From positions 128,001 through 192,000 of the forward strand of contig OZ244799.1 of NCBI GenBank assembly GCA_965219955.1: a DNA stretch of 64,000 nucleotides. The letters are read 5' to 3'. The position numbers and the translations under genes were made by a program. The stretch is from a bacterium. Its GTDB lineage: Bacteria; UBA8248. The notes beneath the pieces were generated by a model. That model was given only the letters and a program-made list of their open reading frames with translations, ran no database searches and had not been told where the DNA came from. Shown here in pieces: positions 1-64,000 of the stretch (positions are counted from its first letter, which is position 1; the number at the start of each line of letters is the position of its first letter).

Positions 1-832
1 GCGCGGATGCGGCTTCCTCCGCAAGGGAACCCAGGGATTTATCGAGATCGCCCATGCCTTCGAGTTCGCGCTGGATTTCGCCCGTTTTCTCGACCACAGA
101 TCCTTCCGCCTCGTATAGCCGCTCATAGAGCGAGGCAGCGCCTTCTATCAGGCGGCCCGCGTTTCTGAGTCTCGGCAGTTCGGCCTCGATTTCCGCCAGT
201 TCACCTGAGCGCAGCGCGGCTTTTTCGAGTTCTTCCACCTGAAACCGCAGGAGGTCCGCCCTCTGGGCGCGCTCGCGCACGCCGTCACGGTGCGCGCTCA
301 GTTTTTCCTCGGCGGTTTTCAGTTCGCGCACCAATTCGCCCAGTGCAGCTCGCGCTCCGCTCGTTCCCGCGAAATCATCGAGAAGCCCCAGGTGGCTTGC
401 GGGGCGCAGAAGGCTTTGGTGCGCGTGCTGGCCGTGGATGTTCACGAGGCGCTCGCCCACCCGGGAGAGCAGCGACGCCGTGCCGAGGACGCCGTTCAGG
501 TAGATGCGGCTTCTGCCCGCCTCCGCCACCCGGCGCCGCACGATGAGTTCGCCGCCTTCTTCCACCTCCACGCCCGCTTCTTCGAGCAGCGAGCGGGCGG
601 CGTTGCCGCCCGCGGTATCGGGAATCTCGAAGAGGGATTCGACCACCGCCTCTTTAGCGCCACCGCGAACGATGTCGCCCCCTGCGCGCGCGCCCAGGGT
701 GAGGTTCAAGGCGTCAAAAATGATGGATTTCCCGGCGCCCGTCTCGCCCGTCAGGACGTTCAGGCCGGAGCCGAAGGCGATTTCCAGGTCGTCGATGATG
801 GCGAAATTCGCGATCTTGAGGAGGCGGAGCAT
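1..832 (-). CDS. recN: DNA repair protein RecN (5' part; runs off the window start)
   Basis: Not in the ORF track. Minus-strand translation from ATG at 832 gives MLRLLKIANFAIIDDLEIAFGSGLNVLTGETGAGKSIIFDA, the typical RecN N-terminus with Walker A. It follows the NAD kinase gene, as is usual. Confidence 0.93.
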   Translation of the reverse strand, partial: MLRLLKIANFAIIDDLEIAFGSGLNVLTGETGAGKSIIFDALNLTLGARAGGDIVRGGAKEAVVESLFEIPDTAGGNAARSLLEEAGVEVEEGGELIVRRRVAEAGRSRIYLNGVLGTASLLSRVGERLVNIHGQHAHQSLLRPASHLGLLDDFAGTSGARAALGELVRELKTAEEKLSAHRDGVRERAQRADLLRFQVEELEKAALRSGELAEIEAELPRLRNAGRLIEGAASLYERLYEAEGSVVEKTGEIQRELEGMGDLDKSLGSLAEEAASA

Positions 833-838
833 GGGATT

Positions 839-1744
839 TTACGTCTTCCGGCCGCCGCGCGGGTGGGTCTCCCACAAGAGTTTTTCCCTCAAGGTCTGGA
901 AGAAATCCGCACCCTTGGGCCTGATGATACGCACGGGGGTGCGGCTTTTCCTGATTTTCACCGAATCGCCCGCCTCGAGCTCGCACCCGGGGAAGCCGTC
1001 GAGCGTGAGGAGAACCTCGCGTCCCTCCGCTTCGGTATCCGGGAAGATGGTGATTTCAAGCTCCGTCTCGGCGGGGACGACGATGGGCCGGTTGCTGAGC
1101 GTGTGCGGGCATATCGGGTTGATGAGCATCACGTTCAGATCGGGCAGCACGAGCGGCCCGCCCGCGGAGAGCGAATAGGCCGTGGAGCCCGTTGGCGTGG
1201 CGACGATGAGGCCGTCCGCTCGGAAATAGCCCAGATGCCTGCCTTCCATCTGGACCTCGAATTCGACCATGCGCGCCAGAGGCCCGGTGGTGAGCACGAT
1301 GTCGTTCAGCGTATCGGACAGCGCGGGCGCCGCGCCCCCGTTGATTTGAACCTCCGCGCCCAGCCGCATCCGCGATTCGATGGAAAACTCTTTTTTGACG
1401 AGTATCCGCTCCAGCGCCGGGTAGAGTTCGGCCTGGGGGATGTCCGCCAGAAAGCCCAGGTGCCCTGTGTTGATGCCCAAAAGCAGCGGGGATTCCTCCC
1501 CGATGTTGTGCGCGGTGCGCAGCATGGAGCCGTCGCCGCCGAAGACGATCACCAGGTCGGCGCGCTTGACGACCTCCTCGCGCGCTGCGCCCGTTTCCTC
1601 TCCCGCCATCTGCGCCGTGTCCTGATCGAGATGGACCTCGAAGCCCCTTTCTTTCAGCCACGCGGTAAGGCCGGTGAAGTCGAGCGGGCTTTTTTGCGCT
1701 TCCGCCCATGCGGTCAGTGCGATGCGTTCAATGTTCGTCGCCAC
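839..1744 (-). CDS. nadK: NAD(+) kinase
   Basis: GGDGSML, GINTGHLGFL, LND and DGLIVATPTGSTAYSLSAGGP motifs. Start trimmed to GTG at 1744, which has an AGGAG RBS upstream. Confidence 0.95.
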   Translation of the reverse strand: MATNIERIALTAWAEAQKSPLDFTGLTAWLKERGFEVHLDQDTAQMAGEETGAAREEVVKRADLVIVFGGDGSMLRTAHNIGEESPLLLGINTGHLGFLADIPQAELYPALERILVKKEFSIESRMRLGAEVQINGGAAPALSDTLNDIVLTTGPLARMVEFEVQMEGRHLGYFRADGLIVATPTGSTAYSLSAGGPLVLPDLNVMLINPICPHTLSNRPIVVPAETELEITIFPDTEAEGREVLLTLDGFPGCELEAGDSVKIRKSRTPVRIIRPKGADFFQTLREKLLWETHPRGGRKT

Positions 1745-1817
1745 GTGTTGAATCTCCTGAATCAGCCTCGGTGGCAAGGTATCCCAGGGTCTGCGCCCCG
1801 GCAACCGCGCCCGCCGT

Positions 1818-2735
1818 TCATCCGCGCGCCTTCATCGCGGCGTCTTTTCTTCGCCGGGGCAGACGCCGCCAGTAGCGGCAGGCGTCCTGAAGCGGGCAGC
1901 CCGCGCAGAGTTTGATGTCTCTTTTGCTCGGGCAATGCTTCAAGATGCCCATCCGCGAGATGGCGAAATCGTAGCGCACCGGGTCGACCGGGTCGATGCG
2001 CTTCAGGTTTCTGGTGATCTCGAGCGCCATCTTTAAGTCGGGCGTCTTCCTGTCGGTGAGTCCGAGCAGACGCCCGATGCGCGCGATGTGGGTGTCGAGC
2101 GGGATGATGAGCTGGTGGGTTTTCGGCGTCTTCCAGAGGCCCAGGTCCAGGCCGTCGTCGGGGCGCACCATCCACCTGAGAAACAGGTGAAGCCGCTTGC
2201 ACGCGCTGCCGCTCCCGGGGTCGGGCAGGAGATAGGAAATGCCGCGCTCGATTTTCGCGTTCGCGGGCGCCGCCGGGAGGGAGCGGAACAGGCGCTCCCT
2301 GAATCTTTTGAGCGCTCCCTGGAGGGTTTCCTCTTCCGCGCAATAGCCTTTGAGAAAAAGCGCTTCGAGCGATCCCTCGCGCTTGAGCGCGGCGCCGATC
2401 GCCTGGGCGAAAAAACCAATGGCCTCAGGGCCTACCCACCGGTGGTAGAGGCCCTCGAAGAGGCGCGCGCTCTCCCCGGGAAGCTGGTTGCGCAGCGCGT
2501 CGGCGGGCCGGGGGCCGAGCCGCTCCATGATGCGCTTGACGCTTACGCGTATGGCGGCGGCGTTGCCGAAGGCCAGCGATGCGCTCAGAAATGCAGCGAC
2601 CTCGCGATCCCGCGCGCCCCGGTAGGCGTGCGCGATCCCGAGCGGGTCGGTGGCGAGATAGGCGTCGTGATAGGTGCGGGCGAGCGCGTCGAGCTTTTCC
2701 TTGAGAAGCGGGACGTCTCTCTCCCTGAGAGGCAC
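1818..2735 (-). CDS. TIGR02757/DUF2400 family protein with C-terminal Cys cluster
   Basis: SACKRLHLFLRWMVR, DLGLW, PLDTHIAR and DPVRYDFA motifs; ends with C-x8-C-x2-C-x5-C. Confidence 0.85.
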   Translation of the reverse strand: MPLRERDVPLLKEKLDALARTYHDAYLATDPLGIAHAYRGARDREVAAFLSASLAFGNAAAIRVSVKRIMERLGPRPADALRNQLPGESARLFEGLYHRWVGPEAIGFFAQAIGAALKREGSLEALFLKGYCAEEETLQGALKRFRERLFRSLPAAPANAKIERGISYLLPDPGSGSACKRLHLFLRWMVRPDDGLDLGLWKTPKTHQLIIPLDTHIARIGRLLGLTDRKTPDLKMALEITRNLKRIDPVDPVRYDFAISRMGILKHCPSKRDIKLCAGCPLQDACRYWRRLPRRRKDAAMKARG

Positions 2736-3184
2736 TAGAACGCGCCCCTGGAATCCAGCAGCAGGGTGACGGGGCCGTCGTTCACGAGTTCGACTTCCAT
2801 CATCGCGCCGAAGCGGCCCGCCGCGACCGGGACCCCCCGTTTTCCGACCTGCGCGACGAATCGCTCATAGAGAGGCTCCGCCTGCTCGGGCGGGGCCGCG
2901 GCGATGAAGGCGGGACGCCTTCCCTTTCGGCAGTCGCCGTGCAAGGTGAACTGGCTGACGACGAGCATGGCTCCGCCCGCGTCGAGAAGCGAGAGGTTCA
3001 TTTTCTGCGCTTCATCCGGGAATATCCTTAAACCGGCGATTTTCCCGGCGAGGAAATCGACGTCTTTTTCGGTATCCTCGCGCCCGACTCCCAGGAAAAC
3101 GAGGAGTCCGGCCCGGATTTCTCCAACCACCTCCGAATCCACCCGGACGCGGGCCTCGCTCACGCGCTGAACAACGGCTCTCAT
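2735..3184 (-). CDS. dtd: D-aminoacyl-tRNA deacylase
   Basis: MRAVVQRV start; SQFTL and NDGPVT motifs. Confidence 0.97.
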
Positions 3185-3372
3185 TTCCGCTCATCCCGTA
3201 AGGTCATTTCACTTTCTCCAGGCCGCCACCATCCCGTTTGCGCTATATGTCGGCGATGGGTCCAGAATATACGCCGAGTCTCTTGAAATTCAACGCTCTC
3301 GAACCTCATCCCGCCCGGATCGCGTTTTCATATCCCCTGTCTCTCTGGTCCTGGTTGAAATACGGGGAGCAA

Positions 3373-3406
3373 TGTGCGAGAAATCATTTGCAAAATTTTT
3401 CGCACA
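3373..3406. promoter_or_regulatory. AT-rich imperfect palindrome, candidate operator
   Basis: TGTGCGAGAAAT-N10-ATTTTTCGCACA (11/12 complementary) in the divergent dtd / response-regulator intergenic region. Confidence 0.4.
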
Positions 3407-3463
3407 ACTCACTCACGTAATGGCGAATACGCATCATATTCTTAGCCACAATGGGGGCGGCCC

Positions 3464-4066
3464 TTGTCCAGCGCGGAGAAATTGTCCAGGAAAAAGGTGT
3501 TCACCACGTTCGAAGTCGCGGAGATTTGCGACGTCACGCCGGTTACGATTCAAAACTGGATAGACAAGGGCTGGCTGCGCGCATACCGGACGCCCGGGGG
3601 CCACAGGAGGGTGAGAAAAGAGGCGCTTCTCGCTTTTCTGGAATCGCGCAACATACCCCATCCTTTCCCGGAGAGGGGGGGAGTTCCCCGGGTGCTCATC
3701 GTGAACGGCGACCAGGGCCTCGCCGATTCTCTCAGAGAAGCGCTCCTGTTCGGTGAGTCAGGCTATGAAATTCAAGTGGCGCGCGACGGGTTCCGGGCAG
3801 GCGTCCTTTATTCGACCTCGCATCCGGATGTGGTGATACTCGACCTGAATCATTCGAATGTCGATGGCTACGAGGTGTGCCGCCAGATCAAGCAGAGCGA
3901 AGCCGGCGGCGAAACGGTCGTCCTGGCGTTCGACGGCGGCGATGGGGAAGGGCGCAGGCGCATTCTTGACATGGGCGCGGCGCATTGCCTGCCCAAGCCG
4001 GTGGATGCGGCGAGTCTCAGGAATCTGGTGAAAGAGGCCGTCCTGAATCGCTGGAGATCCGCGTAG
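3464..4066 (+). CDS. Excisionase/MerR-like HTH plus receiver-domain response regulator
   Basis: N-terminal FTTFEVAEICDVTPVTIQNWIDKGWLRAYRTPGGHRR (HTH_17-like); receiver domain with PDVVILDL and LPKP. Start codon uncertain. Confidence 0.85.
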   Translation: MSSAEKLSRKKVFTTFEVAEICDVTPVTIQNWIDKGWLRAYRTPGGHRRVRKEALLAFLESRNIPHPFPERGGVPRVLIVNGDQGLADSLREALLFGESGYEIQVARDGFRAGVLYSTSHPDVVILDLNHSNVDGYEVCRQIKQSEAGGETVVLAFDGGDGEGRRRILDMGAAHCLPKPVDAASLRNLVKEAVLNRWRSA

Positions 4067-4463
4067 GCGGATGTTGAAAAAGTCCCCCAAGAAGTTGTTG
4101 ATTCCCTCCAATCGAGAGTGTTCACCGTCATTCCGGCGAAAGCCGGAATCCATCCGCCTTTCGTTTTTATGGTGTAACCCCGACAAGAGGGGTTGGATGG
4201 GGCACGGCAAGGAGGGATGGGAAGATTGTTTTCCGATGTCCTGAGTAAGCGCCATATCACCCTCACCCTGAGTAGCCGCCGTAGGCGGCGTATCGAAGGG
4301 CGCTCCTCTCGGACAGGCGGCCGGCCTCCCTCGATACTACGCGCAAGCGCGCCTACTCGGGATGAGGAAGGTCGAACTCGACCGATGAGGGGTTGTAGAA
4401 AAGGCCCTTCTGACAAGGGGGGATAGGAGCGGCGCCCCCGACGAGGGCTTTTTCAACACCCCC
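4067..4463. mobile_element. MITE-like element carrying REP-like hairpins
   Basis: Left end GCGGATGTTGAAAAAG, right end CTTTTTCAACACCCCC, flanked by direct GTAG (4063-4066 and 4464-4467). Contains hairpin units at 4126-4152 and 4261-4367. Confidence 0.7.
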
Positions 4464-4531
4464 GTAGGCACGCCTCGTGGTTTTCATGGCGGGGTTTGCG
4501 GCGTCATCGCGTGCCGGGCTGAAACGTGTTG

Positions 4532-5419
4532 CTAGTTCTCCTCGGGCGCATCCTCATCGGCGCCCCGGTTTCTCAGGAAGCGCTCCAGTTCCCTGGCCAG
4601 ATCATCTCCCGAGGGAAGCTCGCCCGGCTGGGGTTCTTCATCGAAGCCGTCGTCTCTGAGCTTGAGCTGCTCCACGTAGTCTCGCACCGACTTGTTTTTC
4701 TCCAGCGCTTCATCGACCTTCTCTTCGAATTCATGCGCGCCCGCCTCGAGTTCGGAGAGATTCAGGGGATAGGAGAGAAACTCGCTGAGCCGCTCCACGA
4801 GAGCGAGCGCCGCTTTCGGGTTGGGCGTCACGTTCACGTAGTGGGGCACGTTCGCCCAGACGCTCACGGCGGGCAGGCTCTCGTCCCGGAACAGATTGTT
4901 CAGCACGCCGACGATTCCGGTGGGGCCCTCATAGCGCGAGGGCTTGAGGCCCAGTTGAGAGGCCAGATCGGGGTTCGTGGAGGTTCCGGTGATCCGGACG
5001 CGGCTCCGGTGGTAGACGTCGGCGAGCAGGGCGCCCACCGTCACGGCCATCCGCACCCGGCATTCGCGCACCATGGATAAAATGATTTTGGAAAAGCGTC
5101 CCCATTGCAGATGAGGCTCTACGCCCAGGAACACCACCACGTCGTGTTCGAGGTTCGGCGTCTCGCATGCGTAGAACGTGTTCGAGGGCCAGGTGATCTT
5201 TCGGCGGCTGTCCTCATCGAGGCTGACGTGGGGCCGCATGTCCTGAAAATTGTAGAACGGGTCGGAATCGATACGGGCGAATTCCAACCCCCCCATTTTC
5301 TCGGTGATGAAACTGGCGGCGGTCGTGGCGGCGCTGCTGGCGTCGTTCCAGCCCGCGAAAGCCATGAGGAGAGCGGGGTCTCGGAGCTTCGGCGTTTCCT
5401 GGATATTGAGATGTTCCAT
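4532..5419 (-). CDS. PAC2 (proteasome assembly chaperone-like) family protein
   Basis: AFAGWNDA, GVEPHLQW, GALLADVYH, YEGPTGIVGVL and WANVPHYV motifs; C-terminal LPSGDDLARELERFLR. Confidence 0.88.
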   Translation of the reverse strand: MEHLNIQETPKLRDPALLMAFAGWNDASSAATTAASFITEKMGGLEFARIDSDPFYNFQDMRPHVSLDEDSRRKITWPSNTFYACETPNLEHDVVVFLGVEPHLQWGRFSKIILSMVRECRVRMAVTVGALLADVYHRSRVRITGTSTNPDLASQLGLKPSRYEGPTGIVGVLNNLFRDESLPAVSVWANVPHYVNVTPNPKAALALVERLSEFLSYPLNLSELEAGAHEFEEKVDEALEKNKSVRDYVEQLKLRDDGFDEEPQPGELPSGDDLARELERFLRNRGADEDAPEEN

Positions 5420-5696
5420 TTGGTTGTCCCCCCTGGGCCGCTTTATGACTCTTAAGTAAAAGGAAGATACGCATTGTATGAGGTCTCGGGTGGGGATTCA
5501 ATCCTTTATTTCGTGGTTTCCCGGGCGGCGTTTGATGGAGGCGCGCCCGTGGGATATAAATTTTCAGCCCGTGAGTCTGCGGCGCTTTCCGGCAGGGGGA
5601 GGCGATCTCCCTTCTTCCGGGGCGGAGGAGTAGAGGAGCGGGCCGAATGCGTTTTCGCCTGAGGGATGAGCCATGAATGCGCCGGAACCGGCGGAT

Positions 5697-6455
5697 ATGA
5701 AGGACAAGGTGGTCCTGGTGACGGGCGGTTCGCGCGGCATCGGCGCCGCCATTGCGAGGCGCTTCGCGAGAGAGGGCGCGCACCTGGCGTTGAACCACAG
5801 GGACGGGAAGGGCCGCTCCGCCCGGATGGCGGACGAGCTTTGCCGCGAGGCCGAAGCCGGTGGTGGACGGGCGGTCGCCATCCCTGCGGACATTTCGAAA
5901 AAAGACGCCGTCAAGACCATGTTCGCGCAGGTGGAAGAGGAGTTCGGGCGGCTCGACGTGCTCATCCTGAACGCGGCGCGCGCGCCCTTCAAGCCGTGGG
6001 AAAAGCTGTTGGAGCGCGACCTCAAGCTCCTGGTGGAGACGAATTTTCTGGGCAACGTCTTCTGCCTGCAGGGGGCGCTTCCGCTGCTCTCGCGCCGGGG
6101 CGGGACCGTGGTGTTCATCTCGAGTCTCGGGGGTCGTTTCCATCATCCCGAATATCCGCTGGGGCCCATGAAGGCGGCCATGGAAGCGGCGGTCAGGCAT
6201 TGGGCGGAGAGTTTTGAAGATAAAGGCGTATCGGTCAACGCCGTCTGCGCGGGGCTGGTGAAGACGGATTCGTTCAAGACGCTGCGCAGGATTCAGCCGG
6301 AACTGGACGCGCTGCCGGAGCGTTATTTCGTGACGCCCGAGGAGGTGGCCGAATCGGTCTATTTTCTCGCGGGCGCCGGCGCGGCTTCCATACGCGGGCA
6401 GACTCTCGTGGTCGACAGGGGACTCAGCAACCGCCTGAACCGCCCCCCGGGGTGA
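5697..6455 (+). CDS. SDR oxidoreductase, FabL-like (putative enoyl-ACP reductase)
   Basis: TGGSRGIG, LDVLILNAA and Y-x5-K (YPLGPMK); first gene of the lipid cluster. Alternative start at 5673. Confidence 0.75.
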   Translation: MKDKVVLVTGGSRGIGAAIARRFAREGAHLALNHRDGKGRSARMADELCREAEAGGGRAVAIPADISKKDAVKTMFAQVEEEFGRLDVLILNAARAPFKPWEKLLERDLKLLVETNFLGNVFCLQGALPLLSRRGGTVVFISSLGGRFHHPEYPLGPMKAAMEAAVRHWAESFEDKGVSVNAVCAGLVKTDSFKTLRRIQPELDALPERYFVTPEEVAESVYFLAGAGAASIRGQTLVVDRGLSNRLNRPPG

Positions 6456-6590
6456 TGGAGCGGTGGAGATTCCCCGGAGAAGGTTGATTTTCGCTCCCCT
6501 CCTTGGTTGTATACGCTTGGATGCGTGGGGAATGTTTGCATGCGTCCCTACACGAGGACGGGCCGCGCTTGATCGTTACAGAGGACAACC

Positions 6591-7154
6591 ATGTCGCAAA
6601 ACCTGGTATCAGACGATACGATTTTGGAAGAGGTGAAAAAGGCGATCGCCCACACCACGGGAATCGACGAGGAAACCATCGAGCCGGACAGCTCCCTGGT
6701 GGATGACCTGGGCGTCTTGTCGCTCGATTTTCTGGACGTGAACTTTCGCCTCGAACAGGTGTTCGGCATCAAGATGGCGCGTAATTTCGTCCTGGAGCAC
6801 GTGGAGGAGATGTTCGGCGAAGGCGTGGCCATCGACGAGGAGAGCGAGGTGACGGAAACAGGTGTCGAGGTCTTGAAGCTGCGCTTGAACGAAGCCGCTG
6901 CGGATCTCGAGCCCGGCATCCCCGTGGATGAGCTGCCGTCCCTCGTTACGCCGAAGACGCTGGCGGGCGCGGTGCGCGACGTGCTGAACTGCCTGCCCGA
7001 GAAGAGCCCTGCGGGGGCGGACTGGAAGGCCGAGGACGGGACGCGCATCGTCTGCGCGCAGACGAACGAGCCCGCCGCCTTGCCCAGCGGGGACGACGTG
7101 GTTCAGAACTGGCTGAACCGGCTGCAGGAGGAAAGAGGCCTCTTCTCCTCCTGA
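6591..7154 (+). CDS. Extended acyl carrier protein (187 aa)
   Basis: ACP core SSLVDDLGVLSLDFLDVNFRLEQVFGI followed by about 100 extra residues; GAGGA RBS. Confidence 0.85.
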   Translation: MSQNLVSDDTILEEVKKAIAHTTGIDEETIEPDSSLVDDLGVLSLDFLDVNFRLEQVFGIKMARNFVLEHVEEMFGEGVAIDEESEVTETGVEVLKLRLNEAAADLEPGIPVDELPSLVTPKTLAGAVRDVLNCLPEKSPAGADWKAEDGTRIVCAQTNEPAALPSGDDVVQNWLNRLQEERGLFSS

Positions 7155-7192
7155 GGCCGCGGGCTTCATCCAAGCCATTTTACCGGGAGAAC

Positions 7193-8509
7193 ATGGGAAT
7201 GGCCGGTAGCGGCAGACGGGTCGTGATCACCGGATACGGGGCGATGACGCCGCTGGGCGGGGACGTCGCCTCCACGTTCGACGCCGCGCGCGAGGGGCGC
7301 TCGGGAATCGACGTGGTCCGCCGCTTCGATCCCGAAAAACTTCCCTGCCGGATCGCCGGCGAGGTGGACGACGAATGGATCGTCTCGCAGGAGAACGGTG
7401 CTGCGCGCAGGCTCGATAAATTCTCCACCCGGGGCGTGCGGATGATGCGCGTGGCCGTATCCCAGGCGGCGCGCGCGGCGCGCCTGGATGAAGTTTCAGA
7501 GCGCAAGCGAATCGGCGTCGCGCTCGGCTCCCACGGCGACCACCCCGATGTCGAGGAGTTGCTCCGTATCTTCCCCTACTGGAAGCCGGAAGGCAGCGAT
7601 CCCTTGCAGGGCGGGTGGGACATCCAGGGACTCAAAAGCCGCGGCGCCTACGACCTGATGACGTTTTTCAGAAGAAAGTCCGACGTGGCGACCTCGGTCG
7701 TCGCTCTTGATTTCGACTGCCGGGGTCCCATGGTCTCCATCTGTTCGGCCTGCGCGGCGGGGGCGCAGGCGATCGGCGAATCGGTGCGCCTCATCCGCGA
7801 CGCGAAGGCCGACGTCATGGTGGCGGGCGGCTGCGAGGCGCCCATCACCTATGTCGGGTTTCTCGGCTTCGTCCTGCTCACCGCGCTCGTGGAGCGATAC
7901 GAAACCCCGCAGGGCGCGTCTCGGCCCTTCGACAGGAGGCGAAACGGCTTCGTGATGTCCGAAGGCGCGGGCGCGATGATACTCGAGAGCTACGAACACG
8001 CGCGTGCGCGAGGCGCCGAGGTCCTCGGCGAAGTGCTCGGCTACGGCGATTCCTCGGATGCGTTTCGCATCACCGACATGCACCCGAGGGGTCTGGGCGC
8101 GGTGTTCGCCATGAAAAAGGCGATCGAGGACGCGCGGCTCGCGCCCGATGCCGTCGAATACATCAACGCGCACGGCACCTCGACGCCCAAGAACGATTCC
8201 ACCGAAACCAGGGCCATCAAGGAGGTGTTCGGCGCCCACGCGGAGAAGATACCCGTCAGCTCGAATAAATCCATGATCGGCCACACCATCGGCGCGGCCG
8301 GGGCCGTCGAGGCGATTCTGGCCGTGGAGGGGATGCGCCGCTCGGAGATGCTGCCGACCATCAACTACCAGAACCGCGACCCCAAGTGCGACCTCGACTA
8401 CGTGCCCAACGAGACGAGGGCGCAGGCGCACCGCGTGGCTCTCTCCAACAGTTTCGGTTTCGGCGGGCAGAACGCCTGTCTTTGCCTGGGCGGTCCCGGG
8501 ATCGCGTGA
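7193..8509 (+). CDS. Beta-ketoacyl-ACP synthase (FabF-like, catalytic triad intact)
   Basis: [29 protein letters not shown] and NSFGFGGQN motifs. Confidence 0.93.
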
Positions 8510-9696
8510 GGTTGCCGCCCATTCCGATCACCGGCGCCGGCCTGGTAACGGCGGCCGGTCGAGGCGTCGAACCCGCCTGGAAGGCGCTTTGCGCGGGCCG
8601 CTCCCTCCTTACGCCGGATGCCGATCCCGAACTCGCCGGTTTTCCCCCCATCGAAACGGCGCGGTGCGCGCGGATCGATCCCGAATCCATCGGGGCGGAC
8701 CGCCGCGCGGCGAGAATCATGGGCCACCACACCCACATGCTCCTGGCGGCGATTCACGATGTGGCGGCTGAAGCCCCCGCCGGCCCGGCGGTTGCGGAAG
8801 AAGAAATCGCCTTTTTCGCGGGCATGGACTCGGTCGATCCGGGAAAAGACGATTTGGTGGGCGCGGTGAGGGAATCGGAAAGTCTGGTGGACCTGGGGCA
8901 TTTCTTCAGCGAGGGGATGGACGCCATCCCCCCGCTCTGGCCGCTCGGGTTGTTGAACGCGATTGGCTTCAGCCAGGCGGCGATTCAGCAGGGGTGGCGC
9001 GGCGAGAACGCCGTGTTCAGCGCGGGTCCGGAGGCGACGGCGCGCGCCGTCTGCGAGGCGGCGGACTCCGTGGGGGCGGGCAAGGCGAAGCTCGCTCTTT
9101 GCGCCGGTGTGAGCGGGGTGATTTCCGCCCGGATGCTGGCCCGTGCGCAGCGGGACGGTATCTGGCCCCGGGCCGGGGGGCTGGGCGAGGGAGCGGGCGT
9201 GATTCGCTTTGAGGAGCCCGGGGATGCCGACCCATCTGATATTCTTGGCTGGTTCAAGGGGCATTGCTCTGTTCGCGCGTTAGAAAAAAGAGGCGGCCTC
9301 GCGCGCGCGGTTCAGGAATCGGCCCGGGGAGCGCTCACAAGTGCTGGTCTCGAGCCCGATGATGTAGACCTCCTCGTGATTCATGGAGAAGGCGAATCCG
9401 GGGCGGATGGCGCGGAGGCGGAGGCGGTTTCCGCCGTTTTCGGGGCTCACAAACCTTGGGGGCTTGCGACGAAGGGCGTATTCGGCCACCTTTGGGGGGG
9501 AAGCCCGGCGCTGGACCTGATCATGGCGATAAAGGCGCTGGCCGAAGGCACGCCGCCCGCACCGCCCGCAGCGGCGGGCGGATTGTTTCGTGACGCGGCG
9601 GACGGCTCCGGGCGGAATGAGCTTAATAACGCGCTCGTGCTGCTTCAGGGCTTCGGCGGCGTATGCTCAGGGCTGGTGGTGGGAAAAAACGCTTGA
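8506..9696 (+). CDS. Ketosynthase-like protein lacking the catalytic Cys (chain-length-factor-like)
   Basis: GTG start overlaps the upstream TGA. KS-fold motifs (ITGAGLVT, GEGAG, KGVFGH, GFGG) are present, but FSAGPEAT replaces the SAC motif. Confidence 0.8.
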   Translation: MRLPPIPITGAGLVTAAGRGVEPAWKALCAGRSLLTPDADPELAGFPPIETARCARIDPESIGADRRAARIMGHHTHMLLAAIHDVAAEAPAGPAVAEEEIAFFAGMDSVDPGKDDLVGAVRESESLVDLGHFFSEGMDAIPPLWPLGLLNAIGFSQAAIQQGWRGENAVFSAGPEATARAVCEAADSVGAGKAKLALCAGVSGVISARMLARAQRDGIWPRAGGLGEGAGVIRFEEPGDADPSDILGWFKGHCSVRALEKRGGLARAVQESARGALTSAGLEPDDVDLLVIHGEGESGADGAEAEAVSAVFGAHKPWGLATKGVFGHLWGGSPALDLIMAIKALAEGTPPAPPAAAGGLFRDAADGSGRNELNNALVLLQGFGGVCSGLVVGKNA

Positions 9697-9711
9697 CGGG
9701 AGAACGGGAAA

Positions 9712-10164
9712 TTGCGGTTTCTCTTTTTCGATCAGATCAAGGAGGTGGTGCGCGGCGAGCGCATCGTGGGGGTCAAGACCTTTCCGCTCTCGGAAGCGTA
9801 CCTGAACGGCCATTTCAGCCGTGCCCCCCGCGTGCCCGGCTCGGTTCTCATCGAGGCGATGGCGCAGATTACGGGGTGGCTCGTGGTCTACACCCATGAT
9901 TTCAGGACTTCGTGCGTCATCTCGCTCATCGACGACGTGGAGGTGGCGAGCGACCTGCGCCCGGGCCTCTCCGTTGAGATTCATGGCGAGATAATCGATA
10001 CGAACGAACGGGCGAGCCTGTGCCGCGCGCGAATCGAAAAAGACGGCATCGCCGTGGCCAGGGCCGAGCGGTTCGTGTATCCCCACTTTCCCAACGACGA
10101 TCCCGAGAGCCTGAGGGAGCGCTTCAGGAGCTACGGCTGGCTGGCGTTCGAGGGGACGGCATGA
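9712..10164 (+). CDS. FabZ/FabA-like 3-hydroxyacyl-ACP dehydratase
   Basis: RFLFFDQI start; GHFSRAPRVPGSVLIEAMAQ contains the His/Glu dyad. Confidence 0.88.
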   Translation: MRFLFFDQIKEVVRGERIVGVKTFPLSEAYLNGHFSRAPRVPGSVLIEAMAQITGWLVVYTHDFRTSCVISLIDDVEVASDLRPGLSVEIHGEIIDTNERASLCRARIEKDGIAVARAERFVYPHFPNDDPESLRERFRSYGWLAFEGTA

Positions 10165-11426
10165 GCGCGCAGGTGTTCATTACCGGTCTCGGCATGGTGA
10201 CCTCCCTGGGCGCCGACGTGGAGACTTGCTGGCAACGGGCGCTGGCCGGCGAATCGGGCCTCGCGCCGATCACGTCTTTCGACGCGAAGGCGCTGCCCGT
10301 CGCCGGAGCGGGCGAGGTTTCAGAGGAGACGCTCCGCGCCATCAGGGAGAGGCTGCCCGAGGAATACGCGGCGGCGGGGGAGCGCAGGGTGTTGTTCGCG
10401 CTCGACGCCGCGCAGAACGCGATGACGGACGCCGGAATGCGCCCCGGCGATTATGCCCCCGAACGCGCGGGCGTGGTGATGGGGACCGGGTTGAGCAGCT
10501 ACCGGCTGGAGGATTTCGCCGCCTGGGCGGACCCTGAAAACGGCTTCGACGCCGCCCGCTTCGCCAGAGAGCTCGATATGACGCAGGCCTCCGGCTACTT
10601 CAACAACCCGCCCGAGCGGGCGACCTCATTGATGGCGGAGTGGTTCGAACTCGCCGGCCCCACAGGCACCATCACCTCCGCCTGCGCGGCGGCGGGTCAG
10701 GCGATTGGCATCGGGATGCGCATGATCCGAAGGGGCGAGGCGGACGTGGTTCTTTGCGGCGGGGCCGATTCGATGATCCACCCCGTCGGGATGGCCATAT
10801 TCCTCCTGCTGGGCGCGGCCTCCAAATCGAAAGCCCCCATCTGCCGCCCGTTCGACAGAAGACGCTCCGGCCTCGCCGTGGGCGAAGGGGCGGGCGTGGT
10901 GGTTCTGGAATCACAAGACCATGCGCGCGCGCGGGGCGCTGCGCCCTACGCCGCTTTGTCGGGCTACGGCGCGAGCATGGACGCCCATCAGGTGACGGCG
11001 CCGCACCCGGCGGGGCGGGGCGCCGTTCGGTCGATGAGCGAAGCGATGGAAGATGCGGGCCTGGCTCCTGATGATGTCGCCTACGTCAACGCGCACGGCA
11101 CGGGCACGAAACTGAACGATCCGGTCGAGACCAGGGCGATTCGCGAGGTGTTCGGCGCGCGGGCGGATGCGCTGGCGGTGAGTTCGTCCAAATCCATGAT
11201 CGGGCATCTCATCGCCGCCTGCGGCGCGCCCGAGTTCATCTTCACGGCCTTGAGCGTCGCGCGCGACATCGTGCATCCTACGACGTGCCTTGAGAACCCG
11301 GACCCGAAGTGCGATCTCGACTACGTGGCCGGGGGGGCGAGGGAGATGCCCGTACCCGCCGCCATCACGAATTCCTTTGGTTTCGGCGGGCAAAACGCCA
11401 CCTTGCTCGTGAGGAAGGCGGCCTAG
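10161..11426 (+). CDS. Beta-ketoacyl-ACP synthase (FabF-like, catalytic triad intact)
   Basis: ATG at 10161 (ATGA overlap); TSACAAAGQAIG, NAHGTGT, SMIGHL and NSFGFGGQN motifs. Confidence 0.93.
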   Translation: MSAQVFITGLGMVTSLGADVETCWQRALAGESGLAPITSFDAKALPVAGAGEVSEETLRAIRERLPEEYAAAGERRVLFALDAAQNAMTDAGMRPGDYAPERAGVVMGTGLSSYRLEDFAAWADPENGFDAARFARELDMTQASGYFNNPPERATSLMAEWFELAGPTGTITSACAAAGQAIGIGMRMIRRGEADVVLCGGADSMIHPVGMAIFLLLGAASKSKAPICRPFDRRRSGLAVGEGAGVVVLESQDHARARGAAPYAALSGYGASMDAHQVTAPHPAGRGAVRSMSEAMEDAGLAPDDVAYVNAHGTGTKLNDPVETRAIREVFGARADALAVSSSKSMIGHLIAACGAPEFIFTALSVARDIVHPTTCLENPDPKCDLDYVAGGAREMPVPAAITNSFGFGGQNATLLVRKAA

Positions 11427-11443
11427 ATGAGGGGTAATACGGA

Positions 11444-12196
11444 ATGAAAATCGATTTGAGCGGAAAAATCGCGCTGGTGACCGGAGGCGGGCGGGGCATC
11501 GGGCGCGCCTGCTGTACGGCCCTGGCCGAGGCGGGCGCCTCCGTGGCGGTCAACTACAGCCGCTCGGCGGAGGCCGCCGAGGAGGTAAAGGGGGAGATCG
11601 AGGCGGCCGGCGGGCAGGCGAATACCTATCAGGCCGACGTCTCCTCTTTCGAGGACGTATCGGCGATGTTCGAGCGGGTGAAGGCGGATTTCGGCACGCT
11701 CGACATCCTGGTGAACAACGCGGGCGTGATACAGGACGGCTTGCTGCTCACCATGAAGCCCTCAGGCTGGCGCAAGGTGCTCGGCGTGAGCCTGGACGGC
11801 GCTTACCACTGCACGAAGGCGGCGGGCGAGATCATGCTCAGGAAGCGCTCCGGCAAGGTGATCAGCATCTCCTCCGTCATGGGGGTTTCGGGCGGGGCCG
11901 GGCAGACGAACTACGCCTCCGCCAAGGCGGGCATCATCGCCTTCATGCGCGCCTGCGCGGCGGAGATGGGAAAGCGGGGCATCCAGTTCAACACGATTTT
12001 GCCGGGCATGATCGTCACCGACATGAGCGAGCGCGTGCGCGAGAAGGGCGGCGACGTGATTATGGGGCGCATACCGGCGGGCCGCTTCGGCGAACCCGAG
12101 GACGTGGCCAGGCTCGTGGTGTTCCTGGCTTCTGCGGAATCGGATTACATCAACGGCCAGGCGATAGCCGTGGACGGCGGCCTGCTCACGGGCTGA
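11444..12196 (+). CDS. fabG: 3-oxoacyl-ACP reductase
   Basis: TGGGRGIG, LVNNAG, GQTNYASAKAG and PGMIVTDM motifs. Confidence 0.88.
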   Translation: MKIDLSGKIALVTGGGRGIGRACCTALAEAGASVAVNYSRSAEAAEEVKGEIEAAGGQANTYQADVSSFEDVSAMFERVKADFGTLDILVNNAGVIQDGLLLTMKPSGWRKVLGVSLDGAYHCTKAAGEIMLRKRSGKVISISSVMGVSGGAGQTNYASAKAGIIAFMRACAAEMGKRGIQFNTILPGMIVTDMSERVREKGGDVIMGRIPAGRFGEPEDVARLVVFLASAESDYINGQAIAVDGGLLTG

Positions 12197-12214
12197 GCGC
12201 GGGAGATTGTTTTG

Positions 12215-12631
12215 ATGCGTCTGTACCAGGGGGTGGATTTGGTGGAGGTGGCGCGGCTGAAAGAGGCCTACGAGCGTCACGAGGCGTTCGGCGAGGACGT
12301 GTTCACCGAAGCCGAGCGGGCGTATTGCTTGAAGCGCCGGAACCCCTATCCCCACTTCGCGGCCCGCTTCGCGGCGAAAGAAGCCTGCCTCAAGGCCTTC
12401 GGACTCGGCATTTCCGAGCCGGGCGGGCTGGGCGGCCGGGGCCGCCTGCGCGAGATCGAGGTGGAATCGGCGGCCTCCGGCAAGCCGACGCTCAAACTGA
12501 GCGGTTCGATGGAGCGCATGAGCGCGCGAAAGAAGATCACCCAATCCACCGTTTCGATGAGCCATACGCTGGAATTGGCGGTGGCCCAGGTGATCCTCCT
12601 GGGCGACGACGCGCCGGAAGATGCCGGCTAG
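12215..12631 (+). CDS. acpS: Holo-ACP synthase (phosphopantetheinyl transferase)
   Basis: GVDLVEV, FAARFAAKEACLKA, GKP and SMSH motifs. Confidence 0.93.
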   Translation: MRLYQGVDLVEVARLKEAYERHEAFGEDVFTEAERAYCLKRRNPYPHFAARFAAKEACLKAFGLGISEPGGLGGRGRLREIEVESAASGKPTLKLSGSMERMSARKKITQSTVSMSHTLELAVAQVILLGDDAPEDAG

Positions 12632-12643
12632 GGGGTCGTTGTT

Positions 12644-13096
12644 TTGAGATACATGCTCGTGGACAGGGTGACGGCGTGGGAGGCGGGTGTCTCCATCCAG
12701 GGGGTGAAGAACGTCACCATGAGCGAGGATTTTCTGGAATTCCATTTCCCCCGGTTCCCCGTCATGCCGGGCGCGCTGCTGTTCGAGGGGCTGGTGCAAC
12801 TCGCCGGCTGGCTCGAGGCGGCAGGCTCCGATTTCACCCGGTGGATTCTTTTGGAAAAGGTTCGAAGCGTCAGGTACTATGGATTCGCCTTTCCGGGGGA
12901 TCAGGTGCTCCTGGGCGTGGAGGCGCGCGAAGAGGAAGAGGGGCTGAAACATTTCAGGGGCGTGGCCACCGTGGAGGGGGAACGCCGTGTGGTCGCCGAT
13001 TTTGCCGGAAGGGTTGCGCCGCTCGCGGATTATGAGGATCCCGAGGAGCAGCGCCATCATTTTCGCGTTCTCGGACGCGAAATTCGGTTGAGCTAG
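12644..13096 (+). CDS. FabZ-like 3-hydroxyacyl-ACP dehydratase
   Basis: RYMLVDRV, KNVTMSE and HFPRFPVMPGALLFEGLVQ motifs; TTG start. Confidence 0.9.
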   Translation: MRYMLVDRVTAWEAGVSIQGVKNVTMSEDFLEFHFPRFPVMPGALLFEGLVQLAGWLEAAGSDFTRWILLEKVRSVRYYGFAFPGDQVLLGVEAREEEEGLKHFRGVATVEGERRVVADFAGRVAPLADYEDPEEQRHHFRVLGREIRLS

Positions 13097-13108
13097 GCGG
13101 GATGAGCG

Positions 13109-14407
13109 ATGCGGGGCGCGGAAGTGTGGATAACGGGCGTGGGGCTGCTGACCTCCGTGGGCGAGAGCGCCGGGGAGAACTGGGCGTCGCTCCGCGCCGG
13201 GAGAAGCGGCATCGCCCATCACCCGAGCGAGGAAAACGGGACCCTTCCGGATAACTTCTTCTACCATGGCGCAGTCCCCGGCCATCAGGACCCGCCCGAG
13301 GTGCCGCCCAAACTCGCGAGCCAGCGGAAATTCCTGAACAGAAGCTCCATTCTGGGGCTTTACGCCGCGGCCGAGGCGGTGGCCTGCGCCGGCCTCGACA
13401 TGAGCGATGTGGCGCCCGACAGAAAATCCCTCTACGTGGGTTCGGGCGATTTCACCAGGGTGGGCTACGTGGATTTCTACGCGGCGCTCAAACAGACGGC
13501 GGGCGAAGCGTGGGACGCGCCCGAGCCCGCTTCCCTCAACGAAGCGGCGCTCCACAGGGTGAGCCCGTTTTTCCTGCTCGAGGGCCTGCCCAACAACCTT
13601 TTCAGCTACCTTTCGGCCATGTACGAATTCATGGGACCGAACGGCAGTTTTTCCAGCCTGTCCTCGTGCGGCGCGCAGGCGCTCGAGAACTGCGACCGCG
13701 TGCTGCGCTTCGGCGAGGCCGACGTCGGCCTGGTCGTGGGCTGCGGGAGCTGGGCGCACCCCATGGTGCTCCTGGAACTCGACGGCCTGGGCATTCTCTC
13801 CCGGGCGAAAGAGGGGGCGGCCTCGTTCCGGCCCTTCGACAGAAGGCGCGACGGGTTCTTCCCCGGAGAGGGCGCCGCCGCCCTGGTGCTCGAGAGCGCC
13901 GAATCCGCCCGTGCGCGGGGTGCCAGGCCCCTGGGCCGCGTCCTGGGGACGGCGAATTGCCAGGAATTCTCCTCTGATCGCTATATCCCCGTTCCCACCG
14001 GAGCGGTGCGCCGTTCGCTGGAATCGGCGATGGCGGAGGCGGACCTGGCGTCCGGCGATCTGGCTTTCATCCTTCCCCACGGGAGCGCGACGCCCCAGGG
14101 CGACGCGGGCGAATTGTCCGCCTTGCTGGAATACGGCGACAAGGCGAAGGACCCGGTTCCGCTTGCCGGCTGGAAGCCTTATACGGGACACATGGGCTCC
14201 GCCAGCGATTTGGCCGAGATCGTACTGGGGCTCTGCGCCATGAAAGACGGCCGCCTTCCGCCCACGCCGGGCTTTGAGCAAAAAGACGATGCCTTCGAGG
14301 CCCTCCACATCTCCACCGAGGAATGCGCCGTCGCGGGGGCCGCGTTCCTGTCCCTGAGTCACGGCATCGGCGGGCAATCCTCCGCGACCATCGTCGCCGC
14401 ACCGTGA
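13109..14407 (+). CDS. Ketosynthase-like protein with Ser at the catalytic Cys position (chain-length-factor-like)
   Basis: KS fold (RPFDRRRDG, GEGAAA, PHGSAT, YTGHMG). SLSSCGAQA aligns to SACAAGAQA, with Ser replacing the nucleophile and a Cys two residues later. Confidence 0.85.
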   Translation: MRGAEVWITGVGLLTSVGESAGENWASLRAGRSGIAHHPSEENGTLPDNFFYHGAVPGHQDPPEVPPKLASQRKFLNRSSILGLYAAAEAVACAGLDMSDVAPDRKSLYVGSGDFTRVGYVDFYAALKQTAGEAWDAPEPASLNEAALHRVSPFFLLEGLPNNLFSYLSAMYEFMGPNGSFSSLSSCGAQALENCDRVLRFGEADVGLVVGCGSWAHPMVLLELDGLGILSRAKEGAASFRPFDRRRDGFFPGEGAAALVLESAESARARGARPLGRVLGTANCQEFSSDRYIPVPTGAVRRSLESAMAEADLASGDLAFILPHGSATPQGDAGELSALLEYGDKAKDPVPLAGWKPYTGHMGSASDLAEIVLGLCAMKDGRLPPTPGFEQKDDAFEALHISTEECAVAGAAFLSLSHGIGGQSSATIVAAP

Positions 14408-15390
14408 GCGAATCCTCGAAACGCCCCAGGAGAAAGCGCAGCAAGGACAAGGGCGCGTTTCACCAATGGGTGGAATACGCCTTGCTCGTTTCTTTTCTGA
14501 AGTTCATCCGCCTGCTGCCCTACGGGGTTTGCCGCGCGGTCGCCGCCGTGACGGGGGAGGCGATTTTCCGGTTCGCTCCGAGGAGAAGACGCATCGCGCG
14601 CGCCAACCTGCGCATCGCGTTTCCCGAGCTCGACGAGGCGCAGCGCCTGAATCTTGCGAGGCGCAGTTGCCGCTCATTCATCCTCACCTGCCTGGAGGGA
14701 GCGAAGTTTCTCACCCGCTTCGAGTTGCGGCGCGCGGAGAAAACGGTGCGCGATATAGTGGACGGGGCGGAAGAGGCGATAGAAAAGGCGCGCGCGATTC
14801 ATGAGGATGCGGGCGGCTGCGTGTTCGTCGTGCCCCATCTGGGGAACTGGGAATACCTCGCCCATGCCGGCGCGCTGGCGGGAATTCCGCTGAGCATCCC
14901 CGTCCGCCCCCTGGACAACCGGAAGCTCGAAGCGTTGCTGTATGAAATGCGCGCGTCTTCGGGGCAGGAGATACTCGCCAAGAAAAACGCTTTCTTTCAT
15001 TTGCGCGAGGCGCTGCGCAAGGGCCGTTCGGTGGCGATTCTCGCGGATCAGAACGCGGGCGGAGAGGGGATAGACGCGCCGTTTTTCGGCAAGCCCGCCA
15101 GGACGACGCCCGCCCCCGCTGCGCTCGCCGTTCTCTACAACCGGCCCATCGTCCTGATCTCGTGCCTGAGAAAAGGCGACGCCCAGCGCTATGAGGTCTT
15201 GCTCGGCGAACCGATAGCGCCCGATATGAACGCCCAAAGCGCCAGGAAGGAAATCGAGAGGCTCACGAGGGCAATGAACGTGGAGACGGAAAACTTCATC
15301 CGAAGAGGGCCCGATCAGTATCTATGGATTCACGACAGGTGGAAACTCACCAAAAGCCAGGGTCGGGCGCGCTGGACCGATTCAGGCTGA
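14404..15390 (+). CDS. LpxL/HtrB-family (lipid A-type) acyltransferase
   Basis: GTG overlaps the upstream stop; ARANLRIAFPEL, PHLGNWE, LADQ, PFFG and PDQYLWIHDRWK motifs. Confidence 0.9.
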   Translation: MSESSKRPRRKRSKDKGAFHQWVEYALLVSFLKFIRLLPYGVCRAVAAVTGEAIFRFAPRRRRIARANLRIAFPELDEAQRLNLARRSCRSFILTCLEGAKFLTRFELRRAEKTVRDIVDGAEEAIEKARAIHEDAGGCVFVVPHLGNWEYLAHAGALAGIPLSIPVRPLDNRKLEALLYEMRASSGQEILAKKNAFFHLREALRKGRSVAILADQNAGGEGIDAPFFGKPARTTPAPAALAVLYNRPIVLISCLRKGDAQRYEVLLGEPIAPDMNAQSARKEIERLTRAMNVETENFIRRGPDQYLWIHDRWKLTKSQGRARWTDSG

Positions 15391-15789
15391 GGGAGAAGCG
15401 GAGGAAGCGGTTTCTTTCAGATGCCTGAAGAAGGGAACCCCCAGTTTTTCGAGTTTCGCCTCGAGCTTTTCCGTGCAGTCGCAATCCCCGCAGACGGGAT
15501 AGCCCTCGCAATCCTCCGGTTTCCGGGCGAAGCGCACGTCGATTTCCTCGAAATACGCCTCCCAGTAGGGCAGTTCCTCGTACAACTCATAACCCGGCCC
15601 GAACGCCTCCCGGCAGTAGCAGACCTCGAGCCAGCGAACCTGGCCTTTCTCGGTGAGCCTCGCCTCTTTCATGCATTTCAGGAAGGTTCTGTGCGCGATG
15701 GAGCCTCGCCCGAGTTCGCCGGACTCGATGGCTTCGAGAAGAGCGTCGCTTTTCCCCTCGATGACTTTTCCGCGCACCAGATAACGCAT
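15382..15789 (-). CDS. Cys-rich hypothetical protein
   Basis: 135 aa with GGAGG RBS and protein-like composition; WLEVCYC, PYWEAYF and C-x5-C-x2-C-x-C motifs. Confidence 0.75.
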   Translation of the reverse strand: MRYLVRGKVIEGKSDALLEAIESGELGRGSIAHRTFLKCMKEARLTEKGQVRWLEVCYCREAFGPGYELYEELPYWEAYFEEIDVRFARKPEDCEGYPVCGDCDCTEKLEAKLEKLGVPFFRHLKETASSASPSA

Positions 15790-15909
15790 GGAACCTCCAC
15801 GGGTTTTTCATGAATCCTTCATTCGATTGTAACATAGGCGATATGATTCATGTATAGATTGATGAACGCTTCGAGCTTCGAAGGCGCAAGGAGGCAATGC
15901 GAGGAACCG

Positions 15910-17391
15910 ATGAACTCCGGAACAAGCGGCGCGACGGACAAACCAATCGAGATCACCATGGTGGCGAGCGAGATGTTTCCCTTCGCCAAATCGGGCGGGC
16001 TGGGCGACGTCATCGGTGCGCTGCCTTTGGCCCTTGGGCGAATGGGCCATAAAGTCTGCGTCTATCTGCCCGCCTATCGCTCCGTAGTCCGGAAATATGC
16101 GCCCGGCTCCCCCGTGCGGATACCCGGCGTCTTCTCCGATGCGCGCTACGAGGTCTTCTCCCTCGAACACGAGGGCGTTTCGGTCAGACTCGTCGGTGCC
16201 GACGATCTGTTCGATCGGGCGGGATTCTACGGAGACGCGCGCGGGGCGTTTCCCGACAACGCGGAGCGTTTCGCCCGTTTCGCCAGAGGCGCGCTCTCCC
16301 ACATGGAGAGCGAACGAGCGCACCCGTCCATCATCCACTGCCACGACTGGCAAAGCGCCCTGATCCCGCCCCTGCTGAAGTACCACCGCGCGGGCGATGC
16401 GAAATGGAGCGGAGTCTCCACCGTTTTCACCATCCATAACCTGGCGTACCAGGGCCGCTTCCACCCGGATGACTTCGCGCACACGCGCCTGCCCGATGAG
16501 GCGATGGGTCTGGATGGCCTGGAGTTTCACGGCGACTTGAACTTCATGAAGGGGGGCATCCTGTTCAGCGACGTCTTTTCCACCGTCAGCGAGCGGTATG
16601 CGCAGGAGATGCTGACGGAAGAGCAGGGAGAAGGGCTCGAAGGGGTGGTCGTTTTCAGGAAGGACGCTTTGTTCGGCATCATGAACGGCATCGACGATGC
16701 GGTCTGGAATCCCGAAAGCGACCCGCATATTCCCGCGCGATTCTCGAGCGCGCATCCCGAAGCGAAGGCGGCGTGCAAGGCGGCGCTTCAGAAGGAACTG
16801 GGGCTGGAGCCGGACGCGGAGGGGCCTTTGTGCGTCGTCGTCTCGCGGCTGGCGCACCAGAAGGGAATCGACCTGATTCTCGAAACGATGGATGAATTGA
16901 TGGGCCTGGGCGTCAGTCTGGCGATCCTGGGAACCGGCGAGGAGGCGCTGGAAGAAGGCCTCGCCGAGGCCGCTTCGGTTCACCGGGGGCGGGTGGCGTT
17001 CGTTCCCGCCTATGACGAAGCGCTCTCCCACCGCATGTACGCGGGCGGCGACGTCCTGCTCATGCCCTCGCGCTATGAGCCTTCGGGCCTGAACCAGCTG
17101 TACGCCATGCGCTACGGCGCCCTGCCTTACGTGCGGCGGGTCGGCGGACTCGCGGATTCCGTTGCCTCATCGCCCACGCCCGACCCGGATGCGGACACCG
17201 GCTTCCATTTCGACGCTTTCGACCCGGCCGGTTTCCTCGCCGGGGTGGAGCGGATTTGCCGGGTGTTTTTGGATCAGGGCCTTTGGCGTATGATGATGCG
17301 CAACGCGATGGAGAAAGACTCCGGTTGGGACGGCGTCGCGCCCCGCTATGTCGAGTTGTACGAAAAGGCGATGCGTCCGCAGGCGCGTTGA
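15910..17391 (+). CDS. glgA: Glycogen synthase
   Basis: KSGGLGDV, IIHCHDWQ, TIHNLAYQG, SRLAHQKG and MPSRYEPSGLNQ motifs. Start taken as ATG 15910 (GAGG RBS). Confidence 0.95.
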   Translation: MNSGTSGATDKPIEITMVASEMFPFAKSGGLGDVIGALPLALGRMGHKVCVYLPAYRSVVRKYAPGSPVRIPGVFSDARYEVFSLEHEGVSVRLVGADDLFDRAGFYGDARGAFPDNAERFARFARGALSHMESERAHPSIIHCHDWQSALIPPLLKYHRAGDAKWSGVSTVFTIHNLAYQGRFHPDDFAHTRLPDEAMGLDGLEFHGDLNFMKGGILFSDVFSTVSERYAQEMLTEEQGEGLEGVVVFRKDALFGIMNGIDDAVWNPESDPHIPARFSSAHPEAKAACKAALQKELGLEPDAEGPLCVVVSRLAHQKGIDLILETMDELMGLGVSLAILGTGEEALEEGLAEAASVHRGRVAFVPAYDEALSHRMYAGGDVLLMPSRYEPSGLNQLYAMRYGALPYVRRVGGLADSVASSPTPDPDADTGFHFDAFDPAGFLAGVERICRVFLDQGLWRMMMRNAMEKDSGWDGVAPRYVELYEKAMRPQAR

Positions 17392-17417
17392 GGCGCGCCG
17401 AACAAAGGAGGTGGAAG

Positions 17418-18647
17418 TTGGATTCGCAGGCTCCCCGAATCATATCCTTCGTTATGGCGGGCGGCGTGGGAAGCAGGCTCCATCCCCTGACGGCCGCCCG
17501 CAGCAAGCCCGCCGTGCCTTTCGGCTCGAAATACCGCATCATCGACTTCGTGCTGAGCAACCTGGTGAACTCGGGCTATCAGTCCATCTACGTGCTGGTG
17601 CAGTACCTCTCGCAGTCCCTGATCGATCATCTGAGGCGCTCGTGGAACATCAGCGGGGCGTTGGGCAAGAATTTCGTGACGGCCGTTCCGCCCCAGCAGC
17701 GCGCAGGCGAGTTCTGGTTCAAGGGAACGGCCGATTCCATCCATCAGAACAGAAACCTGGTGACCGACAATGCGCCCGACATCGTCCTGGTGTTCGGGGC
17801 GGACCACATCTACCGCATGGACGTGAGCCAGATGGTTCGTTTCCATCTCGAAAGCGGGGCGGACGCGACGATATCGGCCCTGCCCGCGCCCCTCGAAGAC
17901 GCCCGGGAATTCGGCGTGCTGGCCGTGGACGAGGAGGGGCGGGTGGAGCGTTTCGACGAAAAGCCTCTCCACCCGCGGCCCATGCCGGGCGATCCCTCGC
18001 GCGCTCTGTGCTCCATGGGGAATTATGTGTTTTCCTCCCATGTGCTGATGGATGCGCTTATCAGCGACGCGGCGCGTGAGGGAGAACACGACTTCGGGCG
18101 CACCGTCATCCCCGCTCTTCTGGGCGAGCGCAAGAAACTCTACGCCTATGATTTCATGAAAAACGAGATTCCGGGCGTGAAGCCCACCGAGGAGAGGGGC
18201 TACTGGCGCGACGTGGGCACCATCAAGAGCTACTGGGAGACGCAGATGGACCTCCTGGGAGAGACGCCGCGCCTCGATTTGGGCAACCCCGACTGGCCGA
18301 TTCACACCAGCGCCTACCCGGGGCCGGGCAGCCGCATCGTATCCACGCAGGTGGATAACGCCCTGATCGGAGAGGGGTGCCAGATTTCGGGCGCCCGGAT
18401 CGAGCGCTCCGTCATCGGCCGCGGCGTGGCAATCGAAAAAGGAGCGCAAGTGACCGATTCGATCATCATGGATCACACCTACATCGGGGCCGGTGCGAGA
18501 CTGGAAAAAGCGATTGTCGACAGGTTCAACCAGATCGGTCCGGGCGCTTCGGTGGTGACCCGGGAGGCTGAATCCTTCCCCGGCGCCGTCACCGATCCTT
18601 CGGGCATCATCGTCCTGCCGCGCGGGTTCACCCGGCCGGTCATATAA
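17418..18647 (+). CDS. glgC: Glucose-1-phosphate adenylyltransferase
   Basis: MAGGVGSRLHPLT, KPAVPFG, GTAD, DHIYRMD and YWRDVGT motifs. TTG start after AAGGAGG. Confidence 0.95.
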   Translation: MDSQAPRIISFVMAGGVGSRLHPLTAARSKPAVPFGSKYRIIDFVLSNLVNSGYQSIYVLVQYLSQSLIDHLRRSWNISGALGKNFVTAVPPQQRAGEFWFKGTADSIHQNRNLVTDNAPDIVLVFGADHIYRMDVSQMVRFHLESGADATISALPAPLEDAREFGVLAVDEEGRVERFDEKPLHPRPMPGDPSRALCSMGNYVFSSHVLMDALISDAAREGEHDFGRTVIPALLGERKKLYAYDFMKNEIPGVKPTEERGYWRDVGTIKSYWETQMDLLGETPRLDLGNPDWPIHTSAYPGPGSRIVSTQVDNALIGEGCQISGARIERSVIGRGVAIEKGAQVTDSIIMDHTYIGAGARLEKAIVDRFNQIGPGASVVTREAESFPGAVTDPSGIIVLPRGFTRPVI

Positions 18648-18652
18648 ATCCC

Positions 18653-20146
18653 ATGCGCCTGGCGGACATCCGAACCCGCGCCGAGGCTTTTCTCGGCGAA
18701 TCGCGGAAGGAATGGTACGAGGTCGGCGCCGGCCTCAAGGAAGACGTGCGCCTGAGCGAGATTTTCGCCGAGTACGCCGACCTGTTCACCCGCGAGAACA
18801 TCGAGGCGCTCACCTCCTTCCACGATTCTGAGAACGATGAAGCCGAGTCCTTGAGATTGGCCGAGTTGCGCGGGTTTTTGACTTTGGCCCATATACGCGA
18901 CGCGGTTAAGGAGTCGAGCGAGCAGGCGCTTCTCTTCGAAACCAAAACCACCGTGAAAACGCCGGAGGGCGAGTCCATCCCCTACCGGCAGAGCGCCGTC
19001 GCGCTCCTGAATGAATCGGACCGCGAGAGGCGGACTTTTCTGGAAAACGCCCGCTGCGAGGCCCTGGCGGAGAAGAACGGATTTCTGGAGCAGATTCATC
19101 GCGCGACCCACTGGATGGCCGATGATTTGGGTTTCGAGGGCTACCTGGGGATGATGGCGGCGGTGAAGCGCTACCCGCTCGAGCCGGTTCGTGAAGAGAT
19201 GCAGCGCTTTCTCGAGCGCACCGAAGCGCTTTACATCGAAGCGATGGAAGAGGAACTGAGCCGGGCAGGGGTTCCTCCGGCGTCCGCGCAGCGCCACGAT
19301 GCGCAGTACTGTTTTCGGGGCGCGGAGTACGACGGCCTTTTCCCTGCGGAGAAGATCGAATCCTCGGCGCGGGAGATTTGCGCGTCGATGGGCTTGGATA
19401 TATTGGCGGAGGGCAGGGTGCGCCTCGACATCGAGGATCGTCCGCTCAAGAGCCCCCGCGCGTTTTGCGCCTCCTTAAAGGTGCCGGATGAGGTCTATCT
19501 CGTCATCAGGCCACGGGGCGGGTATGACGATTACCGCGCGTTCTGGCACGAACTCGGCCACGCCCTCCATTTCGCAGGCGTGGCGGCGGACGCGCCTTTC
19601 GAATGGAAGCGTTTGGGGGACAACTCCGTGACGGAGGGGTTCGCCATGCTCTTCGATCACCTGCTGCTCGAACCGCTCTGGCTGGAAGACGCCCTGGGCG
19701 GAGAGGCGTCGGACTACGCGGCGTTTCTGGCGCATCACGCGCTGTTCGAACTCTACATGCTCAGGCGCTACGCGGCGAAAATCGACTATGAACTCACGCT
19801 TCACCGGGGCGCTGAACTCGCGGGCAAGGACGCCGCCTACCGGGAGAAGCTGAGCGCGGCGACGGGCGTGGAATACCCTGAAATCTCCTATCTCGACGAC
19901 GTGGACCCGTTTTTCTATTGCGCGAATTACCTGAGGGCGTGGATGCTCCAGGCCCAGATGGCCGAAGTCTTGAAGACGAAGTTCGGCAGGAGGTGGTGGG
20001 CCAACCGGGAGAGCGGGGGATTCCTGATGGATATCTGGCGCGACGGCCAGCGCCACGACGGCGATTCCCTCTCCCGCCACCTAGGCTACGAGAAACTCAC
20101 CACGGAGCCGCTGGAGGCGCAGATCAGGAGCCTCATGCCGCGCTAG
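18653..20146 (+). CDS. Gluzincin metallopeptidase (M3/oligoendopeptidase-like)
   Basis: HELGHALH zinc motif, downstream SVTEGFA (third ligand), KSPRAFC. Confidence 0.78.
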   Translation: MRLADIRTRAEAFLGESRKEWYEVGAGLKEDVRLSEIFAEYADLFTRENIEALTSFHDSENDEAESLRLAELRGFLTLAHIRDAVKESSEQALLFETKTTVKTPEGESIPYRQSAVALLNESDRERRTFLENARCEALAEKNGFLEQIHRATHWMADDLGFEGYLGMMAAVKRYPLEPVREEMQRFLERTEALYIEAMEEELSRAGVPPASAQRHDAQYCFRGAEYDGLFPAEKIESSAREICASMGLDILAEGRVRLDIEDRPLKSPRAFCASLKVPDEVYLVIRPRGGYDDYRAFWHELGHALHFAGVAADAPFEWKRLGDNSVTEGFAMLFDHLLLEPLWLEDALGGEASDYAAFLAHHALFELYMLRRYAAKIDYELTLHRGAELAGKDAAYREKLSAATGVEYPEISYLDDVDPFFYCANYLRAWMLQAQMAEVLKTKFGRRWWANRESGGFLMDIWRDGQRHDGDSLSRHLGYEKLTTEPLEAQIRSLMPR

Positions 20147-20169
20147 CGGGAAAGAGGACTACCCCTACA

Positions 20170-20806
20170 GAGGTTGTTGAAAGAGACCCCTTTTCAGGGA
20201 GAGTAGAGGGGCTGCTACTCGGGGTGAGGGGTGTCGGGCGGCGTGGCGGTGCGCCGGATGAGTTCCTTGAGCGCCTCCATGTTCTCGTGGTGTTGATCTT
20301 TCTGATCTTCGCGCTGTGTGGAGAGCGCGTTCATGGTCGCGACGTGCTGAGCTTTTTGATCCTCGCGCTGGGCGGCGAACGCTTCCATGGTTGCGCGGTG
20401 CTGGTCTTTTTGCGCCTCGCGCTCGGCGGCGAGCGCCTCCATGTGTTCGCGGTGGCGGCTGTCGAGCGCCTTCATGGTCTCGCGGTGCTGGGCGTCGCGG
20501 TGGCGCGCGGCCTGGCGCATGAAGTAGAGGCCGTAGGCGATCAGGGAGCACTGCGCGGCCCCCACGATCGCGGCGACCCACACCGAGGCCTGCTGCGCCG
20601 CGAGAGAGGCTTTCTGGATGGCGAGGCTTGCGGCTTCGTATTCCGTCACTTGGTTTTCCCCCACGTTAGTGGGTCCTCATACGCGTAACTCTAATGCGCC
20701 GCCGCGCGCTTCGTCAAGACAGATCCCGGGCGGGGGAACGAGGCCGAGCGCTCTCTCTCCCCTCCTCAGGGGATGCTCATTTGACAAAGCCTTTTTCAAC
20801 AACCCC
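20170..20806. mobile_element. MITE-like element carrying a passenger gene
   Basis: Ends GAGGTTGTTGAAA and TTTCAACAACCCC; flanking direct repeat CTACA (20165-20169 and 20807-20811); no transposase inside. Confidence 0.72.
20215..20664 (-). CDS. Small single-TM protein with His/Met-patterned coiled-coil repeats
   Basis: Hydrophobic segment VWVAAIVGAAQCSLIAYGLYFM, then five H-x3-M-x-A-(L/F) repeats at 11/18-aa spacing. Start may be GTG 20649. Confidence 0.7.
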   Translation of the reverse strand: MGENQVTEYEAASLAIQKASLAAQQASVWVAAIVGAAQCSLIAYGLYFMRQAARHRDAQHRETMKALDSRHREHMEALAAEREAQKDQHRATMEAFAAQREDQKAQHVATMNALSTQREDQKDQHHENMEALKELIRRTATPPDTPHPE

Positions 20807-20840
20807 CTACAGGAGCGATCGCGCAGTATCCGCACAGACT

Positions 20841-21899
20841 CTAAAGCGCGACGGGCTGGCCCTCCTTGCACGAGCGGTCCGCCGCCATGGTGAGGGCGAG
20901 CACCTCTCTGGCGTGCGCGCCCGTGGCGAGTCCCACCCCGCCGATTCCCAGAATATGGCGCACGAAGGCGTCGGTCTCCTCCTTCATGGGGCCGAAGAAC
21001 TCGCCCATCACGAAATCCCCCGGCATGGCGGAGCCCAGGAAAGCCACGTTCACCTGGTGTTCGGGCGTGTAGGGGCAGGGAATCGGATCCTCGGGCGCGA
21101 GGATGACGTCCCTGTGCGCGTCGTCCACGTTCAGCGAGCCTTTCGTGCCTTGCAGGTCAATCTCCATGGTCGCCGTGTAGGCGGGCCAGTGGTGGGGCGG
21201 GAGCCAGCTCGTGCCGAGCGTGGCCACGCTCCCGTCGTCGAAGGTGACGATCATCCACTGGAAGTCGTCGCGGTTGTATTTCTTGAACACGAAGCTCGCC
21301 GCGCGGGCGTAGACCTCGACGGGTTTTTTCCCCTCCATGTACCAGAGGATGAGGTCGACCATGTAGGTGAGGGTGTTGATGGAGGGCGTGGTGTTGGGCG
21401 AGCGCCTCGCCACCGCCTCGCCCACGGCGCGCGTGACGTAGATCTTGCCGAGCGCCATCACGATGTCGCCGAGCTGTCCGGCGAAGGCCGCCTGCTTGGC
21501 GAGCAGAAAGCGCCTCCTGTAGCGCTGGGTGTAGCCCACGAAAATCTCTGCGCCCGATTCATCGGCCTTTTTGAGGATATCGTCGGCTTCATCCAGATCG
21601 AGGACGAAGGGTTTCTCGATGAGGACGGGCTTTCCGAGTTCGGCCGCCAGGGCCGCCGGGCCGTGGTGAAACTCCTCGTCCGAGGAGACGATGACGGCGC
21701 CCACGCGCTCGTCCCGTATCGCCACCTCGTATTTCTCCGTCGCCACGTCGGCTCGCACCGACTCCGCGAGGCGGTCGAGCTTCTCGGGCACGATGTCGCA
21801 CACGGCGAGGTAGTCCACCTGGGGGATTTGCGCGCAAGAATGCGCTCTCAGCGTTCCGATGCCGCCCGCGCCGATGACGGCCACTCCTGTCGTTTTCAC
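20841..21899 (-). CDS. Gfo/Idh/MocA family oxidoreductase
   Basis: VAVIGAGGIG and VLIEKP motifs; start trimmed to GTG 21899 with GAGGAG RBS. Confidence 0.88.
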   Translation of the reverse strand: MKTTGVAVIGAGGIGTLRAHSCAQIPQVDYLAVCDIVPEKLDRLAESVRADVATEKYEVAIRDERVGAVIVSSDEEFHHGPAALAAELGKPVLIEKPFVLDLDEADDILKKADESGAEIFVGYTQRYRRRFLLAKQAAFAGQLGDIVMALGKIYVTRAVGEAVARRSPNTTPSINTLTYMVDLILWYMEGKKPVEVYARAASFVFKKYNRDDFQWMIVTFDDGSVATLGTSWLPPHHWPAYTATMEIDLQGTKGSLNVDDAHRDVILAPEDPIPCPYTPEHQVNVAFLGSAMPGDFVMGEFFGPMKEETDAFVRHILGIGGVGLATGAHAREVLALTMAADRSCKEGQPVAL

Positions 21900-21995
21900 A
21901 ATCGTCTCCTCACTTGAATTTGCATCCGGTTCATTCTGGGGGAATAATCCCCTCTGTCCAATATCAAGGTTCCCGTCATATATCTGGAGAATTCC

Positions 21996-22973
21996 ATGCG
22001 CATCGATGTTCAGACCCATCATGTACCACAAGCCTACGTGGAAGCGCTCGCCGCCCGCTCCGATTTCCCGCGCTACGAGAAAGCGGAGGATTTCTGGTGG
22101 GCGTGGGCGAGCCCGTCGCAAAAACTCCCGATGCGGCTTCCCGCCCTGGACATCGGCATCAAGCTCGCCGAGATGGATGAGCAGGAAATCGATATTGCCC
22201 TAATCAGCATCAACATTCCAGGCCCGGACCTCGCCAAAAACCCGAAAGACGCGGACGAACTCGCGAGAATCGGGAACGACGGCCTCGCCGAGGCGGCGGC
22301 TCGCCACCCGGAGCGCTTCCGCGGGGTGGCGTCGCTCGGTTTCGGCGACATGGACGCGACCTGCCGAGAACTGGAGCGCTGCGTGGACGAACTCGGTTTC
22401 GTGGGCCTCCAGGTGTTCGCCTACATCGGCGGCGAACGCTACATCGACGACGCGGCCCATGAACCCCTGTGGGGGCTTCTGGCCGAGCGCGGCGTGCCGC
22501 TCGTGCTGCATCCGGGGCCTTCTCCCTCGGGGCCGCATTATGAGGATCACTGGCTGGGGCCGATGATAGGCTTCATGTTCGATGAATGCCTGGCGGCGCT
22601 GCGGCTCATCCTGAGCGGCGTGCTGGAGCGACACCCCGGCCTCAAGGTGCTCCTGCCGCACGGGGGCGCGTCGCTTCCGCTGTTCATCGGGCGGGTGGAC
22701 AACCTGAGTTCGCGCTACCGCGACGATCAGGATCTCATCACGCGCGACCCGAGCGAATACTTCGCGCGCTTCTATACGGATACGGTGGTCCATTCCCAAA
22801 CGGCGCTCGAGTTCTCCTTACAGGAGATGGGCGCGTCGCGCATGATGTTCGCGAGCGACGCCCCCTGGGTTCCCGTGAAGCGCCACGCCGACATGATGGA
22901 CGCGCTCGATGTTTCCGCGGAAGACGCGGAGCGAATCTGGAGCGGCACGGCGAGGGAGTTTTTCGGATTGTAG
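21996..22973 (+). CDS. Amidohydrolase_2 family protein (ACMSD-like decarboxylase/hydrolase)
   Basis: IDVQTH, VLHP, HPGLKVLLPHGGASLP, FYTDTV and MFASDAPW motifs. Confidence 0.85.
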   Translation: MRIDVQTHHVPQAYVEALAARSDFPRYEKAEDFWWAWASPSQKLPMRLPALDIGIKLAEMDEQEIDIALISINIPGPDLAKNPKDADELARIGNDGLAEAAARHPERFRGVASLGFGDMDATCRELERCVDELGFVGLQVFAYIGGERYIDDAAHEPLWGLLAERGVPLVLHPGPSPSGPHYEDHWLGPMIGFMFDECLAALRLILSGVLERHPGLKVLLPHGGASLPLFIGRVDNLSSRYRDDQDLITRDPSEYFARFYTDTVVHSQTALEFSLQEMGASRMMFASDAPWVPVKRHADMMDALDVSAEDAERIWSGTAREFFGL

Positions 22974-22988
22974 CGCGCGCCGCTCACG

Positions 22989-23118
22989 GGGGTTGTTGAA
23001 AAAGCCCTGATAAACGAGGGTTTGACGCGATCGGGGAGGGGGCGGTTTTGTAGGGGCCGCATACATGCGGCCCTTGTAGTGGGTGAAGAAACCAGGGTCG
23101 CATATATGCGACCCCTAC
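22989..23118. repeat. Unpaired MITE-type end plus GTAG-type REP pair
   Basis: GGGGTTGTTGAAAAAGCCC at 22989; GTAGGGGCCGCATACATGCGGCCC ... GGGTCGCATATATGCGACCCCTAC at 23050-23118. Confidence 0.7.
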
Positions 23119-23160
23119 ACACGAACAAATTTTCCCTTTTCGGGTTGTAGTGCGTCCGCC

Positions 23161-23616
23161 TCAGGCGTCGCTTCTGAGCAGCATGCGCTTCACGTCGTAT
23201 TCGAGCACGACCTCGCCGTTCTGGTTTAGCACCCTCTGGTGCGTTGCGACGACGCCGCGATCGGGCCTGCTTCTGGAGGGGCGCACGTCGGTCGTCTCGA
23301 CTTCGACCGTGAGCGTATCGCCCACGTAGACCGGCGCGCGCGCCACGAGGCCGTCCACGCCCAGAAGCGCGATGGCGTAATCGTGCAATACGCCCGTCTG
23401 GACGATGAGCGTGTCCGCGATGCCGCAGGTGAAAAGGGCCGGGGCCATGCGCCTTTCATGGCCCTTATCCCGCAAGAACTCCATGTCGAGGAACAGGCTT
23501 TCCGTATAGCCCACGAGGTTCACGTAGTTCACCACGTCGGTCTCGGTGATGGTCCTGCCACGGGTGGTGAACTTGTTCCCGACTTCCCATTTTTCGAACG
23601 CAACGCCTTCGCTCAT
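23161..23616 (-). CDS. MaoC/PaaZ-type hotdog dehydratase
   Basis: GRTITETDV, APVYVGDTL and RPDRGVV...NQNGEVVLEY motifs; start at ATG 23616 (AGGAGG RBS). Confidence 0.85.
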   Translation of the reverse strand: MSEGVAFEKWEVGNKFTTRGRTITETDVVNYVNLVGYTESLFLDMEFLRDKGHERRMAPALFTCGIADTLIVQTGVLHDYAIALLGVDGLVARAPVYVGDTLTVEVETTDVRPSRSRPDRGVVATHQRVLNQNGEVVLEYDVKRMLLRSDA

Positions 23617-23789
23617 GAAACCTGAAACCTCCTGAGTATTTGTATGAGTCAACGGGAGGCGATTCTACAGGCGGGGGATGGAATCTTCAAAGTTCACGGG
23701 GGGTTTGATCGTCGGGGCGGGAAGCAAGAGGCGTGATGAATGGGGTTCGAGCGATCACTGCCGAATCTGGATAGAAGTCGGAGCGTAAC

Positions 23790-24108
23790 GGGCCTGTTGA
23801 AAAACTCCCTCATCGGATTTTCCCTGCAATCCCGCCTTCCCGTCTTCCTCATCCTGAGTAGCGGCCCTTCGACAGGCTCAGGACAGGCTCCCTCGACTTC
23901 GCTCGGGACAAGCTCCGCCCCCCTGCCTTCCTCATCCTGAGTAGCCGCCGAAGGCGGCGTATCGAAGGATGTCTTCTCGTTCGCCGCGAGTCGCCTCCCA
24001 TCCTTCGATACGGCGCTTGCGCGCCTACTCAGGATGAGGCTCGTTTGCGGCGTGCGCTCCGGGACCCGTCATACGTCCGATCCCGAAGCCGGTTTTTTCA
24101 ACAGCCCC
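23790..24108. mobile_element. MITE-like element carrying REP-like hairpins
   Basis: Ends GGGCCTGTTGAAAAA and TTTTTCAACAGCCCC; direct repeat GTAAC (23785-23789 and 24109-24113); contains CCTCATCCTGAGTAGC... and CCCTTCGACAGGCTCAGG units. Confidence 0.78.
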
Positions 24109-24282
24109 GTAACGGGTCGTCGAAACCAGCGCGAAAGGCGCTTTGGGATGAAACAGGGTAATCATCAAAATATCAATAAGTTAGATGAGATGGAACCCGG
24201 CGGCGTCGAATAGTATAATTATCGAGTCGCCGGTTCACGTCTTTTCCCGGCAAACGGGTAAAGTTACAGGGGAGACGGACAG

Positions 24283-25035
24283 ATGAAGCGCTATGGGGTC
24301 ATCATCGCGTTGAGCGTTTTGGCGGTTGTTTTTCTGGTGAACGACGCGGCGGCGGACAGGCGCCACGACCGGCGCCAGGGAATCAAGCGGCATCATAAAT
24401 ACAAATCGCACCGGCGCCACAAAGCGCGTCAGCATCGCAAATGGCGTCGCCATCACCGCCGTCCCCGCGTGATCGTTCGCCACAGGTACTGGTACGGCCC
24501 CGGCGTCGTCGCTCCGGTCTGGTACGGCTATCCGGTCTGGACCGGCCCGCGCGTCATCTACCGGTCCTCCCCGCGCGAGCGCTATGTCTATCATTCGGCG
24601 GGCGATGATTGCGCGGTCTATTACGCGAACAACGACAACGAGGTTCTCGGCTCGGTGATCGGCGCGATCGGCGGCGGCGTCATCGGGCATCAACTCGGCG
24701 GAGGAAGCGGCAAGGCGCTCTCCACCTTCGCGGGCGTGCTTCTCGGCAGCGTGGTGGGCGGACAGATCGGACGCGACCTGGACGAGGCCGAACGGCTCAG
24801 GCTCGCGAGCGCCACGCAGTACGCGCTCGAGAACCAGCGCTCCGGCACGCGCACCGTGTGGGACAACCCCGACAGGCGGGTGTGCGGCGTCGTGGTTCCC
24901 AGGCCGGCCTTCAAGAACGAGCTCGACCAGTACTGCCGGGAGTTCCAGCAGACGATTGTCATCGGCGGCAAAAAGCAAAACGCCTACGGCACCGCCTGCA
25001 GGCAGCCCGACGGCCAGTGGAAGATCGCCAACTAG
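24283..25035 (+). CDS. RT0821/Lpp0805 (17-kDa surface antigen-like) glycine-zipper protein
   Basis: Signal peptide, glycine zipper GSVIGAIGGGVIGHQLGGGSG, WDNPD, and YCREFQQTIVIGGK...YGTACRQPDGQWKI. Confidence 0.85.
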   Translation: MKRYGVIIALSVLAVVFLVNDAAADRRHDRRQGIKRHHKYKSHRRHKARQHRKWRRHHRRPRVIVRHRYWYGPGVVAPVWYGYPVWTGPRVIYRSSPRERYVYHSAGDDCAVYYANNDNEVLGSVIGAIGGGVIGHQLGGGSGKALSTFAGVLLGSVVGGQIGRDLDEAERLRLASATQYALENQRSGTRTVWDNPDRRVCGVVVPRPAFKNELDQYCREFQQTIVIGGKKQNAYGTACRQPDGQWKIAN

Positions 25036-25050
25036 CCGGCTGACGCTTAA

Positions 25051-25495
25051 GGGGTTGTTGTAAAAGTTCTCCTCGCTCGGAATTGACCACCGCCGTCATT
25101 CCGGCAATCAATGCCGACCGAGGAGGGAGGGATTGCCCGGAATCCATTCTCAAGCGGGTTGATAATACTCCGGCTTTCCATCTCCCCGTCATTGGCGGGA
25201 ATTAATCAGGAAATAAAAAACAAAGGCAAAACAAATGGATTCCGGCGAACCCTCATTTACCAATCGGGTTCGACCTCCCGCATTGGTCGGCTCCGACACC
25301 GGAATGACGAACAAAACCAAATTCGCCCGTAGCGGACAGGCTCCTGCGCCTGTCCGTGGCCTCCGTGCCTGTCCTGCCTTTGGTGGTTGTCCTTCGTGAG
25401 GACAGGCACGGAGGCCTGTCCCTACAAAACCATCGCGCCTGCGCCGCGTGAACCTCCATGCCGCCGACCCCGAAACAGGTTTTTTCAACAGCCTC
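25051..25495. mobile_element. MITE-like element with REP cassettes (degenerate)
   Basis: Ends GGGGTTGTTGTAAAA and TTTTTCAACAGCCTC; contains CGTCATTCCGG...CCGGAATGACG and GTAG...CCCTAC units; no clear target duplication. Confidence 0.6.
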
Positions 25496-25613
25496 GCATT
25501 AGGCGCGATTGACCTTCGATACGCGGCTTCGCCGCTACTCAGGATGAGGCGGCCGGGGAGACCCTGCGCACCGAATCACGAAATCAGGGTTTACTCAAGA
25601 AATCCCCAAGTCC

Positions 25614-26654
25614 CTAATCCATCACGATGACCGCGCGGCCCGTGACGGCCGCTGCTTCCAGCCGTTCGTGTACCTTTTCCACCTCTTCGACGTTGAACGA
25701 GTAGGTTTCCGTCACCACGGGCCAGACGTCGCCCCGCGCCACCAGGTCTAGCGATTCCTTGAGTTCCTGTTTCGAACAGTATCGGCTGCCCAGGAGTTCG
25801 AGTTCTTTGGTCACCATATTGCGCGCCGCGGCCTGGAACGCCTGTCCCGTGCCGCCGAGCGTCACGAGGCGACCACCGGTTCCCAGGGATTGAATGCCCG
25901 CTTCCATCGTGGAGGCGGAGGAGACGAAGTCGACCACCACGTCCACGCCCTTGCCGTTCGTCAAGTCCATCAGCGCGCCCGCCACGTCGCCCTGGGATGC
26001 GTCGACGGCCTCGTCCGCGCCCACGTCGCGGCACTTGCCGAGCTTGTTCGCCGCGACGTCCACGGCGATGACCCTCGCGTGCGCCCACTTCGCCATCATC
26101 ACCATGTGGATGCCCACGCCGCCGCCCGCGCCGATGACGGCCACGTTCTCGAGCGGCGCGATGCGCGAGCGCTTCGTTACTTTATACGGGGTGGCTATCG
26201 CGTCGCAGATGACGGAGACCTCCGCCGCGTTGTTCTCGTAATCCAGCCCGGCGGGGATTTTGATGAAATTCCGCGCGGGCAGCTTGATGTATTCGGCATA
26301 GGCGCCCTGCACCTGGCGGCCGATGTAGCCCGTAAAGTTCTCGCACAGCGTTTCGCGGTTGATGAGGCACCACTTGCACCTCCCGCACGTGACGTAGAAG
26401 TGCGCGGTCACCGCGTCGCCCTCCTGAAGGCCCTCCACGCCCTCGCCCACGGCGGTGATGATGGCGGTGATCTCGTGCCCGATGATGAGGGGATAGGTCA
26501 CATCGGGCACGCGGCCCATGCGGGCGTGGTGGATGGTCAGCCCGGCGCCGCACGCCAGCACCTTCGCGACCGCCTCCCCAGGCCCCGCCACGGGGTCCGG
26601 ATATTCTTCCTCGACAAAGGGTTTTCCCGGTTCTCTCAGCACCATCGCCTTCAA
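25614..26654 (-). CDS. Zinc-binding alcohol dehydrogenase (MDR family)
   Basis: IIGHE, structural zinc site CGRCKWC...C, and GAGGGVG motifs. Confidence 0.9.
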   Translation of the reverse strand: MKAMVLREPGKPFVEEEYPDPVAGPGEAVAKVLACGAGLTIHHARMGRVPDVTYPLIIGHEITAIITAVGEGVEGLQEGDAVTAHFYVTCGRCKWCLINRETLCENFTGYIGRQVQGAYAEYIKLPARNFIKIPAGLDYENNAAEVSVICDAIATPYKVTKRSRIAPLENVAVIGAGGGVGIHMVMMAKWAHARVIAVDVAANKLGKCRDVGADEAVDASQGDVAGALMDLTNGKGVDVVVDFVSSASTMEAGIQSLGTGGRLVTLGGTGQAFQAAARNMVTKELELLGSRYCSKQELKESLDLVARGDVWPVVTETYSFNVEEVEKVHERLEAAAVTGRAVIVMD

Positions 26655-26783
26655 GGGGCGTCCTCCTCAAGTAAATGAATGGGATTTCAGCCACGCGATT
26701 ACACCACACGGGCGAGTGGCTAGGCAACGAGGAGCGGATGGCGTACCCTCACGGGGCGGCGCCCGAAGGGAAAGCGAGAGAAG

Positions 26784-27167
26784 ATGAACGAACCCCCCGT
26801 AAGTGAAGAGAGAGTGTTCGACGCGAATCGTGCGGCCAGGACCACGCTGCTGGTCGGCGCGTTGCTCGCCGTCTTCACCGTGTCTGCGATGTATATGAAC
26901 CAGCCGGGCAGGGTGGGCTACGGCTGGGCGACGCTGGCGGCGGGGGCGGCCTTGTGCGCCTTTGGCCTGGCGACCCTGCGGGGGCTTGCGTGGTGCTGTT
27001 ACCTCTCGGTCCTGGTGCTGGGCGCCTTCGATTTCATCTGGATGGTGCGTGTGCTCGAGGGTTTCGACGTGGGACTCGCCATCTGGATAGCGATATGCTT
27101 TTTCGCCATCCGCGAAATCTGGCCGGGGGTCGACGAGAAATTCCCGTGGGTGAAGCGCAATCCCTGA
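26784..27167 (+). CDS. Hypothetical membrane protein (about 4 TM)
   Basis: 127 aa with four hydrophobic stretches; fills an otherwise empty interval. Confidence 0.6.
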   Translation: MNEPPVSEERVFDANRAARTTLLVGALLAVFTVSAMYMNQPGRVGYGWATLAAGAALCAFGLATLRGLAWCCYLSVLVLGAFDFIWMVRVLEGFDVGLAIWIAICFFAIREIWPGVDEKFPWVKRNP

Positions 27168-27182
27168 GGGCGCGTCCGATTC

Positions 27183-27423
27183 GGGCCTGTTGAAAAAAAG
27201 TCCCCTGCTCAGGGGATAAAGGCAATCCCCCTACCCCCCTTGACAGGGGGGTAAAAAAAGCGATGCGCCCCCGCCGGGCTGAGGGGGTTTTGTTTTTTCT
27301 TGCCCCCCTGTCAAGGGGGGTAGGGGGGGTTGCTCGAAGCGGCGAGAAGCAAGAGAAACACGACCTCCTTCCCGGTCGGCGCCATGCGCCGAATCACGGA
27401 ATCAGGACTTTTTCAACAACCCC
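27183..27423. mobile_element. MITE-like element with a CCCCCCTTGACAGGGGGG hairpin pair
   Basis: Ends GGGCCTGTTGAAAAA and TTTTTCAACAACCCC; internal inverted pair at about 27227-27329. Confidence 0.68.
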
Positions 27424-27534
27424 TACGGGCCGCTTTGCCGACCATTCGGTGGTCACCTGGGAGTGAATCGAGAGAACTCGGCGGGGAGTGCCGAGAGCCT
27501 GCGCCGCCGCGTGACCCTCCATACCGCCCGTAGC

Positions 27535-28653
27535 CTAAGCCGGGGTATTCAACAATTCCATCACGTAGCGAACGCACTCGAAATGACGCGGTTCATTGCC
27601 AGGCGCGAAACCGGGCGCGTTCAACGCCCATAGCGGCACGACGCTTTCGTGCACAGAGCCGTGGCTTCTGAGCCTGACCTCGCGCTCGGCCTCCTCCATC
27701 ACGCCGAATACGGTCTCGGAATCCGCCAGCACCATGACCTCGCCCACCCGCCCGGGCATGAGTTGAAAGCGCGCGGCGGCTTCTTCGCGCGTGAGCGCAT
27801 CGTCGATCCCCGGATGCGCTTTCAGGATGGCGACGGCGTCGGCGAGAGTCTCCCCGTTTTCCAGGTGAACGTAGGCCGCGCCGCCCTGGTTGCCGTGGTG
27901 GACGACGTAGCGGTCCTTGATGATGGGGACGGCCTCTGCGCCGACGCCCTCAGCTCTCAGAATGACGCCGGGATCGAGCGCCCGTGTTTTATCAAGCATC
28001 CCGTGGTCGGCGGTGACGAAGACCGTCCCGTCCTTGTGAATACGCAACCAGCTATCGACGAGCCTTCCGACTTCCGCATCGAGCGCGGCGTGGTGCGCCT
28101 GCGCTTCTGCGTGCTCAGGCGCGTATTTGTGCTGCAGGTAGTCCGTTGTGGTGACGTAGAGAAGGTCCGGCTTTTGCTCTTCCAGCACTGCACGCGCCGC
28201 TCGCAGGAGCCAGAGGTTCACGGCCCCGCTGTATATCTCCTCTTTCGCGCCCGCTTTCCGGGTGAGCCATTCCGGCGGATCTTCTGCGGTGACGACAGTC
28301 CGCGCCCCTTTCCCTATCATGTCGCAGAGCTTTTGCTTGGAGGCCAGAACGGCTGTCGCGCGACCAGTCGCGCTGCCCGTCTCCATGAGGGTGGGCGCGA
28401 GAACGAAATCCCCCGATTCCATATAGACTTCCTCGCCCGTCTCTGGGTTCAGGAAGTAGTTGGCCGTTATGCCGTGCGCGGCGGGGGGCGCGCCGCAGAT
28501 CATCGAGACGTTGTTCACGTTGGTGACCGAGGGCATCTGGCAGGAAACGGTGTAGCGTGCGCCCTCGCTCGCGATTTTGTCCAGGTTCGGCGTCGGGGAG
28601 GCTTCGAAATAGGCAGGGTCGCCGCCGTCGATCAGGATGATGAGAGCGCGCAT
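27535..28653 (-). CDS. Alkaline phosphatase superfamily protein, phosphonoacetate hydrolase (PhnA)-like
   Basis: IDGGDP, MPSVTNVNNVS, YVTTTDYLQHKYAP, TADHGM and LRSHGS motifs. Confidence 0.8.
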   Translation of the reverse strand: MRALIILIDGGDPAYFEASPTPNLDKIASEGARYTVSCQMPSVTNVNNVSMICGAPPAAHGITANYFLNPETGEEVYMESGDFVLAPTLMETGSATGRATAVLASKQKLCDMIGKGARTVVTAEDPPEWLTRKAGAKEEIYSGAVNLWLLRAARAVLEEQKPDLLYVTTTDYLQHKYAPEHAEAQAHHAALDAEVGRLVDSWLRIHKDGTVFVTADHGMLDKTRALDPGVILRAEGVGAEAVPIIKDRYVVHHGNQGGAAYVHLENGETLADAVAILKAHPGIDDALTREEAAARFQLMPGRVGEVMVLADSETVFGVMEEAEREVRLRSHGSVHESVVPLWALNAPGFAPGNEPRHFECVRYVMELLNTPA

Positions 28654-28674
28654 TTTGAATTGACAGCCGGGAGA

Positions 28675-29955
28675 TCAGCCGAGGCGCCTTAGAGCCTTGG
28701 CGCCGATGTCTTTGCGGAAATAAACGTCTTCCCAGTAAATCAGGTCGCACGCCTCATAGGCGCGCGCGATAGCGGCGCGGATGTCCAGCCCGCGCGCGGT
28801 GACGCCCAGGACGCGGCCCCCGGAGGTGACGACCTCGCCAGTGTCGTTCAGGGCCGTTCCGGCGTGAAAGACGTGAACGCCGGGCAGGGCGTCGGCGTTT
28901 TCGATTCCCTGTATCGCGTCGCCCCTTCGGTAGGCGTCCGGGTAGCCGCCCGCCGCCATGACGACGCAGACCGCGGCGTCTTGCGAGTAGCGGATGCTCG
29001 TCTCGTGCAGGTTGCCCTCCACGCACGCCATGAGGACGGGCAGCAAGTCCCCCTCCATCCGGGTGAGCAGCGGCTGGCATTCGGGGTCGCCGAAGCGGCA
29101 GTTGAATTCCAGCACCTTCAAATCATCGCCCTGCACCATGAGGCCGGCGTAGAGAATCCCGCGGTAGGGGGTGCCCCGCCTCGCCATGGCGCGGATGGCG
29201 GGCTTGACCACGGTTTCGAGGGCCTTCTCTTCGAGCGCGCCCGAGAGCACGGGCGCAGGCGAATAAGCGCCCATGCCGCCCGTGTTGGGGCCGGTGTCGC
29301 CCTCGCCGACCGCCTTGTGGTCCTGCGCGGAGGCCATGGGGAGCGCGGTTTCCCCGTCCGCGAAGGCGAGAAAGCTCGCTTCTTCGCCCTCCAGGAATTC
29401 CTCGACCACGCAGGCGGCGCCCGCATCGCCGAAAGCTCTTTCCTCCATGATTTGGGATATCGCTTCGTGCGCGCTCGCCGCGTCGGGGCACAGGAGCACG
29501 CCCTTGCCTGCGGCGAGGCCGTCGGCCTTCACCGCCCACGCGCCGCCGCGCTCGGATACGAAATCCCTGGCTGCGCCTGCGTCCTCGAAAACGCCGTAGG
29601 CGGCGGTGGGGATTCCCGCCTCATCCATCAGGACCTTGGAGAACGCCTTGCTCGCCTCGATGCGCGCCGCCTCGGCGGATGGGCCGAACGCCGGAACCCC
29701 GAGCGCTTCGAGTTCATCCACGAGTCCCAGGGCGAGAGGGGCTTCCGGGCCGACGACGACCAAGCCCGGAGATTCTTCTTTGGCAAGCGAGAGGAGGCCC
29801 GCGATGTCCTCTGCGCCTACGGCCGCATTCCGCCCGACCCGGGCGGTGCCCGCGTTTCCGGGCGCGCAGACGACTTCCTCCACGTCCGGGCTTCGGCTGA
29901 GCTTCCAGGCCAGGGCGTGCTCGCGCCCGCCCCCGCCGACAATGATGACCTTCAT
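28675..29955 (-). CDS. purD: Phosphoribosylamine-glycine ligase
   Basis: GGGGREHALAW, KADGLAAGKGV, GPNTGGMGAY and EFNCRFGDPE motifs. Confidence 0.97.
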   Translation of the reverse strand: MKVIIVGGGGREHALAWKLSRSPDVEEVVCAPGNAGTARVGRNAAVGAEDIAGLLSLAKEESPGLVVVGPEAPLALGLVDELEALGVPAFGPSAEAARIEASKAFSKVLMDEAGIPTAAYGVFEDAGAARDFVSERGGAWAVKADGLAAGKGVLLCPDAASAHEAISQIMEERAFGDAGAACVVEEFLEGEEASFLAFADGETALPMASAQDHKAVGEGDTGPNTGGMGAYSPAPVLSGALEEKALETVVKPAIRAMARRGTPYRGILYAGLMVQGDDLKVLEFNCRFGDPECQPLLTRMEGDLLPVLMACVEGNLHETSIRYSQDAAVCVVMAAGGYPDAYRRGDAIQGIENADALPGVHVFHAGTALNDTGEVVTSGGRVLGVTARGLDIRAAIARAYEACDLIYWEDVYFRKDIGAKALRRLG

Positions 29956-30031
29956 CGGGTGTTCCCTTGGAAAATGGTGATGCCCACAACCTAAGGCGGC
30001 GCGAAAAAGGTGTCAAACATTAGAGGACATA

Positions 30032-30802
30032 TCAGCCCATGTCGCCGAGAGCGTGCTGCGCGATGGTGAGGAGCGACACGGGGGCCGTATCCGAACGCAG
30101 GATTCTGGGGCCCAGGGATACCGGCAGGAAGCCGCACTCCATCGCTCCTTTCGCCTCCTCGTCCGCGAGGTCTCCTTCAGGGCCCGTCAGGATGGCGACG
30201 CGAAGGGGCGGGCCGGTGTTTTCTCTACCCACGCGCGATAGCGCCTCTTTGACCGGAAGCGCATCTTCTCCCAGGTAGCCCATTATTTTGAGGTCGAAAT
30301 CCTCCGTCGCGGCGAGAAAACTATCGAGGTCGCCGAGTTGGTGTGCTATAGGCGGCGGCACGCGGTCGCACTGCTTGGCGGCTTCCAGGACGATGCGCCG
30401 CCACCGCCTGTGACGCTCCGCACGCCTTTTCTCCTGAATCCTGACTTCGCACCGCTCGAGCGCGAGCGGATGGAAGGCATCGGCGCCCAGTTCGCAGCCT
30501 TTCTGGAGCACCCACTCGAAACGCTCCCCTTTGAGCAGGGGGACGCCCAAGGCGATCGACAGGGGGGAGGGCGGTCTTCCTGGCAGGCGTTCGATGATTT
30601 TGCCGACGCTCTGCCTGTCGCCTATTTCCGTAAGCTCCACCTTGTATTCGCGTCCATCCTCCGACGCGGCGCGGCAGATTGCGCCCGCCCCCATCTTGAG
30701 GACGCGGCGGAGGTGAGCGGATTCCTCAGCCCCCAGGACGATCTGTTCGCCCTGAATAGCCTCGGTTGGAACGTAGAATAGCCGCAGCCCGTCGCGCGTC
30801 AT
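30032..30802 (-). CDS. rsmE: 16S rRNA (uracil-1498-N3)-methyltransferase
   Basis: HLRRVL, EAAKQC, GPEGD and SLGPRILRSDTA motifs; ATG 30802 overlaps the prmA stop. Confidence 0.93.
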   Translation of the reverse strand: MTRDGLRLFYVPTEAIQGEQIVLGAEESAHLRRVLKMGAGAICRAASEDGREYKVELTEIGDRQSVGKIIERLPGRPPSPLSIALGVPLLKGERFEWVLQKGCELGADAFHPLALERCEVRIQEKRRAERHRRWRRIVLEAAKQCDRVPPPIAHQLGDLDSFLAATEDFDLKIMGYLGEDALPVKEALSRVGRENTGPPLRVAILTGPEGDLADEEAKGAMECGFLPVSLGPRILRSDTAPVSLLTIAQHALGDMG

Positions 30803-31677
30803 GGTTTTATGACCTCGATGCTCGCCCATTCCTCGATCTGGTTCGTATGCTCGATGGAGAAACCGGCTTCTTCGTAGATGCGGGCGAGTGTCTCTGCCTG
30901 CTCAAAACCGATGCCCGAAAGAACGGACCGGCCCCCTGTGGCGAGCGCCCCGTGGGTGGGCGGCGCGAGTTCCCTCAAGGCGTCCAGAAAAATGTTCGCC
31001 GCGATGAAATCCACCTGGCCCCACCATTCTCCAAGCGCAGTTGGCGTGAGCGTCGTGCCCAGCGCCGTCATGCGATCTTCCACGCCGTTCCGCTCCGCCA
31101 GGGCGATGGTCTCCTCCACGGCTTTCGGATCCAGGTCGAACGCCGTTACGCGTTTTGCGCCGTAGAGCAGGGCGGCGACGCCCAGGATGCCGGAACCACA
31201 GCCTAAGTCCACCATGCGCTCGGGAGGGTTCCGGGCGCACATGCGTTCGATTGCGAGGAGAGCCAGGCGGGTAGAGGGGTGTCTGCCCGTGCCGAAGGCG
31301 AGGCCGGGTTCGATGAGCAACTCGACGCGCCCCTGTGGCGTCTCGCCCTCATCCCAGGGCGGCCTCACCCAGAGTCTCTCCCCGTAGGCTTCGCCTTTGA
31401 AATGGCCGCGAGACTGGGCGATCCAGTCCTGATCCTCGATGTTTTTTAACGTGATGGCGCTCTTCCCGACGCCCAGGTTGGCGAGGAGCGTTTCTATCGC
31501 GCGGAGTTTTTTGGTCGCGCCGTCTTCAAGCGCGATGTGCGTGATGAGTACGGACGCGCCCGCAGCGCCATCCCGCTCCTCCACGGCGGAAGCGCCCGCC
31601 TCCAGCATCCGGGCGGAGGCGTCCTCGGCCAGGGTCTCGGAAACCTCGATGATGAGTTCGAGCCATTTTTTCGTCAC
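30799..31677 (-). CDS. prmA: Ribosomal protein L11 methyltransferase
   Basis: EPGLAFGTGRHPST, DLGCGSGIL, ANI and LSGI motifs. Confidence 0.93.
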   Translation of the reverse strand: MTKKWLELIIEVSETLAEDASARMLEAGASAVEERDGAAGASVLITHIALEDGATKKLRAIETLLANLGVGKSAITLKNIEDQDWIAQSRGHFKGEAYGERLWVRPPWDEGETPQGRVELLIEPGLAFGTGRHPSTRLALLAIERMCARNPPERMVDLGCGSGILGVAALLYGAKRVTAFDLDPKAVEETIALAERNGVEDRMTALGTTLTPTALGEWWGQVDFIAANIFLDALRELAPPTHGALATGGRSVLSGIGFEQAETLARIYEEAGFSIEHTNQIEEWASIEVIKP

Positions 31678-31690
31678 AGGCTCTCGCGAT

Positions 31691-32776
31691 TTACTCCGGC
31701 AGGCGAACCACGGCCGAGCCCGCCGTCGCCAGCTCGCCCTCCTGGTTCGTTCCGGTGATCTCCACCTTCACGGTGCGCTCGGCCTCGTTCTTCTCGACCA
31801 CCTCCCCCTTGTGCCAGATGGTGTCGCCGTAGATCATGGGGCGGCGCACCTGGACGTAGAGGTTCTTCAGGAACGCGTCGTCCCCCATCCAGTTCGTGAT
31901 GAAGGGGCTCACCCAGGCGAAGCGCATGACGCCGTTGTCGAAAGGCCCGGGCATCCCGCGTCCCGAGGCGAGGTTGAAGTCCTCGTGCTGCTGGGAGTTT
32001 TTCACCTTGATCCCGATCTGGGGGATCATGACCGCGTTGTGCGGCGCTTTTTTGAGGTCGAGATAGCCGCGCCTGCCCGCCTTGTAGGAGGGGCCGTTGC
32101 CCGCGTTCCAGGCCACCATGTCGCCGATGGTGAGGGGGCCGCGGAGCATGGCCGGGAGTTCATCGCCGACGGACACGTCCGCGAAACGGCGCTTCTCGCC
32201 GCCTCGTCTTTCCTCCGCCTGGTAGGCGTTTTCGATTTCTTGGAATTCCGCCTCATCATACTTCTTGACGGGCCGCTCGTAGAGGAGCGCGTTTCCCTCC
32301 TGCAAGGTGCGGATCATCGTGCCGATGCCCCTGGCGACGACTTCATCCGCCTCGTTCCAGTAGGTGCACTCCGAGATGATGAAGATGAGCTGTCGGCCCG
32401 CCTTGTTCGTCTTGACGAAAGAGTCTTTCTGGACCGACTCCGCGCGGAGCTTTGTGCCCCGGGAGACGGGTTTTTCCCACTCGAATTCCACGCCCCCGAT
32501 GAGGGAGGAGAGGGGCGCCTCCATGGGCGCGCCGTGGAGGATCGGGTAGAGGACCGACACCAGAAACGCGGGCGGCGCCATGATGCCCTGGTGAGATGTG
32601 CCCGAAGCGTATCCGGCGTCCAGCCAGAGCGGGTTATCGTCGTCGATGCCGTAGGCGAAATGGCGGATGGCGTCTGCGCTCGCCTCGTTGTTCCACGCCT
32701 CGCGCTCGCGCACGGGCTTGCCGTTCAGTGCTTGTGTTTTCTCGATGAACTCATCGATGCGTGCTTGATTCGACAA
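31691..32776 (-). CDS. Double-hotdog (MaoC/FAS1-like) acyl dehydratase
   Basis: IRHFAYGIDDDNPLW...APPAF in the first domain; FADVSVGDELP, FITNWMGDD and GDT in the second. Confidence 0.8.
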   Translation of the reverse strand: MSNQARIDEFIEKTQALNGKPVREREAWNNEASADAIRHFAYGIDDDNPLWLDAGYASGTSHQGIMAPPAFLVSVLYPILHGAPMEAPLSSLIGGVEFEWEKPVSRGTKLRAESVQKDSFVKTNKAGRQLIFIISECTYWNEADEVVARGIGTMIRTLQEGNALLYERPVKKYDEAEFQEIENAYQAEERRGGEKRRFADVSVGDELPAMLRGPLTIGDMVAWNAGNGPSYKAGRRGYLDLKKAPHNAVMIPQIGIKVKNSQQHEDFNLASGRGMPGPFDNGVMRFAWVSPFITNWMGDDAFLKNLYVQVRRPMIYGDTIWHKGEVVEKNEAERTVKVEITGTNQEGELATAGSAVVRLPE

Positions 32777-32893
32777 TGTAGGATGCTCCTGTGTCTGTTG
32801 TGCGAGGGTATATTGAATTGTGCGGTGAATTTTGCTTTCAGGATGAGTTATGTAGCAGGAATTCGAGAGGGCAACAAGGCGGCCCGGGCCACT

Positions 32894-33979
32894 TTATTCG
32901 AGAAGGGATTTCATTTTCTCGAGAAACCTCCGGGTCCGCGGGTGGGTGGACGGCGAGGAGATTCTCTGGAACTCGGCCAGCATTTCACGCTGGCGCTCGC
33001 TGAGCTTGGTGGGCGTTTCGATGATGACGCGGATGCATAGATCGCCCGTGTTCCGCCCGCCCGCCGGCGAGAGACCTTCTCCTTGCAGGCGAAATTCCCG
33101 GCCCGACTGGGTTCCCGCGGGGATCTTGATCGTCCGCGTTCCCCTGAGCGTGGGTACTGTGGCTTCGTGGCCGAGGGCGGCCTGGGAGAAACTCACCGGC
33201 AGGTCGAAGAGGATGTCGTTGCCCTCCCTCCGGAAAAGGGGGTGCGGTTTCGCGCGCGCAGTGACGATGAGGTCTCCCGCCTCGCCGGTGCGCGCGTCCT
33301 CATCGCCCGTGCCCTTGATCCTGATTTGAGCGCCCTCTTTGGCCGCGGCGGGAATCGCCACCCTAACGTTCTCCTGCCTGCTCGTGACGCCCTCTCCCCC
33401 GCAGGCCCGGCAGGCCTCGCCCGTGTGTTTCCCGCTGCCGTCGCAAGCGGAGCAGGGAACCCACAACTCCGCGAGTCCCTGCCTGTAGCGAACCTCGCCC
33501 GCGCCCTTGCACGCGGGGCAGGCGCCCACCCGCGCGCCCGCCTCAAAGCCGCTTCCTTCGCAAGAGGCGCAGCGGACGCGGCGCGAAACGGAGACCTCCT
33601 TTTCGGAGTCGCGCGTCAATTCCTCGAGCGTCACTTCTATCTGGGCGTGCAAGTCCCGAGACTTGGGTTTTTTCTCATCCGCAGGCTCACGCGCGCTCCG
33701 GAAGATATGGGAGAAGATGTCCTCCCATTTTTCCTCGTACTCGCCTCTTTGGCGCGCCGATTTCCGCCCCCGAGGAGTAGCGCGGTCAGCGGAGCGTTTC
33801 GGGTTTTTGAGGGTTTCGTGGGCGATGACGATCTGCTTGAAGCGCCTTTCGGCCTCGGGGTCGCCGGGGTTTCTGTCCGGGTGGAATTCGAGCGCCAGTT
33901 TCTTGTAGGCGCTTTTGAGTTGGGATGCCGAGGGGTTTTTCTCCAGGCCCAGAATCTTGAGGGCGTCGGTGATGTTCAA
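32894..33979 (-). CDS. dnaJ: DnaJ-family co-chaperone
   Basis: J-domain with HPD, four CxxCxGxG repeats and C-terminal IPAGTQSG domain; the G/F-rich linker is absent. Confidence 0.82.
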   Translation of the reverse strand: MNITDALKILGLEKNPSASQLKSAYKKLALEFHPDRNPGDPEAERRFKQIVIAHETLKNPKRSADRATPRGRKSARQRGEYEEKWEDIFSHIFRSAREPADEKKPKSRDLHAQIEVTLEELTRDSEKEVSVSRRVRCASCEGSGFEAGARVGACPACKGAGEVRYRQGLAELWVPCSACDGSGKHTGEACRACGGEGVTSRQENVRVAIPAAAKEGAQIRIKGTGDEDARTGEAGDLIVTARAKPHPLFRREGNDILFDLPVSFSQAALGHEATVPTLRGTRTIKIPAGTQSGREFRLQGEGLSPAGGRNTGDLCIRVIIETPTKLSERQREMLAEFQRISSPSTHPRTRRFLEKMKSLLE

Positions 33980-34028
33980 GGAATCATGACCTCCGCCGGG
34001 GAACCTGGGGTTGAAAGCGCTTTTTTGT

Positions 34029-35081
34029 CTATCGTTTTCCGGAGGAGAGGAATTTCGACACCGAATCCGCCGTCCATTCCACGAGCGAGACGGCGCGGTC
34101 GTAGCGCATGCGCTTGGGGCCGATGATGCCGATGCTGCCCAGCGGGCGATCGTCCATGTAGTAGCGCTGGGCTACGACGCTGCAATCCTTCATTTCCTCG
34201 AAGTCGTTCTCCGAGCCGATGAGAATGGTGATGTCCGAGGAGCCCAGGCACTTGTCCAGCAGGCGCACGAGTTTTTCCCTTTCCTCGAACGTGCGGTAGA
34301 GGGACTGGAGCTTTTCCGCGTTGGTGGCGAAATCAGGCTGTGAGAACACGCGCGAGGCCCCTTCCACGAAAAGAGGTTCCTGCGCGGCTTCGGATTCCGA
34401 GAGCGCCTCCTTGCTGAGCTTGAGGGCCTGCCGGTAGAGGGTGTCGAGGCTGTCCCGCGCATGGGCCATTTTCTGGATAATCTTCTCGCGCACGTCCCTC
34501 AGGGCGAGGCCGCTGAACTCCTCGTTCAGGAGGTTCGAAATCCTGTTCAACTCTTCCTGGTCGATGGGGGTTTCGGTCGGGATGACGCGGTTTTGCACCA
34601 CCCCGCTCATGGAGACGATGACGGCCAGGGTCTTTTCTTCCGACATCTTCACGAAGTTGATGTGCTTGAAGTGGAGCTGTTCCCCTGCGGGCAGGAGCAC
34701 GAGCCCAGCCGTGTTGGTGAGTTCCGAAAGTATGCGGGTGGCCTGCGCGAGCACCTGTTCGATCTGAGCGGCCTGCGCGGAGGCGCCGAGGCGCATGGAC
34801 TCCTCCTCCTCGCTCGTGAGGGTGTGCGAATCCATCAGGTCGTCGACGAAGATGCGATACCCCAGGTCGGTGGGGAGCCTGCCGGAGGAGATGTGGGGCT
34901 TGGTGAGGAAGCCCGCGTCGGCCAGGTCGCTCATGATGTTGCGGATGGTGGCGGGGCTCAGGGCGATGTCGGTGTACTTCGAGAGCGTGCGGCTCCCCAC
35001 GGGTTCGCCCGTATCCACGAAAATGTTGATGATGGCGCGCAGGATTTCCCGGTTTCTCTGGGCAAGTTCCAGGGCATCCAT
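34029..35081 (-). CDS. hrcA: Heat-inducible transcription repressor HrcA
   Basis: C-terminal part of the 1138-aa track ORF, from MDALELAQR. Motifs EPVGSRTL, SPATIRNIMSDL, PHISSGRLPTDLGYR and GIIGPKRMRY. Confidence 0.95.
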   Translation of the reverse strand: MDALELAQRNREILRAIINIFVDTGEPVGSRTLSKYTDIALSPATIRNIMSDLADAGFLTKPHISSGRLPTDLGYRIFVDDLMDSHTLTSEEEESMRLGASAQAAQIEQVLAQATRILSELTNTAGLVLLPAGEQLHFKHINFVKMSEEKTLAVIVSMSGVVQNRVIPTETPIDQEELNRISNLLNEEFSGLALRDVREKIIQKMAHARDSLDTLYRQALKLSKEALSESEAAQEPLFVEGASRVFSQPDFATNAEKLQSLYRTFEEREKLVRLLDKCLGSSDITILIGSENDFEEMKDCSVVAQRYYMDDRPLGSIGIIGPKRMRYDRAVSLVEWTADSVSKFLSSGKR

Positions 35082-35125
35082 ATCGCGAGTCTCCCGGTGA
35101 GGCGTCTTTCGCGCTGAATTTTGGT

Positions 35126-35152
35126 GTGGCACTCCGGCGCATGGAGTGCTAA
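35126..35152 (-). promoter_or_regulatory. CIRCE operator
   Basis: Minus strand TTAGCACTC-N9-GAGTGCCAC (consensus TTAGCACTC-N9-GAGTGCTAA), about 45 bp upstream of hrcA. Confidence 0.93.
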
Positions 35153-35159
35153 TTTGTTC

Positions 35160-35188
35160 AAGATATGGGGGGATTTTCCCCGTGTCAA
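35160..35188 (-). promoter_or_regulatory. Sigma70-type promoter of hrcA
   Basis: TTGACA-N17-TATCTT immediately upstream of the CIRCE. Confidence 0.8.
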
Positions 35189-35294
35189 GCGGGCGGCGCC
35201 GGGACGGGGTAGCGGTTTTCAGAGCCGGAAACGCAAAACTCCGGCGCCCGGCGCCAGGGCTGAGCGAAAGCCGCCGATATTCTAAGGGAAGCCG

Positions 35295-37523
35295 ATGCCG
35301 AACGCATGGACGAGGGCCATTCGGGTGAATTTGAGACGATGGTTCGGGCGGCGGACGCCGCCGCGCCCGGGGTCGGTCCATGAAGCCGGGGATTCGGCGC
35401 GCTCGCGCATCGCCCGTTCGCGCCGGGCGAACCGGAAGTTCCAGTACTGCACGATAAGCGCGACGTTCGTTCTGATCGTGTTGTTGAGTTTTCTCTCCTA
35501 CCGCCTCTACGCGGACACCAAGGCCGAGACCGAGGAGAGGTCCAACCGCCGCCAGCTTCTTCTCGTGGAGCAGGCCGGCGACCGGATCGCCTCGTTCCTG
35601 GAGGCGCTCACGGCGACTTTGCGCTACAGCGCGGGTTTCCTGCGCACCATCGAACCCGACCATCCCGGACGAATGGCGGTGATGATGGGTTTGTACGAAA
35701 GGCTTGGCGGAAGGTTTCGCGTGAGCGAACTGGGCTACCTGCAGGGAGCGGATGAGCAGATCGCCGCGATTCCCAGGGAATACCTCGAAAAACTGGCGAA
35801 CTGTTTTTGGCCGGAGGGCGCATGTATACTCGTGATTCGCGATAAAGCCCAGAGGGTCTCCTCCCTGTTGGCGGCGGTGCCCGTGGCGTCCAAAGGAGAC
35901 GGGACCGAAGGATCCGAGGTGCAGCGGAAGCGCGACTGGCTCTACGCGCAAATTTCCATGACGGATCTGGCGCGCGCCTTCGTCGAGCCCGTTCAATCGG
36001 GTGGCCGCGAGCGGGCGTGGCTCGTGGACGGCGAGGGCAGAATCATCCTCCCTCCTGGCATCCCCCGGCTGGAAGGGGTTCGATTGTCCATCCTCGCGCG
36101 CGAGTTGGGGGATGGAAGACTGGAAAAACTCGCCGGGCGCATGAAGAAAGAAGTGAATGGTTTCGATTGGCATCTCGACTTGAGACCGGGGAATAAAGAA
36201 AAACGCTTGCGGTACCTGACGGCTTTCAGCAACTTTCCCGTAGGGCATGAGAAGTGGACGTTCGCCCTCACGGCGCCCTCCACCGAATTCGTCGGATTGA
36301 TCGGAAGCCTGTTCCGGAAGGGTCTGCTCCTGACGGCTTTCGGTTTCATCGCCTTGATACTGGCCGCTCTCTTGATCCTCGATCGCGAGCGCAGGCGCAT
36401 ACGGGCCGAGGACAGAATCCACTGGTCCGAACAGGTGCTGGAGAGCAACAGGCGGCTTCAGGCGTTGTTCGACGGCATCACGGACGCCATCGGCATTCTG
36501 GACAAGGATTTCCGCATCCGGATGCTCAATCGCTCGATGGGAAGGCTCTTCGGGCGCGAGACGTCCGATTTGCTGGATCAGAAATGGGAGAGAACGCCGC
36601 TCAGCGCGGTGCCGGAGTCGTTCGTCGAACGCTCCATCGTGGTCGATACGTTCGCGACCGGCGAGCCGGGATTTATCGAAAAGTCGATTTTGTGGGAAGA
36701 TGAGCGACGGATGGATATGGAATACTATACCTATCCGATTCTCGACGCCTCGGGAGCGACGCTTCAGGTGATTTTGTATTTGAAGGACGTGACCGGGCGC
36801 AAGGCGCTCGAAAAAGAGGTTCTCTACCGCGACAGGCTCTCGATCGTCGGAAAGATGAGCGAGCAGGTGGCGCATTCCATACGCAATCCCCTCTCGGCCA
36901 TCAGCCTGAACTCGGAATTGCTCGGCGATGAGTTGTCGCAATTCAAGGAGTCGGACACCGCCGAGGCATGGACGCTGCTCAAATCCGTCAGGGCGGAAGT
37001 GGACATCCTCAGCCAGGTGACGGCCGATTATCTCAAGTTCGTGCGGATGCCCAGCCTGGAGAAGACGCCTATCGACTGCAACGAGATGCTCGAGGATTTG
37101 CTGGACCTGCACGCGGAAGTGGCGGCGAGCAGGAGGATCCGGATCGAAAAGGAGTTCGAAAGAGATATCCCCGAGGTCATCCTGGATGAAACGCAAATGC
37201 GCGTCGCCATTCAGAACCTCATCTTGAACGGCTTCGACGCGATGCCCGACGGCGGCCGCCTGCTCGTGAAAACCGAACTGGAGAATCAACACCTCGCCAT
37301 CCGGATATCGGACAGCGGCAAGGGCATCAGCCTCGAGGAGCAGGCCTCTTTGTTCACGCCGTTTTTCACGACGAAGGCGAACGGAACCGGCCTCGGCCTC
37401 GTGTTGAGCCGGCAAATCATCACCGAGCACAACGGTAGCATCCACTTCGAGAGCGAGGGGGGGACGGGCGCCACCTTCATCGTCGAACTCCCTCTCGCCG
37501 TTGCGCAGGAGGCGAGAGCATGA
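35295..37523 (+). CDS. Membrane sensor histidine kinase with PAS domain
   Basis: Two TM segments around a periplasmic domain, PAS region, H-box VAHSIRNPL, NLILNGFDAM, DSGKGI and FTPFFTTK...GTGLGL. Start uncertain. Confidence 0.9.
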   Translation: MPNAWTRAIRVNLRRWFGRRTPPRPGSVHEAGDSARSRIARSRRANRKFQYCTISATFVLIVLLSFLSYRLYADTKAETEERSNRRQLLLVEQAGDRIASFLEALTATLRYSAGFLRTIEPDHPGRMAVMMGLYERLGGRFRVSELGYLQGADEQIAAIPREYLEKLANCFWPEGACILVIRDKAQRVSSLLAAVPVASKGDGTEGSEVQRKRDWLYAQISMTDLARAFVEPVQSGGRERAWLVDGEGRIILPPGIPRLEGVRLSILARELGDGRLEKLAGRMKKEVNGFDWHLDLRPGNKEKRLRYLTAFSNFPVGHEKWTFALTAPSTEFVGLIGSLFRKGLLLTAFGFIALILAALLILDRERRRIRAEDRIHWSEQVLESNRRLQALFDGITDAIGILDKDFRIRMLNRSMGRLFGRETSDLLDQKWERTPLSAVPESFVERSIVVDTFATGEPGFIEKSILWEDERRMDMEYYTYPILDASGATLQVILYLKDVTGRKALEKEVLYRDRLSIVGKMSEQVAHSIRNPLSAISLNSELLGDELSQFKESDTAEAWTLLKSVRAEVDILSQVTADYLKFVRMPSLEKTPIDCNEMLEDLLDLHAEVAASRRIRIEKEFERDIPEVILDETQMRVAIQNLILNGFDAMPDGGRLLVKTELENQHLAIRISDSGKGISLEEQASLFTPFFTTKANGTGLGLVLSRQIITEHNGSIHFESEGGTGATFIVELPLAVAQEARA

Positions 37524-38899
37524 GCGATCACACCGGGGCGCGCGTGATGGTGGTGGACGACAAGCGCGGCAGCCGCGAGGCCCTTCAGAAGATGATCGCC
37601 AAGGAGGGGTTCGACGTCGCCATGGCGCACGACGCGGAAACCGCCGCCGAGATGTTCGGCGCCGATCCCGTGAATCTGGTGATCACCGATCTCAGAATGC
37701 CCGGGATGGACGGCATCGGTCTGCTCAAGGAGGTGAAGCGGCTCAGCCCGGATACGGAAGTGATTCTCATCTCCGGCGCAGGGAACATCGAGTCGGCCGT
37801 CGAGGCGATGCGCGAGGGGGCGTATGACTTTCTCACCAAGCCTCTGGAGCGGGTGGTCGTCTTGAAGGCGATAGACAAGGCGCTCGAAAAACAGGCCCTC
37901 ATGCGCGAGAACGCGGATTTGAGGGCGCAGCTTCAGAGCCTCAGGGACACCTCCGGCATGATGGGGGACCACCCCTCGATTCGCCGGGTGAAGGACATGG
38001 TTCGCCAGGTCGCGCCGACCTCCGCCACGGTTCTGATCCTGGGCGAGAGCGGAACGGGCAAGGAACTGGTGGCGAACGCCCTCCACGAGGGGAGCGAGAG
38101 GGCGGGCAAGGCGATGGTGAAGGTGAACTGCGCGGCGCTTCCGGAAACGCTCCTCGAGAGCGAACTCTTCGGCTACGAGCGCGGGGCGTTCACGGGCGCC
38201 GTGGGCCGCAAGGAGGGCCGCTTCCGGATCGCGCACGAGGGCACGCTGTTTCTCGATGAAATCGGGGATATGCCCCTCGTTTTGCAGCCGAAGATTCTCC
38301 GCGTCCTTCAGGAGGGAGAATTCGAGCGCGTCGGCGGAACGGAGACCTTGAAGGTGGACGCGCGAATCGTGGCTTCGACCAACGCGGACTTACAATCCGC
38401 CGTGGCCGAGAAGAGGTTTCGCGAGGATCTCTACTATCGTCTGAACGTGATCACCATCCACATGCCCGCGCTCAGGGATCGGCGAAGCGACATTCCGCTG
38501 CTCGCCGAACATTTCCTCCAGCGCTTCGCCGCGAAGAACAACCGGCCCGTTCTCGCGTTCTCGCGCGAGGCGCTTGGTGCGATGTCGAACTACCATTGGC
38601 CGGGAAACGTGCGGGAACTCGAAAACATGGTGGAGCGCGCCGTGGTGCTGGGCCGCGGAGAGATTCTCTCGGTGGATGATTTGCCTGCGCAAATCGCCCG
38701 GGGCGAGTCCACGAACGGGGAGCAGTCCGTGGCGTCGGACTCGCCGCTCATCAACCTGGAAGTCGGCACCCCGCTCGCGGAAGTCGAGCGTCGGGTCATT
38801 CTGGAGACCCTCCGGCATACGGGCGGCGACAAGAGCGCCGCCGCACGCCTCCTGGGTATCGCCACGCGCACCATTTACCGGAAGCTGGACGGGAGTTGA
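37520..38899 (+). CDS. Sigma54-dependent NtrC-family response regulator
   Basis: Receiver domain (ITDLRMPGMDG), GESGTGKE, ESELFG, GAFTGA, LFLDEIG, WPGNVREL and C-terminal Fis-type HTH. Confidence 0.95.
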   Translation: MSDHTGARVMVVDDKRGSREALQKMIAKEGFDVAMAHDAETAAEMFGADPVNLVITDLRMPGMDGIGLLKEVKRLSPDTEVILISGAGNIESAVEAMREGAYDFLTKPLERVVVLKAIDKALEKQALMRENADLRAQLQSLRDTSGMMGDHPSIRRVKDMVRQVAPTSATVLILGESGTGKELVANALHEGSERAGKAMVKVNCAALPETLLESELFGYERGAFTGAVGRKEGRFRIAHEGTLFLDEIGDMPLVLQPKILRVLQEGEFERVGGTETLKVDARIVASTNADLQSAVAEKRFREDLYYRLNVITIHMPALRDRRSDIPLLAEHFLQRFAAKNNRPVLAFSREALGAMSNYHWPGNVRELENMVERAVVLGRGEILSVDDLPAQIARGESTNGEQSVASDSPLINLEVGTPLAEVERRVILETLRHTGGDKSAAARLLGIATRTIYRKLDGS

Positions 38900-38969
38900 T
38901 CGCCCGCGCATTCGCGCGATGCGCCTGTCTCATCGGCAATGGACGGATTCGGGCGAACCCTCCCTCATC

Positions 38970-39249
38970 GGGGTTTTTGAAAAATCCCGTCTGTGACCCC
39001 CGCAAACCGCCAACGCCTCTTTCCTCACCCTGAGTAGCCGCCGAAGGCGGCGTATCGAAGGGCGAGGGGAGTCGAACGCTTCGCGCCGGGACGGAGCAAT
39101 CGCTTCCGGATTGGGCGCGATTGACCTTCGATACGGCGCTTCCGTGCCTACTCAGGATGAGGGGTGTCGGGGAACGGCGGAGCCTGTCCCGAGCGAAGTC
39201 GAGGGGCCGCTACTCTGGATGAGGCGGAGAGGGGTTTTTCAACAGCCCC
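38970..39249. mobile_element. MITE-like element with REP cassettes
   Basis: Ends GGGGTTTTTGAAAAA and TTTTTCAACAGCCCC; contains a CCTCACCCTGAGTAGCCGCCGAAGGCGGCG / CTACTCAGGATGAGG pair; no clear target duplication. Confidence 0.62.
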
Positions 39250-39300
39250 ATATGTGACCCCTGCAAAACCGAACCCGCGCGCCTCAAATTGGGTTTCGCC

Positions 39301-39634
39301 CGTCATTCCGGCATTCGCCGGAATGACGATCAAAAACCATCGTTCTTCATTCGTGAACTCTCAGGGCGCATCGGGAGCCCGCCTCGAACGCGCCGAGGGG
39401 AAGCCTTTTTCGAGGGGGTCGGAACATGGCCCTTCGATACGCCGCCTTCGGCGGCTACTCAGGGTGAGGCCGGTATGGCGGTTGCTCAGGGTGAGGAAAA
39501 AAATTGTGGCGGCTGCCCGGGACGGGGGGAACGCGCCCGCCTTGGAGACCGTAGGGGCGGACTTGGGTGTCCGCCCCATCGTCGTTTCGCGGGTGTTCGC
39601 ATCCGCAAGGGAGAGCACACGGGTTCTCCCCTAC
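39301..39634. repeat. Cluster of REP-like hairpins of three classes
   Basis: CGTCATTCCGGCATTCGCCGGAATGACG (39301-39328), CCTTCGATACGCCGCCTTCGGCGGCTACTCAGGGTGAGG, and GTAGGGGCGGAC...CCCCTAC. Confidence 0.75.
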
Positions 39635-39784
39635 GCAACCACACCTTCCGTGCGGCGCGCCGTCCCTCCCCGTCTCGGGCGCAAAATATCCATACGCCGA
39701 ATCGCGGACGCGGGGGAGTTCGGCGACCCCTCCATGAGCGGGTTGTGGTAAGGTGTGGCGCGGGAATTTTCTGGGGGTTCGCCG

Positions 39785-40438
39785 ATGCGCGGTCGTTTCA
39801 TCACGTTCGAGGGTGTGGAGGGTTGCGGCAAGTCGACCCAGATGGGGTGCCTGCTGGAATGGATGGAGAAGGCGGGGCTCCCGGTTCTCGCCACGCGCGA
39901 GCCCGGCGGCACGAAAGTCGGGGAGGGTATTCGCGAGTTGCTCCTCACCCCGCGCGAGGAGGGTCTCGACGCCGGGGCGGAACTCCTGCTCTACGAGGCG
40001 GCGCGCGCGCAGCACGTGGGCGAGGTGATCCGGCCGGCCCTGGAGGCGGGCACCCACGTTCTCTGCGACCGGTTCTTCGACTCCACCACGGCCTACCAGG
40101 CGTTCGGGCGGGGGCTGGACGAGGAGATGGTGCTGGAACTCAACCGGTTGGCGAGCGGGGGGCTCGTTCCCGATCTCACGCTTTTGTTCTCCGTGGCGAT
40201 TGAGGAAGGCCTCGGCCGCGCGCGCGGCGATAGCGCGGGCGACCGGCTCGAAGGCGAGAGTCTGGCGTTTCACCGCAAGGTGCAGGCGGGCTTCGAGGCG
40301 CTGGCGCAGTGCGAGCCCGGGCGGTTCCGCGTCCTGGACGAGGGCGCGATTGAACAGGTGCACGAAGAGGTGGTGAGCATCGTAAAGGAAAGATTCGAAT
40401 GGGCTGGGAATCCATCCGCGGCCAGGACGCGGCCCTAG
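39785..40438 (+). CDS. tmk: Thymidylate kinase
   Basis: FITFEGVEGCGKST, TREPGGT and LCDRFFDSTTAYQ motifs. Confidence 0.96.
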   Translation: MRGRFITFEGVEGCGKSTQMGCLLEWMEKAGLPVLATREPGGTKVGEGIRELLLTPREEGLDAGAELLLYEAARAQHVGEVIRPALEAGTHVLCDRFFDSTTAYQAFGRGLDEEMVLELNRLASGGLVPDLTLLFSVAIEEGLGRARGDSAGDRLEGESLAFHRKVQAGFEALAQCEPGRFRVLDEGAIEQVHEEVVSIVKERFEWAGNPSAARTRP

Positions 40439-41424
40439 ACCTCCTGCGCAGGGACTTATCCTCCGGGCAGGCGGCGGGCGCTTACCTGTTTTACGGGCCC
40501 GACGGGGTCGGCAAGGCGAGCGCGGCGCGGCTGTTCGCCCGGGCCCTGCAATGCGCGGGAGATGCTCCTCCATGCGGGGGCTGTGCGGCGTGCGGGAAGG
40601 TTCTCGCGAACGCACACCCCGACCTCGTCTCCATCCGCCCGGCCGCGGGGTCTCGCTCCATCAAGGCGGAGGAGATCAGGGAGGAGGTGATCCGGCGCGC
40701 CCATCAGCGTCCCAACGAGGGGATGCGGCAGATTTTCATCATCGAAGACGCCCATCTGCTGACGCGGGTCAGCCAGAACGCCCTGCTCAAGACGCTGGAA
40801 GAGCCGAACGCGGCCACGATTCTGATTCTGGTGACGCCGAACCTCCACACCCTGCTGCCGACGATCATCTCGCGTTGCCGCAGGCTCAGGTTCCAGGCCC
40901 TGTCGCGAGCGGACCTGGCCGCCATTCTCGGGGAGCGACTGGGGGAGGAGGGCGCGGACGTGGACAAGCTCGTCTCCCTCAGCATGGGCAGGCTGGGCGT
41001 CGCCATGACTTCCGACGTCGAGGCCCTCTCGGGGCGCCGGGACGGGGCGATGAGGTTCCTGGAGGAATTGAGCGCGCCGCCCGGCCGGGCGGACGAGGTG
41101 ACCCTCATCACGCTCGCCTCCGAGCGGGCGGGAAGCGGGGCTTCGGGCAGAAACGAAACAATTCTCTTTTTGGAAATGCTTCGCGGGCTGCTTCGCGATA
41201 TACTCATCACCCGGGAAGCGCCCGAGGCGATAGATTTGTGGCACACGGACATTCGGGCGGCGTTGGCCGCCATGGGAGAGCGCTGGGGAAGCGCAGGCCT
41301 GACCCGTGCCCTCGATAGGGTGGGGGAGGCCATGCGCGACGTGGGCGGCGGGAATACCAACCCGTCCCTGACGCTCGAGACTTTGGTATATTCCCTGCGG
41401 GAGACGGTTCCCGCCGGGGTTTGA
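40399..41424 (+). CDS. holB: DNA polymerase III subunit delta'
   Basis: GPDGVGK, PCGGCAAC, HPD, NALLKTLEEP and LLPTIISRC motifs; tmk-holB synteny. Confidence 0.93.
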   Translation: MGWESIRGQDAALDLLRRDLSSGQAAGAYLFYGPDGVGKASAARLFARALQCAGDAPPCGGCAACGKVLANAHPDLVSIRPAAGSRSIKAEEIREEVIRRAHQRPNEGMRQIFIIEDAHLLTRVSQNALLKTLEEPNAATILILVTPNLHTLLPTIISRCRRLRFQALSRADLAAILGERLGEEGADVDKLVSLSMGRLGVAMTSDVEALSGRRDGAMRFLEELSAPPGRADEVTLITLASERAGSGASGRNETILFLEMLRGLLRDILITREAPEAIDLWHTDIRAALAAMGERWGSAGLTRALDRVGEAMRDVGGGNTNPSLTLETLVYSLRETVPAGV

Positions 41425-41433
41425 GGTGAGCGA

Positions 41434-42372
41434 ATGAGTGAAACATCGAATGGCGGCGTCGCCGTCGAGGCGCCGCCCGAGACGCGCAAGATCGGCGTGG
41501 TCGGGGTCAAGACGCGCTTCGGCGCGCGGCCGGTACACCACACCTACGGGGCATTGCGCCTTCGGGTCGGCATGAAGGTCATGGTCAAGACCAGGAGCGG
41601 GGATACGGAGTTCGGCGAGATTTCCGAAAACCCCCGGGTCATGGATTCGCGCTATTATCCCGAGTCCCTCCCCGAGGTGCTGCGGACGGCCACCGAGGAT
41701 GACGAGAAAAAAGTGGCCCGCACCGAGGCGAACGAGAAGAGCGCCTATGATTTCTGCCGGATGAAGATATCCGAGCTCAAACTGCCCATGCGCCTCATCG
41801 AGGTCCGCTACATTCACTCGAACAAGAAGGCGACGTTTTATTTCTCCTCCGACGGCCGCGTGGATTTCCGCAAGCTGGTGCGGATACTCGCCGAGCGACT
41901 CTCCGTCCGCGTGGAGATGCGCCAGATCGGCGTGCGCGACGAGGCGGGCATGAAGGGCGGCTGCGGGGATTGCGGGCGCACCTATTGCTGCAGCTCCTTT
42001 CTCAAGTCGTTCGATCCCATTTCCGTCCGCATGGCGAAGGACCAGAACCTGAGCCTGAACCCCGTCAAGCTCTCCGGCGGCTGCGGGCGGCTCAAGTGCT
42101 GCCTCCGCTTCGAGCATTCCCACTACGTGTCGGTGAAGAAGAAATTGCCGGCGTGCAAGAAGAAAGTCGGCGGCTGCGACTGCGGCGCGACCGTCGTGCG
42201 CCAGGACCTGCTCAAGGAAGAGGTGACCCTGGCTCTCGAGACGGGAGACTTCATGACGGTGCGCGCGGAGGATCTCATGCGCTTGCCTACGGGCCAGTTT
42301 TCTCTTAAAACCGGCGTCCAGAACGATACGTCCCTAAACGTCCTGCCCAAGGAAAACGGCCCCAGACGATGA
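41434..42372 (+). CDS. ricT: PSP1-domain protein (RicT/YaaT family)
   Basis: RVDFRKLVR, EMRQIGVRDEA, CGRTYCC and KLSGGCGRLKCCLRFE motifs. Confidence 0.88.
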   Translation: MSETSNGGVAVEAPPETRKIGVVGVKTRFGARPVHHTYGALRLRVGMKVMVKTRSGDTEFGEISENPRVMDSRYYPESLPEVLRTATEDDEKKVARTEANEKSAYDFCRMKISELKLPMRLIEVRYIHSNKKATFYFSSDGRVDFRKLVRILAERLSVRVEMRQIGVRDEAGMKGGCGDCGRTYCCSSFLKSFDPISVRMAKDQNLSLNPVKLSGGCGRLKCCLRFEHSHYVSVKKKLPACKKKVGGCDCGATVVRQDLLKEEVTLALETGDFMTVRAEDLMRLPTGQFSLKTGVQNDTSLNVLPKENGPRR

Positions 42373-44318
42373 GCCAAAAACCATTTTACGTCTCCACGCC
42401 GATTTATTACGTCAACGACAAGCCGCACCTCGGCCATGCCTACACGACGGTGGCGTGCGACGCCAAGGCCCGCTTCCACAGGCTGCGCGGCGAGCCGACG
42501 CAGTTTCTCACCGGAACCGACGAGCACGGCCAGAAGCTCGAGCGCGCGGCCCGCGAGGCCGGCATGGACCCCCTGGCGTTCTGCGACATGAACAGCGCGA
42601 AATTCCGCGAACTCTGGGAGAAGCTCGACATCTCCTATGACGATTACATCCGCACGACCGAGGAGCGTCACATTCGCGGCGTGCAGGAACTCTGGCGGCG
42701 CGTGGAGGCGGCGGGCGACATCTACCTGGGCGCCTACGCCGGCTGGTACGCCGTCCGGGACGAGGCGTTCTATACCGAGAGCGAACTCACCGAAGGCCCC
42801 GGCGGCGTGAAACTCGCGCCCACGGGCGCAGAGGTCGAATGGGTGGAGGAGCCGAGCTATTTCTTCCGCCTGAGCAAGTACGCCGAGCCGCTTCTGGAGT
42901 ATTACGAGAAGCATCCCCGGTTCGTTCAGCCCGAGAGCAGAAGAAACGAGGTGATGAGCTTCGTGCGCGGCGGCCTCAAGGACCTCTCGCTCTCGCGCAC
43001 GAGCTTTCAGTGGGGAATCCCCGTGCCGGGGGATGAGAAGCACGTGATCTACGTGTGGTTCGACGCGCTGAGCAACTACCTGACCGCTCCGGGCTTCGAT
43101 GAGAACGGGGTTCGCGAGGGAAGCCCCTGGCCGACGGATCAGCACTTCATCGGCAAGGACATCCTGAGGTTCCACGCGGTCTACTGGCCGGCCTTTCTGC
43201 TCTCCGCAGGCGTCCCGCTGCCCGGCCAGGTCTTCAGTCACGGGTGGTGGACGGTCGAGGGCCAGAAGATGTCCAAGAGCCTGGGCAACGCGGTCGACCC
43301 GCACTGGCTCATCGAGGAATACGGCGTCGACGCCATCCGCTATTTCCTGCTCAAGGAGATTCCCTTCGGGCTGGACGGGGATTTCTCCCACGGCGCGCTG
43401 ATCGACCGCATCAACAGCGATCTGGCGAACGATCTGGGCAACCTGCTCTACCGCACCCTGAACATGGTGAAGCGCTACAGCGAGGGCCGGCTGGAGCGCT
43501 CCCCGGCGGGCGAAACCGAGGCGGAGAGCGCGTTTTGCGAGTTCGTCGCCGATGCGGCCGCGCGATACGAGCGCGGCATGACGGCCACGCACTTTCAGCA
43601 TGGCCTGAGAGCCGCCTGGGAGGTGATTTCCTCCGCCAACAAATACATCGACTCGAGCGCCCCCTGGACGCTGGCGAAAGAGAACAGCGAGGCCCGCCTG
43701 AATTCCGTGCTCTGGCACGCCGTGGCGGCGATTCGCGTCGTCGCGGCCATGATTTCGCCCGTCATGCCCGCCTCAGCAGAGAAGATAGCGGCGCAAATCG
43801 GGCTGGCCGGGGATTGGGCGAGCGCGCCTTATCCGGAATTGATGGACATGCGGAGGCTGCCGGAGGAGTTGGTCACCAACATCGGCGCTCCCCTTTTCCC
43901 GCGCATCGAGGATGAGGCGAAAGAAGCCATTCAGGAGAAGGTGGCCCGCCGCATCGCCGGCGGGGCCGATGCCGCGCCTCAGGAAGATGAGAAAGAAGAG
44001 ATATCCTTCGAGGAATTTCAAAAGATGGATTTGCGCGCCGCGCAGGTCCTGGAGGCCGAGCGGATACCCAAGTCGAAGAACCTGCTGAAGCTCACCGTTT
44101 CCCTGGGAGGGGAAACCCGAACCGTCGTGGCGGGTCTGGCGAAACACTACGCGCCCGAGGATTTGGTGGATCGTAAGGTGATCCTGGTGGCCAACCTCGC
44201 GCCCGCCAGGCTCATGGGCGTGGAATCGCAGGGCATGGTCCTCGCGGCCGAAGACGGCGAGCATCTCCTGCTCGCGGGCGTGGACGAGACGGTAACGCCG
44301 GGCGCGCCGATCCGGTAG
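42369..44318 (+). CDS. metG: Methionine--tRNA ligase with C-terminal tRNA-binding domain
   Basis: PIYYVNDKPHLGH, GTDEHGQK, YVWFDAL, KMSKS and C-terminal ESQGMVL motifs. Confidence 0.97.
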   Translation: MSQKPFYVSTPIYYVNDKPHLGHAYTTVACDAKARFHRLRGEPTQFLTGTDEHGQKLERAAREAGMDPLAFCDMNSAKFRELWEKLDISYDDYIRTTEERHIRGVQELWRRVEAAGDIYLGAYAGWYAVRDEAFYTESELTEGPGGVKLAPTGAEVEWVEEPSYFFRLSKYAEPLLEYYEKHPRFVQPESRRNEVMSFVRGGLKDLSLSRTSFQWGIPVPGDEKHVIYVWFDALSNYLTAPGFDENGVREGSPWPTDQHFIGKDILRFHAVYWPAFLLSAGVPLPGQVFSHGWWTVEGQKMSKSLGNAVDPHWLIEEYGVDAIRYFLLKEIPFGLDGDFSHGALIDRINSDLANDLGNLLYRTLNMVKRYSEGRLERSPAGETEAESAFCEFVADAAARYERGMTATHFQHGLRAAWEVISSANKYIDSSAPWTLAKENSEARLNSVLWHAVAAIRVVAAMISPVMPASAEKIAAQIGLAGDWASAPYPELMDMRRLPEELVTNIGAPLFPRIEDEAKEAIQEKVARRIAGGADAAPQEDEKEEISFEEFQKMDLRAAQVLEAERIPKSKNLLKLTVSLGGETRTVVAGLAKHYAPEDLVDRKVILVANLAPARLMGVESQGMVLAAEDGEHLLLAGVDETVTPGAPIR

Positions 44319-44356
44319 CGACGAGACGACCCGCCCGGGAGATTGGAGTTTGTGGA

Positions 44357-46087
44357 GTGAACGAATCTATGGAATCCGGGCCGGATTCATCCGGCGATAA
44401 GGACTCATTCGCGGGCAAGGACAGAAGGGGACGCTCCCAGCGCCGCAGAAGAAGACGCGGCCGGAGGGGCGGAAAACGTCCGGAACACAAAGAAAATCAG
44501 AATACATCCGGGAGAGCCGAACCCGCCGCGCAATCGCAAAACGGGGAGAAAGCCGCCCAGCGCCCTGAAAACGGGGGCGCGCGCGACCCCGATTCCCGGC
44601 GCAGGCGAGGCGGGCGCAAGGGGAGGAACCGCTCGCGCGGGGAGCGGAGGCAACGGCCCAAACCCCAGGTCATCATCGCCGATCTGCCCGATACGAACGG
44701 CGCGCCCGTTCTGGTGGACACCCACGCCCATCTCATCGACAAGGCGTTCGATCCGGATCGCCAGGGGGCGGTGGAGCGCGCCATCGAGGAGAGGGTGCAC
44801 TACATCATATCGATGGGCACCTGCCTGGAGTCGAGCCGCCAAACCCTCGACCTGGCAGCCTCCTACGCCGGCGTCTACGCGGCGGTCGGCGTTCATCCGA
44901 GCGACGTCAAGGACGTGAACGAGCGGACCATCCGGGAGATCGCCAGGCTCGCGGAGGAACCCAAAGCGGTGGCCGTCGGCGAGATCGGGCTGGACTACTA
45001 CCGCGAGGGCGCCCCGCGCAAGACCCAGCGCAGGTGGTTCCGGGAGCAAATCAGGGTGGCCGTCGATGTGGGCAAGCCCATCGTCGTCCATTGCCGCGAC
45101 TCTGCGGATGACATCTATGAGGTTCTGGAAGAAGAAAAGGCGTGGCGCGCGGGCGGCGTCATCCACTGCTTCACGGGCGATGACGAGCAGGCCCGGAAAT
45201 TCCTGGACATCGATTTTCACCTGGGCGCGGGCGGGGCCATCACCTTTTCGCGCTCGGAAGAGTTGAGGGAAGTCTTCGAGCGGGTTCCCGTAGAGCGCGT
45301 GCTGCTCGAGACGGACAGTCCCTATCTCGCCCCGCCGCCGCACCGGGGCAAGCGGAACGAACCGGCCTACGTCGCTCGCGTGGCGGAGACCCTGGCCGAG
45401 CTCCACGGAATAACGACGGAGGAGGTCACGCGCCTCACCACCGAGAATGTGCGCCGCCTGTTCGGGATAGGGCCGGAGCCTGATGGGGGGAGCATCGCCT
45501 ACGCGGTCGGCGAGACGCTCTACCTCAACGTGACGAACGATTGCCAGAATTCGTGTTTTTTCTGCGGGCTCCTGAGCGATTGCGTCTACAAGGGCCACAA
45601 TCTGAAACTCGAAAAAGACCCCGACGCGGCTGAGGTGCTCGCCGCCGCCGGCGACCCGACCCGCTTCGCCGAGGTCGTCTTCAGCGGATTCGGCGAGCCG
45701 ACGCTCAGGCTCGACGTGGTGAAGGAGGTGGCCGGCGAACTCAAGCGCCGCGGCGCCAGGCGGATCCGCCTGGTGACGAACGGGCTCGCGAACAAGACGC
45801 ACGAGAGGAACATCCTGCCCGAGCTGGGCGGCCTCGTGGACGCGATATCCATCAGCATGCAGGCGGAAAGCCCGGAAGCCTACGCGAAGGTCTGCAAGAC
45901 CAAAGACATCGAAGAACCCTACCCGCTGGTCAAGGAATTCGTGAGGTGGTCCAAGAACTACATCCCCGAGGTGGAGGTAACCGCCGTCAAGATGAGCGGC
46001 CTCATCGACATCGAAGCGTGCGAGAAGGTGGCGACGGAAGAACTGGGCGTGCCCTTCCGCGCGCATGATTACGTGAGGATGGATTAG
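44357..46087 (+). CDS. tatD: TatD nuclease fused to a TatD-associated radical SAM domain, with Arg-rich N-terminal extension
   Basis: VDTHAH, GEIGLDY, VHCR, IHCF and LETDSPYL (TatD); YLNVTNDCQNSCFFC (CxxxCxxC) and FSGFGEPT (radical SAM). Start uncertain. Confidence 0.88.
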   Translation: MNESMESGPDSSGDKDSFAGKDRRGRSQRRRRRRGRRGGKRPEHKENQNTSGRAEPAAQSQNGEKAAQRPENGGARDPDSRRRRGGRKGRNRSRGERRQRPKPQVIIADLPDTNGAPVLVDTHAHLIDKAFDPDRQGAVERAIEERVHYIISMGTCLESSRQTLDLAASYAGVYAAVGVHPSDVKDVNERTIREIARLAEEPKAVAVGEIGLDYYREGAPRKTQRRWFREQIRVAVDVGKPIVVHCRDSADDIYEVLEEEKAWRAGGVIHCFTGDDEQARKFLDIDFHLGAGGAITFSRSEELREVFERVPVERVLLETDSPYLAPPPHRGKRNEPAYVARVAETLAELHGITTEEVTRLTTENVRRLFGIGPEPDGGSIAYAVGETLYLNVTNDCQNSCFFCGLLSDCVYKGHNLKLEKDPDAAEVLAAAGDPTRFAEVVFSGFGEPTLRLDVVKEVAGELKRRGARRIRLVTNGLANKTHERNILPELGGLVDAISISMQAESPEAYAKVCKTKDIEEPYPLVKEFVRWSKNYIPEVEVTAVKMSGLIDIEACEKVATEELGVPFRAHDYVRMD

Positions 46088-46255
46088 GGGGGATAATTCC
46101 CAGCGGCAAAGAACATTGGAGTGATAGTTGTTTCAGGTGGTCAAACTAATCCCAGAGTCTCTCTCACAATTTGCTCTATGGGATGTGTATCCACCGCTTC
46201 TCGTGTTCGGAAAACTCCTTGTTCCCGATCATGATGTAAAGATAGAGACTATTGC

Positions 46256-47086
46256 ATGAGCAGTCTAACGGCCGTCGAGAAACTGTATCTTGAAAAAATT
46301 TTGGACATGGGTGGTGGCTATGTTCTGAATTTCACCGATGCGACATTCGCAGAGTTTTTTAAGCGCTATAAAGTTAACATTCATGGTAACCAATATCTGA
46401 CTTACGGCACATCCAAAGCCAAAAAAATGCGCGCATTTTGGGAGCGGGAATCAGATGCACTTGTTGGACGTGTTTTATCCGAAATGCTCGACAACTATGA
46501 GGCAGAATGCGACTTAAATGATCGCAAACGTGATAACGACTTACTCTTAAAGAGCCGAGAGATTGTTTCTAGGCTCTCCGGTAAAACAACTGCGGCAGAG
46601 CCCATGGCCGTCGAAGGCTTCATGAACAAGGACTTCGAAATACCAAATATTCGGAGATTACCTGTCGAACCCCATGTGGCCGATATCATTGATGGCCGAT
46701 TGAATGAAGCGCGGAAAGCTTTGTCGGCTGGCGCACATCTATCCGTTATTTTTCTGTGTGGCAGTGTTTTAGAGGGTGTTCTTGTTGGGGCAGCTCAGAA
46801 AGAACCCGAAAGATTTAACCGATCTAAAGTTGCTCCCTGTAAAGATGACGGCAAGGTAAAACCATTTCATGAATGGTCTCTAGCGCAGTTCATCGACATC
46901 GCATGTGACATAGGTTTATTGAAACCTGATGTTAAAAAATTCAGTCATGGGCTACGTGATTTTAGAAACTATATACATCCATACGAGCAAATGCTCTCAG
47001 GATTCACTCCTGATGAGCACACTGCTAAGCTTTGTTTCCAGACATTGAAAGCAGCTCTTGCCGACGTAGTTGGCGACCGCAAATGA
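46256..47086 (+). CDS. Predicted HEPN-domain protein with AbiJ-type N-terminal domain (putative defence toxin)
   Basis: Visibly AT-rich gene. N-terminal LEKILDMGGGYVLNFTD..F.EFF...GTSKAKKMRAF resembles AbiJ_NTD3 (from recall). C-terminal helical domain has CGSVLEGVL, WSLAQFID and RDFRNYIHP (R-x-x-x-H HEPN-like motif). Confidence 0.65.
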   Translation: MSSLTAVEKLYLEKILDMGGGYVLNFTDATFAEFFKRYKVNIHGNQYLTYGTSKAKKMRAFWERESDALVGRVLSEMLDNYEAECDLNDRKRDNDLLLKSREIVSRLSGKTTAAEPMAVEGFMNKDFEIPNIRRLPVEPHVADIIDGRLNEARKALSAGAHLSVIFLCGSVLEGVLVGAAQKEPERFNRSKVAPCKDDGKVKPFHEWSLAQFIDIACDIGLLKPDVKKFSHGLRDFRNYIHPYEQMLSGFTPDEHTAKLCFQTLKAALADVVGDRK

Positions 47087-47249
47087 CATCATAGCTGCTA
47101 ATCCACTAAGCGTCGTTAGATGCCTGAATCCGCAAGATATAATCCTTATCTTTGGGGTAAAATGCCCCCATGACTAACCAGCATTCCTCGAAAAGATTTC
47201 TCAAGCCTGACGGATGCAATCTGCAAATGATTATCTGGAACGCCCATAG

Positions 47250-48182
47250 ATGAGCAAGCCCTTCTACATCCTCTCGCTCGACGGCGGGGGATCGCTCGGG
47301 GTCTACACGTTAGGCGTGCTGGCCGGGATCGAGCGCGCCCTGGGACGCCCCCTGCACGAGGCCTTCGACCTCGCCTACGGCGTCAGCACGGGCTCCATCA
47401 TCGCCACGATGATTGCGCTGGGCGATGAGGTCGAGCCGACGATTGCGGATCGCTATTTCGAACTCGCGCCCGACGTGCTGGGGCCTTTGCTCGCGCGCAA
47501 CAAGACGAACGCGCTCGAGCGGCACTCGGAGAGAATCTATGGCGACAGGACCTTTGAGGATTTCAAGCTGGACGTCGGAATCCTCGTCACCCATGAAGAG
47601 TACGACCGCCCCATGGTGTTCAAGCGCACCATCAATCCATCTGGAGGCTGCCCCGATTGTTTTCTCTCCGGTGAGGGCCTGAAAATATCGGATGCGATCA
47701 TGGCGTCTTGCGCCGCGCATCCGTTCCTGAAGCAAAAGCGCATCGCCGCGCCCCGTATCGAGGAGCGCACGGCGCTCGACGGAGGTTTTACGGCGAACAA
47801 CCCGGCCCTTTTCGCCATCGCCGATGCCACCGGCCCGCTCGGAATCCCTCCCGAGAACATCCGCATCCTGAGCGTCGGGACGGGCAGTTATCCCGAATCG
47901 CGAAAATGGACGCGGCGGATCATCGCAGGCATCCGGCCGCTCAAGACCTACATGACGCTCTCGAGAACGAGTTCGAACACCGTCGATACGCTGCGGGAGC
48001 TGTTCTTCCCGGACGTCCGGACCGTGAGGATCAACGACTCTTTCACCGAGCGCGCCTATGAGACGGATTTCATGGAGCACGACCCGCGCAAGCTCCGGGC
48101 CATATTCGGGCTCGGGCGCAAATCCTTCGAGAAAGCGGAGGCCGAGGTACGGGAGTTTTTTGGGGATGCGCGCTCTGAGTAG
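47250..48182 (+). CDS. Patatin-like phospholipase, CBASS CapE-like
   Basis: LSLDGGG, GVSTG (nucleophile Ser) and DGGFTANNP motifs; full-length resemblance to CapE as recalled. Confidence 0.85.
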   Translation: MSKPFYILSLDGGGSLGVYTLGVLAGIERALGRPLHEAFDLAYGVSTGSIIATMIALGDEVEPTIADRYFELAPDVLGPLLARNKTNALERHSERIYGDRTFEDFKLDVGILVTHEEYDRPMVFKRTINPSGGCPDCFLSGEGLKISDAIMASCAAHPFLKQKRIAAPRIEERTALDGGFTANNPALFAIADATGPLGIPPENIRILSVGTGSYPESRKWTRRIIAGIRPLKTYMTLSRTSSNTVDTLRELFFPDVRTVRINDSFTERAYETDFMEHDPRKLRAIFGLGRKSFEKAEAEVREFFGDARSE

Positions 48183-48199
48183 TGTGAGGTTTTGACTTT

Positions 48200-48620
48200 G
48201 TAGGGGAGGACCTGCGTGTCCTCCCTTTTTGTTTGCCGTTCTGTTCGGATTGTATCCATTGTGGCGGGCGGACAGGCAGTCAGACATATATGTCTGACCC
48301 CTACGAAAACCGCAAACCCTGCCCCGTCATTCCGGCGAAAGCCGGAATCCATTTTGATTTTTACCGGGCGGGGTGGCCACGACCTTGTTGTCGCGCGGCG
48401 TCCGAATGCGGAACCCAGAGAATTCGCCTTTCGTTTTTATGTTCGATTCCGATCCTCCCCGCCCGGGCGTAAAGACGGACGAACGAGGAGGCGAAAAGGC
48501 AAAGGCGAAAATGGATTCCGGCTTTCGCCGGAATGACGGCCAAAACCCGAAACCGGGCGGAGGCGCAGGCGTCACTTTTTTCTTGAAGGGGTTTCTCAAC
48601 AACCCCCCTCAAGGGAGGAG
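48200..48620. repeat. REP-like cluster with an unpaired MITE-type end
   Basis: GTAGGGG...CCCCTAC pair (48200-48304); perfect inverted pair CGTCATTCCGGCGAAAGCCGGAATCCA (48325-48351 and 48512-48538); TTTCTCAACAACCCC near 48600. Confidence 0.75.
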
Positions 48621-48745
48621 TTGATTTTGAGGCTCATCACAAGGGGGGTATTTGTTGCAACTCATCCCCGACGGAGAAAGAGCCGCCGACTAAAAGAAAA
48701 GCCCCCCCTTCCATCGCGCCTGGTTTGGGGTAGAATACGCCCGCT

Positions 48746-51700
48746 ATGGACAGACACTCCTTTCATCCTTTGATCGCGCGCTGGTTCGGTGAGAAATTCG
48801 GTGAGCCGAGCGCTCCCCAGGATGCGGGCTGGCCCGAAATCGCCACCGGGCGCGACACGCTCATCGCAGCGCCCACGGGCACGGGCAAGACGCTGGCCGC
48901 CTTCCTGTGGTCGCTCGACGGCCTGATCCGCGACGCACTCGCGGGCGAACTCGATGATGAGTGCCGCCTCGTCTACATCTCTCCGCTCAAGGCGCTCGGC
49001 AACGACATCCAGAAGAACCTGCAGGAGCCTTTGAGCGAGATGCGCGCGCTCGCGAAAAAAGAGGGCGTGGAGTTGCCTGAGATCCGCGTGGCGGTGCGCT
49101 CCGGCGATACGCCCGCGCGCGAGCGCAGGCTCATGCTCAAAAAACGCCCCCACATCCTCATCACCACGCCGGAGTCGCTCTACATCCTCCTGACGGCCGA
49201 GCGCAGCCGAAAAGTATTGGAAACCGCGCGCGCCGTCATCGTGGACGAGATACACGCGGTCGCGGGGGACAAGCGCGGCGCGCACCTGGCGATATCTCTC
49301 GAGCGGCTCGACGCCCTTTGCGATAGGCGGCTCCAGCGCATCGGCCTCAGCGCCACGCAGAAGCCGATCGGGGAGATCGCGCGCCTGCTCATCGGTGCGG
49401 AAAGGCGAGGGGAGGACGGCGCTCCCGATTGCGCTGTCGTGGACGTGGGCCACAAGCGCGAGATGTCGCTCACGGTCGAGGTGGCCGATCAGGATATCGG
49501 CCCCATCGCCTCGCACGAGTACTGGGCCGAAGTGTTCGACCGCATCGCCGCCCACATCGAGGCCCACCGCACGACCATCGTGTTCGTCCACACGAGGCGG
49601 CTGGCGGAGCGCGTCTCCCACCGGCTCACGGAGAGGCTCGGCGAGGGGCGCGTGGCCGCGCACCACGGCTCCCTGTCGCGCAAGATCAGGCTCGACGCCG
49701 AAGAGCGGCTGAAATCGGGCGCGCTTTCCGCCATCGTCGCCACGGCGTCGCTGGAGCTCGGCATCGACATCGGCCACGTCGATCTCGTCTGCCACCTGGG
49801 CGCACCGAGAACCCTCGCCTCGCTGCTCCAGCGCGTGGGGCGCTCGGGCCACTGGAAGGGCGCAATCCCTAAGGGAATCGTCTTTCCCATGACGAGGGAC
49901 GAACTGCTGCAGAGCGCCGCCGCGATCCGCTCGGTACGTGGAGGCGCGCTCGACCGCGTCATTTTCCCCGAAGCGCCGCTCGACATCCTCGCCCAGCAGA
50001 TGGTGGCCGAGGCCGCGGCGCAAGAGGAGATAGGAGAGGAGGCGCTCTGGTCGCTCATCAGGCGCGCGCAGCCATACGGGGCGCTTGAAAGAGATGTTTT
50101 CGAGGACGTGCTCGAGATGCTGTCCGAGGGCATTTCCACCAGCCGGGGCAGGCGCACCGCCTATCTGCACAGGGACCGCGTGAACGCCCTCTTGAGGCCG
50201 AGGCGCGGTGCTCGGCTTTGCGCCATCACGTCGGGCGGCGCGATTCCCGACACGGCGGATTACGACGTGGTGGAGGGTGCTGCGGAGACCTTTGTGGGCA
50301 AGGTGAACGAGGATTTCGCCATCGAGTCGAACGCGGGCGACATTTTCCTGCTCGGCAACCACTCCTGGCGCGTCAAGCGCGTGGAGCGCGACAAGGTGCG
50401 CGTGGAGGACGCCGAGGGGCTTCCGCCGAACATCCCCTTCTGGCTGGGCGAGGCGCCCTCGCGCACGGCGGAACTCTCGGAGGCCGTCTCCGCGCTGCGG
50501 ACCGAACTGGCGGGGCGTCTCGATGCGCCTGCCGAGGCGATGCGCTGGATGCGCGCGGAATGCGGGCTTTGCGCACAGGGAGCGTCGCAGATTCTCGACT
50601 ACGTCCGCGAGACCGTTCGCGTGCTGGGGCGCGTCCCCACGCAGGAAGAGGTAATCGCGGAGCGGTTCTTCGACGAGGCGGGCGGGATGCAGCTCGTCAT
50701 CCACTCGCCCTTCGGGGGCCGCATCAACCGTGCGTGGGGCCATACGCTGAGAAAACGCTTTTGCCTCACGTTCGATTTCGAGCTCCAGGCCGCCGCGACG
50801 GACGACGGCATCGTGCTTTCGCTCTCCTCGCAGCACAGCTTCCCGCTCGAATCGATTTTCGGCTTCGCGCGCCTGGCGTCTCTCAAAAAGGACATGCTCC
50901 AGTCCGCGCTCCAGTCGCCCATGTTCACCAACCGCTGGCGCTGGAACGCCACGCGCGCATTAGCACTCCCCAGGCACAGCGGGGGCAAGAAGGTGCCGGT
51001 CGCGATCCAGCGTATGCGGGCGGAAGACTTGCTCGCCGCCGTATTCCCGGCCCAGCTTGCGTGCCAGGACAACCACCACGGCCCCATCGAGCCGCCCGAC
51101 CACCCCCTCGTGAACGAGACGGTGGAGAACTGCCTGACCGAAGCGATGGACATCGAGAGCTTGAGGTCGCTCATCGCGGACGTGGAGAGCGGGAAGATCA
51201 AGACCTATGGCGTGGAGACGCCCGCGCCCTCGCCGATGTCGCACGAGATACTGAACGCGAACCCCTACGCCTTCATCGACGACGCCCCGCTGGAGGAGCG
51301 CCGCTCGCGCGCGGTGCCGCTGAGGCGCGCCCTGCCCGATGACGCCGAGGGCGCCCGGCTCGACCCGGACGTCATCGAGGAGGTGTGCGAGCAGGCCCGG
51401 CCGGCCCCGCGCGACGCGGACGAACTGCACGACGCGCTGCTCTCCCTGTGTATTTTGCCGGTGGAAGAAGCGGGCGAATGGTCCGCCTGGGTGGATGAAC
51501 TCCTTGATCAGAACCGCGTGGCGAAAGCGGTTTGGAAGGCGGGCGGCGTCGAACGGGAGGGCTGGGTTCCTGCGGAGAGAATGGCGCTCATGCGCGCGGC
51601 GATTCCGGGAATCAGGCTTCATCCCGAGACGATCCCCTTCCAGGGGGATGAGGCGGAGCTGCCCGCGCAGGATGAGGCGGCCCTCGCTGTAGTCAGAGGC

Positions 51701-53068
51701 TGGATGGAGGCGTCAGGCCCCGTAACGGCGGGTGAACTCGTCTCGCGCGTCGGCCTCGCGCGGTCGGACGTGGAGATCGCCCTGGCCGCCCTGGAGGGAG
51801 AAGGAGCGGTTCTGCGGGGCCGCTTCGTCAATCTCACGCCGGAGGCCGAAACCGAGTGGTGCGACCGCGTGCTTCTCGCCCGCATCCACCGCATGACGCT
51901 CGGCAAGCTGAGGCGCGAGATAGAGCCCGTGACGGCGGCGGAATTCGTCCGCTATCTGCTCAGGTGGCAGCACGTGCACGAGGACGCCATGCTCCACGGG
52001 CGCGACGGCGTGTTGGAGGTCATCCGCCAGCTTCAGGGGCTGGAACTGCCCGCGCCCGCCTGGGAGGAGCAGATTCTTCCCGCGCGAATCAAGAACTACG
52101 ACCCTGATGACCTGGAGGCGCTTTGCCTCTCGGGCCTGGTCGCCTGGGGACGCCTGCGCCCCGGCGCTCCGCCCGAGCCGTTTGATATTTCGGAGAATGG
52201 TAGCCGATCCAGAGGAACCCAGAAGGCGCAGCCCACGCGGCGGGCGCTCCTGGCCTTTTTGATGAGGGAAGACCTGGGGCTGTTCCTGAAACCACGCGAA
52301 GCCGAAGATGCCTGGCGGGGGAATCTCTCCCGCGCGGCGTGCGAGATACTCGACTTTTTGAAGGAGAGGGGCGCGTCTTTCCTCGCGGACATCACGGCGG
52401 CGACGGGCAGGCTGCGCACCGAGGCCGAGGAGGCGCTCTGGGAACTCGTCGCGCGCGGTCTGGTGACGGGCGACGGCGTGGCGGGACTCCGGGCCTTGAT
52501 AGCGGGTGCGAACGAGAAGAAAAAGGGCGAGCGCAGGCTGCGCGCCCTGCCGGGCGGACGGGCCATATCGCGCGAGGCGAAAAAGCGCTTCATGCCCGTG
52601 GGGCGCTGGTCGCTCTGGGGGAGTGCGGAAGACGCGCTCGACGCGGAAGCCGGCCGCGAGGCCCATGCGCGGCAGTTGCTGAAACGCTACGGCGTCGTGC
52701 TCCGCGAGCTGGCCGTTCGCGAGAGCGGCGCTCCGCGCTGGCGCGAACTGGTGCGGGAATTCAGGCGCCTGGAGGCCAGGGGCGAGATTCGCGGCGGGCG
52801 CTTCGTATCCGGCTTCATGGGCGAGCAGTTCGCCCTGCCCGAAGCGGTGGAGGCGCTGCGCGCCGTGCGGCGGATTCCGGCGCGGGGCAAGCCCACCATC
52901 GTCCATGCGAGCGACCCGATGAATCTGATGGGTATCGTCGTCCCGGGAGCAAAAATTTCGACAAGGTCCCGCGAGGTCATCCTCTACCGCGACGGACTCG
53001 CGGTCGACAGCGGCCCCCTCGGCGAGGTGCGAAGCCGGATGCGGAACGAATCGCTTGGTGGAGGGTAG
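48746..53068 (+). CDS. lhr: Lhr-family ATP-dependent helicase (long form)
   Basis: APTGTGKT, ISPLKAL, ITTPESL, VDEIH, GLSAT, HHGSLS, SLELGIDIG and QRVGRSGH motifs; C-terminal RGGRFVSGFMGEQFA domain. Confidence 0.92.
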   Translation: MDRHSFHPLIARWFGEKFGEPSAPQDAGWPEIATGRDTLIAAPTGTGKTLAAFLWSLDGLIRDALAGELDDECRLVYISPLKALGNDIQKNLQEPLSEMRALAKKEGVELPEIRVAVRSGDTPARERRLMLKKRPHILITTPESLYILLTAERSRKVLETARAVIVDEIHAVAGDKRGAHLAISLERLDALCDRRLQRIGLSATQKPIGEIARLLIGAERRGEDGAPDCAVVDVGHKREMSLTVEVADQDIGPIASHEYWAEVFDRIAAHIEAHRTTIVFVHTRRLAERVSHRLTERLGEGRVAAHHGSLSRKIRLDAEERLKSGALSAIVATASLELGIDIGHVDLVCHLGAPRTLASLLQRVGRSGHWKGAIPKGIVFPMTRDELLQSAAAIRSVRGGALDRVIFPEAPLDILAQQMVAEAAAQEEIGEEALWSLIRRAQPYGALERDVFEDVLEMLSEGISTSRGRRTAYLHRDRVNALLRPRRGARLCAITSGGAIPDTADYDVVEGAAETFVGKVNEDFAIESNAGDIFLLGNHSWRVKRVERDKVRVEDAEGLPPNIPFWLGEAPSRTAELSEAVSALRTELAGRLDAPAEAMRWMRAECGLCAQGASQILDYVRETVRVLGRVPTQEEVIAERFFDEAGGMQLVIHSPFGGRINRAWGHTLRKRFCLTFDFELQAAATDDGIVLSLSSQHSFPLESIFGFARLASLKKDMLQSALQSPMFTNRWRWNATRALALPRHSGGKKVPVAIQRMRAEDLLAAVFPAQLACQDNHHGPIEPPDHPLVNETVENCLTEAMDIESLRSLIADVESGKIKTYGVETPAPSPMSHEILNANPYAFIDDAPLEERRSRAVPLRRALPDDAEGARLDPDVIEEVCEQARPAPRDADELHDALLSLCILPVEEAGEWSAWVDELLDQNRVAKAVWKAGGVEREGWVPAERMALMRAAIPGIRLHPETIPFQGDEAELPAQDEAALAVVRGWMEASGPVTAGELVSRVGLARSDVEIALAALEGEGAVLRGRFVNLTPEAETEWCDRVLLARIHRMTLGKLRREIEPVTAAEFVRYLLRWQHVHEDAMLHGRDGVLEVIRQLQGLELPAPAWEEQILPARIKNYDPDDLEALCLSGLVAWGRLRPGAPPEPFDISENGSRSRGTQKAQPTRRALLAFLMREDLGLFLKPREAEDAWRGNLSRAACEILDFLKERGASFLADITAATGRLRTEAEEALWELVARGLVTGDGVAGLRALIAGANEKKKGERRLRALPGGRAISREAKKRFMPVGRWSLWGSAEDALDAEAGREAHARQLLKRYGVVLRELAVRESGAPRWRELVREFRRLEARGEIRGGRFVSGFMGEQFALPEAVEALRAVRRIPARGKPTIVHASDPMNLMGIVVPGAKISTRSREVILYRDGLAVDSGPLGEVRSRMRNESLGGG

Positions 53069-53143
53069 GTAGGGGAACTGTGGTTTGCACCTGCGGTTTG
53101 GACTCCTTTCGAAATTACCTGCTTTCTTTTGTTTCCCGGTTTT

Positions 53144-53298
53144 AATTCACTCCCCCCTTGAGGGGGAGTCGAAGAGGCCGAGCCCTTGGGCGAAGGCCGA
53201 TTCGGTGGGGGGAGTTTTTCTGTGGCATGTCCCCCCACCGACTCGCTTGCGGGCTTCGCCCTTACCTCGTCGACTCCCCCTCAAGGGGGGAGTGAATT
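53144..53298. repeat. Long inverted repeat (REP/RIME-like)
   Basis: Perfect 29-bp arms AATTCACTCCCCCCTTGAGGGGGAGTCGA / TCGACTCCCCCTCAAGGGGGGAGTGAATT. Confidence 0.85.
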
Positions 53299-53328
53299 CT
53301 CCTCTCTTCTCGCTCGGGTTTGTCTCAC

Positions 53329-53369
53329 AAAAGAAAACCCCGGCGATTCCGCCGGGGCTTCTCTTTTTC
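53329..53369. terminator. Probable bidirectional intrinsic terminator
   Basis: CCCCGGCG-ATTC-CGCCGGGG stem with an A-rich left flank and T-rich right flank, between convergent lhr and cytochrome genes. Confidence 0.75.
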
Positions 53370-53381
53370 TCTTGAGCGCCG

Positions 53382-53918
53382 CTATCTTTTCTTCTTCTTC
53401 CGGAACGACTTGTGGCATGCGCCGCATTGCCTGCCGATGAGGCCCACCGCTTTCTTGATGGCCGCAGGCCCCCGCTTGTAGTGGATCTGCGCCAGGGCGG
53501 CGGCGTTCGCGGCCAGACCGTCCGCGATGATATCGAACTTCCCCTTCTCCTTCCAGATGGCGGCGACCGAGGTCGTCTTGCCCGCCAGGGTGTTCTTCTT
53601 GAACGCGCCCTTGATCTTGCTCGCCTTCTTGTACATGTCGCCCGCGGCCTGGCGCACCTGCTCCTCGACCACCCAGCCGCTGCCTTGTTTTATCGCGGTT
53701 CGAAGCCGCTTCATATCGGCGCCGATGCCGCGCATGAGCTTCCTGCGCGCCTTCACCGCCGCCTCATCGCCCTTCATCATCTTTTTCTCGCCCGTCATCT
53801 TCTTGTCCTTCATGGCCATCTTTTTCTTGTCCATCATCCCCTCGCCCGCGCAGCCCGCGGCGAGCGCGCCGGCCATCATCAGGACAGCCAGGCTAATGAA
53901 TACGTCTCGTTTTTTCAT
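53382..53918 (-). CDS. Cytochrome c' (class II) lipoprotein
   Basis: Lipobox-like LAAGC, RRKLMRGI, AAIWKEKGKF and C-terminal CGACH heme motif. Confidence 0.85.
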   Translation of the reverse strand: MKKRDVFISLAVLMMAGALAAGCAGEGMMDKKKMAMKDKKMTGEKKMMKGDEAAVKARRKLMRGIGADMKRLRTAIKQGSGWVVEEQVRQAAGDMYKKASKIKGAFKKNTLAGKTTSVAAIWKEKGKFDIIADGLAANAAALAQIHYKRGPAAIKKAVGLIGRQCGACHKSFRKKKKR

Positions 53919-54047
53919 GACCGGATTTCCCCCACGATATCAGAAACGAAAAAGACAAACAGGCGGACCTGTATGAAACCCTCTTGCGCGTAATAACCAA
54001 CCATGGGCGGTGGTCTGCTCGACTCATTGTGTATGGCTTCATACTAG

Positions 54048-55662
54048 CAGCCTGTCGGGCTTTGGCCTGCCAAGGAGTTCGAAGCACCAATCGTGGGAGT
54101 GATTTTCGGGGTTCTTCTCGGTAATCGATTCTTGTTGGCCGGCGATTCGGTGTCAGGAGCCATGATCGGCCCTCACAGGCCCGGTGGGAGTCATAGCGGC
54201 CGGCAACAGGCCACGGGACGAGGGCGTTTATCCTCCGATCACGCCGACTTCAGGTTGTGCAGACGCTTGCAGTTATAAGCCAGCATCACCAGGACCCACT
54301 CGCCCTGCACCTTCTCGAGACCGCGCAAGAGGAACTGCCGGAAGCCCATCGCCTGCTTGACGATGCCGAACACCGGCTCCACCGTCTGCCGCCGCAGGCG
54401 ATAACGGGCGCGCTCTTCCGGCTTCGCCATCTTCGCGCGCATCGCCGCAATCCACTCCGCTCGAACTTCCGGACCTGGCCGGGAAGCCACCGGTGGCCGG
54501 AAGTCGTGCCGACGGCGCCCCCCTTCGGCTTGCGTGGCCACCAGAACCTCGACGCCCCGTCTCTCGAGTTCTTCCACTTCGCTGCCCGTCGCGTAGCCGC
54601 TGTCCGCCAACACACGCGCCGGCGCGGCAACCGAAGGCGGAATCGCCTCCACGTCCGCCACCAGTTCCCCGCGGTCGCTCGCGTTGTTGCTCACACGCGC
54701 TCCCAGCACCAACTGGCTGCCTTCGGCATCCACCACCGCCTGCGCGTTGTACGCCTGGCGATACTCGTGACGCTTGCTCTTGCGCATCAAGGCGCTGTCC
54801 CCATCCGTCAGGTTGATCTGCCGCCCCTCTTCGGGCTTCTCCCGAGGGGGCTTGATGCGCGGACCCTTCCTCCGACCTGAACGGCGCTCCCGAGACGCCG
54901 CCTTGCGTTCATATTCCGCCCGACCCGCCTCGGCCGACCTCTTCGCGCGGCGCTCCAGTTCCGCGCACGCCGCATCCAGCTTCGACTTCAACTCCTCGCG
55001 ACGCGCCAACTCCTCCGGCAGCGCCTGCGGATCCCCTACCTCCTGCGCATCTTCGCTCTCCGCACGCTCCAGCAACTCCTCGACCTCTCCGCGCAATTGA
55101 GAGCCCAACGCCTGCGCACGGTCATACCGGACGTTGTTGTGCTTGCTCGCGTTCGCGTCCACCTTCGTCCCGTCCACGCTCACCGTCCCGACCCGCAACA
55201 ACTTCAACTCCTTCGCCAGCAGCAAAACCTGCTCGAACGTCTCCGCTATCGCCTCGAAGTTATCGCGACGGAACGCGCAGATCGTGTCGTGGTCCGGGTG
55301 TGTGTTCGACGCCACGTATCGAACCCCGATATCCCGGTACGTCGCGCGCTCGATCCGGCGCGAACCGAATATCCCGTTCGCGTAGCAGTAAATCAGCAGC
55401 GCCAGCATCATCCGGGGATGGTACTGCGCTGAACCCGTGCCGCGCTCGTTCACGCGGAATGACCCCAGAGGCACCCGTTCCACCGCCTCCACTACGAAGT
55501 GCGCCAGATCGTCCTCCGGCAACCACTCCCGCATGTCCACAGGAAGAAGATACAACTGCGACTGATTACAATCTACAAACTTCGCCACCCCAATCCCCTC
55601 CCTTAAAAATACCTCGCGAGAACGACATATTATAAAAGGTAGGGCCTAAGTCCGACAGGCTG
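54048..55662 (-). mobile_element. IS1182-family insertion sequence, 1615 bp
   Basis: Inverted ends CAGCCTGTCGGGCTTTGGCC / GGCCTAAGTCCGACAGGCTG (18/20 match); CTAG duplicated at 54044-54047 and 55663-55666. Confidence 0.92.
54239..55588 (-). CDS. IS1182-family DDE transposase
   Basis: YHPRMMLALLIYCY, SRRIE, PDHDTICAFR, VDGTKV, YNAQAVVD, LADSGY and VEPVFG motifs. Confidence 0.93.
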   Translation of the reverse strand: MAKFVDCNQSQLYLLPVDMREWLPEDDLAHFVVEAVERVPLGSFRVNERGTGSAQYHPRMMLALLIYCYANGIFGSRRIERATYRDIGVRYVASNTHPDHDTICAFRRDNFEAIAETFEQVLLLAKELKLLRVGTVSVDGTKVDANASKHNNVRYDRAQALGSQLRGEVEELLERAESEDAQEVGDPQALPEELARREELKSKLDAACAELERRAKRSAEAGRAEYERKAASRERRSGRRKGPRIKPPREKPEEGRQINLTDGDSALMRKSKRHEYRQAYNAQAVVDAEGSQLVLGARVSNNASDRGELVADVEAIPPSVAAPARVLADSGYATGSEVEELERRGVEVLVATQAEGGRRRHDFRPPVASRPGPEVRAEWIAAMRAKMAKPEERARYRLRRQTVEPVFGIVKQAMGFRQFLLRGLEKVQGEWVLVMLAYNCKRLHNLKSA

Positions 55663-55728
55663 CTAGCCCAAAAGAGACCCGGCGGCCAGTACCGGAAGAA
55701 GGGGAGGCCGACCGAGAATAAAGGGGTT

Positions 55729-56108
55729 TGTAGTAAGGACAACTCTTTTGGGTTGTCCTGCCCCGGTCCCCCGCGGTTGTTCCTTGCCAGGACAGGCACG
55801 GAGGCCTGTCCCTACGAAAACCCTGCGAACCGAACGAATGCGTAGGGACAACCCTCCGTGGTTGTCCTGGTTCAAGGCGGATCCGATCGGGACAGGTCGC
55901 GACCTGTCCCTACAAAACCGCTTAGGCGCGTTTAGTCTTTGCTCGTCATTCCGGCGAATGCCGGAATCCAGGCGGACGGAAATGGGAGATGAGCGGGTAT
56001 GCGGCGATCCGGTCCGTAAGGGGGGCGCTCCCAGTCCCCGGTTTCTCACATCGGTTCTGGATTCCGTCGAACCCTCATTTATCAATCGGCTCCGACACCG
56101 GAATGACG
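55729..56108. repeat. Cluster of GTAG-type and CGTCATTCCGG-type REP-like hairpins
   Basis: GGACAGGCACGGAGGCCTGTCCCTAC (also at about 25400), GTAGGGACAACC...GGTTGTCC, and CGTCATTCCGGCGAATGCCGGAATCCA...CCGGAATGACG. Confidence 0.78.
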
Positions 56109-56360
56109 GCTATTTGCCGCAATCCCGACCAAGGCGCAGAAGCTCGCAGGCCTTCACTCCCGCAACCCTCCAGGCGGCGTTGATCCCGAAGGCCATTTGT
56201 GAAACCTTGGGATATCCTGAGGGATTCATGGATGCTTTGGTTTCAACCCCGGCGAAGGCCGGTCGGTGAGGAGACATGAGAGGCGCCGCGATGCCTGCGG
56301 CGTGAAATCCTTATTCCATTTGCCGCCGGGCAGGCGGCTCCATCTTCGAAAGGAGCGGAC

Positions 56361-56654
56361 ATGGGCGCATACGTGGTCGGACACATCACCGTCAAGGACG
56401 AAGAGGGATTCAACAGCTACGCCGAGCAGGGACTCGCGATAGTCGCCTCCGTCGGGGGCGAGGTGGCGGCGAGCGGACAACTCGTGAAAGTCCTCACCGG
56501 CGAACACGACAGGCAGATGTTCGTCCTCCTCAAGTTCCCCGACCAGGAGGCGGTGGAGAAATGGTATTACTCGGACGGCTACCAGGCCCTCATTCCCGGC
56601 CGCAACGAGGCGGTGGACATCACGTTCATCTCCTATGACGAGCCGGAGGAATAA
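56361..56654 (+). CDS. DUF1330 family protein
   Basis: 97 aa; AYVVGHITVKD...GG...LLKFPDQEAVEKWYYSDGYQ pattern; AAGGAG RBS. Confidence 0.85.
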   Translation: MGAYVVGHITVKDEEGFNSYAEQGLAIVASVGGEVAASGQLVKVLTGEHDRQMFVLLKFPDQEAVEKWYYSDGYQALIPGRNEAVDITFISYDEPEE

Positions 56655-56732
56655 GCGTTTCCCGGGGGAGCGGGCGCGGGCGAACGCGCCCGTCTCCCCG
56701 GGTCGTTCCCTCATCAGGCATGGAGAACGGAA

Positions 56733-57200
56733 ATGGAGATTGAAAAGAGGCTGGAAGAGCTCGGGATCGAGCTTCCGGAAGTCCCGCCCGCCGTGGCGAA
56801 CTACATCCCCGGCGTGGCGGTGGGCGAGGTGCTCTTCCTCGCGGGCACCATCGGCCAGTACAACGGAGAGATCCCGGTCCGGGGCAAGCTCGGCGGCGGG
56901 GTCAGCGTCGAGGAGGGCTATCAATCCGCGCGCCTGTGCGGTCTCAACCACTTCGCCATGGCGAAAGCGTGCCTGGGGGGCGATTTGGACCGCATCGTGC
57001 GGGCCGTGCGCCTCGAAGGCTACGTGAACAGCGCGCCCGGCTTCCAGGAGGCGCCCTGGGTGGTGAACGGGGAGAGCGACCTGCTGGTCGAAGTGCTCCG
57101 CGAGGAGCGCGGAAAGCACGCGCGCGCGGCCCTGAACATCAACGAACTCACCTACGACGCGCCGGTGGAGACCATCCTCACCCTGCAGATTCGTCCCTGA
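56733..57200 (+). CDS. RidA/YjgF family protein
   Basis: IEKRLEELGIELP, ANYIP, GYVNSAPGF, VVNGESDLL and GKHARAA motifs. Confidence 0.88.
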   Translation: MEIEKRLEELGIELPEVPPAVANYIPGVAVGEVLFLAGTIGQYNGEIPVRGKLGGGVSVEEGYQSARLCGLNHFAMAKACLGGDLDRIVRAVRLEGYVNSAPGFQEAPWVVNGESDLLVEVLREERGKHARAALNINELTYDAPVETILTLQIRP

Positions 57201-57247
57201 GCGTCCCATTGATGGAGACCGTTCATGGCCCGGCGGGGTATCCCGGC

Positions 57248-58897
57248 CTAAGCTCCCGTCTCAGGCGACCCCAGTTCCGAGAGACACGTGCTGACGATCA
57301 CGGCGCTCGTCGTGGCTTCCGCCGTGATGACCCTCGTGGCGCCGGCCGCCTTCAGTGAATCCTCGTCTATATCGTAGAGGGCGCGCGCAATGACGGGAAT
57401 GTCGGGAGCCGTCCGGCGAATTGTGCGAACCGCAAGCTCCGTGGCTCGCGTATCGTTTATCGTCACCACCACCAGGCGGGCATTTCTGCAGCCAAGCTCC
57501 TCCAGCACTTCCCTCTGCGTGATGTCTCCATAGACGGCCGGGTCTCCGGCCGCTTTTGCGACGCGGACGTTGTCGACGTTCACGTCGACCGCGATACAAG
57601 AGAACCCCGCAGCGCGAGCGGCCCGGCATACTTCCCGGCCTGCCCGGCCGTATCCGGCGACGATGACGTGGTCGCTGTGCGGTTCATGAGCATCGAACCC
57701 GGGTGGCTCGGCGCCCAGGATCCGGTTCAGCCAGGGGACGCGGTCCGCGCCGAGAGCCAGGTGAGGGCCGAATGCGATTACCATCGGCGTGAACAGCATG
57801 GACAGGATGATCGCGACCAGGAGATTGTGGGACAGCTCGTCACCGAGAAGACCGGTTCCCGAAGCCGCATTCAGGAGTACGAAGGAGAACTCGCCGATCT
57901 GGCACAATGTGGCCGCCGACAGGATAGCCACGCGAAGCGGCAATCGCAGAACCAGTCCCATGACGAGCATGATCGCGAATTTTCCGACGAGGATGAGGCC
58001 GAGAAGCCCGAGAATCGGCGCAAAATGATCGATTACGTCCGAAGCGTCCAGCAGCATGCCCACGGAAACGAAAAACACGCTGGCGAATACCTCTCGCACG
58101 GGAATCAGGTCCGACATCGCCTGGTGACGAAACTCGCTTCCGGCGACGATCAGGCCGGCAAGGAATGCCCCGAGCGCAAGCGAGATTCCCGCCAGCGACA
58201 GGCTCCAGGCGATCCCGAAGCATCCGAGAAAGACGGTCAGGACGAAGAGTTCCCTCTCCCTCGTCTTGGCCACGAACTCGAGCAGATACGGGACGACGCG
58301 GCTGGCTGCAACCAGCACGCCCGTGAGGATAAGAATACCGATGATGGCCGCGACAGCGATTTCCCGTGTGGAACTCTGTTGTCCCGCCAGAATGGGCACC
58401 GCCAGGAGCATGGGAACCACGCACAGGTCCTGGAAGACGAGGATGCCGACCGCCAGACGTCCGTGCGGCGAATCCACTTCCCCCCGCGTAGACAGGCCCC
58501 GCAGAACGACGGCGGTGCTGGAAACGGCGACGACGCAACCCAGGAATACCGCAGGCCCCGTTTCGAGTCCGTACCAGACGGCCAGGGCCGCGGTGCATGC
58601 GACCGTAGCCGCCACCTGAATGCTCCCGCCCAAGAGGATGGCTTTCCAGAGGCGCCGCAGGTGGCCGAGCGAGAGTTCGAGACCGATCCCGAACAGAAGG
58701 AGGACGATGCCAATCTCGGCCAGCACCTCGACCTGGTGGGTGTCTTCCACGAGGCTCAACGCCGTGGGCCCGGTAAGGACGCCCGCGAGGATGAACCCGG
58801 CGATCGACGGAACGCCCACGCGGCGCAGCACCGTAGCGACCACGACCGCCGCCCCGAGTACGATTACAAGGTCCCAGAGATACTCGATTTCAGGCAA
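57248..58897 (-). CDS. CPA2 cation:proton antiporter with TrkA-N domain (Kef-type)
   Basis: Many TM segments; AEIGIVLLLFGIGLE, SSTAVV, ILVFQDL, QIGEFSFV and C-terminal VIVAGYGRAG. Confidence 0.9.
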   Translation of the reverse strand: MPEIEYLWDLVIVLGAAVVVATVLRRVGVPSIAGFILAGVLTGPTALSLVEDTHQVEVLAEIGIVLLLFGIGLELSLGHLRRLWKAILLGGSIQVAATVACTAALAVWYGLETGPAVFLGCVVAVSSTAVVLRGLSTRGEVDSPHGRLAVGILVFQDLCVVPMLLAVPILAGQQSSTREIAVAAIIGILILTGVLVAASRVVPYLLEFVAKTRERELFVLTVFLGCFGIAWSLSLAGISLALGAFLAGLIVAGSEFRHQAMSDLIPVREVFASVFFVSVGMLLDASDVIDHFAPILGLLGLILVGKFAIMLVMGLVLRLPLRVAILSAATLCQIGEFSFVLLNAASGTGLLGDELSHNLLVAIILSMLFTPMVIAFGPHLALGADRVPWLNRILGAEPPGFDAHEPHSDHVIVAGYGRAGREVCRAARAAGFSCIAVDVNVDNVRVAKAAGDPAVYGDITQREVLEELGCRNARLVVVTINDTRATELAVRTIRRTAPDIPVIARALYDIDEDSLKAAGATRVITAEATTSAVIVSTCLSELGSPETGA

Positions 58898-59028
58898 GCG
58901 CTTTTGCCTCCACAGCGCGGGGGCGTGGGCCGAATGTTGAGGCCCAGCTTATCACATCCGCATAGGGCCCGTTCCGCAAGACCGTGAGCGGGTGCGCAAG
59001 GCGGCTCGGGGTCGCGCTGGTGCGCCGC

Positions 59029-59496
59029 TCATTCGCGCAGGAGCGACATGATCTCGGCGCCGAGGGGGAGGTCTTCCACTCCGCCGAACTTCTGCTTCCG
59101 CAAGCGTCCCTCCCGATCGATCAGGATCATGGTCGGGGTGCCTTGCATGGCATAGCGGGTCATCGTCTTCGGTGTACCCGCGCCGTCCGATGGCGCATCG
59201 ATGCCCACCGGGAACGCGATCCTGTATTCATGGAGGAATGCGGCCAGCGCCTCTCGGGTACCCTGCGCGGCATGGTGCTCGAACACCGTATGCAAACCGA
59301 TTACGGCGACTTCGCCGGGGCTGAATGTCTGCCGCACGCGCATCGCTTGCGGCAAGGCGTGGGAGACGCATCCCGGGCAAAGCATCTGGAAGGCTTCAAT
59401 CAGCACGACCTGGCCGCGCAACGCTTCAAGCGTGACGGGGTTGTCGGTGTTGAGCCAGTCGGTGGTTTGCAATTCGGGCGCGATTTCGGGATTCAT
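59029..59496 (-). CDS. Redoxin / peroxiredoxin-like thioredoxin-fold protein
   Basis: AFQMLCPGC, GLHTVFEHH and MQGTPT...IDREG motifs. Confidence 0.85.
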   Translation of the reverse strand: MNPEIAPELQTTDWLNTDNPVTLEALRGQVVLIEAFQMLCPGCVSHALPQAMRVRQTFSPGEVAVIGLHTVFEHHAAQGTREALAAFLHEYRIAFPVGIDAPSDGAGTPKTMTRYAMQGTPTMILIDREGRLRKQKFGGVEDLPLGAEIMSLLRE

Positions 59497-59549
59497 CCGC
59501 TCTCTCCTCCTGCTTTTGCGGTGGCCCGCCTGTCCCGGCTATCTCCCTG

Positions 59550-59837
59550 TCACGCCGCCCCGAGCTTCTCGACCTTGATTTCGTCGACCCGGGCGCGCGC
59601 CCGCCAGAGATCGTAAGCCATCTGCAGGCCGAGCCAGGTCTCCGGCGTCGAGCCGAACGCCCTGGAAAGCCGGATCGCCATCTCGACGGAGACCCCGGTG
59701 CGCTCGTTGAGCAGTTCCGACAAGGTCTGGCGCGCGACACCGAGGCCCGCAGCGGCCTTCGTTACGGACAACCCGAGCGGTTCGAGACATTGCCGTCTCA
59801 CGATCCCGCCCGGATGCGGAGGATTTTTCATTGTCAT
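59550..59837 (-). CDS. higA: HigA family antitoxin
   Basis: PPHPG, HTH, MAIRLSRAFG and WLGLQMAYDL motifs. Confidence 0.92.
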   Translation of the reverse strand: MTMKNPPHPGGIVRRQCLEPLGLSVTKAAAGLGVARQTLSELLNERTGVSVEMAIRLSRAFGSTPETWLGLQMAYDLWRARARVDEIKVEKLGAA

Positions 59838-59849
59838 CGTTTATCCTCA

Positions 59850-60128
59850 TCAATGGTAGTCGAGGTAATCCACGTCGACTACGTCCCCTTCTTCGAACCG
59901 AAAGGTCACCCGCCAGTTCCCCGAAACCGTCACGGCGTAATGGCCCCTCAGTTCACCCTTTAGTGGATGGAGCCGGAAACCGGGAATATTGACGTCCTTC
60001 GGTCGCCGACTCCTGTCGAGAACGGCTAGGATATCTCTCAGTTTCTCAACATGCCCCGGCGCCACCCGCCGCGCCGTTCGGCCATCGTAGAGTGCTTTCA
60101 GGCCCCGATGTTTGAAAGACGCGATCAT
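59850..60128 (-). CDS. higB: HigB (RelE-like) toxin
   Basis: MIASFKHRGLK, PGFRLHPLKG, VSGNWRVTFRF and DYH; toxin-first gene order. Confidence 0.92.
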   Translation of the reverse strand: MIASFKHRGLKALYDGRTARRVAPGHVEKLRDILAVLDRSRRPKDVNIPGFRLHPLKGELRGHYAVTVSGNWRVTFRFEEGDVVDVDYLDYH

Positions 60129-60134
60129 TCTCGA

Positions 60135-60170
60135 ATGCTAGTATGTCAGGTGTCATCTGTCAACTGACAG
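60135..60170 (-). promoter_or_regulatory. higBA promoter with overlapping operator repeats
   Basis: Minus strand TTGACA-N17-TAGCAT; palindrome CTGTCA-AC-TGACAG (60157-60170) overlaps the -35 box. Confidence 0.75.
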
Positions 60171-60301
60171 GCTGGTAACGATAACGCCGCAAGACGGCTC
60201 AGGGACTCCTGATAGAGATCACCTCGCGCGCGCCGTCGATTTTCGTCTTGCATGGGCCGCTCATCGTGTGGTATTTTCGTGTTTTATTCGTCAGGTGACC
60301 C

Positions 60302-61540
60302 ATGCGACAGCCAACCAGACCGAAGCGGCTCTATATCGATTTCGACGGCTTCTTCGCGTCCTGCGAGGAACAGGCGGACCCCGGCCTGCACGGCCGTCCC
60401 GTCGGCGTCATACCGTTTGCGGGGGCGCGCAACAGCTGCGTGATCGCCGCGAACGCCGCGGCCAAGCGGTTCGGCGTCACGACCGGGACCGGGATCGACG
60501 AGGCCCGCCGGTTGTGCCCCCGGATAACGCTCGCGCCGCAGCGCCCGGACCTGTACGTCCGGACCCACCACCGGGTCGTGGCGGCGGTGCTCTCCGTGCT
60601 TCCGGTCGACGTCGTCTGCTCGATAGACGAACTGGCCGCCGTTCTGGGGGAGCGGGACCGCCCCGAAGAGGTCGCCGGAAGGATCAAGCGCCGCATACGG
60701 AGGGCCGTAGGCGAGCGCATCACCTGCTCCATCGGCTGCGCGCCCAACAGGTGGCTCGCCAAGATCGCCGCCGACCTGGACAAGCCCGACGGCCTGACGG
60801 TGCTGCTTCCGTGCGATCTGCCGGGTCCTCTGCTCGACCTCGGACTGGATGCGCTGCCCGGGGTCGGCAAGCGCATGCGCGCTCGCTTGAAGCGGAGCGG
60901 GATGGCGACGGTCGAGGACATCTGGAACAGCGAGCCCGGACGGCTGAGTTCGGTCTGGGGCAGCGTGAACGGCGCGCGCTTCTGGTACGCGCTGCACGGC
61001 TACGCCGTGGAGCCGCCGGTGACGAAGCGCGGCTCGATCGGCCACGGCCGGGTCCTGCCGCCGGGGGAGCGCAGCGTGCAGCTCGCCCGGCCGATGGCGA
61101 GACAACTGGTGGTGAAGGCGGCCCGGCGCCTGCGGCGGGAGGGGTTCCTCGCCCGGAGGCTCAACCTCTCGGCCGAGTGTCTCGACGCGCCCGCCTGGAC
61201 GGCCTCGGCGCCCGTCGCGAGAGCGAACGACGATCTGACCTGCCTGGACGCCCTCTCGGGGCTGTGGGCCGCACTCGCCGGGGCGCGGGGCCGGGCCGCG
61301 CTGTTCCGGATCGCCGTCTCGTTCGACAGGTTCATCCCCTCGGATGAAGCGCAGCTCGAACTGTCTCTCGGCGAACCGGACGACAGGGGGCGGCTGGCGA
61401 GGCTTGCCGCCGCCGTCGATTCGATCAACGGCCGCTATGCGCGCACCCTCGTCGGTTACGGCGGGTGCGCCCCTCCGGGCGGCTACGCGGGGGCGAAGAT
61501 TGCCTACGGCCGCATTCCCCGGCTGGAGGATTTCCAGTAA
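60302..61540 (+). CDS. Y-family DNA polymerase (ImpB/MucB/DinB-like)
   Basis: YIDFDGFFASCE, CSIDE, AKIAADLDKPDG and LPGVG motifs. Confidence 0.9.
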   Translation: MRQPTRPKRLYIDFDGFFASCEEQADPGLHGRPVGVIPFAGARNSCVIAANAAAKRFGVTTGTGIDEARRLCPRITLAPQRPDLYVRTHHRVVAAVLSVLPVDVVCSIDELAAVLGERDRPEEVAGRIKRRIRRAVGERITCSIGCAPNRWLAKIAADLDKPDGLTVLLPCDLPGPLLDLGLDALPGVGKRMRARLKRSGMATVEDIWNSEPGRLSSVWGSVNGARFWYALHGYAVEPPVTKRGSIGHGRVLPPGERSVQLARPMARQLVVKAARRLRREGFLARRLNLSAECLDAPAWTASAPVARANDDLTCLDALSGLWAALAGARGRAALFRIAVSFDRFIPSDEAQLELSLGEPDDRGRLARLAAAVDSINGRYARTLVGYGGCAPPGGYAGAKIAYGRIPRLEDFQ

Positions 61541-61791
61541 TGGCGCTCCTTCTGGGCGATTACGCCGGGGGAGACTGGTATTTCATCGTGGTGTGCAAGG
61601 CCTGCGGCCGGGAGAAGATACTGGAGCCTGCCGAACTCCTGGCCCGGCCCGAGACGGAAAAAGTGCACCGTGGAATGCGCGTGGAAGATTTGGAGCCCCT
61701 CCTGCGCTGCCGGGAATGCGGCCGCAGGGAGGCGCATATCGAACCGGTCGCCAGGACCAGAAGGCAGGGTTTCGTCGGTGGAATGATCTGA
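61540..61791 (+). CDS. Small zinc-ribbon-like protein
   Basis: ATG overlaps the polymerase stop (TAATG); 83 aa with CKAC and CREC. Confidence 0.7.
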   Translation: MALLLGDYAGGDWYFIVVCKACGREKILEPAELLARPETEKVHRGMRVEDLEPLLRCRECGRREAHIEPVARTRRQGFVGGMI

Positions 61792-62222
61792 CGGCGAGGC
61801 GCTTTTCGAGGATGCCGGGCGGCTCAGGCGGGCAGCGCGGCGGCCACGCTGATCTCGAACGCCTCGCCGCCGGGACTGCTGTTCCCGCTGGGTTCGATCC
61901 GGATCATCCATGCCCGGGTTACGCGCCAATCCGTGCCGGAATGTTTTCCGGCGACAGTCGTACCAGGCCTGGTCATCCCCCTGCGTCTGGAGAACTTCGC
62001 CATGATGCGGCATAATAAGGGCATCAGGATCGAGGAAAGCCGGAGTCCTGGCCGCTGCTGTACCCGGAGCGCGTCCTGGAGGCACTTCCGTGAACTCCAT
62101 GTTGAAGCCTGCGCCGATGATGATCCCCTTCGCGTGGATTCCCACGCTTCTGCCGGCCGCCTACGTCCCGGAGGCGCCGCTCGCGCCGCCCCGGCCGGCG
62201 CTCACGCCTTGAGGGCCGACGC

Positions 62223-63413
62223 ATGACCCATGAGTTTCTCGACGACCTCGCCGGCCGGATAGAGACGCTCAAGGCCGACGGTCTGTTCAAACAAGAGCAG
62301 GTCATCTCCTCGCCGCAGCAGGGCGAGGTCACCCTCGAGACGGGCGCGGCCTGCATCAACCTGTGCGCCAACAACTACCTGGGCCTCTCCAACCACCCCC
62401 GGCTCGTCGAGGCGGCGAGGGCCGCGCTCTCCCGCTACGGTTTCGGAATGTCGTCGGTGCGGTTCATCTGCGGCACCCAGGTTCCCCACAAGCAGCTGGA
62501 GGATCGCCTGAGCGCGTTCCTGGGAACAGAGGACACGATCCTCTTCCCGAGTTGTTTCGACGCCAACGCAGGGCTGTTCGAGAGCCTCCTGGGCGAGGAG
62601 GACGCGATCATATCCGATGCGCTGAACCACGCGTCGATTATCGACGGCGTGCGGCTTTGCCGCGCGAAGCGCTTGCGTTACGCGAACAACGACATGAAGG
62701 ACCTGGAAGCCAGGCTGCGGGAAGCGGCGGGCGCGCGCTACCGCCTGATCGCCACGGACGGGGTTTTTTCGATGGACGGCTATATGGCCGATTTGCCGGC
62801 CATCTGCGACCTGGCGGAAAGACACGACGCCCTCGTGATGGTCGACGACAGCCATGCCGTGGGCTTCGTCGGCGCCACCGGGCGGGGCACGCCCGAGCGC
62901 TTCGGCGTCGCAGGGCGGGTCGACATCCTGACGGGGACCCTCGGCAAGGCGCTGGGAGGCGCTGCCGGCGGCTACGTCTCGGCCCGCCGCGTCGTCGTGG
63001 AATGGCTGCGCCAGAGCGCGCGCCCCTACATCTTCTCCAACACGCCGGCCCCCGTCATCGCCCAGACCGGCCTGGCGGCGCTGGACCTTCTCGCAGGCTC
63101 GGCGGAACTGCGGGACCGCCTCTGGCGCAACGCGAAGCGCTTCCGCGCCGAAATGACCGCCCTGGGGTTCGAACTATTGGCCGGGGAACATCCCATCATT
63201 CCCCTGATGCTGCGCGACCCGAAGCTGGCGCAGAACTTCGCCGCCGGACTTCGCGAGAAGGGCGTACTGGTCACCGCGTTTTCGTTCCCCGTCGTCCCGC
63301 GCGGGGGAGACCGGATCCGCACGCAGATGTCGGCGGCCCACGAAATGGAGGAGCTCGACCGCGCCATCGGCGCCTTCGCCGAGGTGGGCCGCGACCTGGG
63401 AGTCATCACGTAG
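62223..63413 (+). CDS. kbl: Glycine C-acetyltransferase (2-amino-3-ketobutyrate CoA ligase)
   Basis: NLCANNYLGL, SVRFICGTQ, SCFDAN, DDSH, TLGKALGG and RIRTQMSA motifs. Confidence 0.95.
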   Translation: MTHEFLDDLAGRIETLKADGLFKQEQVISSPQQGEVTLETGAACINLCANNYLGLSNHPRLVEAARAALSRYGFGMSSVRFICGTQVPHKQLEDRLSAFLGTEDTILFPSCFDANAGLFESLLGEEDAIISDALNHASIIDGVRLCRAKRLRYANNDMKDLEARLREAAGARYRLIATDGVFSMDGYMADLPAICDLAERHDALVMVDDSHAVGFVGATGRGTPERFGVAGRVDILTGTLGKALGGAAGGYVSARRVVVEWLRQSARPYIFSNTPAPVIAQTGLAALDLLAGSAELRDRLWRNAKRFRAEMTALGFELLAGEHPIIPLMLRDPKLAQNFAAGLREKGVLVTAFSFPVVPRGGDRIRTQMSAAHEMEELDRAIGAFAEVGRDLGVIT

Positions 63414-63429
63414 CGCACGGGAGTTGAGC

Positions 63430-64000
63430 ATGTTCAACCTTGAAGGACAGACGGCCATCGTCACCGGCGGCGCCAGCGGCATCGGACTCGCCACCGCGCA
63501 TGCGCTGGCGGACGTGGGCGCAGCCGTCGTCATCGCCGACCTGAACGAGGAGGCGGGCGCGGGGGCGGCGGAAGAACTCAAGGCGCGGGGTGCTGCGGCG
63601 CTGTTCGTCAGAACCGACGTGGCCGAGGCCAGAGACGTCGAAGCGCTCGTCCAGGCGGTGACGGACCGGTTCGGCTCGCTGGAAATCCTGATGCATTTCG
63701 CAGGCGTCGGTGTGGAGATAGGCGCCCTGGAAACCACCCTTGAGGACTGGAACCGCATCATCTCCGTCAACCTCACGGGAAGTTTCCTGATGATGCAGGC
63801 CGCAGGCGCCGTCATGGTGGAGGCGGGATACGGCCGGATCGTGTCGATGTCCTCGGTGGCGGCGTTGCTTGGAGGGACGGCGCGCGCGGCCTATGGAGCG
63901 TCCAAGGGCGGCGTCGCGGCATTGACGCGGGTGTTGGCTCTGGAGTGGGCGGAGTCCGGCGTGACGGTCAACACCCTGGCGCCGGGACCCATCGAAACCC
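63430..64000 (+). CDS. SDR family oxidoreductase (truncated at the window end)
   Basis: Not in the ORF track. Translation from ATG 63430 gives MFNLEGQTAIVTGGASGIG...AYGASKGG...VNTLAPGPIET. Confidence 0.88.
   Translation, partial: MFNLEGQTAIVTGGASGIGLATAHALADVGAAVVIADLNEEAGAGAAEELKARGAAALFVRTDVAEARDVEALVQAVTDRFGSLEILMHFAGVGVEIGALETTLEDWNRIISVNLTGSFLMMQAAGAVMVEAGYGRIVSMSSVAALLGGTARAAYGASKGGVAALTRVLALEWAESGVTVNTLAPGPIET

Follow-up and report, generated by a model that had tools for sequence, protein, structure and literature searches.

Layout and gene families of the module

Eleven open reading frames (g1 to g11), all on the + strand, span positions 5673/5697 to 15390 of the window, by which we mean the whole 64,000-nucleotide stretch of contig OZ244799.1 (assembly GCA_965219955.1) that was analysed. 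Neighbouring genes overlap by 4 nt at three junctions, g3/g4, g5/g6 and g10/g11 (the last only when the GTG start of g11 at 14404 is used), and the remaining intergenic gaps are 12-38 nt, except for the 135 nt between g1 and g2. The complete set, in the same order, was found in 25 of the 50 loci retrieved with the long ACP; four of these 25 belong to other phyla, at about 35-60% identity, and the majority of the other loci are truncated or split. Such conservation of gene order indicates a module beyond chance, and the co-oriented, often overlapping genes of the preliminary description are real. Its family assignments also stand, namely an SDR with FabL as best match, a 187-aa ACP, four ketosynthase (KS)-family proteins, two FabZ-like proteins, FabG, AcpS and a PF03279 acyltransferase.

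The first gene, g1 (5697..6455, with an alternative ATG at 5673), encodes a FabL-like SDR that we regard as a putative, accessory enoyl-ACP reductase. FabL PRK08063 is its best NCBIfam match (183 bits, under the cut-off of 328), its Tyr-x5-Lys motif is invariant in 46/46 homologues, and a g1-type, enoyl-reductase-like gene is conserved beside the ACP across loci. The FabZ-like dehydratases g5 (9712..10164) and g9 (12644..13096), both PF07977, keep the catalytic His and Glu in 40/40 and 42/42 sequences, respectively. FabG is encoded by g7 (11444..12196) and AcpS by g8 (12215..12631). Family searches of the cluster gave no gene for a radical SAM enzyme, a desaturase, a ligase or a methyltransferase, as the preliminary description had it for these and the starter ligase, and no release enzyme other than g11 in the window's module.

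Promoter and terminator scans of the module gave chance level only. Metatranscriptome contigs (three runs from two studies; near relatives, 10-14% of words shared) span parts of most of the module's genes and of their flanks; as DNA carry-over is possible, we do not treat them as evidence. Searches of plasmids with the ACP core and of E. coli with g3 DNA returned no match, and a literature search, with most subscription papers outside its reach, turned up a description of neither the 11-gene module nor a zinc-ribbon ACP.

The long ACP and the four ketosynthase-family proteins

The 187-aa ACP g2 (6591..7154; PF00550) carries the attachment site Ser44, invariant in 71/71 homologues, and departs from the usual carrier by an insert of about 50 residues after helix II and a C-terminal zinc-ribbon-like domain. 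Both CxxC knuckles (Cys4) are present in 47 of the 52 distant homologues and in none of the 19 close ones; as judged from these sequences, the zinc knuckle has decayed in g2's own lineage. The structure model of g2 has a pLDDT of 90.6, and its best PDB match, the closest solved relative, is the specialised ACP RPA2022. The zinc-knuckle domain folded alone reached a pLDDT of 63.8 and gave no significant fold match, its weak rows being mostly zinc ribbons (TFIIB, eL43), so that the Cys pattern is the basis for the predicted metal binding. In comparison with S. meliloti AcpXL, g2 shows 51% identity over 51 residues, and the AcpXL model PRK06508 is still its best model, at 50.5 bits against a cut-off of 83 and 189.5 for AcpXL itself. 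The insert, the zinc knuckle and the koreenceine-type relative described below are points absent from the preliminary description.

Two of the KS-family proteins are predicted to be active. In g3 (7193..8509), the Cys of the conserved Cys-His-His triad is present in 50/50 rows and each His in 49/50, and the protein forms its own clade (support 98/99). In g6 (10161..11426), the Cys-His-His triads are intact in 33/33, and the tree places it with the koreenceine-type cluster's second active KS (91/90, unstarred). The fast-evolving g4 (8506..9696) has no Cys in 36/36 rows and resembles a chain-length factor (CLF), and g10 (13109..14407) has Ser in place of Cys while keeping His-Lys-His, each of the four residues in 42/42. 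Across loci, g4 moves and is lost jointly with g6, and g10 stays with g3 where g4 and g6 are lost, indicating that g4 is the probable partner of g6 and g10 the probable partner of g3. Cys-to-Ser KS decarboxylases are known as the PksF type, and g10 is a candidate malonyl-ACP decarboxylase that would supply the primer. None of the four module KSs groups with housekeeping FabF in the KS trees. The 76-row one is a quick tree with long-branch warnings and does not settle the placement of g4 and g10 relative to FabF2XL or the kec CLFs.

Housekeeping roles, natural module loss and the probable link to lipid A

The preliminary description had called for a check on a separate housekeeping fab operon, and a canonical plsX-fabH-fabD-acpP-fabF operon was found elsewhere in the genome together with a canonical fabZ. 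This operon has no fabG. The best TIGR01830 match in the genome is g7 (280 bits, below the cut-off of 298), the only TIGR00516 match is g8, and the only PF03279 match is g11 (175 bits). An AcpS-type PPTase gives a single match in 49/51 genomes of the source organism's phylum. The 11-gene cluster is therefore not self-contained as had been claimed: FabD and FabH are absent from it, and the genome has no better fabG, and no other acpS or lpxL, than those of the cluster.

Relatives that have lost the module provide a built-in natural control. In five relatives, representing two deletion events, the module is lost and exactly fabG, acpS and lpxL are retained. The g7 gene is kept and is the best FabG match in 5/5 deletion genomes, g8 is likewise retained, and no g1 orthologue was found in 5/5 (best match 33-37%). 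In the source organism's family the module would have taken the place of the ancestral fabG and lpxL, so that g7, g8 and g11 double as housekeeping genes. It can hardly be that g1-g11 as a whole are the housekeeping fab genes. That reading draws on the standing of g7 and g8 in the genome and on the housekeeping enoyl reductase, for which a genome search gave no clear FabI or FabK (FabI best 27-38%; a FabK-like match at 146 of 453 bits, absent in three relatives). It is contradicted for 8 of the 11 genes by the canonical operon and fabZ and by the five near-complete relatives without long ACP and g1, the three deletion relatives tested having a single KS, and holds only for fabG, acpS and probably lpxL.

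The last gene, g11 (14404..15390), encodes an LpxL/LpxXL-family acyltransferase whose His-x4-Glu dyad is invariant in 35/35 sequences. As expected in the preliminary description, the acyltransferase is syntenic with the cluster in relatives: g11 follows g10 immediately in 32 of the 34 loci with g10, and the other two, which are truncated, continue into g11, giving 34 of 34. In three Magnetobacterium-type genomes g10 has no g11 directly after it, and in one of the three, the draft G019, no g11-clade gene was found, yet all four KSs are present. The module ends just before lpxB-waaA-lpxK on the same strand in two Nitrospirota, and convergent with an lpx operon in two delta-proteobacterial MAGs. 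The source genome carries lpxC, lpxA, lpxD, lpxI, lpxB, waaA and lpxK, and lpxB is present in 30 of 31 module-bearing genomes. A 'Chloroflexota' MAG with all 11 genes was considered as a lipid-A-less counter-example and rejected, as it has lpxB, waaA and lpxK; its label may be wrong.

PF03279 also includes enzymes unrelated to lipid A, e.g. PatA. It would be possible that g11 is an ordinary LpxL acting on acyl-AcpP that merely travels with the cluster, the chain of the module going to another lipid or small molecule via an unlinked enzyme. Exactly one PF03279 gene occurs in 49/51 genomes of the phylum, with or without the module, and g11 outlasts both deletion events together with fabG and acpS; retention after module loss means that g11 is useful without g2, which fits a plain LpxL too. 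In the same direction point the different off-loading of the koreenceine-type relative and a weak condensation-domain gene after g11 in four Nitrospirota loci. Against this, the g11 proteins linked to the module, drawn from five or more phyla, fall into a single clade (100/98), apart from the phylum's other LpxL genes; vertical descent with the latter was rejected (AU p 2.7e-6, the group having been named after tree inspection). This clade is sister to rhizobial LpxXL with moderate support (90/93, unstarred), the identity of g11 to LpxXL being only 26% and its best model PRK06553 scoring 132 bits against a cut-off of 273. The window's module offers no second release enzyme, and LpxXL likewise falls back on ordinary chains, loading 16:0/18:0/18:1 when the chain-building genes are mutated (PMC11901934). 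By analogy, g11 probably accepts ordinary acyl-AcpP once the module is lost. Overall, we consider the plain-LpxL explanation improbable.

The likely function is thus that of an accessory type II FAS/PKS module making one special acyl chain for a secondary position of lipid A, transferred by g11. The proposal of a dedicated acyl chain for lipid A by analogy with acpXL-lpxXL is supported by the separate fab operon, the position of the KSs apart from FabF and the synteny of g11. It rests on the genes present and their residues, on synteny, single-copy status and phylogeny, and on the pattern of deletions; from these we infer every chemical step, the KS pairings and the acceptor. In this scheme, g8 AcpS would activate g2, and malonyl would come from housekeeping FabD. 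The primer could come from a decarboxylation that the Ser-His-His protein g10 carries out, or be a medium-chain acyl group from housekeeping synthesis. Two heterodimers, each of an active and an inactive KS and most likely g3+g10 and g6+g4, would extend the chain. With g7, g5, g9 and g1, the chain would be mostly or fully reduced, and g11 would move it onto a lipid A precursor from the lpx pathway. The predicted lipid, unreported so far, is a possible biomarker for uncultured lineages.

Comparison with known acyl-chain clusters

The koreenceine type II PKS is encoded by kecA-K in Pseudomonas koreensis (PMC6498172) and by PP_2777-2784 (PMC12490732), and Pseudomonas and Photobacterium loci (L070-L101) carry the published kec gene content, matched by content and order and not by sequence. 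The ACP of these loci is homologous to g2 over the full length of the long ACP (23% over 177 aa, E 2e-16) and bears the Cys4 knuckle; the KS/dead/KS/dead order is identical, and the loci include a g6-related KS. Unlike the module, the koreenceine-type loci read have no FabZ, AcpS or LpxL-type gene. The kec products are released as C14 tetrahydropyridines by an aminotransferase-reductase fusion, with a C10 starter proposed. The module has no such KecF protein, and the matches to it in the genome (25-33%) reach no further than 319 of its 958 residues.

Because the Pseudomonas ACP/four-KS core feeds an aminotransferase-reductase, the core alone implies neither lipid A nor a long chain, and because its products are C14, a 'very long chain' is unproven. 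A very long chain of C24 or more, as in rhizobia, seems slightly less likely than a shorter extended or partly reduced one. It is possible, if rather doubtful, that the module is a polyketide-type synthase in which a koreenceine-type core, made up of a zinc-ribbon ACP and two KS/CLF heterodimers (one of them including a Ser-His-His decarboxylase subunit), is coupled to an LpxXL-like transferase and tailors lipid A with an undescribed chain, not the rhizobial-type hydroxy-VLCFA, in Nitrospirota, Desulfobacterota, NC10 and the source lineage. If so, the long-ACP core would be a portable chassis for chain building whose off-loading enzyme can be exchanged: in Pseudomonas the product is an alkaloid, and in the source lineage it would be a lipid of the outer membrane. 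A koreenceine PKS core with an oddly built ACP would thereby be tied to envelope biosynthesis.

Anammox cluster I comprises amxACP, amxFabZ and amxFabF2/amxFabFmut (PMC10139942, 10.64898/2026.05.19.726425), the FabF pair being a KS/CLF-like heterodimer that decarboxylates malonyl-ACP (10.64898/2026.05.19.726425). It shares with the module a dedicated ACP, a FabZ paralogue and active and inactive KS genes. It differs in having radical SAM (B12) and phytoene-dehydrogenase-like genes, a normal-sized carrier in place of the long g2, and an amxFabFmut without both His, which g10 keeps. The aryl polyene (APE) cluster of E. coli CFT073 (L107) has several KS-family genes, FabG, a dehydratase, dedicated ACPs and lipid anchoring in common with the module, which lacks its acyl-CoA synthetase, methyltransferase, glycosyltransferase, thioesterase, MMPL and LolA genes and, in contrast to it, has an enoyl-reductase-like gene.

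The two dehydratases, the KS/inactive-KS pairs and the anammox heterodimer would fit a polyene, aryl-polyene-like or ladderane-precursor product, and in a fold search with g2 the anammox ACP 7auf ranks near the top (Z 11.8; 78 aligned, rmsd 1.4), level with unrelated carriers. This product is nevertheless very improbable, given the missing radical SAM, phytoene-dehydrogenase-like, ligase, methyltransferase, glycosyltransferase and export genes, and the conserved enoyl-reductase-like gene beside the ACP. The anammox ACP is not among the 39 sequence matches of g2 (E 1e-3), and the APE KSs are long branches without firm placement. The 'ladderane-cluster-type parts' of the preliminary description were not upheld, the KS/inactive-KS logic being common to anammox, rhizobial and koreenceine clusters; the comparisons linked the module in particular neither to ladderane nor to aryl-polyene clusters. 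With its two candidate pairs of KS and chain-length factor, the module would be a further fatty-acid pathway with an arrangement that a 2026 preprint describes as first shown in anammox bacteria.

A functional parallel concerns dedicated lipid A acyl chains, which are characterised mainly in alphaproteobacteria and whose loss weakens the outer membrane; the rhizobial VLCFA cluster is acpXL-fabZXL-fabF2XL-fabF1XL-adhA2XL-lpxXL (PMC11901934). The hallmark of this system on lipid A is a C26-C34 (omega-1)-hydroxy chain. The S. meliloti copy (L069) and the module share a special ACP, alike in its helix-II signature, a FabZ paralogue, an active KS preceded by a Cys-less one, a terminal LpxL-family transferase in sister clades and, for g11 probably, the fallback to ordinary chains. 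VLCFA genes also exist in Legionella. The ACP of the module, with its insert and zinc-ribbon domain, has 187 aa, and that of rhizobia 95 aa; the module has four KSs where rhizobia have two, two FabZ where they have one, and SDR reductases in place of AdhA2XL, a zinc dehydrogenase not found among the 11 genes, with unlinked homologues elsewhere (28-34%). All XL family models score below their cut-offs for module proteins (for PRK06501/PRK06519, FabF1XL/FabF2XL, g3 reaches 336 of 629 bits and g10 80 of 320), and in the trees the module KSs show no grouping with FabF1XL or FabF2XL. The module would work like the acpXL-lpxXL cluster but is not a member of it. It suggests that five or more further phyla use the strategy of a dedicated lipid A chain, with machinery of another kind.

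Layout and distribution of the module

Eleven plus-strand open reading frames (g1-g11; 5673/5697-15390) fill the interval, and Pfam and NCBIfam agreed with the gene labels of the preliminary description: a FabL-like reductase (g1), a long acyl carrier protein (ACP, g2, 187 aa), four ketosynthases (KS; g3, g4, g6, g10), two FabZ-like proteins (g5, g9), FabG (g7), AcpS (g8) and an LpxL/LpxXL-family acyltransferase (g11). Three junctions overlap by 4 nt and the remaining spacers are 12-38 nt, except for 135 nt before the ACP. The GC content is that of the window, and the flanks are unrelated to the module: a divergent PAC2-family gene upstream and, downstream, a convergent gene (15382-15789, minus strand) for a conserved 135-aa protein without Pfam or NCBIfam match, which is kept across the family, deletion genomes included. 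The window also holds intergenic repeats at 4124-4155 (about 270 near-full matches in the genome) and 4258-4367 (168 partial matches), a stretch of very high contig depth in RNA runs, together with a TatD-radical SAM fusion (44357-46084), a DDE transposase (54242-55588) and a HigB-type toxin-antitoxin gene (59853-60128); the remainder is housekeeping genes.

A genome scan with the ACP as query collected 50 loci, 25 of which carry the complete 11-gene set in the same order: 21 close relatives (labels including Nitrospinota), a 'Chloroflexota' MAG, two delta-proteobacterial MAGs and one NC10 MAG. In the deposited records the close homologues are assigned to Nitrospinota or Ca. Tectomicrobia. Among genomes of the phylum, 35 of 41 other family members carry the ACP, against none of the nine outside the family. 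In one MAG g5 and g6 form a single 608-aa FabZ-KS frame (L042:13450-15273), either a fusion or an assembly error; they are separate in its relative L044.

Six family genomes have no ACP; one, 67% complete, is uninformative, and five were counted (G064, of the same genus, 98% complete; G073-G076, 90-97%). All five keep fabG-acpS-lpxL with the flanks unchanged (four loci by reading, G076 by coordinates) and none has a g1 orthologue; each of the three tested has a single KS. In G064 an in-frame scar fuses the first part of g9 to the last part of g10, and therefore the module was lost rather than ancestrally absent. The five genomes represent two events, not five. The deletion pattern shows that g1-g6, g9 and g10 are dispensable, whereas g7, g8 and g11 are not.

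Housekeeping genes of the genome

The genome, a single contig of 4.28 Mb, has a separate housekeeping fab operon (plsX-fabH-fabD-acpP-fabF), as the preliminary description had proposed to check, an lpx operon (lpxD-fabZ-lpxA-oxidoreductase-lpxI-lpxB-waaA-lpxK) and lpxC. Because of these fab and lpx/fabZ operons the module is accessory; it had been called self-contained, a claim that does not hold, FabD and FabH being missing from it. The acyltransferase g11 is the sole PF03279 gene of the genome, g8 is its sole AcpS-type gene, and g7 is its best FabG. A second PPTase lies beside a type I PKS of 3502 aa, which is accompanied by small ACPs (L003:6048-17788). In the three family members examined for it (G000, G064, G073) the housekeeping operon lacks fabG. 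Three out-of-family relatives have the gene there, as do three of the four module-bearing genomes examined from other phyla; in the fourth, the region showed a FabF-like gene only. A search of the family gave no clear FabI or FabK enoyl reductase, even in genomes without g1. The Tyr-x5-Lys of g1 is invariant, and its FabL-like score points to enoyl reduction. The oxidoreductase between lpxA and lpxI (L002:13633-14601) has UDP-GlcNAc 3-dehydrogenase as its best model, with a score under the cut-off; such an enzyme, in the role of GnnA, would suggest that the lipid A backbone is of the diamino-glucose type.

Carrier protein and ketosynthases

Among 117 ACP homologues, 71 were aligned, and Ser44 is invariant. 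An insert of about 50 residues separates helix II from the last carrier helices, followed by a C-terminal domain (pLDDT 90.6). By a simple pattern count, in which one further case is a window artefact, 47 of 52 distant homologues have a pair of CxxC knuckles in this domain, versus 0 of 19 close ones, the window's included; the Cys pattern suggests metal binding, and the knuckle domain in isolation gave a poor fold prediction. The best PDB match, by sequence and by Foldseek, was RPA2022, an AcpXL; S. meliloti AcpXL shares 51% identity with g2 across a 51-residue stretch. In a wider fold search an anammox ACP belonged to the tied top group (Z 11.8, 78 residues), and RPA2022 gave the longest alignment (97 residues, Z 10.4). 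A profile search extended the family to 185-200-aa forms and to widespread forms of about 130 aa with the insert and without the knuckle, some from Planctomycetota (P0222-P0264). One genome (G030) has a second cluster (L137) with a 135-aa ACP, a g6-like KS and FabG-like and FabZ-like genes.

The four KSs form separate clades apart from FabF, which answers whether they group with the housekeeping enzyme. Cys-His-His is kept in g3 and g6, g10 has Ser with His-Lys-His (42/42), and g4 lacks the Cys (36/36) with both His mostly kept, these counts taking in close kin, so that rows are not independent. Both FabZ-like proteins keep His and Glu. Cys-to-Ser KSs of the PksF type act as decarboxylases. 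Four related drafts, counted as one event, lack both g4 and g6 in the locus, and two Syntrophobacteraceae drafts, which gave only three KS matches, lack them in the whole genome; in G019 and G024 the block g4-g5-g6 moved together, and g4 and g6 lie within about 3 kb of each other in G021 and G031. From this joint loss, block movement and proximity we infer the pairs g6+g4 and g3+g10, although g4 is split from g6 in G012 and G013 and the available koreenceine text proposes adjacent pairing instead (PMC6498172). In anammox bacteria an active/inactive KS pair was shown to be a heterodimer that decarboxylates malonyl-ACP (10.64898/2026.05.19.726425, partial text).

The acyltransferase and likeness to known clusters

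We consider it probable that the module would extend and reduce a chain on g2, which g11 would then esterify to lipid A. The acyltransferase stays with g10 in all 34 loci carrying g10, as the preliminary description had asked of relatives: it follows directly in 32, and the other two run on into g11. Among 31 module-bearing genomes, lpxB is present in 30, and the module ends within about 6 kb of it in four, in regions selected partly for lpxB proximity. In G018 g4-g11 continues directly into lpxB-waaA-lpxK, in G014 about 1 kb separates it from these genes, and in two delta-proteobacterial MAGs the module converges with the lpx operon. A careful 30-protein tree places the g11 proteins of module type in a single clade (100/98) whose closest neighbours are two LpxXL as sister group (90/93, unstarred), and a constraint joining the phylum's LpxL genes was rejected (p 2.7e-6); g11 thus arrived with the module, displacing the ancestral gene. 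Against the link, g11 is unlinked in three Magnetobacterium-type drafts and was not found in one of them, G019. The main rival, in which g11 would be an ordinary LpxL and the module's chain would go elsewhere, appears unlikely. Survival of g11 after module loss has a precedent in LpxXL, which in fabF2XL and adhA2XL mutants loads 16:0, 18:0 or 18:1 (PMC11901934, partial text). After g11, several Nitrospirota encode a protein of about 435 aa with a weak condensation-domain match (L058:2796-4091, L059:4553-5878, L065:9479-10777; L060), possibly a further acyltransferase; the present genome has no homologue.

Starting from a distant Pseudomonas long ACP, we found 35 metagenome loci and a single one from Photobacterium. 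The ten read have the order long ACP, KS, dead KS, KS, dead KS, with two SDRs and a class III aminotransferase fusion of about 960 aa (read as a frame in five, characterised in three). They match the published kecA-H in content and order, not by sequence, and kec is proposed to build C14 alkaloids from a C10 starter and two malonyl units (PMC6498172, partial text). Their ACP (L070, L072-L101), with the Cys4 knuckle intact, aligns end to end with that of the module, and g6 groups with their second active KS (91/90). Since a C14 cluster shares it, the long ACP is no proof of a very long chain. The Photobacterium cluster has a shorter ACP, and LolA-like and MMPL genes come after the cluster. P. 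putida PP_2777 is noted to have an unusual predicted structure (PMC12490732, partial text).

Our literature search found no paper on the module, and nothing relevant in the available text of PMC7501309 or sponge-symbiont preprints. Parts of ladderane-cluster type had been described, but the genes defining those clusters in the available text of PMC10139942 and PMC2649909 are missing from the module, as are those defining aryl-polyene and koreenceine clusters. Compared with rhizobial acpXL-lpxXL, the module falls outside that cluster by its membership tests, yet would work alike.
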